NCBI GenBank assembly: GCA_951406725.2
Contig: OX597816.1
Coordinates: forward strand, 434,001-498,000
Direction: 5' to 3'
Source: Octopus vulgaris
Taxonomy: Eukaryota
DNA: 64,000 bases
In this document: positions 1-64,000 of the stretch, one piece after another
How positions within the stretch are numbered: position 1 is the stretch's first letter
How the letters are laid out: every line of letters starts with the position of its first letter
The notes under the pieces: model-generated
The model's input: the letters and a program-made list of their open reading frames with translations, nothing else
What the model was told of the DNA's origin: nothing
The model's database searches: none
Translations under genes and position numbers: made by a program

Positions 1-128
1 TATATACATACATATATATATATACATACATATATATATATACATACATATATATATATACATACATATATATGTATGTATATATATATATAATAATATA
101 TATATATATAAATATATATATAATAATA

Positions 129-173
<45 letters not shown>

Positions 174-214
174 TATATATATATGTATGTATATATGTAT
201 AAATATATATATAC
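1..214. repeat. (TA)n/(TACA)n microsatellite; similar tracts throughout (e.g. 6678, 21108, 36543-36780, 45653-45860)
   Basis: Seen directly in the sequence. Confidence 0.95.
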
Positions 215-2110
215 ATCCGAAAGTGGCCGTAGCCAGTACCGCACCGACTGGCCTCCGTGCTGTGGGCACATGACAAACACCATCCGATCGTGGCCGTTCG
301 CCAGCCTCATCTAGCACCTGTGTCGGTGGCACATAAAAACACCATCCGAAGACCCGGCAAGACTAGTCAGGCCATAACCCATGGCCCCTACCTGGGACGT
401 AGTCAGTCCACCTGTGCATACCTTCCTTCTTGTGACACTTGTGAAGACCTGTTGAGGCAAGTGAAAATCAAAACAAATCAAAATAGATGAACATCAATGG
501 AATCTGTATCTTTGTGGTACCAGTAGCCGGTGGCACACACTTGGTGGTACCAGTGCCGGTGGCACACACTTGGTGGTACCAGTGCCGGTGGCACACACTT
601 GGTGGTACCAGTGCCGGTGGTACCAGTGCCGGTGGCACACAAGAAAACCATCCGAACGTGGCCGTAGCCAGTTCCGCATCGACCGGCCTCCGTGCTGTGG
701 GCACGTAACAAACACCATCCGATCATGGCTGTTCGCCAGCCTCATCTGGCACCTGTGTCGGTGGCACATAAAAACACCTTCCGAAGACCCGGCAAGACTA
801 GTCAGTCCACCTGTACATACCTTCCTTCCTTCTTGTGACACTTGTGAAGACCTGTTGAGGCAAGTGAAAATCAAATCAAATCAAAATAGATGAACATCAA
901 TGGAATTTGTATCTTTGTGGTACCAGTGCCTGTGGCACACAAGAAATCCATCCGAACGTGGCCGTAGTCAGTACCGCATCGACTGGCCATCGTGCTGTGG
1001 GCACATAACAAACACCATCCGATCGTGGCCGTTTGCCAGCCTCATCTAGCACCTGTGTCGGTGGCACATAAAAACACCATCCGAAGACCCGGCAAGACTA
1101 GTCAGGCCATATCCCATGGCCCCTACCTGGGACGTAGTCAGTCCACCTGTGCATACCTTCCTCCTTGTGATACTTGTGAAGGCCTGTTGAGGCAAGTGAA
1201 AATCAAAATGAAATCAAAACAAATCAAATCAAATCAAATCAAAACAAATCAAATCAAATCAAATCAAAACAAATCAAAATAGATGAACATTAATGGAATT
1301 TGTATCTTTGTGGTACCAGTGCCGGTGGCACACAAGAAAACCATCCGAACGTGGCCGTAGCCAGTACAGCACCGACTGGCCTCCGTGCTGTGGGCACGTA
1401 ACAAACACCATCCGATCGTGGCCGTTCGCCAGCCTCATCTGGCACCTGTGTCGGTGGCACATAAAAACACCATCCGAAGACCCGGCAAGACTAGTCAGGC
1501 CATAACCTGTGGCCCCTACCTGGGACGTAGTCAGTCCACCTGTGCATACCTTCCTTCTTGTGACACTTGTGAAGACCTGTTGAGGCAAGTGAAAATCAAA
1601 TCAAAACAAATCAAAATAGATGAACATCAATGGAATTTGTATCTTTGTGGTACCAGTGCCAGTGGCACGTGGCACACAAGAAAACCATCCGAACGTGGCC
1701 GTAGCCAGTACCGCGTCGACTGGCCTCCGTGCTGTGGGCACGTAACAAACACCATCCGATCGTGGCCGTTTGCCAGCCTCATCTGGCACCTGTGTCGGTG
1801 GCACATAAAAACACCATCCGAGCGTGGCCGTCTGCCAGCCTCGTCTGGCACCTGTGTCGGTGGCACATAAAAAACACCATCCGAGCGTGGCCGTTTGCCA
1901 GCCTCGTCTGGCACCTGTGTCGGTGGCACATAAAATCACCCACTACACTCTCGGAGTGGTTGGCGTTAGGAAGGGCATCCAGCTGTAGAAACACTGCCAG
2001 ATCTGACTGGACTGGTGCAGCTTTCGGGCTCCCCAGACCCCAGTTGAACCGTCCAACCCATGCTAGCATGGAAAGCGGACGTTAAATGATGATGATGATG
2101 ACGATGATGA
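215..2110 (+). mobile_element. Tandemly iterated RTE-LINE 3' UTR module (about 4-5 units) ending in (GAT)n
   Basis: Block GAAGACCCGGCAAGACTAGTCAG...GTTGAGGCAAGTGAAAATCAAA recurs at about 348, 783, 1083 and 1476. It is homologous to the RTE ORF end and 3' UTR at 20580-20997. Confidence 0.8.
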
Positions 2111-2136
2111 TGTGTATATATATATATATGTATGTA

Positions 2137-2176
<40 letters not shown>

Positions 2177-2181
<5 letters not shown>

Positions 2182-2375
2182 TCATCATCATCATTTAACG
2201 TCCGCTTTCTGTGCTAGCATGGGTTGGACGGTTCGACTGGGTCTGGGAAGCCAGGAGGCTGCACCAGGCTCCAGTCTGATCTGGCAGTGTTTCTACAGCT
2301 TGATGCCCTTCCTAACGCCAACCACTCCATGAGTGTAGTGGGTGCTTTTACGTGCCAGGAGAGGCTGGCAGCCAA
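2177..2375 (-). mobile_element. RTE 3' end / RTE-derived short repeat
   Basis: (CAT)n followed by TTTAACGTCCGCTTTC...GATGCCCTTCCTAACGCCAACCACTCC. Further copies at about 7677, 14533, 22222, 29118, 31880-32540, 33335, 35525, 37940, 43457, 45870, 47825, 53615-54300, 57090 and 62450. Confidence 0.8.
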
Positions 2376-2799
2376 GTCTGCATTTACCTATATCTGAGCA
2401 TGTCTAGAATAAGGATGCACTTTTATCGATTTGACTACTCGCATGAGTATATAAAAAAAAAAAGCGGACTTGTGTATCGATTGAATGTTTTTGTCGCAGT
2501 CATCGAGATGGTTGTCATGCGGGCTAAAAATAGCAGCCAAATAGGCATAAAGTCCCGCGTATAGAATTCAAATTTGCCAAAATTTTCTGAAAACTCCGGA
2601 AAATAAAAAAAAAAGTTATGTCGTGCGTAATTCTGTGGTTTCATATCAAAATACAAGGATGTTGACAAAATGTGCAGTCACGCACAAAATGATAGTTTTG
2701 AATTCGTGTTTCTTGACTGGGTGAAAATGATCAAATTTTAATTGCTCCAGTAAAGACGTGTCATCTGACTCTGCTCTATCGATGACTTCTTCTCTTTGG

Positions 2800-4418
2800 G
2801 AAGACCATACTGCCTTTCAGACGCCATCCAGTGAAATTCATTTTCACTTTACTGATGCCTCAAGTCAAGAACATTTCTCGACAGTGCAGTAGTGATTATT
2901 TATCGTTTGGATTTATTCCCTCCTCAAAACTGCCCGTTACCAATGTGTCTTCTTTGCCATCAAACATTGACCAACGAAGCCTTCATGCTTGAAGTTATTA
3001 CTTTGATGCAAAGCATTCTGGCAAGAAGGACAAGCCGTTAGCATACTTTTTGCAACTGAGCTCCTCTTTCAAAAAGCAAATCCAAACATTCAACACGCTA
3101 CTCTAGGAAACAGGAGAATGACGGGTTGATTGCATTGTACAACATTGCATTGCTTGTTGCTAAGCCTGGGAAGTCTCACACAATTGGAGAAACATTACTT
3201 CGCCCAGTTATCATCGAAGAGGTTTATCAACCGTTATACACGAAAAACATGATAACATTATGAAGAAGATCCCACTTGGCAATAACAATATCTCGACGCA
3301 TCGATGAAAAGGGCCAACGACGTCAAACATCAGCTCATTAATGTTCTGAACTTTCTATACAAGTGGATGAATCAACTGTTGATGATGGTGTGTGTTCGGT
3401 ATTTCAGTGAAGACTTTCAACCTTGTCAGGAAATGCTGTTCACTGAGAAATTGCCACTTAATTCAAAAGGTGCAACTATTTTTCACACTTTCAAGTCTTT
3501 CCTTTTTGAACATAATATCTCACTCAGTAATATTCTTGCCTGTGCGTCTGATGGAACCCCTTCGATGATAGAAAGACAGATTTTTCCATCCCTCGTAAAG
3601 CGTGAAATTTCCCACCAGACACTAACTGTTCACTGCTTGGCACACCGGCAGCATTTAGTGGCAAAAAATATGAACAGCAGATTGAATGATGTGCTACAGT
3701 TATCTATGAAGACTGTGAACAAATTGAAGTCCACTCCCTTGTCTGATCGAATTTTCCGTCAACTCTGTCTGATAAATGATGAGGACTATAATAAACTCTT
3801 ATACCATATCGAAGTGCGGTGGCTGTCAAAAGGAAACTGTGCTTTATGCTTTGTTGAACTGTTTTACATATCTTTTTCTTTGAAAATACTCCACTATCCA
3901 CTTCATTAGACTGGATGTAATACAACAACAAGACTTGTGGCTAAAGTTGACAAGTTTGAAATCAAATGTATCTGCACTAGCTACTTTACACCAGACACAT
4001 GGTTCTCATTAAAAAGTTGTATTCTTTTCCTTAATGATAAAATCATTCATTATTTTTGCATCGGTAGTTCTGATGAATGGTTCATTTGGGGAAAATGAAA
4101 ATCAGTGCAAAAGAAAGCGCAAGTTTCCAGAAGTTAATTTGGCAGCATAATATAGAGTTAACGTTAGACTTTTATTTACACTAATGGCTAAACTAAACCC
4201 ACGATAAAGGATTTGTAAACAACCGCATATTTAGTTCAAACGGCACTAACAGGGCAACGAGTCTACGATATAGTATGTGTGTCAAATGATACAGGGGTGG
4301 GGGTTTCCTAAGGGATTTAATGTTAGGCAGGGTTGTGTCAGGGTTTTTTTAAACAGGTGAACGATGGAGCATTTTTGTGCAATATTGCAATTTGGTGCAA
4401 AAAGTTTGGGAAACACTG
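2800..4418 (+). mobile_element. hAT (Buster-group, ZBED5/8/SCAND3-like) transposase relic
   Basis: DEST, ACASDGTPSM, VHCLAHRQHL and EVRWLSKG motifs with frameshifts. 3' terminus AAAGTTTGGGAAACACTG is followed by TGCTAGAG (nnnTAnnn, Buster-type target). Confidence 0.85.
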
Positions 4419-5584
4419 TGCTAGAGTGTTACACACCATGCAGTTAAAGAGAAGAGATTATTGAAATTAGCCATTACTCATTTTACTCCATTCTAAACAT
4501 TTTTTTAAACTTCAAAATTATCAAATTAGGCATTAATGTGGAAAAAAAATTGACTTGGAAACCAACAGAGAAAAGATCACTAATAAAATATCTGGAAAAT
4601 TTTTGGTATTTAACAAACTCAATTAATATAAGGTCAGAGTTGAGGAGAAATTTCTCGAAAAAAGAGGACTTGCCGCCTGACTATATTTTAGACTCCTTCA
4701 ACTTCAACAACAACTATGCTGACCAATTTTCACTTCTATGTATAATGTAGTAATGCAAAATGATGATGCAATACTTACAATGTAATGGTTTCAAACAGGG
4801 AGATTGACAAGAAGATATCAAAAGTGACTCATTTTGCCTTGGTTACTCATTTTGCTCCCCACCTTCTCTTTTTCTCATACACACACACACACATATATAT
4901 ATATCATCAATTTATCATCCATGCTGGCATAGGTTGATAGGAGCTGATGTGTCCGAGGACAGCATCAAGCTCCGATGTCTGCTTCTGGGTTTTACAACTA
5001 ATCCCTTTACAGCATGGACTAGGAGCTTTTTTCTTTTGTGTCAGCTGCACTGTCAAGGTTGCCATGCAATTCCCAAGACTATAAACCCTGGAGTAGGTGG
5101 AGGGTTAGCTTCATACTAAGGAATGGTGGTGGTGATGGGTGGGGCAGAGCAGGTTGCTGCGGAGGGATTTGCATGGCTGCACACATCTAGAATGCAGAAA
5201 AGAGAAAATGATCAGTGGGAAATACAAGAGATAGATAATGGGGATAAGGGGCTTAGGTGCTCCACAAGGCAGAAGTGGGTGGAGGGGAGGAGGTATGTAA
5301 GATTGTATAAAAGAGGGTTGGAAAAGGTAGATTGTCAAATTTGGTGAGGTTATAGGGAGGATGAGACTAGAGGGATGCAGAAGAGTTGGGGGAGGGGGAG
5401 CAAGAAGTAGGAGTATCAGAAAGGATACAATTGCTGAGGAGGGGAGGGGAAGAGAGGAGGAAGGTAAGAGATAAACGTGCTACATGAGAGGAAGGGGCCA
5501 CAATAACAGTTGGAGAACCCAAACTATAGCACTTCCAGAACTCAGTCTTGCTGAGGAGGGTATGCCTTTTTGAGAACCTTATAT

Positions 5585-6677
5585 CACTGTTTCATCCAAG
5601 TCCTTTGTTCTCATCCATCAGGCTCAGGGTTCTCAGGTCAGCTTTCACTTCTTTCTCTATCTTCTTGAGTCTTCCTTTCTGTTGCTTCCAGCTATATTGA
5701 GCAAATGGCACTTCTTTAGACAGCTGTCTGCATTCATATACATCACATGACCATACCGTCTCAGCCTTATTTCTTGAAAACAGCATCTGATTCCTTTTAT
5801 ATGCAGTTTTTCACACAGCATCTTTGTACAATGTTTTTCATGCACCCTCACATTGCACATCCAACAGAGCATGCTCACTTTCTTTCTTTCCAATCTTTAC
5901 AAGCCCCATGTCTCACTACCATGCAACACTGCACTTCTAACTCAAGCATCAAACAATCTGCCCTTCACTCTTGGGGAAATGATTTTTGTTATTAGCTGTG
6001 GTAGTTGCTACCTGAACTTTCCCCAACCACTTCTTATTCGAGCAATTATACTGTCAGATCAACCAGCCTCCCTTGCTAGTTACATCTCATAGGTAACAAA
6101 GGCTATCAACCACTTCTAATGAGCCATCCAGGGATTTAAGAAATTCATTTTCAGGTATGCTTGTACATACTGCTCCAGTGTATCTATCACATAAGAAGTT
6201 TACCTTCTTAGATAGTCTGCCTGTGATTCTTGTGTGTCCATAGTTTACATCAAGAACAATGTGACACTTTTCTACATACAGAACAAGGTTATTTCCCCAA
6301 AGAAACTAAAGTCCAGATATTTTTCCTACTAACTACATCCTCAGCCTTTGACAGGTTTAAGGCCCCTCAATTCTAGGTTTAGCTGCTATGCCTGGAATTT
6401 CTTCACAGATTACCCAATAGATTCAGCTGAGGACTAGATCATCAGCATATGAGTTCCCAGGAATTACAACCGTGTTTCGTGGTCTGCTACCACAACAGCT
6501 CCTTTATAGGATCCAGTTAGCTCAAGACATCATCAGGAGGAACCACAAACAGCCAGTCTTAAACTCTTCAGTAATGGTTTGAAAAACTATGATGAATAGG
6601 ATAAGATTGACAACCAAGCCTTGAGGCACTCCTACTTTCACACTAAATTCACCAAAGTCATTGCCAACATGCACTTT

Positions 6678-6680
<3 letters not shown>
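5585..6680 (-). mobile_element. Degenerate RTE LINE (RT C-terminal part)
   Basis: VGVPQG..LFII..ITEEFKTG, MLCWMCNV and LRRYGHV remnants homologous to 19600-20600. Confidence 0.75.
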
Positions 6681-6743
<63 letters not shown>

Positions 6744-7081
6744 TATATATGTATATATGGCTTTAATTGGTACAATCATGGTTGTTATTATTATTATTAT
6801 TAATATTAATTTTATTGACTTTTTTTGTGTGGTTACACATTTTAATAGACTGGACTGTTAAATATATATGCCTGCTTTAAATGTGAGTGTACATGTATTT
6901 CCTTGATGTTGGTTATAGAACTATGAGTTCAATATAGAACATTATTGTGTTTGTTAATGTATATTGACCTATATTGTTTATATTGTATTATTGTGTATAT
7001 ATATATATGTGTAGAAATATGAGTGTCTATACACACATATTTATATTTCTATGTAAATTTTTTTCATACTTACATTAAATT

Positions 7082-7190
7082 CTTTGAAGAGGCCGTGAGA
7101 CATTCTTGTTAATGTCTCATTTATACCTGCTTTATATAGCTAATAGGTTAAATGGGACATACCTGTCTTCACGGCCGAAACAGCTGTCAG
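7082..7190 (+). ncRNA. Penelope-type hammerhead ribozyme motif (C3U core variant)
   Basis: UUGAAGA - stem II GGCCGUGAGACA/UGUCUUCACGGCC with a long loop - GAAA - palindromic CAGCUG - UC; stem I only about 2 bp. Confidence 0.5.
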
Positions 7191-7354
7191 CTACAATATA
7201 AATGTATTTTCTATTTCTATTTCTATGTCTTGTTATATTTGTAATATATTATGTATAATATAACTGCTGTTGTGTAATGGTTTAATAAAGTATTGATTGG
7301 GTATTATCTGATGGTTGATGATTGATTTAGGTATATTTCTCCATTTTCTCATTT

Positions 7355-7401
<47 letters not shown>

Positions 7402-7601
7402 TCAATTTTGGGGGATTAATTGATATGTGGGTATTATATTTCAGATAATACAAAAATAACCTAATGTGTATATCCTACAGTAAGCCCATGGTATCAGTTT
7501 GCACACCACAAAATAATACTACTTAAAGGATATAACCAAAATTACCAGTAGGGTATATAATATACTTCATTAATTATATCTTATATTTATTAAATATGAA
7601 G

Positions 7602-7918
7602 GAACTACATGTGTTTCAGTATTGGAAGATTAAAATATATATACATATACACAACTGTATACCCATATATATACATATCATCATCATCATCGTTTAACGT
7701 CCATTTTCCATGCTAGCATGGGTTGGATGGTTTGACCGGGGTCTGGGAAGCCAGGAGGCTGCACCAGGCTCCAGACTGATCTGACAGTGTTTCTACAGCT
7801 GGATGCCCTTCCTAACGCCAACCACTCTATGAGTGTAGTGAGTGCTTTTTACGTGCCAGGGTAGGCTGGCAGCGGCCACGATCGGTTGGTGCTTTTTTTC
7901 CAACACATCTTCAGGTTC
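7602..7918 (-). ncRNA. Hammerhead ribozyme motif interrupted in loop II by an RTE 3'-end insertion
   Basis: Minus strand: GAAC-CUGAAGA-uGUGUUGG [about 270-nt insert] CCAAUACu-GAAA-CACAUG-UA-GUUC. Confidence 0.55.
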
Positions 7919-8920
7919 TATTTCAAAATATTAATATCTAATTTTACATCCCTTTAAAAATAAGCAATACAATAAAGCATTAAAGATTAAAAATTAAGAA
8001 TAAAAATTATACTTTTTAATATTAAGAATTAAAATTTATAAATTATACATTATAAATATGAATTAGTATATATATCTTAGTATATATATCAATCATGTAA
8101 TATCAAGTATATGTCAAATACAGAATGTGAGATATAACATTTTATATATACACATACATACATACATATATACATACATACAAACACACACACACACACA
8201 ATATATATATGTGTGTGTATATATACATACACACACACATACACTGGGTGTAGGATGCAAGAGATGAGAAGCAGTTCCTTCCCTTTGGAGGCTGACCAGA
8301 ATCCCTCTTCAGCACCCACTCTACATCTAGCTCATGGAGAGCTTCACAGATGTTGCAGTGGGCAGCTGAGCTACTCGAGTGAACTAAAGGGCTGCGTTTG
8401 ATGTTTAAGCACACAAAGCCTGAAATGGCAGACACTGCAGAAGAAGCAAACACATCAATGGACTTGAAGTCATGTCAGTGGGGTATGTGACATGCCATAA
8501 GACTGGATATGTCAAAGCTGAAAAGGTGATGGTCAGTGATTGCAAAAGGGACTGGGGTCTCAGTCCATATTAACCCACAGCCAATGATGATCCAGGTAGA
8601 AGCAACCAGTAAAGTAACTGAAGAGTCTTGGTAAGCTGACCCCTGGACACATTGAGGGCACCTGAATAATGTGTGGGAGCATGAAAGGGTGTGTCTCACT
8701 CACTTGTCATTATGTGATAGTTGTAAATGAGTGTCACTGTCATACAAGCGGTATCATTCTGCAAATGACCATGGGGAAATATTACCTTGTTTGGAAATAT
8801 GTGGAGATTGTGACAGGAAGAGCATCCAGCTGTATAAAATCTACCTCAATAAACTCCACCTGACTCCTACAAGCATGGACATTAAAAAAGATAATGATTA
8901 TGTGTATGTGCACGTACACG

Positions 8921-8978
<58 letters not shown>

Positions 8979-9125
8979 ACACACACATTGATCGAGATGT
9001 CCCTTTTAAATGACAAAAATACTTTCGCAAAAAAAAGATGGAGAGACAATTTATAGAACATTATTATCAAAATCTATGTTCTAACAGGATTAAACATTGT
9101 AACAAAAAGAAATAAAATCACTTAC

Positions 9126-9670
9126 CATGATAGTTATATCCAAATTTATTAATGCCTCTACGGTCAAAGCCCCTGGAATTGTAACCAAACTGATCATAAC
9201 CAGATCTACTTATGATTTTCACATGAATATTAGGATTTTTCTCAACAGCACTTAACTCTGACACATGCAAATGAGCAGTTTTGTTGCATGGTCGACCCTT
9301 TCCTGGAGGACTGTAAGTCACACAGAGGTCATTTTCTAGATCAAGAACATCCAATGGTGCCGTATTGAATGGAACCATTGGAATATTTCCATAGGCTGCT
9401 GGGAATTTAAATTTGTTGTGGCCCATTTTCTGCCAGGTGGCATATAATCTGTCAATGTAGGTTTGAATGATGTAGAAGAGAGGGTCGTAAGCCATTGCGG
9501 TCGTTGACATATCACCACCAACAAAGGAATGGATATACGCTGCAAATGTCTCCAGAAGTTCACTCATTTCAATGAAATCTGTTTTACTGATGGCAGCAGC
9601 AACATCAAGCATTGTTGGGACCTCAACAATATGGCTGAAATTCCTTTTCAGGCATGGTTTCCAAGCATTA
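9126..9670 (-). CDS. Exon: tyrosinase-fold CuB half (degenerate His ligands) and start of G-[YFI]-[DN]-x-x repeats
   Basis: tttttaacag|T ... CAT G|gtaagt. IHSFVGGDM...YDPLF...IDRLYATWQ, LCVTY, then GYDQFGYNSRGFDRRGINKFGYNYHG. No stop codon, so the gene continues downstream. Confidence 0.92.
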
Positions 9671-10286
9671 CTGTTAAAAAAAAAGAACAATTAATAATAT
9701 AAAGGAGCCTGAGAAGTATTAATTGCCCTTAATTAAATCCCATTTTAATCAAATCTTAAATTATTCTTTTTTATGTTGACCACACTTTTTAAAATCTTAA
9801 GTCTTAACAAAGCAAAAAATAGGTTCATTCAAGCTTAATTTTAAGATTAGTGGTCATTATCATGTTAATCTTAAGATCTCAAGTAAATGTTTTCCATTCG
9901 AATATAATAAAGATAGGATTTTTGAGAAGTAAAATGATGTTTATATTCAAATGGATGCAGTTTTGTGGCAATAGTGCTTAAAAGAAGATTACTCTGTGTA
10001 CACACAGAAACACACACACACAGCACATTCAGGAAAGATATACAATACTAGAAACCAAGCCCCAAACACAAGCTACATGAGAAGCTTGGTCTTTTGACCC
10101 ATGTAGCAGGACAAAATCTTCAAATAAGAACAGACACAGACCATGGTGACACATTCAAGTGATGCCAGCATGGAAAACAAACAGAAAATAATGATGATGA
10201 CTGTGGGAAATACTGATTAATTGTTCCTATAATTAATTAAAATTCCTTTTTAAGAGTAACATGCAAAAACAACATTAAATAGTCAC

Positions 10287-10649
10287 CTGTCACCAAAAGC
10301 ATGATCTGGAACACACCATCCCCATCCATCTCCTCCAAAGAAATTGGGCTGCCAGATGATGGCTTCTGAGAAGTTAGCAGCATCAGTTGTGAAATCAAAA
10401 TATGGTAAGGTAACGTGGCAGTCTATCTCTTTCAGTTGCAATTCAACAAGCTGCAAAAACTGGCGATGCCATGGAAGATAGAATGCCCCACCATGTGAAT
10501 GCATGTGATGAACCATGTAGAGGTCTCTGTATTTATTCCAGATATTGTCTATTCCTGACAAACGAAGCTGGGAAATAGCCTGCTGCAGTTTGGTCATCTC
10601 TTCCCAGGTGAAATCTCGAATTTCTTTGCGAAGAATTAAGTCAGAACAT
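10287..10649 (-). CDS. Exon: tyrosinase/hemocyanin (type-3 copper fold) domain, CuA half
   Basis: ttttcctag|A TGT ... GAC AG|gtgact. Motifs RKEIRD, HGGAFYLPWHR, LPYFDFT and FFGGDG are hallmarks of the tyrosinase domain. Confidence 0.92.
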
Positions 10650-11289
10650 CTAGGAAAATATAAGCAAGTTCCAATGAGATGAAGAATTTTACAGACGGTA
10701 ATAATGGTTTCAAGCTTTGGCACAAGGCCGGCAGCTTTGTGGGGAGGAGTCTGTCAATTACACCAAGTAATTGACTGGTACTATTTTATAGACCCTGAAA
10801 CATCTACAAGTCTTGAACTCAAACTAATAACATATTCACAAATGAATAAACGAGATTCAAATTAATTCTTTTTTAATTTTCTTTTGACAATTTTCTTCAA
10901 ATTTTCCAGAACAATATTATAAATTCATTAAAAAGTTTTTATATTTAATTCCAGTTTCTAATTAGTATATATATCATCTATCACATTTTTTTAAAGTCTT
11001 GTTACCATATTTCTCTTTAGATACACTGCTTTGTTTCATTTCATTTTGAAAATAATGAAAAAGCTAATTTTGTTATTATTAGTGTTTGGAGTATAAATTA
11101 GTGTGACATTTTGAAAGATGGTTTTAATTTAGAGCAATTTAAACAGGAAGTTTGTATCATAGAACCAGGAGTAGTCTCAGGTCGGTTAATAACAAAAGAG
11201 TTAACATATTTGTATTCTTCGAAATACCAATTGCCATATTTAGTAATGTACACTACTTAAATGTTCTTTTATTCTTAATATTTTGATAT

Positions 11290-11680
11290 AAGGTGGAGAG
11301 CTGGCATTTTGTCTGTCTTTACATTCTGAGTTCAAATCCTGCCAAAGTCAACTTTGCCTTTCATCCTTTCAGGGGTCATTAAAATATAATCAAGTTTCCC
11401 CCTCCTCCAAAATTTCAAGCCCTGTGCCTATCATGGAAAGAATTATTGATATTTTGATATGAATAAGGCAGTGAGTTGGCAGAATTGTTAGCAGACTGAA
11501 TGCTTAGCAGCCTTTTGTCCGTCTTCATGTTGTGAGTTCAAATTCTGTTGGGGTTGACTTTGCCTGTCATCTTTTCAGGGTCAATGAAATAAGAATCAGC
11601 TGAACACTGGGGTTGATTTAATCAACTCAGCCCCTTCCTCCAAACTCGCTGGCCTTGTGCCAAAATTCGAATCCAATATT
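11290..11680 (+). mobile_element. Two adjacent tRNA-derived SINE copies
   Basis: A-box-like GAGCTGGCA/GAGTTGGCAG and B-box GAGTTCAAATCC/GAGTTCAAATTC, followed by the shared body GTCAACTTTGCCTTTCATCCTTTCAGGGGTC. Related copies at about 10705-10800, 37600-37720 and 51190-51400. Confidence 0.65.
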
Positions 11681-12590
11681 TTGAGAGGAATATTCTTCTA
11701 ATATAGAATATCTATTACAAATGACAAGTAATTGTAATTATTATATTGTGAAAAATAAGGAATTATACTATTTTTATTACCTGCAGGAAATATCAAATTT
11801 GTATGTCAAGCCAAGTAAAACCATGGCCATGCATACATACAGGCATATCCTTTACGGCCATGCCCCACCTCCCTCACAATCCGTTTACCCAACCTCCATC
11901 CCACCACCCACTACAGTCCCCTCCATTAACCCTCATATACCTTACGTGCACACTCTCTATGCCCTCACATATCTACTACACACCCACCCACCCCAGCCAC
12001 TCGCTACAGCTCCCTCTTCCCCTACCCTCATACTCTTATGGAACATCCCCTTCTATCCCGTCTGTACCACTTATGCTCCCCACCACTGTTCCACCATCTC
12101 TCTCTCACTTTATCTTCTTCCTCTCCTTTCTTATCCCACTCAGGTAACCAAGTAACCCTATACTAACCCATCTCTATCCCTCCCTTATACTTTAACCTCT
12201 CAGCTGACACAAAGCCACCTCCCTTGGTTCCACTCCCTCTTCCAATTGAGAGGTCATTATCCTGCAAGTTACTTGGTGATTCCACTTACATTGGTGCCAT
12301 GTAAAAAGCACTGATGGTTGGCACTGGTGGGTAGCATGGGAAAGGGTATCCAGCCATAGAAACCATACCAAAGCAGACAATGGGTGCAGCTCTTCAGCTT
12401 GCCTCACTCCTCTCAAACCATTCAACCCATACCACTATGAAAGATGGACATTAAATGATGATGATGTAAGTAATATTTTATAAAAAAAACAATAAGTGCT
12501 ATTTATTTTCTGCTAGCTAATGACTGTAAAATTTATGTTTATTCTTGTTTTCAAACATCATTTAATTATAAACTGTACCTGGCCACTTAC

Positions 12591-12841
12591 TTGCACTTCA
12601 ATTTTCCACCAGGCATACAAATGCAGTTTTTACAACCTATTGTTATTTCTTTGCCAACTTCAATTTGACTATGTCCAAGGAGATGACAAAATTTTTCTTT
12701 GACAATGACTGGATTTGAATTATTAAGTGGGTATCTGGCATCCTCACAGCTTAATCCTGGATAGAATCCAACAACTTCTTGTTCTTCATATGGATTATTC
12801 GAATGTCTGTGAAATTTTCTGCAAGCAGACACACTCAGAAC
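12591..12841 (-). CDS. Exon: Cys-rich linker and partial vWC-like module (...GFYPGLSCE...FCHLLG...GCKNCICMPGGKLKC)
   Basis: tgtttacag|GTT ... TGC AA|gtaagt; phase 0 to 2, matching the next exon. Confidence 0.85.
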
Positions 12842-12991
12842 CTGTAAACAACAAAAATTATAAATAAAAAGAAATGCACTCCACCAATATCGACCAGTTA
12901 CAATCTAAATAATAGCTTTCTGCAGTTTAAAAGATTGTTGCCAATAGATTTTACTTTTAAAAATAATGTTTAGTATGTTTATAAGAGTTAA

Positions 12992-14431
12992 CCCTTTCAT
13001 TACTATATTTCTGACCAAAATACACCCCTTATGTGTTTCAATTAATTTCTAACATAATCATAAATTTAGTCTGGTTTCATTAAACAACTATAACTTTTTT
13101 ATTTATCAATATACTAGTAGTATCGCCCGGCGTTGCTCAGGTTTGTAAGGGAAATAACTATAAAGCATTTTTAGAGAGTTATAGCCAAAAAATAGCAAAA
13201 AAATGGAAAAAAATGATGGTAAATTTTTTTTTTAGTTAAAAAAGGTGGAGTTGCGTCCCCTAGACAGTTTGCGGTTTGTGTTTCGAATTTATCGATTTTT
13301 TTCAGAACTGGGGGAACTTTTCAAAATTTTCGCTGCGTTAGTTTTGAATTATGACATTGGGCTATGTGTGTGTCAAGTTTCATCAGAATCGGTTGAAAGC
13401 CGTAGTCAGGGTGAGGGTACAAGCAAACAGACACACAGAAACACGCACAGACAAACTGCCGTTTATATAGAGAGAGATTAACGTGAATTTTGGAAGATAA
13501 TTTAATGAAATGTTCTCGACCAATTCTATACTATAATTTTTGTCACAAAGTGACTCTAATTGCAGGTAGATACAGGTAAATTCAACAAGATATAAAATTA
13601 TTAAAATTTTGTTCAAACATCGCTATAGAAAATGGGTTATTAGCTAATATTCAATTGGGTATACAACAAAATTTTACGATAGAATTTGTTATTCTGGGTA
13701 ACTTTCTGATACCTATAATAATATTTATGGCAAAATAGTCTTAATTTCATTTAAGGTTGTGGGAAACCACTAACAATCCTTTCTTTCATTTTGTTTACAT
13801 TCAACGTAACGGTTCGTTTCCGCCGTAATGATTTCAAATAGGCTCATTCGAAAAAGTAAAAAGAAATAGTCTAAGGCTTTACTCTTCTGGGAAAGTCTGT
13901 AGCTTGGTCCAGTTTCTGCAGAAAAATCACCGAAAGAAACAGTTTTAAAATTTTCACTCCATTCAGGTGCCAATTCATTTTCTTTATCGCTGTCGGAGCT
14001 CTCGGATTCACTGTTTTCACTTTCGGAAAATGAAACATCAGATTCATTATCAAATACCACATGCTTTTTTTTTTCAGTCATAGAGTTAGATTTATGAAGG
14101 TCTTCAGTAGAAAATCCTTCGAATTCTGACTCGCTGCTTGATATAATGAAATTCGTATCCATTTTTTGTCAGAATTACAAATTTTGAAAACACAATAGGA
14201 ACAAATTTCAGAAAAAAATCTCCCAAAATTCACGGAATTAAAATTACACTTCGATTTTTGTACAAAACTGTAGTTGAACTCTTTACAAAGTATAATACCT
14301 ATTTTCATGAATGTACTAAAGAGATTTGCTCTGATATTCTCATTTAAATATGAATAGGTAAATTCGGGCGGCTTTGGGCGGTTTGGTCACATTAACCAAA
14401 ATATTTTTCGGGCGGTTTGGTAACGAAAGGG
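12992..14431 (-). mobile_element. piggyBac deletion derivative with TIRs, TTAA TSD and transposase N-terminus
   Basis: TTAA|CCCTTTCATTAC ... GTAACGAAAGGG|TTAA. ORF 13770-14162 has an acidic N-terminus and ALDYFFLLF...IITAETNRY (piggyBac transposase motif). Confidence 0.85.
13114..13477 (-). mobile_element. Non-autonomous Helitron nested in the piggyBac element
   Basis: Minus strand: A|TCTCTCTCTATATAAACGGC ... hairpin CCTGAGCAACGCCGGG ... CTAG|T. Confidence 0.8.
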
Positions 14432-14454
14432 TTAAACTTAATTTTATTGTTAAA

Positions 14455-15162
14455 CTAGCAGCATCCCCCGGCGTTGCAGTTTGTTGAGACCCTTTAGAAT
14501 TGGAATTTTTGAAAAGTAAAAATTTGGCAGTATCATCATCATCATCATTTAGCATGGGTTGGACGGTTCAACTGGGGTCTGGGAAGCCAGAAGGCTGCAC
14601 CAGGCCCAGTCTGATCTGGCAGTGTTTCTATGGCTGGATGCCCTTCCTAACGCCAACCACTCCGTGGGTGTAGTGGGTGCTTTTTACGTGCCACCCGCAC
14701 AGGTGCCAGACGGGGCTGGCAAACGGCCACGAACGGATGGTGCTTTTTATGTGCCACCGGCACGGGGGCCAGGCAAGGCTGGCAACGGCCACGATCGGAT
14801 GGTGCTTTTTACGTGCCACAGGCACGGAGGCCAGTTGGGGCGGCGCTGGCAACGGACACAGTCGGGTGGTGCTTTTTACATGCCACCGGCAAGGGGGCCA
14901 GGCGAGGCTGGCAACAGCCACGATCAGATGGTGCTCTTTATGTGCCACCGGCACGGAGGCCATTCGGGGCGGCACTTGTTATTCTCTTTAAGTGAAATAC
15001 ACCGAAAAATGGTGACACAGCAGTCAAAACATTGTAAAAATTAGGGATTTTCATAGAAAAAAGGCACCTTTTTGATGTAAATAATTTTTGGTGTTAACAT
15101 GGTCCGATTTGAATTTTTTCTTCTATGGAAGGAAGAGTTAGCCTTCTTCTATCATACTCTCA

Positions 15163-15193
<31 letters not shown>

Positions 15194-15647
15194 ATATATA
15201 TATATATATATACATACATACATATATATATACATATTAATAGGAAAAAACCCTCCAGGCTACATCCTGAAAATTCATTTCTTTGCCGAATTTCTACAAT
15301 GTTTATGGCGATTCATTTTTATATCTTGATTTTTTATTTTTCATGCAATTTACGCATGCTTGCACGCATGGTGAACACAGTTCACATCAAACAGCTGACT
15401 GAGTAAAGTTCACTATTCAATGCATGGGATAAGGCCTAAACAAACACATTATCAATTTTTGCACTTGCGAGATGAATTTCAGAACAGAAATAGCGCAGTT
15501 CAATTTTCATTCACCTAAACTTTAAGTGACTCATTTTTGGTGGTTCTACGATTTGTTGGCTAGGAGGAGATGTGCCGGGAAGTTAAACACACAGACACAC
15601 ACACAGATACACACACAGACACACAAGTTGAGTTTTATATATATAGA
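14455..15647 (-). mobile_element. Non-autonomous Helitron (related family) containing an RTE 3'-end insertion at about 14530-14975
   Basis: 5' A|TCTATATATATAAAAC; 3' GCAACGCCGGGGGATGCTG-CTAG|T. Confidence 0.7.
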
Positions 15648-16654
15648 TATACAAACCTTATATTATTTACAGTGCACCTGAGCACTACATACAATAATTT
15701 CATTATTATTATCATTATTATAGTAAACCTGTGAGCACAAGCAACCACTATGGGGACCATTAAAGCCCTGTGGTGAAAACAGAAATAGCCATTAATGAAT
15801 AATCTATATCTGAAAACTGAATGGCCAATATTGGCACTGCTAATGTTCTATGACTGAAATTTGAGTAGCCAAATACAATTTAACTTTACTGAAATGATCC
15901 TTGACATACCAGTTTGTTATCTTAAAATCCTTACTAAACCTACCATTTACCCTAAATTGTTGATGGTTAAAACTTTCGGTTCTTAACTGTTGTGGAAGGA
16001 TTCTGACAAGCCCCAAGTGACAAAAGGTGGATTGAAACATTGCTATAAAATAAAGAGCTGTCAATTGTTCAGGTTGAGCAGTTCACTGTTGGCAGAGAGC
16101 ATTTAACCTCAATGTAACAGTAATCGTAGAGCATCGTGTGAATACTTACTCACTCTCTCTCTCTGCTCCATTAAATCATATATCCAGCAGCAGGATATAA
16201 AATTAACAGATGTCAGCTTACTTTATCTTAGTTAAAGTATCAGGTGTAAAGTCCTTGGTTGTCAAAACTAGACAATAATCAATTATACAGCAGACCTCAT
16301 CAATGTTTTCGACATTTAAGTATTGCACATCTTCATCCAACTGGATGTGTGTGTGTGTGTAAGTGTGTGTGTGTGTGTGTAAGAACGTTTGTGTGCTTCC
16401 TTGTCTGATATTGTGCAATAGTTGCAAACAAGTGTTACCTCATACAAGTGAGGTTATTTGCTTCCTATCCTCCTTGGAAACATATCCAGCTATGGAGTAA
16501 TATTATCTGGCTTGGAAACAGGTGAGAGTTAGTGAATAGAAGAGTATCCAGCCATAGAAATCTACCTCAATGAATCCTACCCAATTCATGGAAGCATAGA
16601 AAAATAGACATTAAAATGATGATGATGATGATGATGATAGTAAATCATCTCCAC

Positions 16655-16685
<31 letters not shown>

Positions 16686-17205
16686 CTCATTTTGCTTTCA
16701 TAATCCAAAAAGTAAACAAATTTTTTATTTCATTTTTTTAAGGAATTTTATTCCAAAATGTTATCAAGAAAGTAATCAGCAGTTCACTCCTTTCACAAAA
16801 ATTAAGGATTTCTAAAGCAATGCACCATCATCATCATCATCATGGTCTTTTAACATCTACTTTTCCATGCTTGCATGGGTTAGACAAGAGTTTGTTGAGT
16901 CAGTGTTTTTTTTACAGCTGAATGACATTCCTAATGCCAACTTGTTTCCATGTTAGTTAATAATCTCCCAGTTTACTGAATAATAAGCAACACCATACAA
17001 ATGAGCAAACACGTGCAAAAATAAGGGAAAATATGAACTTGCACACATACACACACGCAACATGCTTCTTTCAGTTTCCATCTATCAAATCCATATGCAA
17101 GGCTTAGAGCAGAAAACACTTGCCACATTGGGAAGTGAACTTCTTAACCACAGAGTCCCGCCTGTACCTACAATGCATCATGGAATCAAAAACAATTCAA
17201 CAGAC

Positions 17206-17348
17206 CTGACAGCTTTTCTGGACAGATTGCCTTCCCTTTATTATGTCTTCTCTTTTTATAGAATATTGGTAAATACAGCAAGCACCAAACAGGGTATTCT
17301 TCTGACATTCTTCCAATGATTTGAAATTGTTTACATTGCCACCACAAC
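17206..17348 (-). CDS. Exon: Kunitz C-terminus and GACC Cys motif (GCGGNVNNFKSLEECQKNTLFGACC...KSCQ)
   Basis: gctttccag|GT TGT GGT GGC AAT GTA AAC AAT TTC completes the FxYxGCxGNxNNF Kunitz signature across an 11.5-kb intron; donor CAG|gtctgt. Confidence 0.9.
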
Positions 17349-18124
17349 CTGGAAAGCGATTTAAAAAAAACGGTTAAAAATCATATATTCACAATCCATG
17401 CAAGATAATATTTTTCCCATGGCCAGATGCATTTTACAGAAGACTGAAAATGAACAGAGCTTTGATAGATGGAAACTGAAAGAAGCCCATTGTGCATGTG
17501 TGTGTGTGTGTGTGCATGCATGTGTAGGTGTGCCCTTGTCTGGGCATCATGTAACAGATGTAAGCAAATAACACCATCACAGAAGCAATGTCGTTCCTTT
17601 CCAGTCTTCTGCAAAATATGTCTGGCCAAGGGGAAATAGAACCTTGCTTGGAAAAAGGTGAGGGTTGGCAACAGGAAGAGTATCCACTTGTAGAATATCT
17701 GCCTCAGTAAATTCCACATGACCCATGGAAACATAGGGAAGTGAACATCAAACTAATCATGATGATGATGATGATAGTGAAAGTGTGTATATGTTTGTGC
17801 ACACATGTGCAAAATTAACCATGTGTGTTTTCCACAAACTAAAAATTCTGTTGGAAGTGAACTTTACATTGATAAACTGAAAAACAGCACAAATCGGTCA
17901 GAAAATATAATTTTCATTTTCTCTTTTCCTTTTTGCAAAATTTATTTTGTGAAAAACCTGCCAAATCAGATATGTTGCACTTCAAATTAAAGATAAGGAT
18001 TCTCCTACTTTTAGTAAATGCTGTTTTGTGAAAACGCTTATTATAAATAAAAAGCCCTTTTTTTTTCTCAATAAAACCTTTTTATGTGAAAACAACACCA
18101 TTATCTTTAAATATATATAATATA

Positions 18125-20997
18125 ACAATGGGCATGTTGGACGGCATGGTGGGGGCTTCTATGGCGCACATGGAGGCTACGGTTATGGTTCCCGCAACGA
18201 GGAGGGAACCAGGCTGCTGAAGTTCTGCGATACAAATAGTCTTATGGTTTGCAACACAAACTTCAGGAAACCTACCAGCCACCTAGTCATCTACTGATCG
18301 GGTCGACATACTAGCCAAATTGACTACATCCTTGCCAGGAAAAAGGAAAGATGGCTGCTTATAAATGCCAAAACCTTCCCAGGTGAAGAATGTACCCCAC
18401 AACATAGATAGGTAGTTAGTGACTTTAGGATCAGGACTAAGAGGACGACCAACATGGAGAAGAAGGGTCTGGAAGCTTAAAGATCCTGCGAATGGACAGA
18501 GATTTAGAGACATATTACTTGAAGCCTTTGACGAAATACAAGAGGATATAGCTTCAAATGGGGTAGAAGACAACTGGAGGTCTCTAAGGGACAACCTGCT
18601 GAGAGCCACTGACCAGATCTGCTGTTGGTGCAAAGTCCCCTCAAGATCCAAAATAATGTGGTGGTGGAACAATATTGTTGACAGGGCTATTAGACAAAAG
18701 AAACAGGCTTGGAAGGACTGGAAGAACGGTGGTAGCAGGGAAGTGTATCAGACTGCCAGAAGGGAAGCTAGGAGGCAGGTGTATTTAGCCTGAGGGGAAG
18801 CAGATAAGAAAAAATTTGCCACTGTTCTGCGCCGTGAGGATGAAAGACTTGAGGTATTTCGTGTTGCAAGACAGTGTGTGAGAGAGAATCGTGATGTGGT
18901 AGGAGAGAAATGTGTTCGCAAGGATTATGGTTCACTTGCGCTAAATGAGGATGCAAAGTGAGAGGTTTGGAGACACCACTATGAAAGGTTGCTGAATAAA
19001 GAAAATGAATGTGATAAAGAGAGTCTGCCAAATGTCGACCCAATAGAGGGACCAGCTATCCGAGTTGACAGTTCCTTGATAGTTAAGGCAATTAGAAGCA
19101 TGAAGACAGGGAAAGCCCCAGGCCCATCAGGAATTACTGCAGAGATGCTCAAAATATCTGGTAGTGTTGGCTATAGCCTAGTCACCCGTATAGTTAACTA
19201 GATGATACACAAAGGAGTCATTCCCAATGACTGGTATAGCATCATAATAGTCAACTGCTACAAAGGTAAAGGTGACGCCCTAGATACAAATAACTACAGG
19301 GGTATCAAGCTGTTGGATCAGGTAATAAAGGTCACATCCCAACTAATTAGAGAAAGAGTCAGTTTAGATGAGATGCAGTTTGGGTTCGTGCCAGGGAAAA
19401 GTACCACTGATGCTATATTCCTGGTAAGACAGCTGCAGGATAAGCCCCTGTACCTGGCTTTCGTTGACATGGAGAAAGCCTTCAACAGGGTCCCCCGATC
19501 CCTTATCTGGTGGTCAATGAGGAAACTAGGGATAGATGAATGGTTAGTGAGAGCTGTGCGAGCCATGTACAGGGACGCAGCTAGTAAGGTGAGCGTTGGC
19601 AATGCGTACAGTGAAGAATTCCGGGTAGAGGTTGGGGTCCACCAAGGTTCAGTTCTCAGCCCCCTCCTATTTATCATAGTCCTCTAGGCAATAACGGAGG
19701 AATTCAAGACAGGATGCCCCTGGGAGCTCCTCTATGCTGATGACCTTGCTCTAATTGCTGAGTCACTATCAGAACTGGAGGAGAAGTTTCAGGTGTGGAA
19801 TCGAAGGGCCTTAGAGTCAACCTAGCTAAAACCAAAGTCCTAATAAGTAGGAAGGTAGACAAGTCACAAACGCCTTCAGGTAGATGGCCCTGCTCGATCT
19901 GTAGAAAAGGCGTAGGTAGAAACCCTATAAGATGCACCAAGTGTAAGCTATGGACACATAAGAGGTGTAGCAATGTCAAAGGAAGGCTAACTAGGAAGAT
20001 AGTTTTTGTATGTGGCAGATGCTCAGGAGCAATAAACACTGAAAAACTAGAAATAGTTATCTAGGGTAGCAGGAGTGGGTGTGCTGAAAGTGTAACTGCT
20101 AGAGTAAGAATAGCCTGGGCAAAGTTCAGAGAGCTCTTACCCCTGCTAGTGACAAAAAGCCTCTCGCTCAGAGTAAAAGGCAGACTGTATACGAACAGCC
20201 ATGCTACATGGTAGTGAAACATGGGCTGTGACTGCTGAGGATATGCGTAAGCTCGCAAGAAATGAAGCCAGTATGCTCCGATGGATGTGTAATGTCAGTG
20301 TTCATACTCGACAGAGTGTAAGTACCTTGAGAGAAAAGTTGAACTTAAGAAGCATCAGTTGTGGTGTGCAAGAGAGACGGCTGTACTGGTATGGTCATGT
20401 GACGAGAATGGCTGAAGATAGTTGTGTGCAAAAGTCCTACACCCTAGCAGTTGAGGGAACCTGTGGAAGAGGTAGACCCAGGAAAACCTGGGACGAGGTG
20501 GTGAAGCACGACCTTCGAACTTTAGGTCTCACAGAGGAAATGACTAGAGACCGAGACCTATGGAAGTATGCAGTGCATGAGAAGACCCGGCAGGACAAGT
20601 GAGACCATAACCCATGGCCTCTACCTGAGATGTAGCCAGTCCACTTATGCATACCTTTCCTTCTTGGGACACAAAACTCTACTTGTGAAGACCCGTTGAG
20701 GCAAGTGAGAATCAGAATCAAAATCAAAATCGATCAACATCAATGGAAATTGTAGCTGGGATACCAGTGCTGGTGGCACGTAAAAAGCACCATCCGACTG
20801 TGGCCGTTTGCCAGCCCCGTCTGGCACATAAAAAGCACCCACTACACTCACGGAGTGGTTGGCGTTAGGAAGGGCATCCAGCCGTAGAAACATTGCCAGA
20901 TCAGACTGGGCCTGGTGCAGCCTTCTGGCTTCCCAGACCCCAGTTGAACCGTCCAACCCATGCTAGCATGGAAAGCTGATGATGATGATGATGATGA
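18125..20997 (+). mobile_element. RTE-clade LINE, near full-length ORF relic (APE + RT + PHD-like finger) with 3' UTR and (GAT)n tail
   Basis: GYGSRNEEG and QIDYIL (endonuclease); NYRGIKLL, QFGF, VDMEKAFNRVPR, GVHQGSVLSPLLF, LLYADD and WYGHV (RT); several stops and frameshifts. Confidence 0.92.
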
Positions 20998-21103
20998 TAT
21001 GTAATAAAAATATTTATCATCATCTACAATATATGAAGAAAAACTTGTTTTAGTCTGCAAAAATGTATAAAAATATTTAGCACATTTTCAACCCTTCCCT
21101 TTT

Positions 21104-21159
<56 letters not shown>

Positions 21160-23184
21160 GCAATATAATAATTGTTGAAAATGCAGCCAAATTTCACAAA
21201 TATGATAAACAGTACCATAAAACCTAATATATATTCATATTATTGGTAAGATAGCTCTTTATTACAACAAAGTGTAAATGCACACATATTTTCCTTTAAA
21301 CCTCCCTCCTTCTCCTCCTCCCTAACACAAACTGTTACATTAATCTTGTAAGCTTCAACATCATCTTAAATGTCAAAGTAATTCTAGTATTTTCATATAT
21401 ATTTTTATCAGGCTCTCTTCAAAGACACAAAGACACATATAGAAGTAAATATAATTCCTACAGTTTTCCTCTTCTTGCAAAGAACTTTCCCTCTTATGCT
21501 ACACTAAGCCAAATATTCAAAGACATAAGAATAAACAACAACCTGCCTCTTTGAGCATTTCATTTTATAACTCATAATATTAGGACAAAAACTAAATAAA
21601 TAAAATACGAATGAAATTGTGATACAAAGAAGGTCAAATTATACAGTGTAATTGGTTGGTTGCTAAGTGTCATAGAATACCAACTCAAAAACTGTTTCTG
21701 AAGTGTTTAGAAATGACACCAATTAAAGAATTATTCCAAGCATTTTCACAAAATATCTACTCGTATACAACTACAAACAAATGGAATATGTTCAGACAGT
21801 AGGTTTAGTTTTATTTCAGTATTTTTAACGAAGTTATTTTAATATTTGATTCAATGTTAAAATGGTTTTTAATATTTCTTTTACTATTGTCCACTGAAGA
21901 CTAAATACATCTCATCAAAGTCATTTGCCTAAATGGTTAATCGCATTCACACACGCTTAACTTTCATAACACGCATCAGCATCATTGCTTTAATGTTCAT
22001 TTTTCCATTCTTGCATGGGTCAATTGAGGCAGATTTTCTACAACCCAATGCCTTTCTGTTGCCAGGCCTCACCTGTTTATAAGCAAGGTAATATTTCCCA
22101 TGATCAGACATGTTTTTTCACAAAAGGCTGGAAACAGACAACCTCGTTAAACATAATGACAATGCTCATTTACAATCATCACATGACAGGGTACAACACA
22201 AACAACACACCTAGACATATCATCATCATCGTTTAACGTCCACTTTCTATACTGGCATGGGTTGGACAGTTTGACTGAGAGCTGGAAAGCCAGGAAGCTG
22301 CACCAGGCCTCAATCAGATTTGGCAAAGTTTGTACAGTTGGAAACTCTTCCTAATGCCAACCACTCCGAGAGTTTGATGGATGCTTTTTATGTGCCACAT
22401 CCATCAACCTCAAGAGGCCATAGATCTGTGCCTGAGGACATCGGCTGCTGATGGTGGTGCCGCATCTGTTGTGACTGTAGAAGCCCACACTGGGATGTGG
22501 CAGTCATGCATGCAGCGACTGCATTCGAGTGCACTTTTCTTTGATGGCGAGTACCTATTTTTCCTCCTGCTCTCTTCATTCCGTTTCATAGTATTTGCCT
22601 CCAGTGTGGGTAATCCTTTGCAACCTCCTCCCATCCAGAGATGTCCAGATCAAGCAACTTCATATCCCTTTTACAGACGTCCTTGAAACAAAGATGGGGT
22701 TACCCTCGAGCTCTTGTGCCAGTGGTCACTTCTATCATTTTCAATGTTTGAGTGTTTGAAGGAGAGGATTTCAAAGGCAAAACATAGGACAAAAAAATAG
22801 CAAGAAAAAGAAAAACTTTAAAAATACAAGAATCAAAGAAGCTGGATGTATTTGCAATAAATGCAAGATTGTAATTTGAGTCGAGGAATGGATTTTGCTG
22901 TTAAGTCTCAATGGAGACATTAATGGTTTTGAATTTGCCTGGGATTGAGCAAATGTCTGTTGATTGCAGGATAGAATTCTTTTGCTGTTCTGTTTCTTTA
23001 ACTCAATTTGTGTGGTAAGATGCTTGTTTCCAATCCACATGGTTCCAGATTTAGTCTCGCTGTGTAGCACCTTGGGCAAATGTCTTCTACTATAGATATG
23101 GGCCAACCAAAGCCTTGTCGGTGGAAAAGGTAAACAGAAACTGAAATGAAGCTCATTTATGGCTGCATCTCCTCCATACATATA

Positions 23185-24031
23185 CGGGGTGCGATGGGTA
23201 AATTGTCGCCAGTTTATATTTTTTATTTCATGTACACACATTGTTTGTTTTTGATTTTGTCAATTGTACAGTATAGTAGGGTCAGTTGGGCACTGTCTGT
23301 GAGAAAAACAGCACCATGATGCAATTCACTCTGCCAGAAATTTGGAAATGACATGTTGTACAGCTTGACATTCGCACCTGATATTCCAATATGAACATTT
23401 AAGAGTGTTTAGGTGTCAATCTTAGAACATGTACTGAGAGCGACAAAAATCAAACATCCAGTCAACATCATGGTGTTTGAAGTGATCACTAGTGACGGTG
23501 ATGTTATGCCTCAATTCATCTTCCCATATGGCCTCAGATTCAACATGGAGGCCTACATCAAGTGCCTAGAGAAAGTAATGCTACCCTGAGTCAAGAGGGT
23601 GGCTGCTGGAAGACAGTCTGGCAACAGGACTCTGCACCATGTCACACATGCAGGAGAAACCAGTCATGGCTGTCAGACAATTTCTGCGACCACATTACCC
23701 CTAACATCTGGTCACCTAACTCCCCAGACTGCAACCCCCTTGATTATTATGTGTAGGGCATAGTTGAGACAGCAACAAAACTCCTTGTAACACCAAAGAT
23801 AAACTGAAGGTAAGGATTATGGCAGCATTCACCAATTTAAATAAGGAGACCATAGGAGAAGAGTTGCAGGAGATTCCGAAATCATCTGGAGGCTGAGGTC
23901 GAAGCCAAAGGTGATTTTATTGACAAAGTTTACTCTTTATGTAACTTTGGTAAATATATCTGTTAAAATGAGATGTCAATGTTATTTTCATTTCTGCATA
24001 ATTTAGACAACAGTTTATTCACCGCACCCTG
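23185..24031 (+). mobile_element. Tc1/mariner DD37D (maT-type) transposon relic
   Basis: TA|CGGGGTGCGATGGGTAAA ... TTTATTCACCGCACCCTG|TA. WQQDSAPCH...WSPNSPDCNPLDY has 37 residues between the last two Asp. Confidence 0.8.
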
Positions 24032-24055
24032 TATGTGTGTGTGTGTGTGTGTTTG

Positions 24056-24086
<31 letters not shown>

Positions 24087-24187
24087 GGGGGGGGGGGGTA
24101 TGAGAGGTACTGGTGTCAAAAAGACCCAAAGGTAACAATGATACGAATGAGGAGTCCAACACAGGTCGTGTATTAGCAAGCATATAT

Positions 24188-24453
24188 ATAAAAATCAACA
24201 GAATGAGATAAAAAAATCCAAGGCTGTGAATAGTTTTCAGAACATTTATAAAGAGGTCTTACAGCTGATTCCGGGATATTTAATATATCCCTTCATCAGA
24301 GACGGTGCGAGAAAATGTTTATGTAATAGTTATTATAGAGAAGGGATGATGGGATATATAAAATATCCCAGAAACAGCTGTAAGACCTCTTTATAACAGT
24401 TCTGAAAATTATTCACAGCCTTGGATTTTTTTATTACATTCTGTTAATTTATA
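24188..24453. mobile_element. Inverted Penelope-like pseudo-LTR pair, each arm carrying a hammerhead motif
   Basis: Arms of about 110 bp (24188-24297 and 24345-24453). Minus-strand arm: GUCU-CUGAUGA-aGGGAUAU...AUAUCCCg-GAAU-CAGCUG-UA-AGAC. The plus-strand arm has GAAA-CAGCUG-UA-AGAC. Confidence 0.7.
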
Positions 24454-24814
24454 CCAAAACAGACAGTGAAGCCTGGTGCAGTTTTCTGCCTACCCAGCTC
24501 CTGTCAAACCGTCCAACCCATGCCAGCATGGAAAATGAACAATGATATATGAATAGCAGTATAGTATTTCCTGTTTGTATAGTTAGGTGTACGACTGCTA
24601 CTGGTGAACTTAGTGCTCCATGCATTTGATCTGTGTCAGCATAATGTAATACTGTTCCCCCTGAAGAACTGTTGTGAATTTGCATCCAATTGCACTATGG
24701 ACACCCACTGCAGAGGATGCCAATAGCCACAATGGTGAAATATGTGTAGGGAAGAAACGGCATAAACTGCATCTTGCATTTATCATACATCTTCCTATAT
24801 ATATATATATATAT

Positions 24815-25150
24815 TGGGACCCCCTTCGGTCACACCACTGACCATGAGATTGCACCAAGAAAGTTACCCTCCTAGTCACAAGTCTGGGCAAGGTGGTTTA
24901 TGGAAGACCAGCAGTCGCCCATGCATATCGGCCTCCTCTCTCCATGCCACCAGTGTTATCCAAGGGAAAGGCAGCAGCCGATACAGCTTGGCACCCGTGA
25001 CGTCGCAACTCATTTCTACAGCTGAGTTAACTGGAGCAACGTGAAATAAAGTGCCTTGCTCAAGAACACAACATGCAGCCTGGTCCGGGATTCGAGCTCA
25101 ACCTCACGATCGTAAGCTCGATGCTCTAACCACTCAGCCATGCGCCTTCA
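24815..25150 (-). mobile_element. tRNA-derived SINE
   Basis: Minus strand GGCGCATGGCTGAGTGGTTAGAGC (A box) ... GAGCTCGAATCCCGG (B box), then GTGTTCTTGAGCAAGGCACTT. Related SINE heads at about 23010, 48400-48550, 51470 and 62295. Confidence 0.7.
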
Positions 25151-25152
25151 CT

Positions 25153-25190
<38 letters not shown>

Positions 25191-25280
25191 ATGGAATTTA
25201 CAAAAAAAAACAAAAGACGAAGACAGGTGTATAAATAACAAACAGGTGTATTAGTTTAATGCTTGGGAAGGTGAGAAAGT

Positions 25281-25316
25281 CTTTTATGTTTCAAGCCTAC
25301 AATCTTCAACAGAAAG
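25281..25316 (-). ncRNA. Degenerate minimal hammerhead-like motif in a Penelope-like fragment
   Basis: CUUU-CUGUUGA-AGAUUGUAGGCUU-GAAA-CAUA-AAAG; core variant, weak stem II. Confidence 0.35.
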
Positions 25317-27216
25317 GAACACGAGAAAATAAACAGAGAGAGAATAAAAAGAGAATGCTTTAGTAGCTATACGCACACACACACACGATAGCTTCTTTCA
25401 GTTTCCATCTTCCAAATCCAATCACAAGGGACTGGTGAGCATGAAGCTCTAGTAAAAGACACTTGTCAAAGGTGTCACACAATGGGACTGAACCCTCTCC
25501 CTCTTTATTCCTCCTATCTTAAGTCTCTTTACACACACACTAAAAGACTACTTTCTCTCTCTCAAAGACTACTCTTTTGGCAACCATGAATCCTGGCCAT
25601 AAACTACTGGTGTTTAGGAACAAAACCCTTCAGTTCCTCTGACTTAAAGTTTCTCTTTCTCATTCCATTAGGGTTGTCTACTCTATTGGCAGCAGGGAGA
25701 ATTTGGAATTTAGCTGATAATCATCAGATCTGACGAAGCTATTCTGCCTTGCCATTCTCTGAACTGATCTTCCTTGGTCCCTTCAATGCACACACCTCTT
25801 TCTGGCATTCCCATTCCTCATACTTCAATGCTGTTTGGTAGAGCCAAATTATTTATCACTCTCAACAGTCTACAGTAGTTATTATGAAAAGCATCATCCT
25901 ATACCATCAATGATCCATTCTGGCATGGGTTGGACCATTTGACAGGATGCAACGGGTCTAAGGACTCCATCATTCTGCAATGTCTACTTTGGCATGGTTT
26001 CTGTGCTTGAATGCCATACTTAACACTCACCACTTTACACAATGTATTGGGTACTTGTTTTGTGACACCAAAGGGATTGCCATGCAGCTTGCAAGATAAC
26101 AAATCCAGAGAGGAACAGCTTAAAGCTGGGAGATAAGGGATTAAAGTATTAGAGAAGGCAGAAGAACAGAGGAGGTTTCTTGTTGTAGTTGAGGAGCTAC
26201 ATGACTACTCGGATTTTAGAAGAGAGGAGGGTGGCAGTGATCAGGGTGGAGTGGGGAAGAGATAAAAATAGCAGGAGTGAAGTAACTTTATGGGTCCTTA
26301 ATGTAGGCAGTGAGTGGAAGTGGAAATAGAAGAATCAAGAGATCGCTAGAGTGTAAAGTAGTACAAGGGAAGAGGAATGGGTGAGAGGTGAATAGAATGA
26401 AGGAAAAAGGACAGTCTACATTTACCCATGACCAACACATTGACCCCGTAAGTTCTGTTAACCTCTTCCTCATCTTCAAACATAGCCTTTTGTCAACGAT
26501 TCTGAATAATCATCATACCACACATCATCTTAATGTTTCATCTAAACCCCTCTTAGTATGTGACTACTCTTCATATAAAATATGATTTGGCTCCAACTCA
26601 TCTGAAAGAGCTAAGTGGGTGACCAAAACCATTTTTCTAGACATTCTTCATTGCATCCATCACTCAACTAAAGGAAAACCCAACGCAGTTAAAGAACACT
26701 GCCCACACACCAGGGAGCAAGTCACCCCCTATCACCAACTGATAAGTATTTTCCACATCTGTAATGCTTGCTACACAACCATCAGAAAAGCGAAAAACAC
26801 CTTATGTTTAGAGTATAACCTGCAAGCTTTCTGCTCTTCTTAACATCAGCAGAGCCATCTGTTAATGCCAAGTCTAAGACTAAATGATGAACAAAAACAG
26901 ACACCACATACTTATACAAATAGTGGTATTATCATATTATATTACTACATATGTGACTTTCAGAAGAGCATAAAATCTAATATTTTGAGGTGCTGTAGCA
27001 AGTATTCTCAAAACATGACTCATTTCCTGTTCAGAAATATCTCAAAAATGAATGCGTATAAATATCTGTGTGTGTGTGTGTACAAAATTCAAAATTTGAT
27101 AAGTGGCCATGCATGAAACGCTCAGCTTTTGAGTCACTTTGTAACTTCTGCTGATTAAAAATAATATATATATTCATATTTTGAATTCTACTTGTGCTGT
27201 CATCCTGTACTGCCAA

Positions 27217-27257
<41 letters not shown>

Positions 27258-27859
27258 ATCTTTGCTGATATATCTCCTCGTTTCTCCCTCCACCTCCTCA
27301 CTTTCATTACTTTTACTTCTATCACCTTCACCCCCCCCCCCTCTCCCTATGTTATTCCCATTCTCAAATCCTGCTGCCTGAAACAAATGAAAACAACACT
27401 GAGTAGTGGAAACCCTTTCATCCTGCAGGGGACAAAGTAACCTTACTAGAGCTGGGGCCATCATAGAATGCACTCCCTACAGCCTGTTAAGTGGGTGGCA
27501 TTAAGAAGGGCATGCAATCAGAAACAATACAAAAAAATGCAAAGCATGGCTGAAATACGGTCCCCAACCTATCCAAAATGGGCAGGAGCTGCTAAAAAGA
27601 TCTTACTTGGACCAGGACAAACTACCCAATCCATGGCAGTATGAAAAGTGGACATAAAATCAGGACAAAGAGGATATTACATAAAAATACAATTAATATT
27701 TAAAGGCGGTGCTCCAGCATGGCCACAGTCAAATGACTGAAACAAATAAAAGAGTAATATATTCAAATTTGAGAAGAATTAGTGAAATATGTCCTTACAA
27801 TCTTAATTTATCACAAAGGCATATTTTAGATTTGATTAAGAGCAATAATTAAATCTTAA

Positions 27860-28080
27860 CCCTTTCGTTACTGTATTTCTGTTGAGATGCTCTGTGTTTC
27901 ATTCAATTAATTTAAATATAACAAAGAATTTAGTAAAAGAACTTAGTTATCATTAAGCTAGTGTTGGGAACATAGATTGTGACTAAGGTTTGGTGGAAGA
28001 TTTTAATTCAATACTTTTGGAAACAAGACATCTGTACTACAGAGTCAGAGGTGGTTTTGGCTGGGCTGGTATCAAAAGGG
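27860..28080. mobile_element. piggyBac MITE
   Basis: TTAA|CCCTTTCGTTAC ... GTATCAAAAGGG|TTAA. Same family at 41760-41961 and 49174-49383, with degenerate copies near 11000-11200, 28570-28775, 52400-52561, 62128 and 63000. Confidence 0.8.
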
Positions 28081-28871
28081 TTAAAGATAGGTTTTGTAAA
28101 TGAATGAAATGGGTATGAAAGTTTGCAGATAATGAAATGTTTTGGAAGAGTGTAGGAGTTCACATCAAGTATTGTGAAATAATAAAAGAAATAATGAGGG
28201 AAGCTTCTAATGTTTGAGGGAGAGTTAATCTCTTATATATCTTGCATGAATAACACATCTACAAAGAAAAGTAGCAACAAATGTCTACAAACTAACAACA
28301 CATTATCACATGCTAGCAATTGCTATTAATGCGTTCTTACAAGCTAGCAATGAATTATTGCAAGCTAGCAATTGCTTGCAACAAACTATTGTAAACTAAC
28401 AATTACTAGCATGTAATAGTTTATTGCTAACAATTGCTACCTTGTAGTATTGAACAGAGGTTCAATCAACCCCTGTAAATGGTTGATTTACCCAAAATCT
28501 ATAATGAATTGGTAAAATCATTGGTTGTTCCATCACATTATAAGAAGCTGTCTGCTTATTTCTAGAAACTTTTGTGACCATATTTCAGTTGAAATACCTT
28601 GCCTTCATTTCAAATAATTTTGAAAATAATGAAGGATTTAGTACAATAACTTTACTGTTATGAAACTAGTGTTTGGAACATAAATCAACCTGAAATTTTG
28701 ATGGAAGGTGTTAATTTAAGTCAATTTGTATCAGAGAACCGACAACAGTCTTGGGCTGGTTGGTATCAAAAGAGTTAATGCACTATTTATGTGCTTCAAC
28801 TTGAAAAATATACATTGAGTAAAATAAACATGTACCAGTTAGTTTGTATAGGTAATAAAAGTATGTCATAC

Positions 28872-29093
28872 CTGTGTAATTAAATACAAGGCATTGGTTT
28901 TTATTACGATCAAAGTAATATGCTTCATAGGTTTCATGGCAGTATCCAGGGTCAGCAGGCCAGACGTAAGGATTGATCCAGGTTTCACAGAGAGTACCAC
29001 TGAAGGGTGCTGGACATAGACATTTGAACGTGCCATTTGATTCGTTTCCAACACATGATCCAGCATGTTTACAAGGTGAACTGCTACATGGCT
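28872..29093 (-). CDS. Exon: EGF-like domain and N-terminal two-thirds of a Kunitz/BPTI domain
   Basis: catttgtag|AG ... ACA G|gtatga. PCSSSPCKHAGSCVGNESNGTFKCLCPAPFSGTLCE (six-Cys EGF), then YVWPADPGYCHETYEAYYFDRNKNQCLVFNYTG (Kunitz). Confidence 0.92.
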
Positions 29094-29849
29094 CTACAAA
29101 TGAAAATAATATGGTAAATCATCATCATCATCGTTTAGCATCCGCTTTCCATGCTGGCATGGGTTGGACGGTTCAACTGGGGTCTGGGAAGCCAGAAGGC
29201 TGCACCAGGCCAGTCAGATCTGGCAGTGTTTCTACGGCTGGATGCCCTTCCTAACGCCAACCACTCCGCGAGTGTAGTGGGTGCTTTTTATGTGCCACCC
29301 ACACAGGCGCCAGACGGTGCTGGCAAATGGCCACAAACGGATGGTGCTTTTACGTGCCACCGGCACGGAGGCCAGGCGAGGCTGGCAACGGCCACGAACG
29401 GATGGTGCTTTTATGTGCCACTGGCATGGGGGCCAGGCGAGGCTGGCAACGGACACGAACAGATGGCACGGAGGCCAGTTGGGGCGGCACTGGCAACGGC
29501 CACAATCGGATGGTTCGGTTACTTGTCACTGGCACTGGTATCACAGCCGCAATTTCCATTGATGTTGATCGACTTCGATTTTGGTTCTGCTTTCTGATAT
29601 CTGATTTGATTTTGATTTTGATTTTTTGATGTTTTTTTTTTAATAACACTTGTATATATACACACACACACACACTTATATTATCATCATCAAAACACGT
29701 GATAAAAATGTGAAGAGACTGGAACAGATTTGAAAAAGCAACCAACAAGACAACCAAGGCTCTACGCGTTTCAGTCTTACAGAGCACACGGCATTTAGCT
29801 CATAAGCAAGCAGCTGCTGTAAGGTTGCCCTGAGAGAGTGTTCACTGAA

Positions 29850-30610
29850 TTCTCCCTTTTGAATTAAAATTTCTTCTGTACAAGCAGCAGATCATGCAAG
29901 AACTGAAGGAGAATGATCACTAATTGTGATTAGAATTCTGTCGTAAAGTTATGGAAAACAAACAAAAGCAAATTTCTGGACAAGCTGTGGATGTCAAATG
30001 ATGCCCATTGTCATCTCACAGGTTATATGAAGAAGCAGAACTATCATTACTGGGCAGACAGCAACCCTAAAGAACTTCGTGAATGCCTTTAACACAGCAG
30101 CAAGATGACAGTATGGTGTGCAGTTTTGCCACATGGGGTCATCGGATCTTAGTTTTTCGAAAGTGAATAGGGGATCACAATGACTGTCCCCTCAGATCAA
30201 TATGTTGAGATGCTGCAATCTTTTGTTGCACCTGTATTAAACAATTTTCTGCAACTTCATGAAGTCTGGTTTCCACAGAATATTCTGACATCACACACAA
30301 GGCAGTCAATAAAAGCTGTGTGAGATTTGTTCAGTAATCATGTCATCTCAAGATTCAGTGACATATTTGACCCCCACACCAAGATCATTGGATTTGTCCT
30401 TTTGTGATCTTTTCTTGTGGGGCTATCTAAAGAGTTGGGTCTATATGGCTCAGCCAAGGACACTGGATGTGAAACAAAGAATTCAAGGTGAAATTCATGG
30501 TATATCACCTGAGTTATTGCACCAAGCAATGAGGAGCCTCAACAGCAGATTGGCAGAATGTACACATAGAGGAGAACATCTACAAGATGCAATTTTCAGA
30601 CATTAATATT
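29850..30610 (+). mobile_element. Tc1/mariner transposase relic, DD41D (rosa/VS)-like
   Basis: Remnants of LWMS..AH.HL.GY..KQN..YW, TVWC and PRSLDLSFCDLFLWGYLKSWVY...PRTL...GEHL; frameshifted. Confidence 0.7.
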
Positions 30611-30949
30611 TTGGATTTCTGATTTTTAAAAGCAAGTTGTTTAATTTCTGTCAATAAATATTTCTGGTAGGATTTGGATTTTTCCTATTTTTGTTGGGTT
30701 TTTCAACATTATTCATTATCAGGATGTTTGCATGGAAGACTTAATCTTCATTGCAAATTAGGGTGAAGTAAAATCTCTGCTATCAGCGAGAGTTGAACTT
30801 ACAACTTTTAGCATAATACTTATGTTAAAACACAATTTTCACACACATACACACACAAAATTTTAATTAATTTTCCTTTATATTTTTGCAATTGTTCTAA
30901 ATCATGTATTTTGCTTTTTGGGATTTTGCTAGAAGAATAAAAACCATAC

Positions 30950-30998
30950 CTGAACAACCAGGAATATCAGCCCTCACTTTGCAATCAGGTTTTCCTTC
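30950..30998 (-). CDS. Micro-exon: vWC continuation (EGKPDCKVRADIPGCS)
   Basis: ttttattag|GAA ... TCA G|gtatgg; phase 0 to 1 links the vWC exon to the EGF exon. Confidence 0.8.
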
Positions 30999-31258
30999 CT
31001 AATAAAATTAAAATAATGCAAACATCATATTAGTCAACAACTTAAAAACAAACAACATTAAACGTTTAATTTGTAAACTACATCCAAAAAGGTTACAGAA
31101 TTTGTTAATGTTGTATCCTATATCAGCTAATTATCATTGTATATCATAATATATAATAAATCAGTGGTTCCAAATATGACCAATACTGCCTTCTAAAATA
31201 GAAGATTGAGATTATTTAAACAGAGTGTTGCAGAACAAGAAATGTTGTCTCAACATAC

Positions 31259-31390
31259 CTGACAGTGACATAGAGTACAGGTGTCTGGTTGCCATGTTTC
31301 TTTGTCACCAAACGTTTTGCCATTGTACGTACATTTTGGGAGGCATTCACAGGTTTCCAGTTGTGCAATATGCTGTGCCATTTTAGTGTT
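31259..31390 (-). CDS. Exon: end of coiled coil and start of vWC domain (NTKMAQHIAQLETCECLPKCTYNGKTFGDKETWQPDTCTLCHCQ)
   Basis: ttcctttag|AAC ... CAG|gtatgt; classic vWC start CxxxGxxxxxxxxWxPDxCxxCxC. Confidence 0.9.
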
Positions 31391-31510
31391 CTAAAGGAAA
31401 ATATTAATAAAATTATTAAAAGGAAACTCTTGCTGCTGAAAATAAATATTCAGAATTGTAAATTTCAATCAATTTACTTATGCATAAAAACAACATTAAA
31501 TATACATATA

Positions 31511-31838
31511 TCTCTATATTATAATTCTGAAATGCGAAAAGTTTGTTTGTTTGTCTGGTTTTGGCATTGAGAACGGGTTAAAGGCCACTAGATCCCATCG
31601 GATTGACTCCAAAATTTACAGGGACATGTAAAATGAGGTGAGGATGCCAGTGGGCTAGGTTAGAAATCCGCATCTTAAAAGGTGTCGTTGCTAGGGCCAA
31701 AAACGCACTTTGACAAGTCTACTCCCATTCTTTTATGTATCTGTCTTCCTCCATCACTCACTCTATTTTTATTTTTATGTTTTCATTTATGTTTTTCACT
31801 GTTTGATTTGCCTAATAGTGGTTTTTATCTCTAATTTA

Positions 31839-31878
<40 letters not shown>

Positions 31879-33703
31879 TGATGCCAGCACCACCTCGACT
31901 GGCTTCCGTGCTGGAAGCACATAAAATACACCAATCCGACCGTGGCCGTTGCCAGCCTCGCCTGGCACCTGTGCAGGTGGCACGTAAAAAGCACCCACTA
32001 CACTCACGGAGTGGTTGGTGTTAGGAAGGGCATCAAGCTGTAGAAACATTGCCAGATAAGACTGGAGCCTGGTGCAGCCTTCTGGCTTCCCAGATCCCCG
32101 GTCGAACCGTCCAACCCATGCTAGCATGGAGAACGGACGTTAAACGATGATGATGATGATGATGATTTGTATATATAATGCGTACACGTACACACACACA
32201 CATATATATATAATGCGTATATATATATATATATATATATATAATGTCCGTTGTCCGTTGCCAGCCTCGCCTGGCCCCATGCCGGTGACACGTAAAAGCA
32301 CCATCCGTTCGTGGCCGTTTGCCAGCTCTGTCTGGCACCTGTGCAGGTGGCACGTAAAATGCACCCACTACACTCACGGAGTGGTTGGCGTTAGGAAGGG
32401 CATCCAGCCGTAGAAACACTGCCAAATCTGACTGGGCCTGATGAAGCCTTCCAGCTTCACAGACCCCAGTTGAACCGTCCAACCCATGCTAGCATGGAGA
32501 ACGGACGCTAAATGATGATGATGATGATGATGATGATGTGTGCATTATGTGGTTGGTTGTGCTTGAAAATATGCACACCTATGTTAAAAGTGCTGGCGAG
32601 TTTGCATGGCAACTATTTATTTCCTCAAATGAAAGGCGTGACCTCTAGGACAAAATTCCTCATCTTATAAAATGTGACCCAAGTAGACCCGAATGAAATC
32701 TGGTTATATTAACCAAAATGTGAAAAGGCTTGAAGGGGATTAAAATTTACAGGAGCGGGTGTTTAGGAATTCTCTGTCACATCAAGCTAAAAAATTTGCG
32801 CCTGGCTTTAAATCATCAATGTGTTGCCGTTCATGATGAAGAAGTTTTGAATGCTTGCCATGGTGAGTCTACTGTCGTGAGAAAGAATCACTTCAAAGCT
32901 TGGTGTTTAAGAATTTTCTTTTACATCAAGTTCAAAATTTTACGCCAGCCGTTAAACTGCCACTATGTTACTGTCCGTCATTAAGAAATGCCAGCCATGG
33001 TGACTCTACTATCCTCAGATTCTATCCTTTCAAACTTTGGTTTCCAATATTTTTTTTTATTTTTATTCAGCTCGCAAGTTCGTCTGTCCCTTTTAAATGT
33101 TAATGTTTAGCTTTCTGCCTTGAAGCAGACCTTTCCGTTGTCACTGCCTGATATTTATGATTGATCTTTAAAACTACTTTCTTTCTCAACTTACTCAAGA
33201 TCTTTTGTTGTTTATAAATGGGAGAGAGATAGATAGAGAAAGATAGAGAGTAAGAGAAAGCAAGGGAGAGTCCGAGAGAAAGGAAGAGTAAGAGAGTGGG
33301 AAAGGGAGAGAGAAAGGAGAAACAAAGAGGGAGAATCATCATCATCATCGTTTAATGTCCGTTTTCCATGCTAGCACGGGTTGGACGGTTTGACCAGGGT
33401 CTGGGAAGCCCGGAGACTGCACCAGGCTCCAGTCTGATCTGGCAGTGTTTCTACAGCTGGATGCCCTTCCTAACGCCAACCACTCCGCGATTGTAGTGGG
33501 TGCTTTTTTCGTGCCACTGGGGGAGGGGCACTGGCAGCGGCCACGATCGGTTGGTGCTTTTTACGTGCCACCGGCACAGAAGCCAGTCAAGGCGGCGCTG
33601 CCATCAGCCACATTCGGATGGTGCTTTTTACGTGCCAAAAGGATGCAACAGAAAATAACAACCTCACTCTTACCCGCGCATAGAGCGGGTCACCTTAAGC
33701 TAG
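31511..33703 (+). mobile_element. Non-autonomous Helitron carrying nested RTE 3'-end copies
   Basis: A|TCTCTATATTATAA at the 5' end; subterminal hairpin CCCGCGCATAGAGCGGG, then CTTAAGCTAG|T at the 3' end. Confidence 0.7.
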
Positions 33704-33711
33704 TATATATA

Positions 33712-34659
33712 TAAGCTAGTATCCTGCCTCATTCTTGATTCCGAATTCCTTTTGCCAAGACTGTCCGTAAACGAAGTGATCCCAAGATAAGAAATCCTTG
33801 AACTTTAATTCATCCCGTATTTCTATTTATTAATTATTATTATTATTCTGATCCCCCAAGACGCCACTCTGTTTACTATTTCAGCCTCGCCTCGTTTTTG
33901 CATATTCTGTATAATTCACTAGTTATCGTTATAGATATTTAAGATCTATTCTCCCTTACAGGGCTGATAGAAATTGGCTGCCGATTCTTCGCGCCCTTCT
34001 CTCCCCCTCTTTTTACATTGTCTGTCTGGACTCCTATGCATACTTAAGCTAGTATCCTGCCTCATTCTTGATTCCGAATTCCTTTTGCCAAGACTGTCCG
34101 TAAACGAAGTGATCCCAAGATAAGAAATCCTTGAACTTTAATTCATCCCGTATTTCTATTTATTAATTATTATTATTATTCTGATCCCCCAAGACGCCAC
34201 TCTGTTTACTATTTCAGCCTCGCCTCGTTTTTGCATATTCTGTATAATTCACTAGTTATCGTTATAGATATTTAAGATCTATTCTCCCTTACAGGGCTGA
34301 TAGAAATTGGCTGCCGATTCTTCGCGCCCTTCTCTCCCCCTCTTTTTACATTGTCTGTCTGGACTCCTATGCATACTTAAGCTAGTATCCTGCCTCATTC
34401 TTGATTCCGAATTCCTTTTGCCAAGACTGTCCGTAAACGAAGTGATCCCAAGATAAGAAATCCTTGAACTTTAATTCATCCCGTATTTCTATTTATTAAT
34501 TATTATTATTATTCTGATCCCCCAAGACGCCACTCTGTTTACTATTTCAGCCTCGCCTCGTTTTTGCATATTCTGTATAATTCACTAGTTATCGTTATAG
34601 ATATTTAAGATCTATTCTCCCTTACAGGGCTGATAGAAATTGGCTGCCGATTCTTCGCG
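33712..34659. repeat. Tandem array, 333-bp unit, about 2.85 apparently identical copies
   Basis: TAAGCTAGTATCCTGCCTC at 33712, 34045 and 34378. Confidence 0.95.
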
Positions 34660-34740
34660 GCGCGCCCGCCCTACCCACCCCCACCACCAATACCGAATAT
34701 CTCTATTTTGCTCCAACTATACCGGATGTCGTTTCTCCCA

Positions 34741-35523
34741 CCACCATTATAGGTGTCTACTCTTTGAACCCCCTCTTCAATACGCTATTTCACCATGCAT
34801 TACCCCTCTCTCGATATCCTACGTTCTACTTGCCTAGAACCTGTCCTCTGAACCACCCCTCCCACTGGTGCTCCCCTATATTTCTGCACCCCCCCACCAC
34901 CATTATAGGTGTCTACTCTTTGAAACCCCCTCTTCAATACGCTATTTCACCATGCATTACCCCTCTCTCGATATCCTACGTTCTACTTGCCTAGAACCTG
35001 TCCTCTGAACCACCCCTCCCACTGGTGCTCCCCTATATTTCTGCACCCCCCTCACCACCATTATAGGTGTCTACTCTTTCAACCCCCCTCTTCAATACGC
35101 TATTTCACCATACATTACCCCTCTCTCGATATCCTACGTTCTACTTGCCTAGAACCTGTCCTCTGAACCACCCCTCCCACTGGTGCTCCCCTATATTTCT
35201 GCACCCCCCACCACCATTATAGGTGTCTACTCTTTGAACCCCCCTCTTCAATACGCTATTTCACCATGCATTACCCCTCTCTCGATATCCTACGTTCTAC
35301 TTGCCTAGAACCTGTCCTCTGAACCACCCCCTACCACTGGTGCTCCCCTATATTTCTGCACCCCCCACCACCATTATAGGTGTCTACTATTTGAAGCCCC
35401 CTCTTCAATACGCTATTTCACCATGCATTACCCCTCTCTCGGTATCCTACGTTCTACTTGCCTAGTACCTGTCCTCTGAACCATCCCTCCCACTGGTGCT
35501 CCCCTATATTTCTGCACCCCCCC
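34741..35523. repeat. Tandem array, about 157-bp C-rich unit, 5 copies
   Basis: CATTATAGGTGTCTAC at 34745, 34901, 35059, 35215 and 35372; copies differ mainly in poly-C length. Confidence 0.95.
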
Positions 35524-36061
35524 ATAAAAAGCACCATCCGAACGTGGCCGATGCCAGACCCCTCTGGCACCTGTGCAGGTGGCACGTAAAAAACACCCAC
35601 TACACTCGCGGAGTGGTTGGCGTTAGGAAGGGCATCCAGCTGTAGAAACACTGCCAGACTAGACTGGAGCCTGGGGCAGTCCCGAGCTCCCCAGACCCCG
35701 GTCGAAACCGTCCAACCCGTGCTAGCGCGGAAAACGGACGTTAAATGATGATGATGATGATGATGATGATATATATATATATCAACAATTGAGGGTAAAA
35801 TTAATTAATTAATCAATTTCACCAAGTATTCAGTATACAAAGGGACCATTTAAGGCGAATTCAAATTATTACATTATATAAAAGGGCTTAGTAAAATAAA
35901 TTACTTTGCCGCATACTGAACTCATTAGAAATAGCAGCTAAAAAAACTTTTTAAAACTATCTCCAATACTTAAAGAAAACCTCTCTCATATAGTGTTTGC
36001 TCAATTCAACTCACGGAAGTATGGGGGTAGAGACATTAAAAAATCAAATGCAAAGGTTATT

Positions 36062-36114
36062 TGAGAACGTACGTTTCAAGATTAGCCAAAATCGACACTT
36101 CTATCATCAGCTCA
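36062..36114 (-). ncRNA. Mirror copy of the hammerhead motif (sense to the host pre-mRNA)
   Basis: Exact reverse complement of 36284-36336. Confidence 0.7.
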
Positions 36115-36283
36115 GAACTCCCTGGTTTGGATTTGAAAACACTGAAAGTGGGAGCATACCCTTTCGGCCTGCCATCGCCTCTGAAGATCTGCTCAAAACT
36201 TTTGAGCAGATCTTCAGAGGCGATGGCAGGCCGAAAGGGTATGCTCCCACTTTCAGTGTTTTCAAATCCAAACCAGGGAGTTC

Positions 36284-36336
36284 TGAGCTGATGATAGAAG
36301 TGTCGATTTTGGCTAATCTTGAAACGTACGTTCTCA
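36284..36336 (+). ncRNA. Type I hammerhead ribozyme motif (Penelope-type, palindromic stem III)
   Basis: UGAG-CUGAUGA-uAGAaguGUCGAuuUUGGCuaaUCUu-GAAA-CGUACG-UU-CUCA: intact core, 4-bp stem I, GUU triplet. Confidence 0.7.
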
Positions 36337-36656
36337 AATAACCTTTGCATTTGATTTTTTAATGTCTCTACCCCCATACTTCCGTGAGTTGAATTGAGCA
36401 AACACTATATGAGAGAGGTTTTCTTTAAGTATTGGAGATAGTTTTAAAAAAGTTTTTTTTAGCTGCTATTTCTAATGAGTTCAGTATGCGGCAAAGTAAT
36501 TTATTTTACTAAGCCCTTTTATATAATGTAATAATTTGAATTATATATATATATATATATACACACACATATATATATATATACATACACACACATATAT
36601 ATATATATACATATATATACATATACATACATATACATATATATATATATATATAT

Positions 36657-36715
<59 letters not shown>

Positions 36716-36730
36716 CACACATATATATAT

Positions 36731-36763
<33 letters not shown>

Positions 36764-36787
36764 CACACATATAAATATATATGTATA

Positions 36788-37530
36788 CTAGCAAATATCC
36801 CCCACCCCCGTCTGTTGAATGGTGCAAGATAATGATAGGACTGGAGTTGAAAATAGTGTAATTCCGCTTCTGTCTCTGATGCTCTGGCAACTGCAGTCGA
36901 AGCAACATTGCAAGCGCAGCGGAGTTCTGCCTGTTGAGCTGCCTGTGATGCTCTGGCAATTGAATTAGAGGCAGCATTGCAAGCATGTCAGAGTTCTGGG
37001 TGCCCTGGCAGTTGAAGTAGAAGCAGCATTGAGAACATGTTGAAGCACACGTTGTTCTTCTGTCTCGCTCGCCTGCAAGGAACACAAAACAGAAACATTT
37101 TTCTGTTTTTCTGCCAATGTGTCTTTTGCCTTTTCAAGGCCTCCCATCGAAAATGTGAATTTGAATGAATCTTTAAAAAATCAATCAAATTGACCTCATT
37201 GCTGTTTGCAAGCACTAAATATGGTATTTCAACACAAAAAATCCCCACAATGCTTAAGCACACAGTTATTTGCAATGGTTATTGTAAGCACCAAATGGCC
37301 TGTGGATGCAGACAGTTGTCAATGAGCAGTCACATGTATAAGCACATTTTTGATTGATAATGATAATGATGACGATGATGACGATGATGACGATGATGAT
37401 GATAGTCGTTTAATGGCTTTAAATAATAATAGCCATCAGTTGGGCAAAACAATTTTTTGTAAAGTCAGGTTTAAAGTCAGCAGGTGAGAAACACTTTTCA
37501 CCAATTACAAAATAAGTGACACACCCAACC

Positions 37531-37567
<37 letters not shown>

Positions 37568-37835
37568 CCAGCTAATACATTGTTACTAATGTTTAGAGCT
37601 CTGCCCAGGAGCTTCACATTCCGCATTCGAATTCCACCAATGTAAACTTTGACTTTTATGCTTTTAGGGTCGATTAAATAAGGACCAGTTGTATATGGAG
37701 GTCGATATAAAAGGAAAGAAAATCTCATCGAAGTTGCTTCTATGTTTCTTATCAAATGTCCGTACTGTAATTGTTTTCAGAACCTTCTTAACAAGCTGCA
37801 ACCATATATATACATATATATATATATACACACAT

Positions 37836-37890
<55 letters not shown>

Positions 37891-39480
37891 TATATACATA
37901 TATACATACACATATATATACACACATATATATATATATCATCATCATCATCATCATCCTCATTTAACGTCCGCTTTCCATGCTAGCATGGGTTGGACGG
38001 TTCAACTGGAGTCTGGGGAGCCCGAAGGCTGCACCAGGCCAGTCAGATCTGGCAGTGTTTCTACAGCTGGATGTCCTTCCTAACGCCAACCACTCCGAGA
38101 GTGTAGTGGGTGATTTTATGTGCCACCGACACAGGTGCCAGACGAGGCTGGCGAACGACCACGCTCGGATGGTGTTTTTTTTTTATGTGCCACCGACACA
38201 GGTGCCAGACGAGGCCGGCAGACGGCCACGCTCGGATGGTGTTTTTATGTGCCACCGACACAAGTGCCAGAAACATGTGCCACCGACACAAGTGCCAGAA
38301 ACATGTGCCACCGACACAAGTGCCAGAAACATGTGCCACCGACACATGTGGACAGAAAATATTTCAAGATAACTGATATTCTATTGACCAAAAGTGCAAT
38401 TGTGATAAAATGTAAACAATCAATGCAAACGCCAGTGCACTGACAGGTCGCAGAAAGCAAAGGATATTTCTAGGAAATATCACACTTAAATGCGAAATCT
38501 GAATAAAAAGAATGTGTAAATCAAAACAGTTCCTAGGACTTCTCTGAAAATGAAAGACAGCCCAAACCAGGCTTCCTTTTGGAAAAAAGGATGTCAGCAT
38601 TAAAATTACCACATATTAATTTGGAATTAATGAAAATTTTTTATAAATAAAATTATTTAAGTCCTCGTAACTGGAAAACTTCAAATGGAATATAGGGTTC
38701 GGCAATCTTGTGGATGAATAAGCTACCAGAACCGACCGAACAGTGCTTTTTTTAGAATGTAACCGATGAATTTGATCTGTAAAATTCTTCAAAATGGTAA
38801 GAAGAATTTGCCAAAATATCATTCAGTTATGCTTACTGGTAAAAAATAACTCATAATTTGTAATGTTCATGAAATGGAATTAAAGAATAAACAATGGGCA
38901 TGTACAAGTTAAATCAAGTGAGTCACACAAAAGTTTTTTTTTGCTTTATATAAGAAATTGTTAGCTAACTTTCAACTGAATTTTGTTGTGAGAAAATATT
39001 CACACAGTTGATTGATTGCCAATTAGTACAATTTATTCATTAAAGTTAATATTTTATTTCATTTTTACTTATTCAAAATAATTGCCTTGTCTTCTTACTC
39101 TTTTGTGTCAGAATGACATGCCTGGATGCACGTGTTCGAGTACAGTTCATTCTAGAAGGATATCAATTTTTACTGCAATCACATGTTCTTTCATGAAATT
39201 GCTTAGAAAGCTTAATGTAATTAATGTTCTGATACTGATTGAACAAACATAGTGGCTGTTCATACGCGATTTACGGAATGATAGCCAATAACCACTATTG
39301 AAATTGGATTTTCCATCAAGATTTTGATTAAAAATGGGCAAATCTCACTTTAAAATTAATGATTATGTTATGAAATTTAACTGATGCACCCACTGTGATG
39401 TCTTTTACCTATGTGTAAAATTTCCATGTGATCAGTTGAAAAATACGGCCGTTATAATCTTTTACACACACATTCATATA
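36788..39480 (-). mobile_element. Possible larger Helitron-derived relic
   Basis: A-CTAG terminus at 36788; ETEEQR / PEHxRQ repeat-like peptides at 36850-37080; AAATTTCCATGTGATCAGTTGAAAAATACGGCC block resembling the small Helitrons. Boundaries uncertain. Confidence 0.35.
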
Positions 39481-40287
39481 TACACACATATATACACACA
39501 TATATTGTCCCTACCATAGGGCATCTCCCTTGCAACCTCCACTTTACATCATCTGTGCTGCCACCTATCGTCTCCCTGACCCACTCACTCTGTCTGATAC
39601 TCTGTTCTCTTTTATATTCACTTTCTTGTACCCTGTGGTGTTAAATACATCCTAACACCACATCACTACCATCCTTTTTCTTTCTCTCTTTCCAAGTGGG
39701 AAAGCCACGTATCTCCTCCAGGGCAAGAAACCAGTTCCTGTCCCTCAATCTTACTTTAACCTTTTTTTCACCTGTCATAAAGCTACCTCCTTCAATACTG
39801 CAGCCTCACTCAGCTGAGGGATTTAGTCTTGCAAGTTGCTTGGTGACCTCATTAGTACCAGGATCACAAAAAAAACCATCCAGTACACACTATAAATTGG
39901 TTGGCATTGGGAAATGATCCAGATAAAGAAACCATGCCAAAGCAGACATGTGTAAATTAATGATAGAATTCTTAATTTCTTAAAATTATCCTAATTGCCT
40001 TTGCCACTCACTAACAATTACCATTAGGTTCTTGTTTTCATCCTCCTACTAAAAGTAAAATTTCGAATCATTGAGAATTTTTTTGCATATCCATTCAAAA
40101 CATTATTCCTTAATTTATTTAACTTACTTTATGCCACTGGCCAACTTGAGCTATTTCTTTTGTTCAGGTCATCTTTTCTTGTAATTATGCAAATTATTAG
40201 CCAAAAGTATTCACAATTTTTTCTTACCAATATGTAAAATCTAAAAACTATTTTAGAAGCAAGTTACAATGCTGGAATATTTTGAAC

Positions 40288-41339
40288 TATAAATTACTTT
40301 AGTTTTGAGGCATTGCAGGATAATATTTAGTGCTTCATGGCATCTTACCAATATAGGCTTGAAGTAACCATGCATCTCATTCCCCACCACCAAAACCCTC
40401 ATACACTGTGCCTGCCTCCCTTTCTCCTATCCACTAAAGCAATCTATCCAATAACATGTCATTTCTCTTTTGTCTCTCCTATCATCATCTTCATTCTCAT
40501 CTCTGTTTTGCTGCTCCATGTATTGCAGAAGACGTTTTCCACCTTACACCAGGACCAGATTAACCTACAGGCATGCAAGATTGAAACTTAAGACCTTAAA
40601 ATCTAGGAGCCTCTGGCCGAAGCCATCATCATTATTGTCAGCATTTATCTTCTATGCTGACTGAATGGTTTGACAGGATCTGAGGAACGCAACACATCTC
40701 AATGTCTGCTTTCGCATGGTTTCTGCAGTTGGATGCCTTTCTTAATGCCAACCACTTTACAGAGGGCCCTTGGTGTTTTTGTGGTAGCACCAGCACTAGT
40801 GAGGTCATCAAACTAAGATCCCTTTGACTGAGTAGGGCTGCTGTAGAGAAGGAGGTGGCTTTATGCTAGATGGAGGGGGGGATAAAGTATGAGAGAAACA
40901 GTCAGAACAGGACAGGTTCCTTATTGTGGAGGAGCTACAAGTTATTCACATAATAAAATTCCAGTTGTGAGGGTGGGGAAACAAGACAGGCCTCAAAAGT
41001 AAAATAACTCAGGGCTTCTTTTCAGTTAAATTTGGTAAGTGAATCCCTCCCCATTGTCATGAATAACACTAAAATGCTGGAATGTGCCACAGATGCTAAA
41101 ACACAAAATCTCTGATGATTTCACACGAAGAGCCCATAGAATACTACCAAACCAAAATTATGTGCACAATTTTATTTTTATTGTATAAATTACTTTAGTT
41201 TTGAGGCATTGCAGAATAATATTTATTGCTTCATGGCATCTTACCAATATAGACTTGAAGTAACCATGCATCTCATTCCCCACCACTAAAACCCTCATAC
41301 ACTGCGCCTGCCTCCCTTTCTCCTATCCACTAAAGCAAT
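40288..41339. repeat. 156-bp direct repeat pair (40288-40443 and 41184-41339)
   Basis: TATAAATTACTTTAGTTTTGAGGC...CCACTAAAGCAAT occurs twice with only a few substitutions. Confidence 0.9.
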
Positions 41340-41445
41340 GAAAAGTATGCATGAAAAATTAAAACATTGAGATGATTAATAAGGATGTTTCAAGCCAAAA
41401 CTAAATTGATTTCTCTATAATATGAAGCATAACTACAACATTTAC

Positions 41446-41564
41446 CTGGAGCTGAATAGAATTAACCACAACAACCAGCTGTTCCACTTGCCTCTGCAGA
41501 GTTGCCACACGTTCAGTCAAAGTCAGAGAACTGAAACCACTGTCATCGGCTTGAAGAGAATTGG
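41446..41564 (-). CDS. Exon: linker and coiled coil (ANSLQADDSGFSSLTLTERVATLQRQVEQLVVVVNSIQLQ)
   Basis: ttatctttag|CC ... CAG|gtaaat; phase 1 to 0. Heptad pattern L..RV..L..QV..L, as in the oligomerisation coil after TSPN in thrombospondin/NELL. Confidence 0.8.
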
Positions 41565-44191
41565 CTAAAGATAATCAGAATCAAGCAGGGTGAAAATAAA
41601 ATAAAGGTGTTCACACACACACACACACACAGTGACAAAATGAAGTCAAAGTTCTACAGGAACCAAATGGTATGCAAATTAATTAAAAATGTTAAGTACA
41701 TTAAAAAAGGCTTTGAATTCCAAAAGAATTGGAAGCTGTTTTTGCTTTTTAATATTTAACCCTTTTGTTATATTTTTGATTAAATACATTACTTTTGTTT
41801 TAATTAACTTTGAAAATAAGGAAGAATATAGTAGAATAACTGTCGTTATGGTGTTTGGAACGTAAATGAAATTTTGGAAGGTTTTCATCTAAAGCACTTT
41901 AAAACAAGGAGTTTATACCAAGGAACAAGAGGCATTGTCAATCTGGTTGGTATCAAAAGGGTTAAACAGGATAATAAACTATGATTTGAAAAGATATAAA
42001 ACCATCAAACCATTGTTAGTTAACCTAGGATTACATTATAAATTCAAAACAAAACATGCACATGTAAAGTGTACAAACAAGAAAAAATGAAAATAGGAGA
42101 ACAATCCACATTGGCCCATCATGCTGTAATGTAATCAAAACACACAAACAAGACACAGAGTGCATGTGCTAGGATATGAAAGCTGAAAACAAGTGTAAAA
42201 GTGCTGTGGAACAGAGTATCCATTGATAACAGGAAGTGGAATGGTCGCAACAGCAAGGTGTTGTGTGCCCATGTGTATGCATGCATGCACGTGTACTCAA
42301 GATCAGAATGGTTTGTTTTGGTTAAGATTGATAACGTATTCAATATCCCTGCATGGTGCCTTAGGCAGGGGACATCAGGTCGAGCAACATCTCATGAACA
42401 GGATTTGGTAAATGAAACTGTAGAACAGCTTTTCTGGTTTTTGTTTTTGTTTTTTGTTTTTTTTGTTTGAATGTCTACAGACATTTGTGTCCACATCTTT
42501 TGTTTCTTTGTATCCCATTATGTTCCATAACTTATTTTATGCCACTTTCCATGCTGACATGGGAAGTTGATGGATCATCACGGTTTGAGCCATCTGTTAT
42601 TATGAGTCATGAGTCAGACAGCAACAACTCATCCAACCCATACCAGCATGGAAAAATGGATATAAAATGATAAATTATGGAATATGGAGACATACAACAA
42701 TCAATGTGTGCATGGGAACAAACACACACAAATTTCCAAATTCAATTCAAAAGGAATTTTTCCTATAGGTTCAATGCAAGCCCCACCATAAGAAAAGGTC
42801 CCCTTGCTCCAGGCATCAAGCAGCTCAGTAAACAGTTTGATAAAATAAGGGCTGACAGACTAAACTCTTAGGACCAATGCCTTACTAGGGTCATAGTAAG
42901 ACAATTACTTTCATATAGGTTGCAGTAGCAAAAACCTTCCATTGGTGTGGCATTGGTGAAATCAGACAGGTGGTATCAATGCCTTTATGAACCTATGGTT
43001 TTACTGTATTTTTTTTTTTTAGTTACTGTACTAGTACCACATGAAAAGCACTGGTGATGGTACTACATGAAAAGCACTGGTGTCATGTAAAAAGTACAAG
43101 TGCACTCTGTAAAGTGGTTGGTGCTAGGATGGCATCGAGCTGTTGAGACCATGCCAAAAAGACAATTGGAGCCTGATGCAGCTCTCTGGCTTAGTTCCTT
43201 TCAAACCATCCAACCAATGTCAGCATGGGAAACAGACATTAAATGATGATGACGATTATGGTTTAGACCGGGACACACAGAGCATTTGTAGCTGAAACTT
43301 CTGTCAACTTATAAAATGTAGGAGTGAGTTTTTCTTGGGGAGGGTCACATCCTGAATAATTTCACCTGCAGCTTATTCATATATGATACAAGTTACATTA
43401 ACTTATACCAAGTATAACACTATGCCATTGCTTAATTAATAATAATATTGATTAGATCATCATCATTTAACATCCGTTGTCCATGCTAGATTGGGTTGGA
43501 CGGTTTGATCAGGGCTGGCAAGCTGGAGAGGTGCATCAGACTCCAGTTCAGTTTCGCATGGTTTCTACAGCTGGATGCCCTTCCTAATGCCAACCACCCC
43601 GAGAGTGTAATAGGTGCTTTTACGTGCCACTGGCACAGGTGCCATTTGTGTGACACCAGTGTCTGCCATGACTGCAATTTTGCTCAGCTTGGCCTTCTTC
43701 TCAAGCACGACATAATACCAAAGGTCTCGGTCATTGCGTCCGTGAGTCCAAACACTTGAAAGGAGCTTTTTACATGCTACCAAAATGGGTACCAGGTACA
43801 TGGCACCAGCATCAGCCACAACTTGATGCTTAAACAAAATCAATTTAGATTAGAATAGAAAGCAATTACCTAAATGTTATCTTGTTATGAATGGATAACT
43901 GATATCTGAAAGGAGTGTCAATGGAAAAGAGAAGGAAAGGAAGAGAGAAAGAAGAAAAAAATGTGTTTACTTTTATCCAGCTGGTCAGTTCTTTCAATAG
44001 AAAGTGATTCTTGGCTTTTAGAAATGACAAACCCAGGTGGCTACTTCAAGGAGGGTAAATGATATTTTTCAAAAGATTGTCTGGATTTCTTTTTATCATT
44101 GCCTTGTGAGAGTGTGAGTGTGTGTGTGTGTGTGTGTGTACATGCACTCTCTCTCACTTTCTCCCCATTCCTCAACCACATGTTAACATAC

Positions 44192-44235
<44 letters not shown>

Positions 44236-44247
44236 TATACATACATA

Positions 44248-45648
44248 TATGCTGATGACATAGCTCTAATTGCTGAGTCACTATCAGAACTGGAGGAGAA
44301 GTTTCAGGTGTGGAAGCAAGGATTAGAATCGAAGGGCTTTAGAGTCAACCTAGCTAAAACCAAAGTTCTAATAAGTAGGAAGGTAGACAAGTCACAAACG
44401 CCTTCAGGTAGATGGACCTGCTTGATCTATAGAAAGGGCGTAGGTAGAAACTCTATAAGATGCACCAAGTGTAAGCTATGGACACATAAGAGGTGCAGCA
44501 ACGTCAAGGGAAGGCTAACTAGGAAGATAGTTTTTGTATGTGGCAGATGCTCAGGAGCAATAAACACTGAAAATACGCAGAGATCATCTTCCGCCACATT
44601 CCAGGGAGAAAAACTAGAAATAGTTGATAGCTTCCGTTACCTAGGTGACCAAGTCAGTAGTGGGGGTGGGTGTGCTGAAAGTGTAACTGCTAGAGTAAGA
44701 ATAGCCTGGGCAAAGTTCAGAGAGCTCTTACCTCTGCTGGTGACAAAAGGCCTCTCACTCAGAGTAAAAGGCAGACTGTATGACGCATGTGTACGAACAG
44801 CCATGCTACATGGTAGTGAAACATGGACCGTCACTGCTGAGGATTTGCGTAAGCTCGCAATGAATGAAGCCAGTATGCTCCGATGGATGTGTAATGTCAG
44901 TGTTCATAATCGACAGAGTGTAAGTACCTTGAGAGAAAAGTTGGACTTAAGAAGCATCAGTTGTGGTGTGCAAGAGAGACGTTTGTGCTGGTATGGTCAT
45001 GTGATGAGAATGGATGAAGATAGTTATGTGAAAAGTGCCACACCCTGGCGGTTGAAGGAACCTGTGGAAGAGGTAGACCCAGGAAAACCTGGGACGAGGT
45101 GGTGAAGCACGACCTTCGAACTTTAGGTCTCACAGAGGAAATGACTAGAGACCGAGACCTATGGAAGTATGCTGTGCGTGAGAAGACCCGGCAGGACAAG
45201 TGAGACCATAACCCATGGCCTCTACCTGAGATGTAGCCAGTCCACTTATGCATGCCTTTCCTTCTTGGAACACAAAACTCTACTTGTGAAGATCTGTTGA
45301 GGCAAGTGAGAATCAGAATCGAAATCAGAATCAAAATCGATATTGATCAACATCAATGGAAATTGTAGCTGTGATACCAGTGCCGGTGGCACGTAAGCAA
45401 ACCATCGGAACGTGGCCATTGCCAGCGTCGCCCCGACGGGCCTCCGTGCCTGTGGGACATAAAAAGCACCCACCAATTGTGGCCATTGCCAGCCTCGTCT
45501 GGCCCCCGGAGTGGTTGGCGTTAGGAAGGGCATCCAGCTGTAGAAACACTGCCAGATCAGACTGGGCCTGGTGCAGCCTTCTGGCTTCCCAGACCCCAGT
45601 TGAACCGTCCAACCCATGCTAGCATGGAAAGCGGACGCTAAATGATGA

Positions 45649-45652
<4 letters not shown>
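44248..45652 (+). mobile_element. 5'-truncated RTE LINE with 3' UTR
   Basis: YADD, KTKV, PHD-like Cys cluster, FRYLG and WYGHV; very similar to 19735-20997. Confidence 0.9.
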
Positions 45653-45687
<35 letters not shown>

Positions 45688-45750
45688 TATAGATATATAT
45701 ATATATATAGATATATATATACCTATAGATATAGATATATATATACATAC

Positions 45751-45781
<31 letters not shown>

Positions 45782-45792
45782 CATATATATAT

Positions 45793-45849
<57 letters not shown>

Positions 45850-45867
45850 TACATACACATATATCAC

Positions 45868-46735
45868 CATCATCATGATTGTTTAACGTCCGATTTCCAT
45901 GCTGGCATGGGTTTGACTGGGGACTGGTGAGCCAGATGGCTGCACCAGGCTCCAGCCTGATCTGGAAGAGTTTCTACAGCCGGATGCCCTTCCTAATGCC
46001 AAGCACTCCAAAAGTGTAGTGGGTGCTTTTATGTGCCACTGACATGAGGGCCAGTCTTGTGGTACAGCAACAGCCACACTCAAATGGTGTTTTTACGTAT
46101 CACCTGCACAGGAGCCAGTCCAGTGGCACAGGCAACGCCCTCACTCGAATGTTGTTTTTCACGTACCACTGGCACAAGTGCCTGTAAGGCAACACTGGTA
46201 ACAAGCACGGTTGAATGGCACTTTTTTCGTGTCACCGGCACTGGGGCCAGTCAGTGGCCCTGGCAACGATTATGCTTGGATAGTACTCTTAGCGCTCCAC
46301 TAGCACGGGTGACAGTCATGCGGTGCTGTCATTAAACTTGATTTCGATTTCACTTGCCTCAACAGGTCTTCGCAAGCAGAGTTTAGTGTCCAATGAAAGA
46401 AAGGCATGCCTAAGTAGGCTGGTTACACCCCTAGCATAGGCCATGAGGTTATGGTCTCACTTGGCTTGCCAGGTCTTCTCCAGCACAGTATATTTCCAAA
46501 GGTCTTGGTCACTAGTCATTGCCTTGGTGAGGCCTAATGTTTGAAGGCCGTGCTTCATCACCTCATCCCAGGTCTTCCTGGGTCTACCTCTTCCACAGGT
46601 TCCCTCAACCGCTAGAGTGTGACACTTTTTCACACAGCTATCCTCATTCATTCACACCACATGACCATACCAGCGCTGTCGTCTCTCTTGCACACATCTG
46701 CTGCTTCTTAGGTCCAACTTTTCTCTCAAGGCACT
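45868..46735 (-). mobile_element. RTE LINE 3' fragment
   Basis: WYGHV...GRGRPRKTW, 3' UTR and (CAT)n on the plus strand. Confidence 0.85.
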
Positions 46736-46745
46736 ATATACATAA

Positions 46746-46796
<51 letters not shown>

Positions 46797-49484
46797 TATA
46801 TATATACACACACATATATATATATATATATATACATAAATATATATATATACACACATATAAATATACATATACTTTTTGACAAATGGCTTCCTTCAAA
46901 ATTTGCAACAAGTCATTTTAAGTTGGTCTCTCATTTCTAGGAAAACTACACAGAACATATTTTTTCAGATATTCTCTGATATAAACATTAATATATATAA
47001 CCATAAAAACCATCACATAGAATCCATGCATCCAAGAGCAGTGTCATAATGAGGATTTAGTTTGATTTCCTGCAGAAAACTGAAAGAATAATGAAATCCA
47101 ATAATCTCTGTATAACAGTAACCAATATAAATGTTGGTTGGTCGATTTCTCCAGTCATGCTGTACATCATATGGGGGTGGGTGGAGAATAAGATATTACA
47201 GAGAGGGTTAACATGAGAAGTGCAGAAAGAGCACAATATACTAAGCTTGGTGGCAGGCAATGAGTAAAGGAATGCCCCACACCCACACTCACAAGAGTGA
47301 GAGGGAATGAATCATAAAGACAGGGGAAGAGGAGAGGGAGTAAATGACAGAATAGTTATGAAAGGATTTACACAAACAAGAAATTTGCTTTTTTTTTTTT
47401 TGTTTTAAGGTGATATTTTCCTTTCAGCGGTTAGTATCCATTTCATCATTTTGTATAATTACTAAGAAATTTGATGAAAGCTAAATTATAATAATTGTAA
47501 GAATATTTCCTGATATCAGCCACAGTGGAAAAAGTATTCTCCCAGACTCAGCCATCAGATAATGGACAACATTCAAAAAAATATAACAATAGATAATAAT
47601 TCTACAACAGGAACAAGGTCTAATAAATCAAATGATAATATAAAAAAAGAGATAAAGTCTGTAGTATTAAATATTCTGTAATTGCTTTATATTAATTACT
47701 ACCAAAAGAATTATATTAACTTACAATATGCTGGCTTGCAATAAAGAAGCTTCTTCTTATTATTGCGAAAACCAGATAAAGAAATTTGTAACATGACTTC
47801 TAAAGAGTGCAACATATATAGAATCATCATCATCATTGAACATCAGTTGTCCATGCTGGCACGGCTTGGATGGTTTGACCAGGGCTGGCAAGCTGGAAGG
47901 CTACACCAGACTCCAGTCTGATTTGGCAAGGTTTCTTACAGCTGGCTGCCCTTCCTAACACCAACCACTTCAAAAGTGTAATGGGTGCTTTTATGTGCCA
48001 TTTCCGTAACACCAATATCTGCCACAATTGTGATTTTACTTGGCTTGACGGGTTTTCTCAAGCATGAGATAATGCCAAAGGATTCAGTTATGCATCATTG
48101 CCTCCATGAGGCCCAACACTCAAAAGGAGCTTTTCACATTTGACAGCACCAACCACTTTGCCTCCATGAGTCCTAGTGCTCAAAGGATGCTTTCTATGTG
48201 CCACCAGCATCGGTCACAACTACAATTCATTTTGGTCATATGAATCAACTCCAGTAGGGTCTATTTTTTTTAAAAGCCTGGTCCTTCTTTTGTCAGTTTC
48301 TTTTGCTGCACCACTAAACACATCAACACCAGCTGTCAAGCAGTGGTGGAGTAGAAACACAGACATAAAGACATACGTGCACAGACATAGATCTATACAA
48401 CAAGCTTCTTTCAGTTTCCATCTACTGAACCCACTTGCAAGGCTTTGGTTGGTCCAAAGCTATAGTAGAAAACACCTCTTCTAAGGTGCCATGCAGCAGG
48501 ACTGAACCCGGAACCATGTAGTTCGGAAGTAAGCTTCTTGCCACACACCTACACATGTGCTTGAATATGGAGCTTTAAAATATTTATTTCACTTCTAACT
48601 CCCATCTTATGGCATATTTTCACTGTTTTTATTATCCAATCAAATTATTTAACCCTACCATTTTATTCTCATTTGATGCCTGGATGAGGACAGCTGCATA
48701 AAGACATGCCAGTCCCTAACTGTGGTAGAGGTAGACCCAGGTAGACATGGGACAAGGTGGTGAAGCATGATCTTCAAACGTTTGGTCTCACAGAAGTGAT
48801 AATGAATGATCAAGACCTTTGACAGTTTTCTGTGCTTGAGAAGACACATCAGGCCAAGAGAGACTATAGTCATGGTCAGTGGTGATGACACATAACAAGC
48901 AGCCATGACGGTGTAGGGATACCTGACCAGGACAGATCGGCCGAAAGTGTCAGCGATCGATGTTCAGATGGATCGCCAAAGCACAGTGACATGTAAAAGG
49001 CACCCACTACACCTCTTGGAGTGGTTGGCATTAGGAAGGGCATCCAGCTGTAGAAACCAAACTAAAATCAGACTAGAGCCTGATACAGCTACCTAGCTTA
49101 CCAATTCCAGTCAAATCGTCTAGTCCATGCCAGCAGGGAAAACGTACACTAAACGATGATTTCTCTGAGTTAACTCTTTTCTGTTGAAATATTCTGTCTT
49201 TGTTTCAATTAATTTTAAAGTTAATGAAAGTTAATGAAATAAATTTGTTCTTATTAACCAAGTGTCTGGAACATAAATTAACATGAAATTTAGCTGAAAG
49301 GTTTTTAACTTACATCTCTTTAAAACAGGGAGTTTGTATCACAAGAATCAGGGACAGTTCTAGGCAGATTGATATCAAAAGGGTTAACCAAATGTACATG
49401 TTACTAGATGCAACCAATTGCAAATCGTCAATCAGACAATTCTTCACACTCTAAGCCACAAAATATTTTAAATAATATCCTTAC

Positions 49485-49551
49485 CTTTGGGACAAGTCCA
49501 AGGAAATCCTTTAATAATATGATTGTAAAGTTTTGCCTTATAAACCAAACC
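49485..49551 (-). CDS. Exon: C-terminal end of the TSPN domain (GLVYKAKLYNHIIKGFPWTCPK)
   Basis: ttattccgcag|GGT ... AAA G|gtaagg; phase 0 in, phase 1 out, which fits both neighbours. Confidence 0.8.
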
Positions 49552-52500
49552 CTGCGGAATAAACAGACATACATAACTTCAACAGTAACATGTAAAGTAC
49601 AAACATTTTTATTAAAAAGTAATAAATAAATCACTAAAACCATAACAATATTATCTAATTATTGACTAGAAATTTTCAAAAAATAATTACAATTAGAAAT
49701 TCAATTCTTTTTAATCAACTGATCTATAAATATCTGACCTAAAATCCAAATGTTGGTGATACAGATGAGAGTGCATATATATATATATACACACACACAC
49801 AAGTATCATCATCATTTAACTTCCGTGTGTGTGTGTGATCATCACTTAGCATCCATCTTAGCAGGAGTTGAACGGTTTGACTGGATTTGATGAGCCAGAG
49901 AACCACAGTGATTTGTCTGTCTGTCCTGAAATCGTTTCTATGTCTAGATACCCTTTCTAATATCCACCACTTTACAGACTATACTGAGAGCTTTTTTTAG
50001 AGTATGGGCAGTAGTGAAGTTACCAAATAACTCTCAAGACAAGACCCCTCAATCAAGTAGGCATGTAGTATTGAGAGGGGTGGCTGAATGTCAGTTATTG
50101 AGTGGCTAAGGTATGAGTGAGGGTCAAAAACAGGAGTATTGTTATAGAGGAGATACATGGCTACCCCAGGCGGAAAGAGAAAAAGAGGGGGTAGTAATCA
50201 GGTGTTGGGAAATATGCTTAAGGTAAAAGAAGGTGAGGAAAGAGGGAAAGGAGATTGGGAAGTGTGTGTAAGAAGCAAAGTTCACAAGAGTGTGAAACGA
50301 GAGCAGCAGATGGGTGGAGAGGGGGATGGAATAAAAGTGAATGGCAAACAAGGGTGGGTCAAAGGTAAATATGAGTTTGGGCAGAGAGGGGAAGGAAATG
50401 GAACTGGGTCAGGAAGGAGGAGGAGGAGGAGGAGGCACAAGTATATTTGCATGAATATTTGTATATATCTGGGTGCATATGTGTAGGGGTTGATGTAGTT
50501 TGGTAGTAATTTCTTAGTGTAAACAATTGCTAAGACCGCTCTCTAAAGCTTCTTTCCAGAAATCACTTCCCAAACCATTTTATTATCCAGACAACAGTAG
50601 CTTCTGTCCTTTCTCGGAGTAACAAAAACATATTCATAAGAAAGACCAACTCGTTTTCTCATAGGATTTCAGATTTGGTACCAGTGGTATTGAACCTTGG
50701 TAAAATGTTTTCTGCCCCAGGATAACTAAAGCCTTGTAATTGGATTTAGTAGACAGAAATTGAAAAAAAACAACTTGTGTGTGTATGTGAAAGAGAGAGG
50801 GGGGAGGAGAAGGTTTTAGTGGTAAATTTATAATTGGTTTTAGAAGTAAATTCCTTCTGACTCAAACAAGCAGAAATGTGGATGCTAAATGGTGATAATG
50901 ATTACGATGAAGAATTAGCATTTAGCATTAACATTTGTAAGATTGTTGTACAGTATTTCAAAAAAGGATTCTTTCTAAGAAGGTCATTTTGTCTTATTAA
51001 ATAAATGTTAAATCAGGCCAGATATGCAACTAATTTGAAAGAGTTCCATATATATTTATACTGCCCTTTGAAATATTTGCAGTGTTGTTCCAATTACTTT
51101 CACTTTGGTCTAAAAGTTTGTGAAATGGTGTGTGTCTATTTCATAGAGTTACTAATTGCAGATATTTATAGATTCTGATAATAAATGTTTCTGGTCTCAG
51201 TACAAAGAAAGTAATTTTAGGGAAGGGAGTTAGTAGATTACATCGACCCAAGTACTTGACTGGTACTTTATTTTATCAACCCCTGAAAGGATGAAAGACA
51301 AAGTTCATCTCAGCAAAATTTGAACTCACAATGCAAAGAGACGGAACAAGTACCACAAGGAATTTTGTCCAATGCTCCAATGATTTTGCAGCTCACTGCT
51401 TCAAAATCTCCTACATCAACGAATAGCATATAAGAATGAATAAATGAAAAGGCCATGTTCTTTTAGGCATAAACATGGCTGTGTGGTTAAGAGGTTTCCC
51501 AACCACATGGCTTCACATTCAGTCTCACTATGCAGCAACTCGGACAAATGTCTTCTACTATAGACCTGGGCTAATCGATCCCTTGTAAGGGAATTTAGTA
51601 GATGGAAACTGTGTAGAAGCCTGTTGTGTTTGTGTGTGATTGTCTGTGTTTATCTCCTCACTGCTTAACAACCAGTGTTAGTTTGTTTATGTCCCTGTAA
51701 CTTGGCGATTTATTTCATATTGTTGCAGCTGGCAGAAATGAGCAGTACAAGGGCCATTCTTGTTACATTGTGTCATGCTGAATCTCCCTGAGAACCACAT
51801 AAAGGGCATGCATATCTGTGGAGTACTCAGCCACTTGCACATTAATTCCACAAGCAAGCTGTTCCACTGATCAGATCAGCAGGAACCCTCACTAACGAAG
51901 TGCCAGGTTCTGTTATTTTTTTTTTTCTCTTTTAGCGATTTGGCATTTCAGATTTAAAATAGGTGCTGGGGTCAATTTGTCAACAAACCCTGCAAGGCAG
52001 TGGTCCTGTATGGCCACAAACAATGGCTAAAACAAGTAAAAGAATAAAGGTATATTCTAGTAAACTGCTATCTTGGGTTCGTAAATACAATGTCATTTAT
52101 TACAAACGAGATGCATTCAGTTGCAATGGAGACAAAATGGGAAAAAAAAAAAATTTTAATAAAATTCTTTTTTCTTCATTGAGAGCCTTAAATACAAATG
52201 TTACTTGTTAAAAACATCAAAAAGAAAGAAATCTAAGGGCTCTCTTTTCTTTGGCTTTCCACTCAGAATTAAATAGTTTATAAACAGGGTACAATTCCTC
52301 CTAATTGATAATAATGTGTATGATTAATAATTCCTTCAGGCAACTTAAGAGCTTTAGTTTTCTGTCAGTCAGTCACCTGGCGTATGACTGGTTTTATGCA
52401 GTCTTTGCTTCAATTGATTTCGAAAATAATGAAGAATTTAGTAAAGTAACTGTCATTTGGTAAAGTAACATAACATGAAATTTTGGTGCCGGTTGTAATT

Positions 52501-52621
52501 GAACGAAATGTGTATTCTCTTAGAACCAGGTATAGTCCCAAGCAGATCCCTATCAAACGGGTTAAAGTTCAAAAGTCAAAGTTCAACCAAAGACACAAAA
52601 TCTAATAAAACAAGCACAAAC

Positions 52622-53166
52622 CTCTAAATAATTTTTCTTCTTTTTATCATGGCCAAAGAAAAATAATTTATGGCCATCAAAAATAGCCATTTTCTGACGG
52701 AGAGGAATAATTTTCTCTGGGAAGCAGTCAACCACAATGCGTAATTCATTAAGACCGAAAGTAAACAGCAACTGGTCCCAGGGACTCTTTGGATGCGATT
52801 GTATTTCAGAAATGTCTTCAGATGTCATAGGAATGAATCCATGAATATTAATACGTTGGTAAGATCTTTCACCTTGGTACCGAACAATCAAAGACTGGTT
52901 TGAAGTGTCTAACAAGACCTGCAACAATGGCAATTCTCTTCCTTCAGAATGTACACTTATTAAAGTGGCTTGAGTGCCATCACTTGCTGAAATGTCACCA
53001 TACAACAACAAGGAAAATGTTCTGCTAGATTTCCTCAGAAGACTTTTCATTGATTTTCGACTTATTCTGCCATGGAAACCTTCAGATAACTGCACTGCCC
53101 TCAAAGACACTCTTTTCACAGTCTGGTTAGTAGACTGCCTCCCAATTTCTTTAATAATATCAATTC
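52622..53166 (-). CDS. Exon: thrombospondin N-terminal (TSPN)/laminin-G-like domain
   Basis: Acceptor ttcctttcag|GA ATT GAT, donor GAG|gtttgt, 545 nt open. IDIIKEIG...TFSLLLYG...TLISV...LIVRY...WDQLLFTFGLNELRIVVDC matches the TSPN pattern (W(H)xLxxxxxxxxxxLxVDC). Confidence 0.85.
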
Positions 53167-53525
53167 CTGAAAGGAAACAATAAAATGATAATGAAAATTA
53201 ATCGTTTTTCAGAGTCAAAATTAAAGTTCCGTGAGTGACAAATGCATTCCTGAAAACTAGTAAATGTCAAGCAAATATAGTTTCTAGTGAAATTGTTGAA
53301 TTGTGGAGGGGATATATTTTGAATAATGAGTTTGGAAAGTTATTACAAACCTCAGGCATCTTAGACAATTGCTGATATACAAAACATATTACTAACCACA
53401 AGAAATCGAGAAAATCATTTTCTTTCACTGACAAAGTTTCCTTATACCACACATTCCACACTCCAGTCATTGAAAGTCTGGCTGTCCATCTACCATGCTT
53501 ATCATTATCTATATATACAACATTT

Positions 53526-53615
<90 letters not shown>

Positions 53616-54365
53616 TTGTGGTACCAGTGCCGGTGGCACATAAGAAAACCATCCGAACGTGACCGTAGCCAGTACCGCAACGACTGGCCTCCGTGCTAAG
53701 GGCACGTAACAAACACCATCCGAGCGTGGCCGTCCGCCAGCCTCGTCTGGCACCTGTGTCGGTGACACATAAAATCACCCACTACACTCTCGGAGTGGTT
53801 GGCATTAGGAAGGGCATCCAGCTGTAGAAACACTGCCAGATCTGACTGGCCTGGTGCAGCCTTCGGGCTTGCCAGACCCCAGTTGAACCGTCCAACCCAT
53901 GCTAGCATGGAAAGCGGACGTTAAACGATGATGATGATGATGATGATGATCTTGGCTCCCGTGCTCGTGGCACGTAAAAAGCGCCATTTGAGCCTGGTTG
54001 ATGCCAGTACCGCCTGACTGGCCCTTGTGCAAGTGGCACATAAAAAGCACCCACAACACTCTCAAAGTAGTTGGCATGTAGAAACATTGCCTGATCAGAT
54101 TGGAGCCTGGTGCAGCCTTCTGGCTTGCCAGCCCTCAGTACCGCCTGGGCCTTGTGCAAGTGGCACATAAAAGCACCCACAACACTCAAAGTAGCATGTA
54201 GAAACATTGCCTGATCAGATTGGAGCCTGGTGCAGCCTTCTGGCTTGCCAGCCCTCAGTCAAACCATCCAACCCATGCCAGCATGGAAAACAGACGTTAA
54301 ACGTTGAATAAAAGATAAAAATAATATATATATATGTATGTGTGTATATATATCATCATCATATG

Positions 54366-54418
<53 letters not shown>

Positions 54419-54427
54419 ATGTATGTA

Positions 54428-55690
54428 TAAGTTACGTTAAGTTAAGTTAATTTTTGGCTCAAAAAGCAAAAAGCAAGGCCATGTAGGGGGACATGGAGTT
54501 ATGTACAGGGGTGTTCATGCAAAGAGTTCAGGCCATTTCTGGTCAAGGGAGACTTTGAACCGAGCGGTCGTCGGCATCTTCACTATCTCGTCCGGCAGCT
54601 TATTCCATGGATCCGCAACCTGGACGGAGTAAGCCCCTCTCCTTCGATTGAGATGAAATCGTCGCAGATAGAGCTTTTCAGAGTGACCCCGCAGCCAACG
54701 CTCTGGAGCAGGAGTGAAGAACAGCTCTTTCGAGAGTTTACACTTTCCGCTTATGATGTTGTGAGCAAGAATGAGATCACCACGGTGTCATTGTTTTTCT
54801 AGAGAATAAAGGTCGAGTGTCTTCAGCCTTTCTTCATAAGACAAATGCTTGAGACCAAGAACCATGCGGGTAGCCAGCTTCTGGACTCTTTCGAGATGAT
54901 GTATGTCTTTGAGGAGTTAAGGAGAAGAGGCTTGAATCCCGTACTCCAATATGAGTCTCACCAGCGTGACATAGAACGGTAGGAATATGGCTGCTGTGAG
55001 CATTCCGAATGACCGTCGAATCAAAAACAGAACTCTGCGTGCTTTGTTGGCAGCATGGACGCACTGGGCCGAAGGCGAAAAGGAAGAATCCACCAAGATA
55101 CCCAGGTCCTTTACCTGGTCGGTCCTCTCCAGAAGCAGACGACCCAGCTCGAAATCAAGTTGAGTTGCAGGAGAAGAGCCAACAGGCAGATGACAGCACT
55201 TTGACACGTTCAGACACAGGTCCAATTCGTTAGACCATTTCCAAATTTGGTGGAGGCATCAACTAAGATCCTCTATATCACCGTGAGGAGCGACCAGTTT
55301 GACATCGTCGGCAAATAGAAGGGTGTGTTACGTGAGGTCATCGGGCAAGTCATTTATGAAGACTAAGAACAATAAGGGCCCAAGAATTGAACCTTGAGGC
55401 ACGCCACTGCTCACACTGGAGACGTCGGACAGTGAACCATTAACTTGGACTTGGAAGGAGCGATCTGAGAGGAAGGCACCAACCCATCGTACAATATCCG
55501 GATGGAAACTATATGCTTGGAGCTTGACAAGTAATAGGCGGTGGTTTACCAAGTCAAAAGCTTTGGCAAAGTCCAATAAAACGATGTCAACAGCATCACT
55601 ATCATCGAGGATACGTGTCACCAATTCTTCCATTACCAGTAAGTTGGTCAAGCATGATCTCTTCGGCACGAAGCCGTGTTGGGAATCAGA
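54428..55690 (-). mobile_element. CR1/L2-clade LINE RT relic, 5' truncated
   Basis: QHGF, RSCLTNLL, DFAKAFD, SGVPQGSILGPLLF, FADD, KDLGI and LEY motifs; (TAACT)n-like tail. Confidence 0.88.
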
Positions 55691-55809
55691 GATAGATGTA
55701 TATATACGTTGTGTATGTATATATGTGTGTGTGTGTGTATGTATATATGTGTGTGTGTGTGTATATATATATGTATGTATGTATGTGTGTATATATAAAT
55801 GTATATATA

Positions 55810-56998
55810 CAAAGGACGTTCAATAAGTAGTGCCTCTGACCCACTTGCAGTTGTTTGATCCGAGTCAAGTGTGAAAGGAGCCTGTTGAGTGTCGAGCAGT
55901 GATCCGGTTTTTGTATTTGAAAGAACTCACACCACAGGAGACTTTTGATGAAATGAAAGTAACTTATGGTGATGATGTCCCATCATATGACCTTGTAAAA
56001 CGCTGGCATTGTGAATTCAAACATAGTCGGAACTCTGTGGAAACAGCTCCCAGATCTGGTCAACCCCCTTCTGTCATTGATAAGGCATCTGTCCGTCAAG
56101 TTGAGGCTGCCATTTTGGAAGATCGACGCATAACTATTCGCCAAATAGCCCATAAGGTCAAGATTAGTACCGGGTCTGTGGAAACTATCATTCATGACCA
56201 TTTGCATATGCAAAAGGTGTCTGCCAGATGGATTCCCTGGTTGCTCACACCTTTCCAGAAGCAAGAACGCATCGAGTGCTTTAGGATGAATTTGGAGATG
56301 TGCCAAGGAAAAGAGTCAAAATTTTTCAAAAACTGATTACACAGGATGAAACCTAGGTCCATCACTATGATCCAGAGACCAAAGCCCAGTCAATGCAGTG
56401 GAAGCACCATGACTCACCTCCTCCAAAGAAGGCAAGGGTGCAGCTCTCCGCTGGCAAGGTCATGCTCACAGTCTTCTGGGACCAGGACAGAGTAGTGATG
56501 ACAGATTTCCTGGCAAAGGGTACCACAATTACAGGAGCCTATTATGCTTCACTTTTGAGGAAATTAAGAGAAGCTATCAAAATCAAGAGGCAGGGCAAGA
56601 TCAGCAAAGGCATCCTCTTCCTGCAGGACAATGCTCTGGTCCACAAATCGCGTCTCGCCAGATCAGAAGCACAGGTGTGCGGCTATGAACTCCTCCCCCA
56701 TCCCCCTACTCTCCTGACCTTGCACCCTCTGATTTTCACCTCTTCCCAGCCATGAAGATGTTTTTGGAAGGAAAGCGTTTCCCGGATGATGTAGCCTTGA
56801 TTTCTGAAGTCACGTCGTGGTTGTAGGACCAAGCTGGGGTCTTCTACAAAAACGGTCTCCAGAGCTGTATCAAATGATGGGAGAAATGCGTAACTCTGGG
56901 TCGTTCCTATGTAGAAAAAGACCAATAACTGTGCCAAGTTTCGTTGCTCTACTGCTATGGGAAGTGGGTCAGGGGCATTACTTATTGAACACCCCTCG
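55810..56998 (+). mobile_element. mariner (DD34D-type) element with both TIRs and TA TSD, transposase inactivated
   Basis: TA|CAAAGGACGTTCAATAAGTAGTGCC ... GGCATTACTTATTGAACACCCCTCG|TA. SARWIP, TQDET, AGKVMLTVFWD, LQDNA and YSPDLAPSDF motifs with stops and frameshifts. Confidence 0.92.
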
Positions 56999-57057
56999 TA
57001 TATATGTATTATGTATGTATGTGTGTATTCATAAATATATATATATATATGTATGTA

Positions 57058-57089
<32 letters not shown>

Positions 57090-57092
<3 letters not shown>

Positions 57093-58545
57093 CATCATCA
57101 TCATCACAGTTTAACATCCGCTTTCCATGCTTGCATGGGTTGGATGACTGACTGAGGGCTGGCGAAACAGATGGCTGCACCAGGCTTCAATTTTAATCTA
57201 GCAGAGTATCTACAGCTGGATGTCCTTCCTAACGCCAACCACTCCGAGAGTGTAGTGGGTGCTTTTACATACCACTGGCACGGGGCCAGTCAGGCGGTAT
57301 TGGCAATGACCTCGCTCGAATCTTTTACACATTCCACCGCCACAGGTACCAGTAAGGCGATATTGGTAACGATCACGCTCGAATGGTGTCTTTTACGTGC
57401 CACTGACACGGAGGCCAGATAGCTGCTCTGGCAATGATCATGCTCGGATGGTGCTCTTAATACCCTACTAGCACGGGGCTCAAGTGTTAGTTAGGCGACG
57501 CTGGTAATGATCACGCTCGAATGGTGCCTTTTAAGTGCCACTGGCATGGAAGCTGGTTAGCCGCTCTGTCAGTGATCACACTCGTATGGTGCTCTTTGTA
57601 CCCCACTAGATTTGATTTTGATTTCACTTGCCTCAACAGGTTTTCGCAAGCAGAGTTTTAGTGTCCAAAGAAGGAAAAGGTATGCATAAGTGGGCTGGTT
57701 ATGCCCCTGGCATAGGCCACGAGATTATGGTCTCATTTGGCTTGCCGGGTCTTCTCACGCACGGCATATTTCCAAAAGTCTTGGTCACTAGTCATTTCCT
57801 TGGTGAGGCCTAAAGTTTGAAGGTCGTGCTTCACCACCTCATCCCAGGTCTTCCTGGATCTACCTCTTCCACAGGTTCCCTCAACCGCTAGGGTGTGGCA
57901 CTTTTTCACACAGCTGTCCTCATCAATTCTTGCCACATGACCATACCAGCGCAGTCGTCTCTCTTGCACACCACATCTGATGCTTCTTAGGTCCAACATT
58001 TCTATCAAGGTACTTACACTCTGTCGAGTATGCACACTGACATTACACAACCAGCGGAGCATACTGGCTTCATTCCTTGCGAGCTTACGCATGTCCTCAG
58101 CAGCCACAGCCCATGTTTCATTGCCATGTAGCATGGCTGTTCGTACACATGCATCATACAGTCTACCTTTTACTCTGAGCAAGAGGCCCTTTGTCACCAG
58201 CAGAGGTAAGAGCTCTCTGAACTTTGCCCAAGCTATTCTTATTCTAGCAGCTACACTTTCAGTGCACCCTCCCCCGCTACTGACTTGGTCACCTAGGTAA
58301 CAGAAGATATTAACTACTTCTAGTTTTACTCCCTGGAAAGTGGCAGAAGTTGGTCTCTGCACATTTTCAGTGTTTATTGCTTCCCAGCATCTGCCACGTA
58401 TGAAAACTATCTTCCCAGTTAGCCTTCCTTTGATATTGCTACACCTCTTATGTGTCCATAGCTTACACTGGGTACATCTTATAGAGTTTCTACCTACACC
58501 TCTACTACAAATCGAGCAGGGCCATCTACCTGAAGGGATTTGTGA
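57090..58545 (-). mobile_element. RTE LINE 3' part with UTR
   Basis: ORF 57733-58545: WPCSIC...THKRC, FCYLG, WYGHV; (CAT)n tail at 57090. Confidence 0.9.
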
Positions 58546-58589
58546 TTTATATATATATATATATACAAATATATAGAAATATTTTTTTA

Positions 58590-59520
58590 ATGTTTCAGCT
58601 ACAAAACTGCGGTCATGCTGGAGCACCACCATTGACTGAGCTACATCATTATTTGGAACCTCCTCTAATATGTCGCATTTGGTCAATGGGGTAGTTTGAT
58701 TATGCTACCCTCATCTGTGTTTCTTGCCATGAGGTAGGCTTGTCTTGAACCCGTAACAGGAAGAGATCCAGTTTAGTTTTAAAGACCATGCAGGTCTTAC
58801 AGCCATTTTGGAAGGATATTAAAGAGCTGTGGGCACCTTGAAGCCCAAGCTGTTGCAGTATCTGGTCCTGTATTTTGATGGCAATGCTGGCATCTTTGGT
58901 ACTATGCAGTGGCGCCCTGTTCTGCAGTTTGAATAACTTTCAAAGCCAAAGTTTGGTACAAGGCCTTCTAGGATTTTCCAGATGTATATCACTGTATATC
59001 TCTCCTGCCTTCATTCCAGGTTGAAGAGTTTCAATTCTATCCCAGTAGCTGACATGTTGCATCGAGACGATTTTCTTAGTGTAGCTTCGTTGGATTGCTT
59101 CGAGTTCTGTCGTTGATTTTTTATTGTGTGGTGACAGTATTTGGGAACAATAGTCTAAGCAGCTGAGAATGTAAGTCCTCCAAAGGATCATCAATGTCTC
59201 CTTTTCTCTTGTTTTGAAAGTTCGGAGGATCCTTCCAGCTAGCCGTCTGCATTTTATTACCAATTTGGTAATATGCACCTGGAGAGGTGCATCATTGCTC
59301 ATGTCAATGCCCAAGTCACGCACTGATTTTGATTCAGTGATTTCAATTCCTCCTGGGCCAGTGTATCCTGTCTGCATGTCATTTAGCCTTGTGTGTTGGT
59401 AGCGTAGAGCCTAGAAGTTTCCTGCATTAAACTGCATGTTGTTGTCCTCAGCCCACCTGTATATTGTGTCCAACTCCCATTGCAGATGTGCAATATTTCC
59501 AGGATTTTGTATTGTATGAA
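58590..59520 (-). mobile_element. CR1-like LINE RT C-terminal relic
   Basis: WAEDNNMQFNAGNF, VRDLGI, LDYCSQI and ELEAIQR motifs. Confidence 0.75.
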
Positions 59521-59524
59521 AGAC

Positions 59525-60720
59525 TGCTGAATTTGGAGAATGAATGGGAGGAGGAGTGCCTGCCAAATGTTGACCCAATTGAGGGACCAGCTACATCAAT
59601 CAACAGCATCATCATCATCGTTTAACATCCGCTTTCCATGCTAACATGGGTTGGACGATTTCACTGAGGTCTGGCAAACCAGATGGCTGCACCAGGCTCC
59701 AATCTGATCCTTGGTAGATAAAGCAATTAAGGATATGAAGACAGGGAAAACACCCAGACCATCACAAATCACCGGTGAGATGTTTAAAATATCTGGCAGT
59801 GTGGGTTATGGTCTAGTCACTTGTATTGTAAATCAGATGGTTCATGAATGAGTCATACCCAATGACTGATGTAGTCAACAGCTACAAAGGTAAAGGTGAT
59901 GCTTTAGATAGAAATAATTACAGAGGTATCAAATTGTTGGATCAGGTGATGAAAATCACAAACTAATTAAGGAGAGAGTTAGTTTAGATGAAATGTAGTT
60001 TGGGTTTGTGCCAGGGAAAAGCACCACTGATGCCATATTTCTGCCAAGGCAGCTGCAGGAGAATTACATAGCCAAAGATAAACCTCTGTAGTTGGCCTTT
60101 CTTGACTAGGAGAAAGCCTTTGGCAGGGTCCTCCAATCCCTTATCTGGTGGTCAATGCGGAAACTAGGGATAAACAAGAGGTTGGGGAGTGCTGTAGAAG
60201 CCATGTACAAGGATGTTACCAGTAAAGTGAGGGTTGGCAATGAGAACTGTGAAGAATTCAGGCTACAAGTAGGGGTTCACCAAGGATCGGTGCTCAGCCC
60301 CTTCTTGTTCACTATAGTCCTCCTGGTAATAACAGAGGAATTTAAAGATAGGCTGACTCTGGGAGCTCCTCTATGCTGATGACCTTGCTCTTATAGCTGA
60401 ATCACTAGCAGAACTAGAGAAGTTCCAGGTATGGAAGCAAGGTCTAGAATCAAAGGGTCTTAGAGTTAACCTAGCAAAAACCAAAGTATTACTAAGTAGG
60501 AAGTCACGTAAATGCGCCCTGGTGTCATGCAAATGGCACCTGTACCAGTGGCACATAATAGCACCTATTGCACTTTCAGAGTGGCTGGTATTAGGAAGGG
60601 CATCCAGCCGTAGAAAACCATGTCAAATCAGACTGGAGTCTGGTGCAGCCTTCCAGCCTTGCCAGCCCAGTGAAACTGTGCAACCTATACCAGCATGGAC
60701 AACAGGCATAAAATGGTGAT
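59525..60720 (+). mobile_element. Degenerate RTE LINE RT region
   Basis: NYRGIKLL, GVHQGSVLSPFLF and LLYADDL; interrupted by a short RTE 3'-end copy at about 59605-59710. Confidence 0.85.
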
Positions 60721-61813
60721 AATATTTTACTATGTTATATTTGATAAAAGGAATCTTTTCCAAAATATAATAGAATCATCAAACAACTTATGTAAGATGA
60801 TATAATATCTTCCTTTATTGACATGTTTTGCCTGACAACTGCATGGCTTGAAGGTTTTCTTAAAATATTTACATTATTTACGTGTAACCATGCTTCAAGC
60901 AAATTGCAGTACTCTTCATACTTTATTTGACTATGTTAAAAGTACATAAAGTACACATTTATTTTTTTATAGACAATAATATTACTATATCAGTCATTAT
61001 ACTAACAAATCTCTTGATAATTTGAGTGTTTCATTAACATTTTCCTATCCAGAAGGATGCTTTCAACATAACAGCCATCTACATGTATTCCATAAGTTTG
61101 TTTTATTCATCAACTTTTAAATATTTAATCCTTTTTCTGTTTTCATTTTCTTATCTCATAGATTCTCTTCGCTCATTAACCAATCACAATATTTCACTGC
61201 CATTAACAACAAACAAAATACATAAACATTTTGATAATCCTTCTGCCACAATAGCCTTGGTTTATTTCCTACAGTGTCTTGCAATTTGAAACTTTTCAAA
61301 CCTCTTCTTCTTTTCATACAATATATTCCCATATCCTTTGCTTGCTCAATGTTTCTTTTCTGACACCCTATATCCAATATTTTTCTGTTTATTTCTAACT
61401 GAAGTTCTCCATTACACGCTTAAAGTAATGCTTCTCTGTTATCTCAGTCTGATATTTCTAAAATAATAAGACTCACTGCCTATGTGATTATTTGTTCCAA
61501 CACTGTTTCATATCTGCCCAGAATAACAGACCTCGACAAATGGATCCCACAAACTCACTGAAATCATCATCATTATTCAACACTACTTTCCATGTTAGCA
61601 CAGGTTGAAGGAGTTGTCATGGTCTGATTTATTTCTTATTGGGAGCTAATGCTCCTTAAAAACTAGTGTTATTTGGCAAGGTTTCTACAGTTGAATCCCC
61701 TTTCTATTTCCAACCACTTTACAGAGTGGCACCAATGCTAGACAGGATGACTGGTCCTCAGGGAAACAATACCAAAGACACCTCACACTCCTACACTTTG
61801 CCTATTCACTTAC

Positions 61814-62012
61814 TGTAGAGAGGTAACCTCACTTGATATTGACCTGTACAAGGCACAGGCAGTGGGGTGCCTTGAAGATAGTAAAAAAAGAGGAAAATAC
61901 TCAGTAATCGAAGGTATGTTGACCAAGGAAGGGAACAGGAGAGGGAGTAATGGTCAGAGATGGGTAATTGATGGGGATGGATATGTTTGAATATTTTCAC
62001 TACTATTCTCAT
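61814..62012 (-). CDS. Probable first coding exon (signal peptide) of the mosaic TSPN-vWC-EGF-Kunitz-tyrosinase-like gene
   Basis: ATG-initiated open frame with hydrophobic stretch LRLLSIFLFFYYLQG, ending TAC A|GTAAGT (consensus donor, phase 1). This matches the phase-1 acceptor of exon 53166 and gives ...QVRLPLY-R-IDIIKEIG. The N-terminal segment before the hydrophobic core is long, so the start is uncertain. Confidence 0.5.
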
Positions 62013-64000
62013 TAACCAACTTGAAACTAATTAAGACATTAAGTGAAAACATTGAAAAATGGTAAATCTGTAAAAATAACAACTTGACAAATCAGAGAAT
62101 AACTTCACTTTCAGATTCTTGATTTAACCCTTTCATTATTAAATTTTTACTGAAATGCACTGCTTTTGTTGCAATTAATTTTGAAAACAATGTTGAATTT
62201 AGTATAATAATTGTCATTATTAATCTTTCGGTTATTATATTTCTGTGGCTTCATTTAATTTTGAAAACTATGAGGAATTTAGGGTTGGGGTAGTAGTAGG
62301 CACGGTTGTGTGATAAGAAGTTTGCTTCCCAAAACCTGTCTCCAGGTTCAGTCTCACTGCATGGCACCTTGGGCTTATCTTCTACTATAGCATCAAACCA
62401 ACCAAAGCCTTATGAGTGGATTTGATAGAAACTGAAAGAAGCTCATCGTATCATCATTTAACGTCCGCTTTCCATGCTAGCATGGGTTGGATGATTTGAC
62501 TGAGGACTGGTGAACCAGATGGCTGCACCAGGCTCCAATCTGATCTGACAGAATTTCTACAGCTCGATGCCCTTCCTAACACCAACCACTCCGAGAGTGT
62601 TGTGGGTGCTTTTATGTGCCACTGGCACGAGGGCCAGTTTGGCGGTACTGGCAATGGCCACGCTCAAATGGTGTTTTTAATGTGCCACCTGCACAGGAGC
62701 CAGTCCAGCAGCATTGGCAACAACCCCGCTCGAATGTTTATATATATATATATATTGTGAGTATGCATGCATATGTATATATACTTGAGTATATGCATCT
62801 TTGTGTGTGTGTTGGTGTGTTTATGTCCCTATAATTTATAACAGGCAAAAGAGACTGATAGAATAAGTACCAGGCTTAAAAAGAAAAACGTCCTGGGGTC
62901 AGTTCATTTAACTAAAAACTCAAAGGAGAGTGCCCCAGCATGACCACAGCCTGACTGAAACAGGTAAAAGATGATATTCACCCATTAATTACTAAATTCC
63001 ACTTAACACACACCATCTTTGTTTCAAACATTCTTGGAATCAATGAAATATTTGGTAAAATAATATCATTATTATTAAGCTGCTACTTTGAAGTAATTAA
63101 CATGAAATTTTGATGGAAAGTTTTAACATGGATAACTTTAAAGCAAGAAGCTTGTATCATAGATTCAGGAATGGTCTTGGTCATGTGGATTAATAGCAGC
63201 ACTCAAATGATGATCTCAGATCAGGGCTGCAGAATGATAAGCCAAATAGTGTGACAATATTATTTATATTGAAGCTATAAAGATAGACATAACTTTCCAG
63301 CTTTCTGTATTCTGGAGGCAAAATTGAGTCTCTTTAATTGTTTGAGGGAAATGAGTATAGTACATTGATGGTATAATCAAATTTGAATATAGTTCCGTGG
63401 TCCAATTTCAATTCCTGATTGGATTCATTTCATTTAAATTTTCTTTGGGAAAAAGAAAAATGTATGTCACAATTAAGAGGAACTGGTGATTGATGAATCA
63501 ATAATTATTTTATAATAATTGAACAGAAACTGCAGATAAGTGACTGCATGAGATTAAGTTTAAATGCATAGTTTTGCAGAGAAAGAGAGGTGACAAAAAG
63601 CCCCTCTTAGCCCAGAGTTCTGAGATAAGATGAGGTTAGTTTGTAGAGGAAGGGAGCTGACCAAGACCCTACATAGAATGGTGTACTGAGGAAAGTTTGG
63701 ATTTTGGTAGAGTTAATAGTTGCTTCCATGAGCAGAACGTGAGTTTTAAGAATGATAAGCTATGCATTAGAAGGATTTGGCTGAGTTTAGAATGGGAATT
63801 CAAAGATTAGAAGGGGACTGGGTAGAGCATAGGTGAATGCAGTTTGGAGCCACAACAGAAGACATTAGAAGATGATGTGAACTGAAATTGAACTCGTGGT
63901 TGAAAGACTTTCAGTTGGAAACATAATCAGGCCAAACATTTTACCCCTTAGACATTATCCACTACATATACAGGTGAATATGATGAGTACATAATTATAA

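Follow-up and report, generated by a model that had tools for sequence, protein, structure and literature searches.

A conserved tyrosinase-fold domain with lost copper-binding histidines in an octopus kielin/chordin-like gene

Gene and exon structure

The window analysed here, a 64,000-nt stretch of the 2.8-Gb Octopus vulgaris genome (C3:434001-498000), holds a set of tyrosinase motifs quoted in a first-pass annotation made from the letters alone; they sit on the minus strand, in two exons split by one intron. The upstream exon (10287..10649, minus strand) encodes the N-terminal, CuA half of a pseudo-tyrosinase domain that we term Tyr1, which starts at 10633 (Pfam PF00264, E 5.6e-12), and the downstream exon (9124..9670, minus strand) encodes its C-terminal, CuB half as far as 9313 (PF00264, E 1.9e-8) together with the first G[YF]DxxG repeats. 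The two are separated by a 616-nt GT-AG intron on the same strand (9671..10286, with CT..AC ends on the plus strand), and contigs from three studies join 9670 to 10287 and include the next exon upstream. We call these contigs RNA-like; the label is guessed, and the exon-joined contigs behave as spliced transcripts. The joined frame has zero stops.

The exons further upstream, all on the minus strand, were placed by tblastn. A Cys-rich linker and VWC-like module directly ahead of Tyr1 occupy 12591..12839 (RNA-like contigs; tblastn with protein P0001), followed by the C-terminal half of a Kunitz domain and a linker at 17204..17351 (also in one RNA-like contig) and by an exon with approximate ends for an EGF-like domain and the N-terminal half of the Kunitz domain at 28870..29094 (Pfam EGF and Kunitz). 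Beyond these lie, again with approximate ends, two small exons for the end of a coiled-coil-like segment and the first VWC (30951..31405), an exon for the coiled-coil-like segment itself, judged by eye from the sequence (41446..41553), a small exon for the end of a LamG-like domain (49477..49554) and an exon for the LamG/TSPN-like N-terminal domain (52622..53173); the first coding exon is past the window end, near C3:500,000. The first VWC (P0001 373-427) gave E 0.0024, below the cut-off. Pfam returned zero matches on the LamG-like window exon, and Laminin_G_3 matches to the orthologous crinoid P0061 (E 1.7e-5) and Mactra P0018 (E 0.008) were both below the cut-off. Introns also contain repeat-like open reading frames (window 18416-20602, 44230-45105, 55328-55819, 55875-56755, 57733-58704 and 3286-3909), which we take to be RTE/LINE-like reverse-transcriptase pieces, a two-frame mariner-like transposase and a hAT-like fragment.

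Two tyrosinase-fold domains are encoded by a kielin/chordin-like (KCP) gene of about 190 kb, and Tyr1 is the first of them. The Argonauta kielin/chordin-like protein P0057, which has 20 VWC stretches and then a VWD, is colinear with the locus, exon by exon, from C3:487,170 to 307,012 on the minus strand, and VWD exons of the same octopus gene lie at C3:311-320 kb. The domain order runs LamG-like, coiled-coil-like, VWC, EGF, Kunitz, Cys linker, VWC, Tyr1, GYD repeats, a second cassette with the second domain (Tyr2), 20-32 VWC and VWD, the VWC range being that of the six full-length orthologs scanned. Each tyrosinase domain is followed by G[YF]DxxG repeats (here window 9124-9222 and C3:433,126-433,317), which number 21-23 by pattern count in five full-length proteins and are found in choanoflagellate proteins too; a Pfam family for them was not found at the cut-off. 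A hydrophobic N-terminal stretch occurs in five of the seven animal proteins scanned, and the one near residue 60 of P0001 hints at a signal peptide.

Database names (NCBI/UniRef) of the kielin/chordin-like type are attached to the relatives from Argonauta, Lingula, amphioxus, crinoid, Limulus/horseshoe crabs, shark and smelt, and from these names and the domain order we predict orthology to mammalian and frog KCP. Kielin (Xenopus)/KCP (mouse, human), an enhancer of BMP and inhibitor of TGF-beta/activin, shares with the octopus protein the long VWC array and the C-terminal VWD and, if the putative LamG-like domain of the octopus protein is real, the N-terminal LamG. According to the accessible parts of the sources, vertebrate KCP has 18 cysteine-rich repeats plus VWD and binds BMP-7 (PMC10315795), and the Xenopus protein, which heart valves require, contains a LaminG domain (PMC6750614). 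The octopus protein differs in adding two EGF-Kunitz-GYD-VWC-tyrosinase cassettes of roughly 850 aa each, whereas the mammalian and frog proteins, as described in the accessible text, comprise cysteine-rich/VWC, VWD and LaminG domains only; the word tyrosinase is absent from that text (PMC10315795, PMC6750614). Shark and smelt KCP have one cassette, of the Tyr2 type. We considered and rejected Crossveinless-2/BMPER as an identity, since that protein lacks a LamG and has only five VWC domains ahead of its VWD (five in the accessible part of PMC2944808), against 20-32 in the orthologs here.

Copper ligands of Tyr1

Read codon by codon on the minus strand, the remodelled CuA segment (10466..10519) has Tyr at HA1 (10519-10517), His at HA2 (10495-10493) and His at HA3 (10468-10466), and the degenerate CuB site (9463..9543) has Ala at HB1 (9543-9541), His at HB2 (9531-9529) and Gln at HB3 (9465-9463), with Ile (9468-9466) in place of the His preceding HB3. 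Three of the six copper histidines are lost (HA1, HB1 and HB3), and both the place of the motifs and each of these residues are as the first-pass annotation had read them. It had also pointed to three extra histidines next to HA1. All three are present here, at +3 (10510), +4 (10507) and +6 (10501), but only two are conserved, the middle one being variable and Arg in Octopus bimaculoides.

The ligand register was checked against other tyrosinase-fold domains. A BLAST alignment to a six-His choanoflagellate domain runs gap-free over both copper sites, and in the profile alignment 64 of the 111 other domains with this fold have six histidines in the same columns, some of the misses being alignment gaps. 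An HMMER alignment to Streptomyces tyrosinase moves HA1 by one turn and lands on another Tyr; therefore, HA1 is Tyr whichever register is used.

Lost ligands could be the mark of a decaying pseudogene or of an assembly error, and among eight exon variants in other sequencing runs five change an amino acid, three of those five within the domain, in a very small sample from very close relatives. The window letters at the three replaced ligand codons are, however, repeated in four public runs, which argues against an assembly error, and the exons are spliced in the RNA-like contigs of three studies with an open frame; with the same pattern recurring across bilaterians (below), we regard decay or error as scarcely credible. 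In one of the four runs (X17), a single contig with a depth of 6.4 reads Asn at the HA3 codon (window 10468), the state fixed in spiders and amphioxus.

Fold and sequence conservation

AlphaFold2 was run on the domain of O. bimaculoides (98% identical), and canonical tyrosinases were among the aligned sequences; the resulting model contains a complete tyrosinase core (pLDDT 96.9). It superposes on Bacillus megaterium tyrosinase 3nm8 with Z 31.2 and an rmsd of 1.6 A over 233 residues, and Foldseek TM scores of 0.85-0.90 against Bacillus tyrosinase entries agree with a predicted four-helix-bundle tyrosinase fold. A single-sequence AlphaFold model of the domain (pLDDT 34) was discarded, and a search of the ESM Atlas returned generic tyrosinase clusters only. 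Tyr1 shares its fold with the alpha-subclass type-3 proteins (Bacillus and Streptomyces tyrosinase, Aspergillus catechol oxidase and molluscan hemocyanin units), along with the H-x8-H and H-x3-H spacing and the conserved Phe, Asp, Arg and Trp. It differs from them in the non-His residues at HA1, HB1 and, in octopus, HB3, and the canonical rule excludes a binuclear site.

The closest named protein is that of O. bimaculoides, with 98% identity across the first Tyr1 exon. Gauging constraint by protein-level identity, we found that Tyr1 of P0001 is 86% identical to that of Argonauta, 56% to Mactra, 51% to Lingula, 53% to Ptychodera, 51% to crinoid and 38% to spider, in each case above the LamG, VWC-EGF-Kunitz and Cys-VWC segments of the same proteins. 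Tyr1 exceeds its neighbouring modules in seven of eight ortholog comparisons, the exception being the shark, which has only Tyr2. This conservation, together with the open frame and the family-wide loss described below, bears out the view of the annotation that the domain is not simply decaying.

Histidine tally across the family

Among 1.84 billion representatives, a profile search found 130 matches at E 1e-30 or better; 150 matches were listed. From this and further homology searches we assembled a tally of 29 Tyr1, 19 Tyr2, 7 choanoflagellate-type and 111 other domains, leaving out near-identical cluster members and fragments of fewer than 170 residues and taking clade labels from a 127-row tree; the 29 Tyr1 rows are non-independent, many being bivalves and three octopods. 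HA1 is Tyr in all 29 Tyr1 domains and His in none. HA2 is Asn in 14 and His in 8, HA3 is His in 25, HB1 is never His (0/29), HB2 is His in 27, and HB3 is His in 23, Gln in 4 and Tyr in 2. No Tyr1 domain has more than four of the six histidines or more than two at CuB, whereas all six are present in five of the seven choanoflagellate-type domains and in the 64 controls noted above. Four residues are fixed in Tyr1 and rare elsewhere in the tally (Arg36, Met44, Phe81 and Tyr161), and of the extra histidines that at +3 (His42) is present in 29/29 and that at +6 (His45) in 25/29.

The octopus set, in which HA2 is kept and HB3 lost, departs from the usual Tyr1 set, in which HA3, HB2 and HB3 are kept and HA2 is mostly Asn. 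Gln at HB3 is common to Octopus, Argonauta and a crinoid. The residue is His in P0039, which is also from a cephalopod, and in P0030, a close fragment of the octopus cluster; by this comparison the Gln appears to be largely octopod-specific.

The absence of a canonical binuclear site, claimed in the annotation, holds for all 29 Tyr1 domains. Binuclear O2 chemistry in Tyr1 is very unlikely, judged from sequence, because octopus CuB has one His and no Tyr1 CuB has three, and type-3 sites require three His per copper in the accessible parts of PMC3658974 and PMC11803259. A phenol oxidase might persist if His42 and His45 substituted for the missing ligands: the fold and the second-shell Glu (LE) are retained in octopus Tyr1, and the window copy has four histidines plus HA3 on the CuA side. 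Yet all the extra histidines are on that side, and CuB, with its single His in octopus and at most two elsewhere, stays short of the three per copper of type-3 sites, so that we consider residual oxidase activity highly improbable.

The same histidines could instead form a rebuilt single-metal site (Zn, Cu or Fe) acting as a structural or redox-sensing centre, with HA3, HB2 and HB3 as candidate ligands in most animals and Tyr39 and His42 with His45, HA2 and HA3 in octopods. HA3, HB2 and HB3 are jointly kept in 20 of the 29 domains, a retention that a purely structural role does not need and that has no parallel in Tyr2, where HB3 is His in 0/19. The frequencies of Tyr39, His42, His45, HB2, HA3 and HB3 given above fit such a site, as does the position of His45, whose column holds the thioether Cys of hemocyanin units and adjoins HA2; those octopods in which HB3 is lost carry His at HA2, and human TYRP2 uses zinc on the same fold (PMC3658974, accessible part). 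No set of three histidines is invariant, however, as spiders (Asn at HA3), amphioxus (0/6 His), crinoid (Phe at HB2, Gln at HB3) and octopods break the triad in different ways. The His at +3 also occurs in the six-His choanoflagellate domain, beside an intact HA1, and in 14 of the 111 controls, and thus need not be a replacement ligand; the Asn read at HA3 in the single X17 contig likewise speaks against such a site. On this mixed sequence evidence a single-metal site seems unlikely, though it is a serious alternative.

Second domain and choanoflagellate relatives

An intact tyrosinase domain downstream, a possibility raised in the annotation, was not what we found. Tyr2 lies at C3:414,276-414,791 on the minus strand, about 29 kb downstream of Tyr1 and within one large exon, and its residues at HA1 to HB3 are Y, S, H, L, Q and V, so that one of six histidines (HA3) is kept. 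Across the 19 Tyr2 domains the maximum is three of six; 15 have Gln at +6 and 15 have Ser at HB1. Shark P0067 and the teleost proteins P0074, P0076 and P0209 have a single cassette of the Tyr2 type, and the amphioxus and crinoid gene models have Tyr1 only, a distribution that, provided these models are complete, would amount to reciprocal loss. An 859-aa JGI protein, P0026, has two tandem cassettes as in KCP, with the histidines intact in both visible half-sites.

The proteins of Salpingoeca rosetta, S. urceolata and Hartaetosiga each carry one Kunitz-GYD-VWC-tyrosinase cassette, and the four choanoflagellate-type proteins scanned have a C-terminal hydrophobic anchor. The flanks of Lingula Tyr2 (330 residues before, 280 after) align to all seven choanoflagellate-type proteins, the upstream flank at 31-40% identity (E 1e-14 to 4e-50); the cassette is therefore homologous as a whole. 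These putative membrane proteins (from S. urceolata and, as PTSG_11343 and PTSG_12389, from S. rosetta) can be aligned over the whole cassette, flanks included, and differ from the octopus protein in having one cassette, six His in five of seven cases and the hydrophobic C-terminal anchor, with neither VWC array nor VWD. Two choanoflagellate paralogs are themselves degenerate, P0081 (S. rosetta) with four histidines and P0086 (Hartaetosiga balthica) with two; both read PQAYG at HA2, as does Tyr2 of Lingula and of Ptychodera, and P0086 has Phe at HB3, as in Ptychodera. Their likeness to Tyr2 is either convergence or an older loss.

With the ligand columns masked, Tyr1 and Tyr2 together form one clade (support 99/93), within which each is a clade containing both protostomes and deuterostomes; we infer that the duplication and the loss of HB1 predate the protostome-deuterostome split. 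A quick 127-row tree that kept the ligand columns placed the choanoflagellates as sister to KCP at 92. That relation was not recovered in a 59-row masked tree rooted on hemocyanin, it returned at 66/60 in a 57-row masked tree from which two hemocyanin rows had been dropped, and an AU test (p 0.40) neither rejects nor shows it. The sister relation is weakly indicated, mainly by the shared cassette and less by the domain trees, which are weak. The dead Tyr1 module probably descends from one that still has six histidines in choanoflagellates. In the history that we propose, this Kunitz-GYD-VWC-tyrosinase cassette would have been built into Kielin and duplicated before the protostome-deuterostome split, with loss of the copper site, after which Tyr1 would have fixed its own residues round the old pocket (Arg36, Tyr39 at HA1, His42, Met44, His45, Phe81 and Tyr161).

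Elsewhere in the octopus genome, other tyrosinases and hemocyanin units have mostly intact His motifs in the stretches inspected. A hemocyanin-like unit on C28 near 28.653 Mb, whose CuB apparently lacks HB1, HB2 and HB3, is an apparent second degenerate type-3 domain, with an intact unit at 28.664 Mb; C5:96.83-96.92 Mb holds three tandem hemocyanin-like copies and C27:16.19-16.25 Mb an inverted pair.

Discussion

Tyr1 is probably non-catalytic and serves as a binding or scaffold module in a KCP protein for which we predict secretion and modulation of BMP signalling. Strong conservation and clade-specific pocket residues indicate a binding role, and the loss of histidines from spiders to acorn worms is likely to mark an ancient non-enzymatic module. 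By analogy with vertebrate KCP, the VWC array would bind BMP/TGF-beta ligands, and Tyr1 would likely offer a rigid surface for docking, by which the protein is held to a partner in the matrix or on the cell.

Reuse of a type-3 fold without copper has precedents in the copper-less hemocyanin derivatives cryptocyanin, hexamerins and the myriapod CleHcBI2, the last with H to Y, H to N and H to L changes according to the accessible part of PMC6034248. Those proteins belong to the arthropod hemocyanin family, serve in storage and evolve fast, whereas Tyr1 evolves slowly and lies inside a signalling protein. Ascidian Tuphoxin (EGF-TSP1-tyrosinase) is likewise a secreted multidomain protein bearing a tyrosinase domain; we rejected it as a match, as its copper histidines are kept, its partner domains are different and it falls among the hemocyanins (PMC9395347, accessible part).

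In the literature searched, which covered subscription journals to a small extent, we found no account of His loss or function in Kielin tyrosinase domains. The accessible part of PMC11667028 briefly mentions tyrosinase-domain sequences of great length that also have kielin/chordin-like domains, and the mollusc tyrosinase listing in its supplement contains kielin/chordin-like entries. The tyrosinase tree of PMC3730353 takes in the amphioxus protein and S. rosetta proteins, PTSG_12389 among them, and Kunitz, Kazal-2, vW-C and vW-D are among the abbreviations tabulated in that paper; from these portions of the paper, the Kielin-type domain pairing was probably already drawn in 2013. The present analysis adds the His set specific to octopods, a tally of the ligands at each position and a choanoflagellate counterpart with all six histidines.

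A bolder and doubtful scenario is that the ancestral animal Kielin acquired a membrane phenol-oxidase cassette of pre-metazoan origin, that the cassette was duplicated, and that Tyr1 was remodelled into a new pocket of Tyr and His, binding a single metal or a catechol, through which the BMP regulator is anchored or tuned in the matrix, octopods having re-wired that pocket by losing HB3 and placing His at HA2. Were this so, the frog and mammalian proteins investigated to date would be reduced forms without an ancient input.

Work on Kielin/KCP in frog and mouse has treated it as a modulator of BMP built of VWC repeats. In molluscs, annelids, brachiopods, arthropods, hemichordates, echinoderms, amphioxus, sharks and some teleosts, KCP includes one or two tyrosinase domains that are conserved and dead, and a large, ancient part of the protein therefore appears to be without a described function. 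Tyrosinase counts in mollusc genomes should not treat kielin/chordin-like entries as enzymes. Tyr1 is a clear example of an enzyme fold that became a pseudoenzyme, and since choanoflagellates still have a relative with all six histidines, the domain can be compared biochemically, and directly, before and after its loss of copper ligands.
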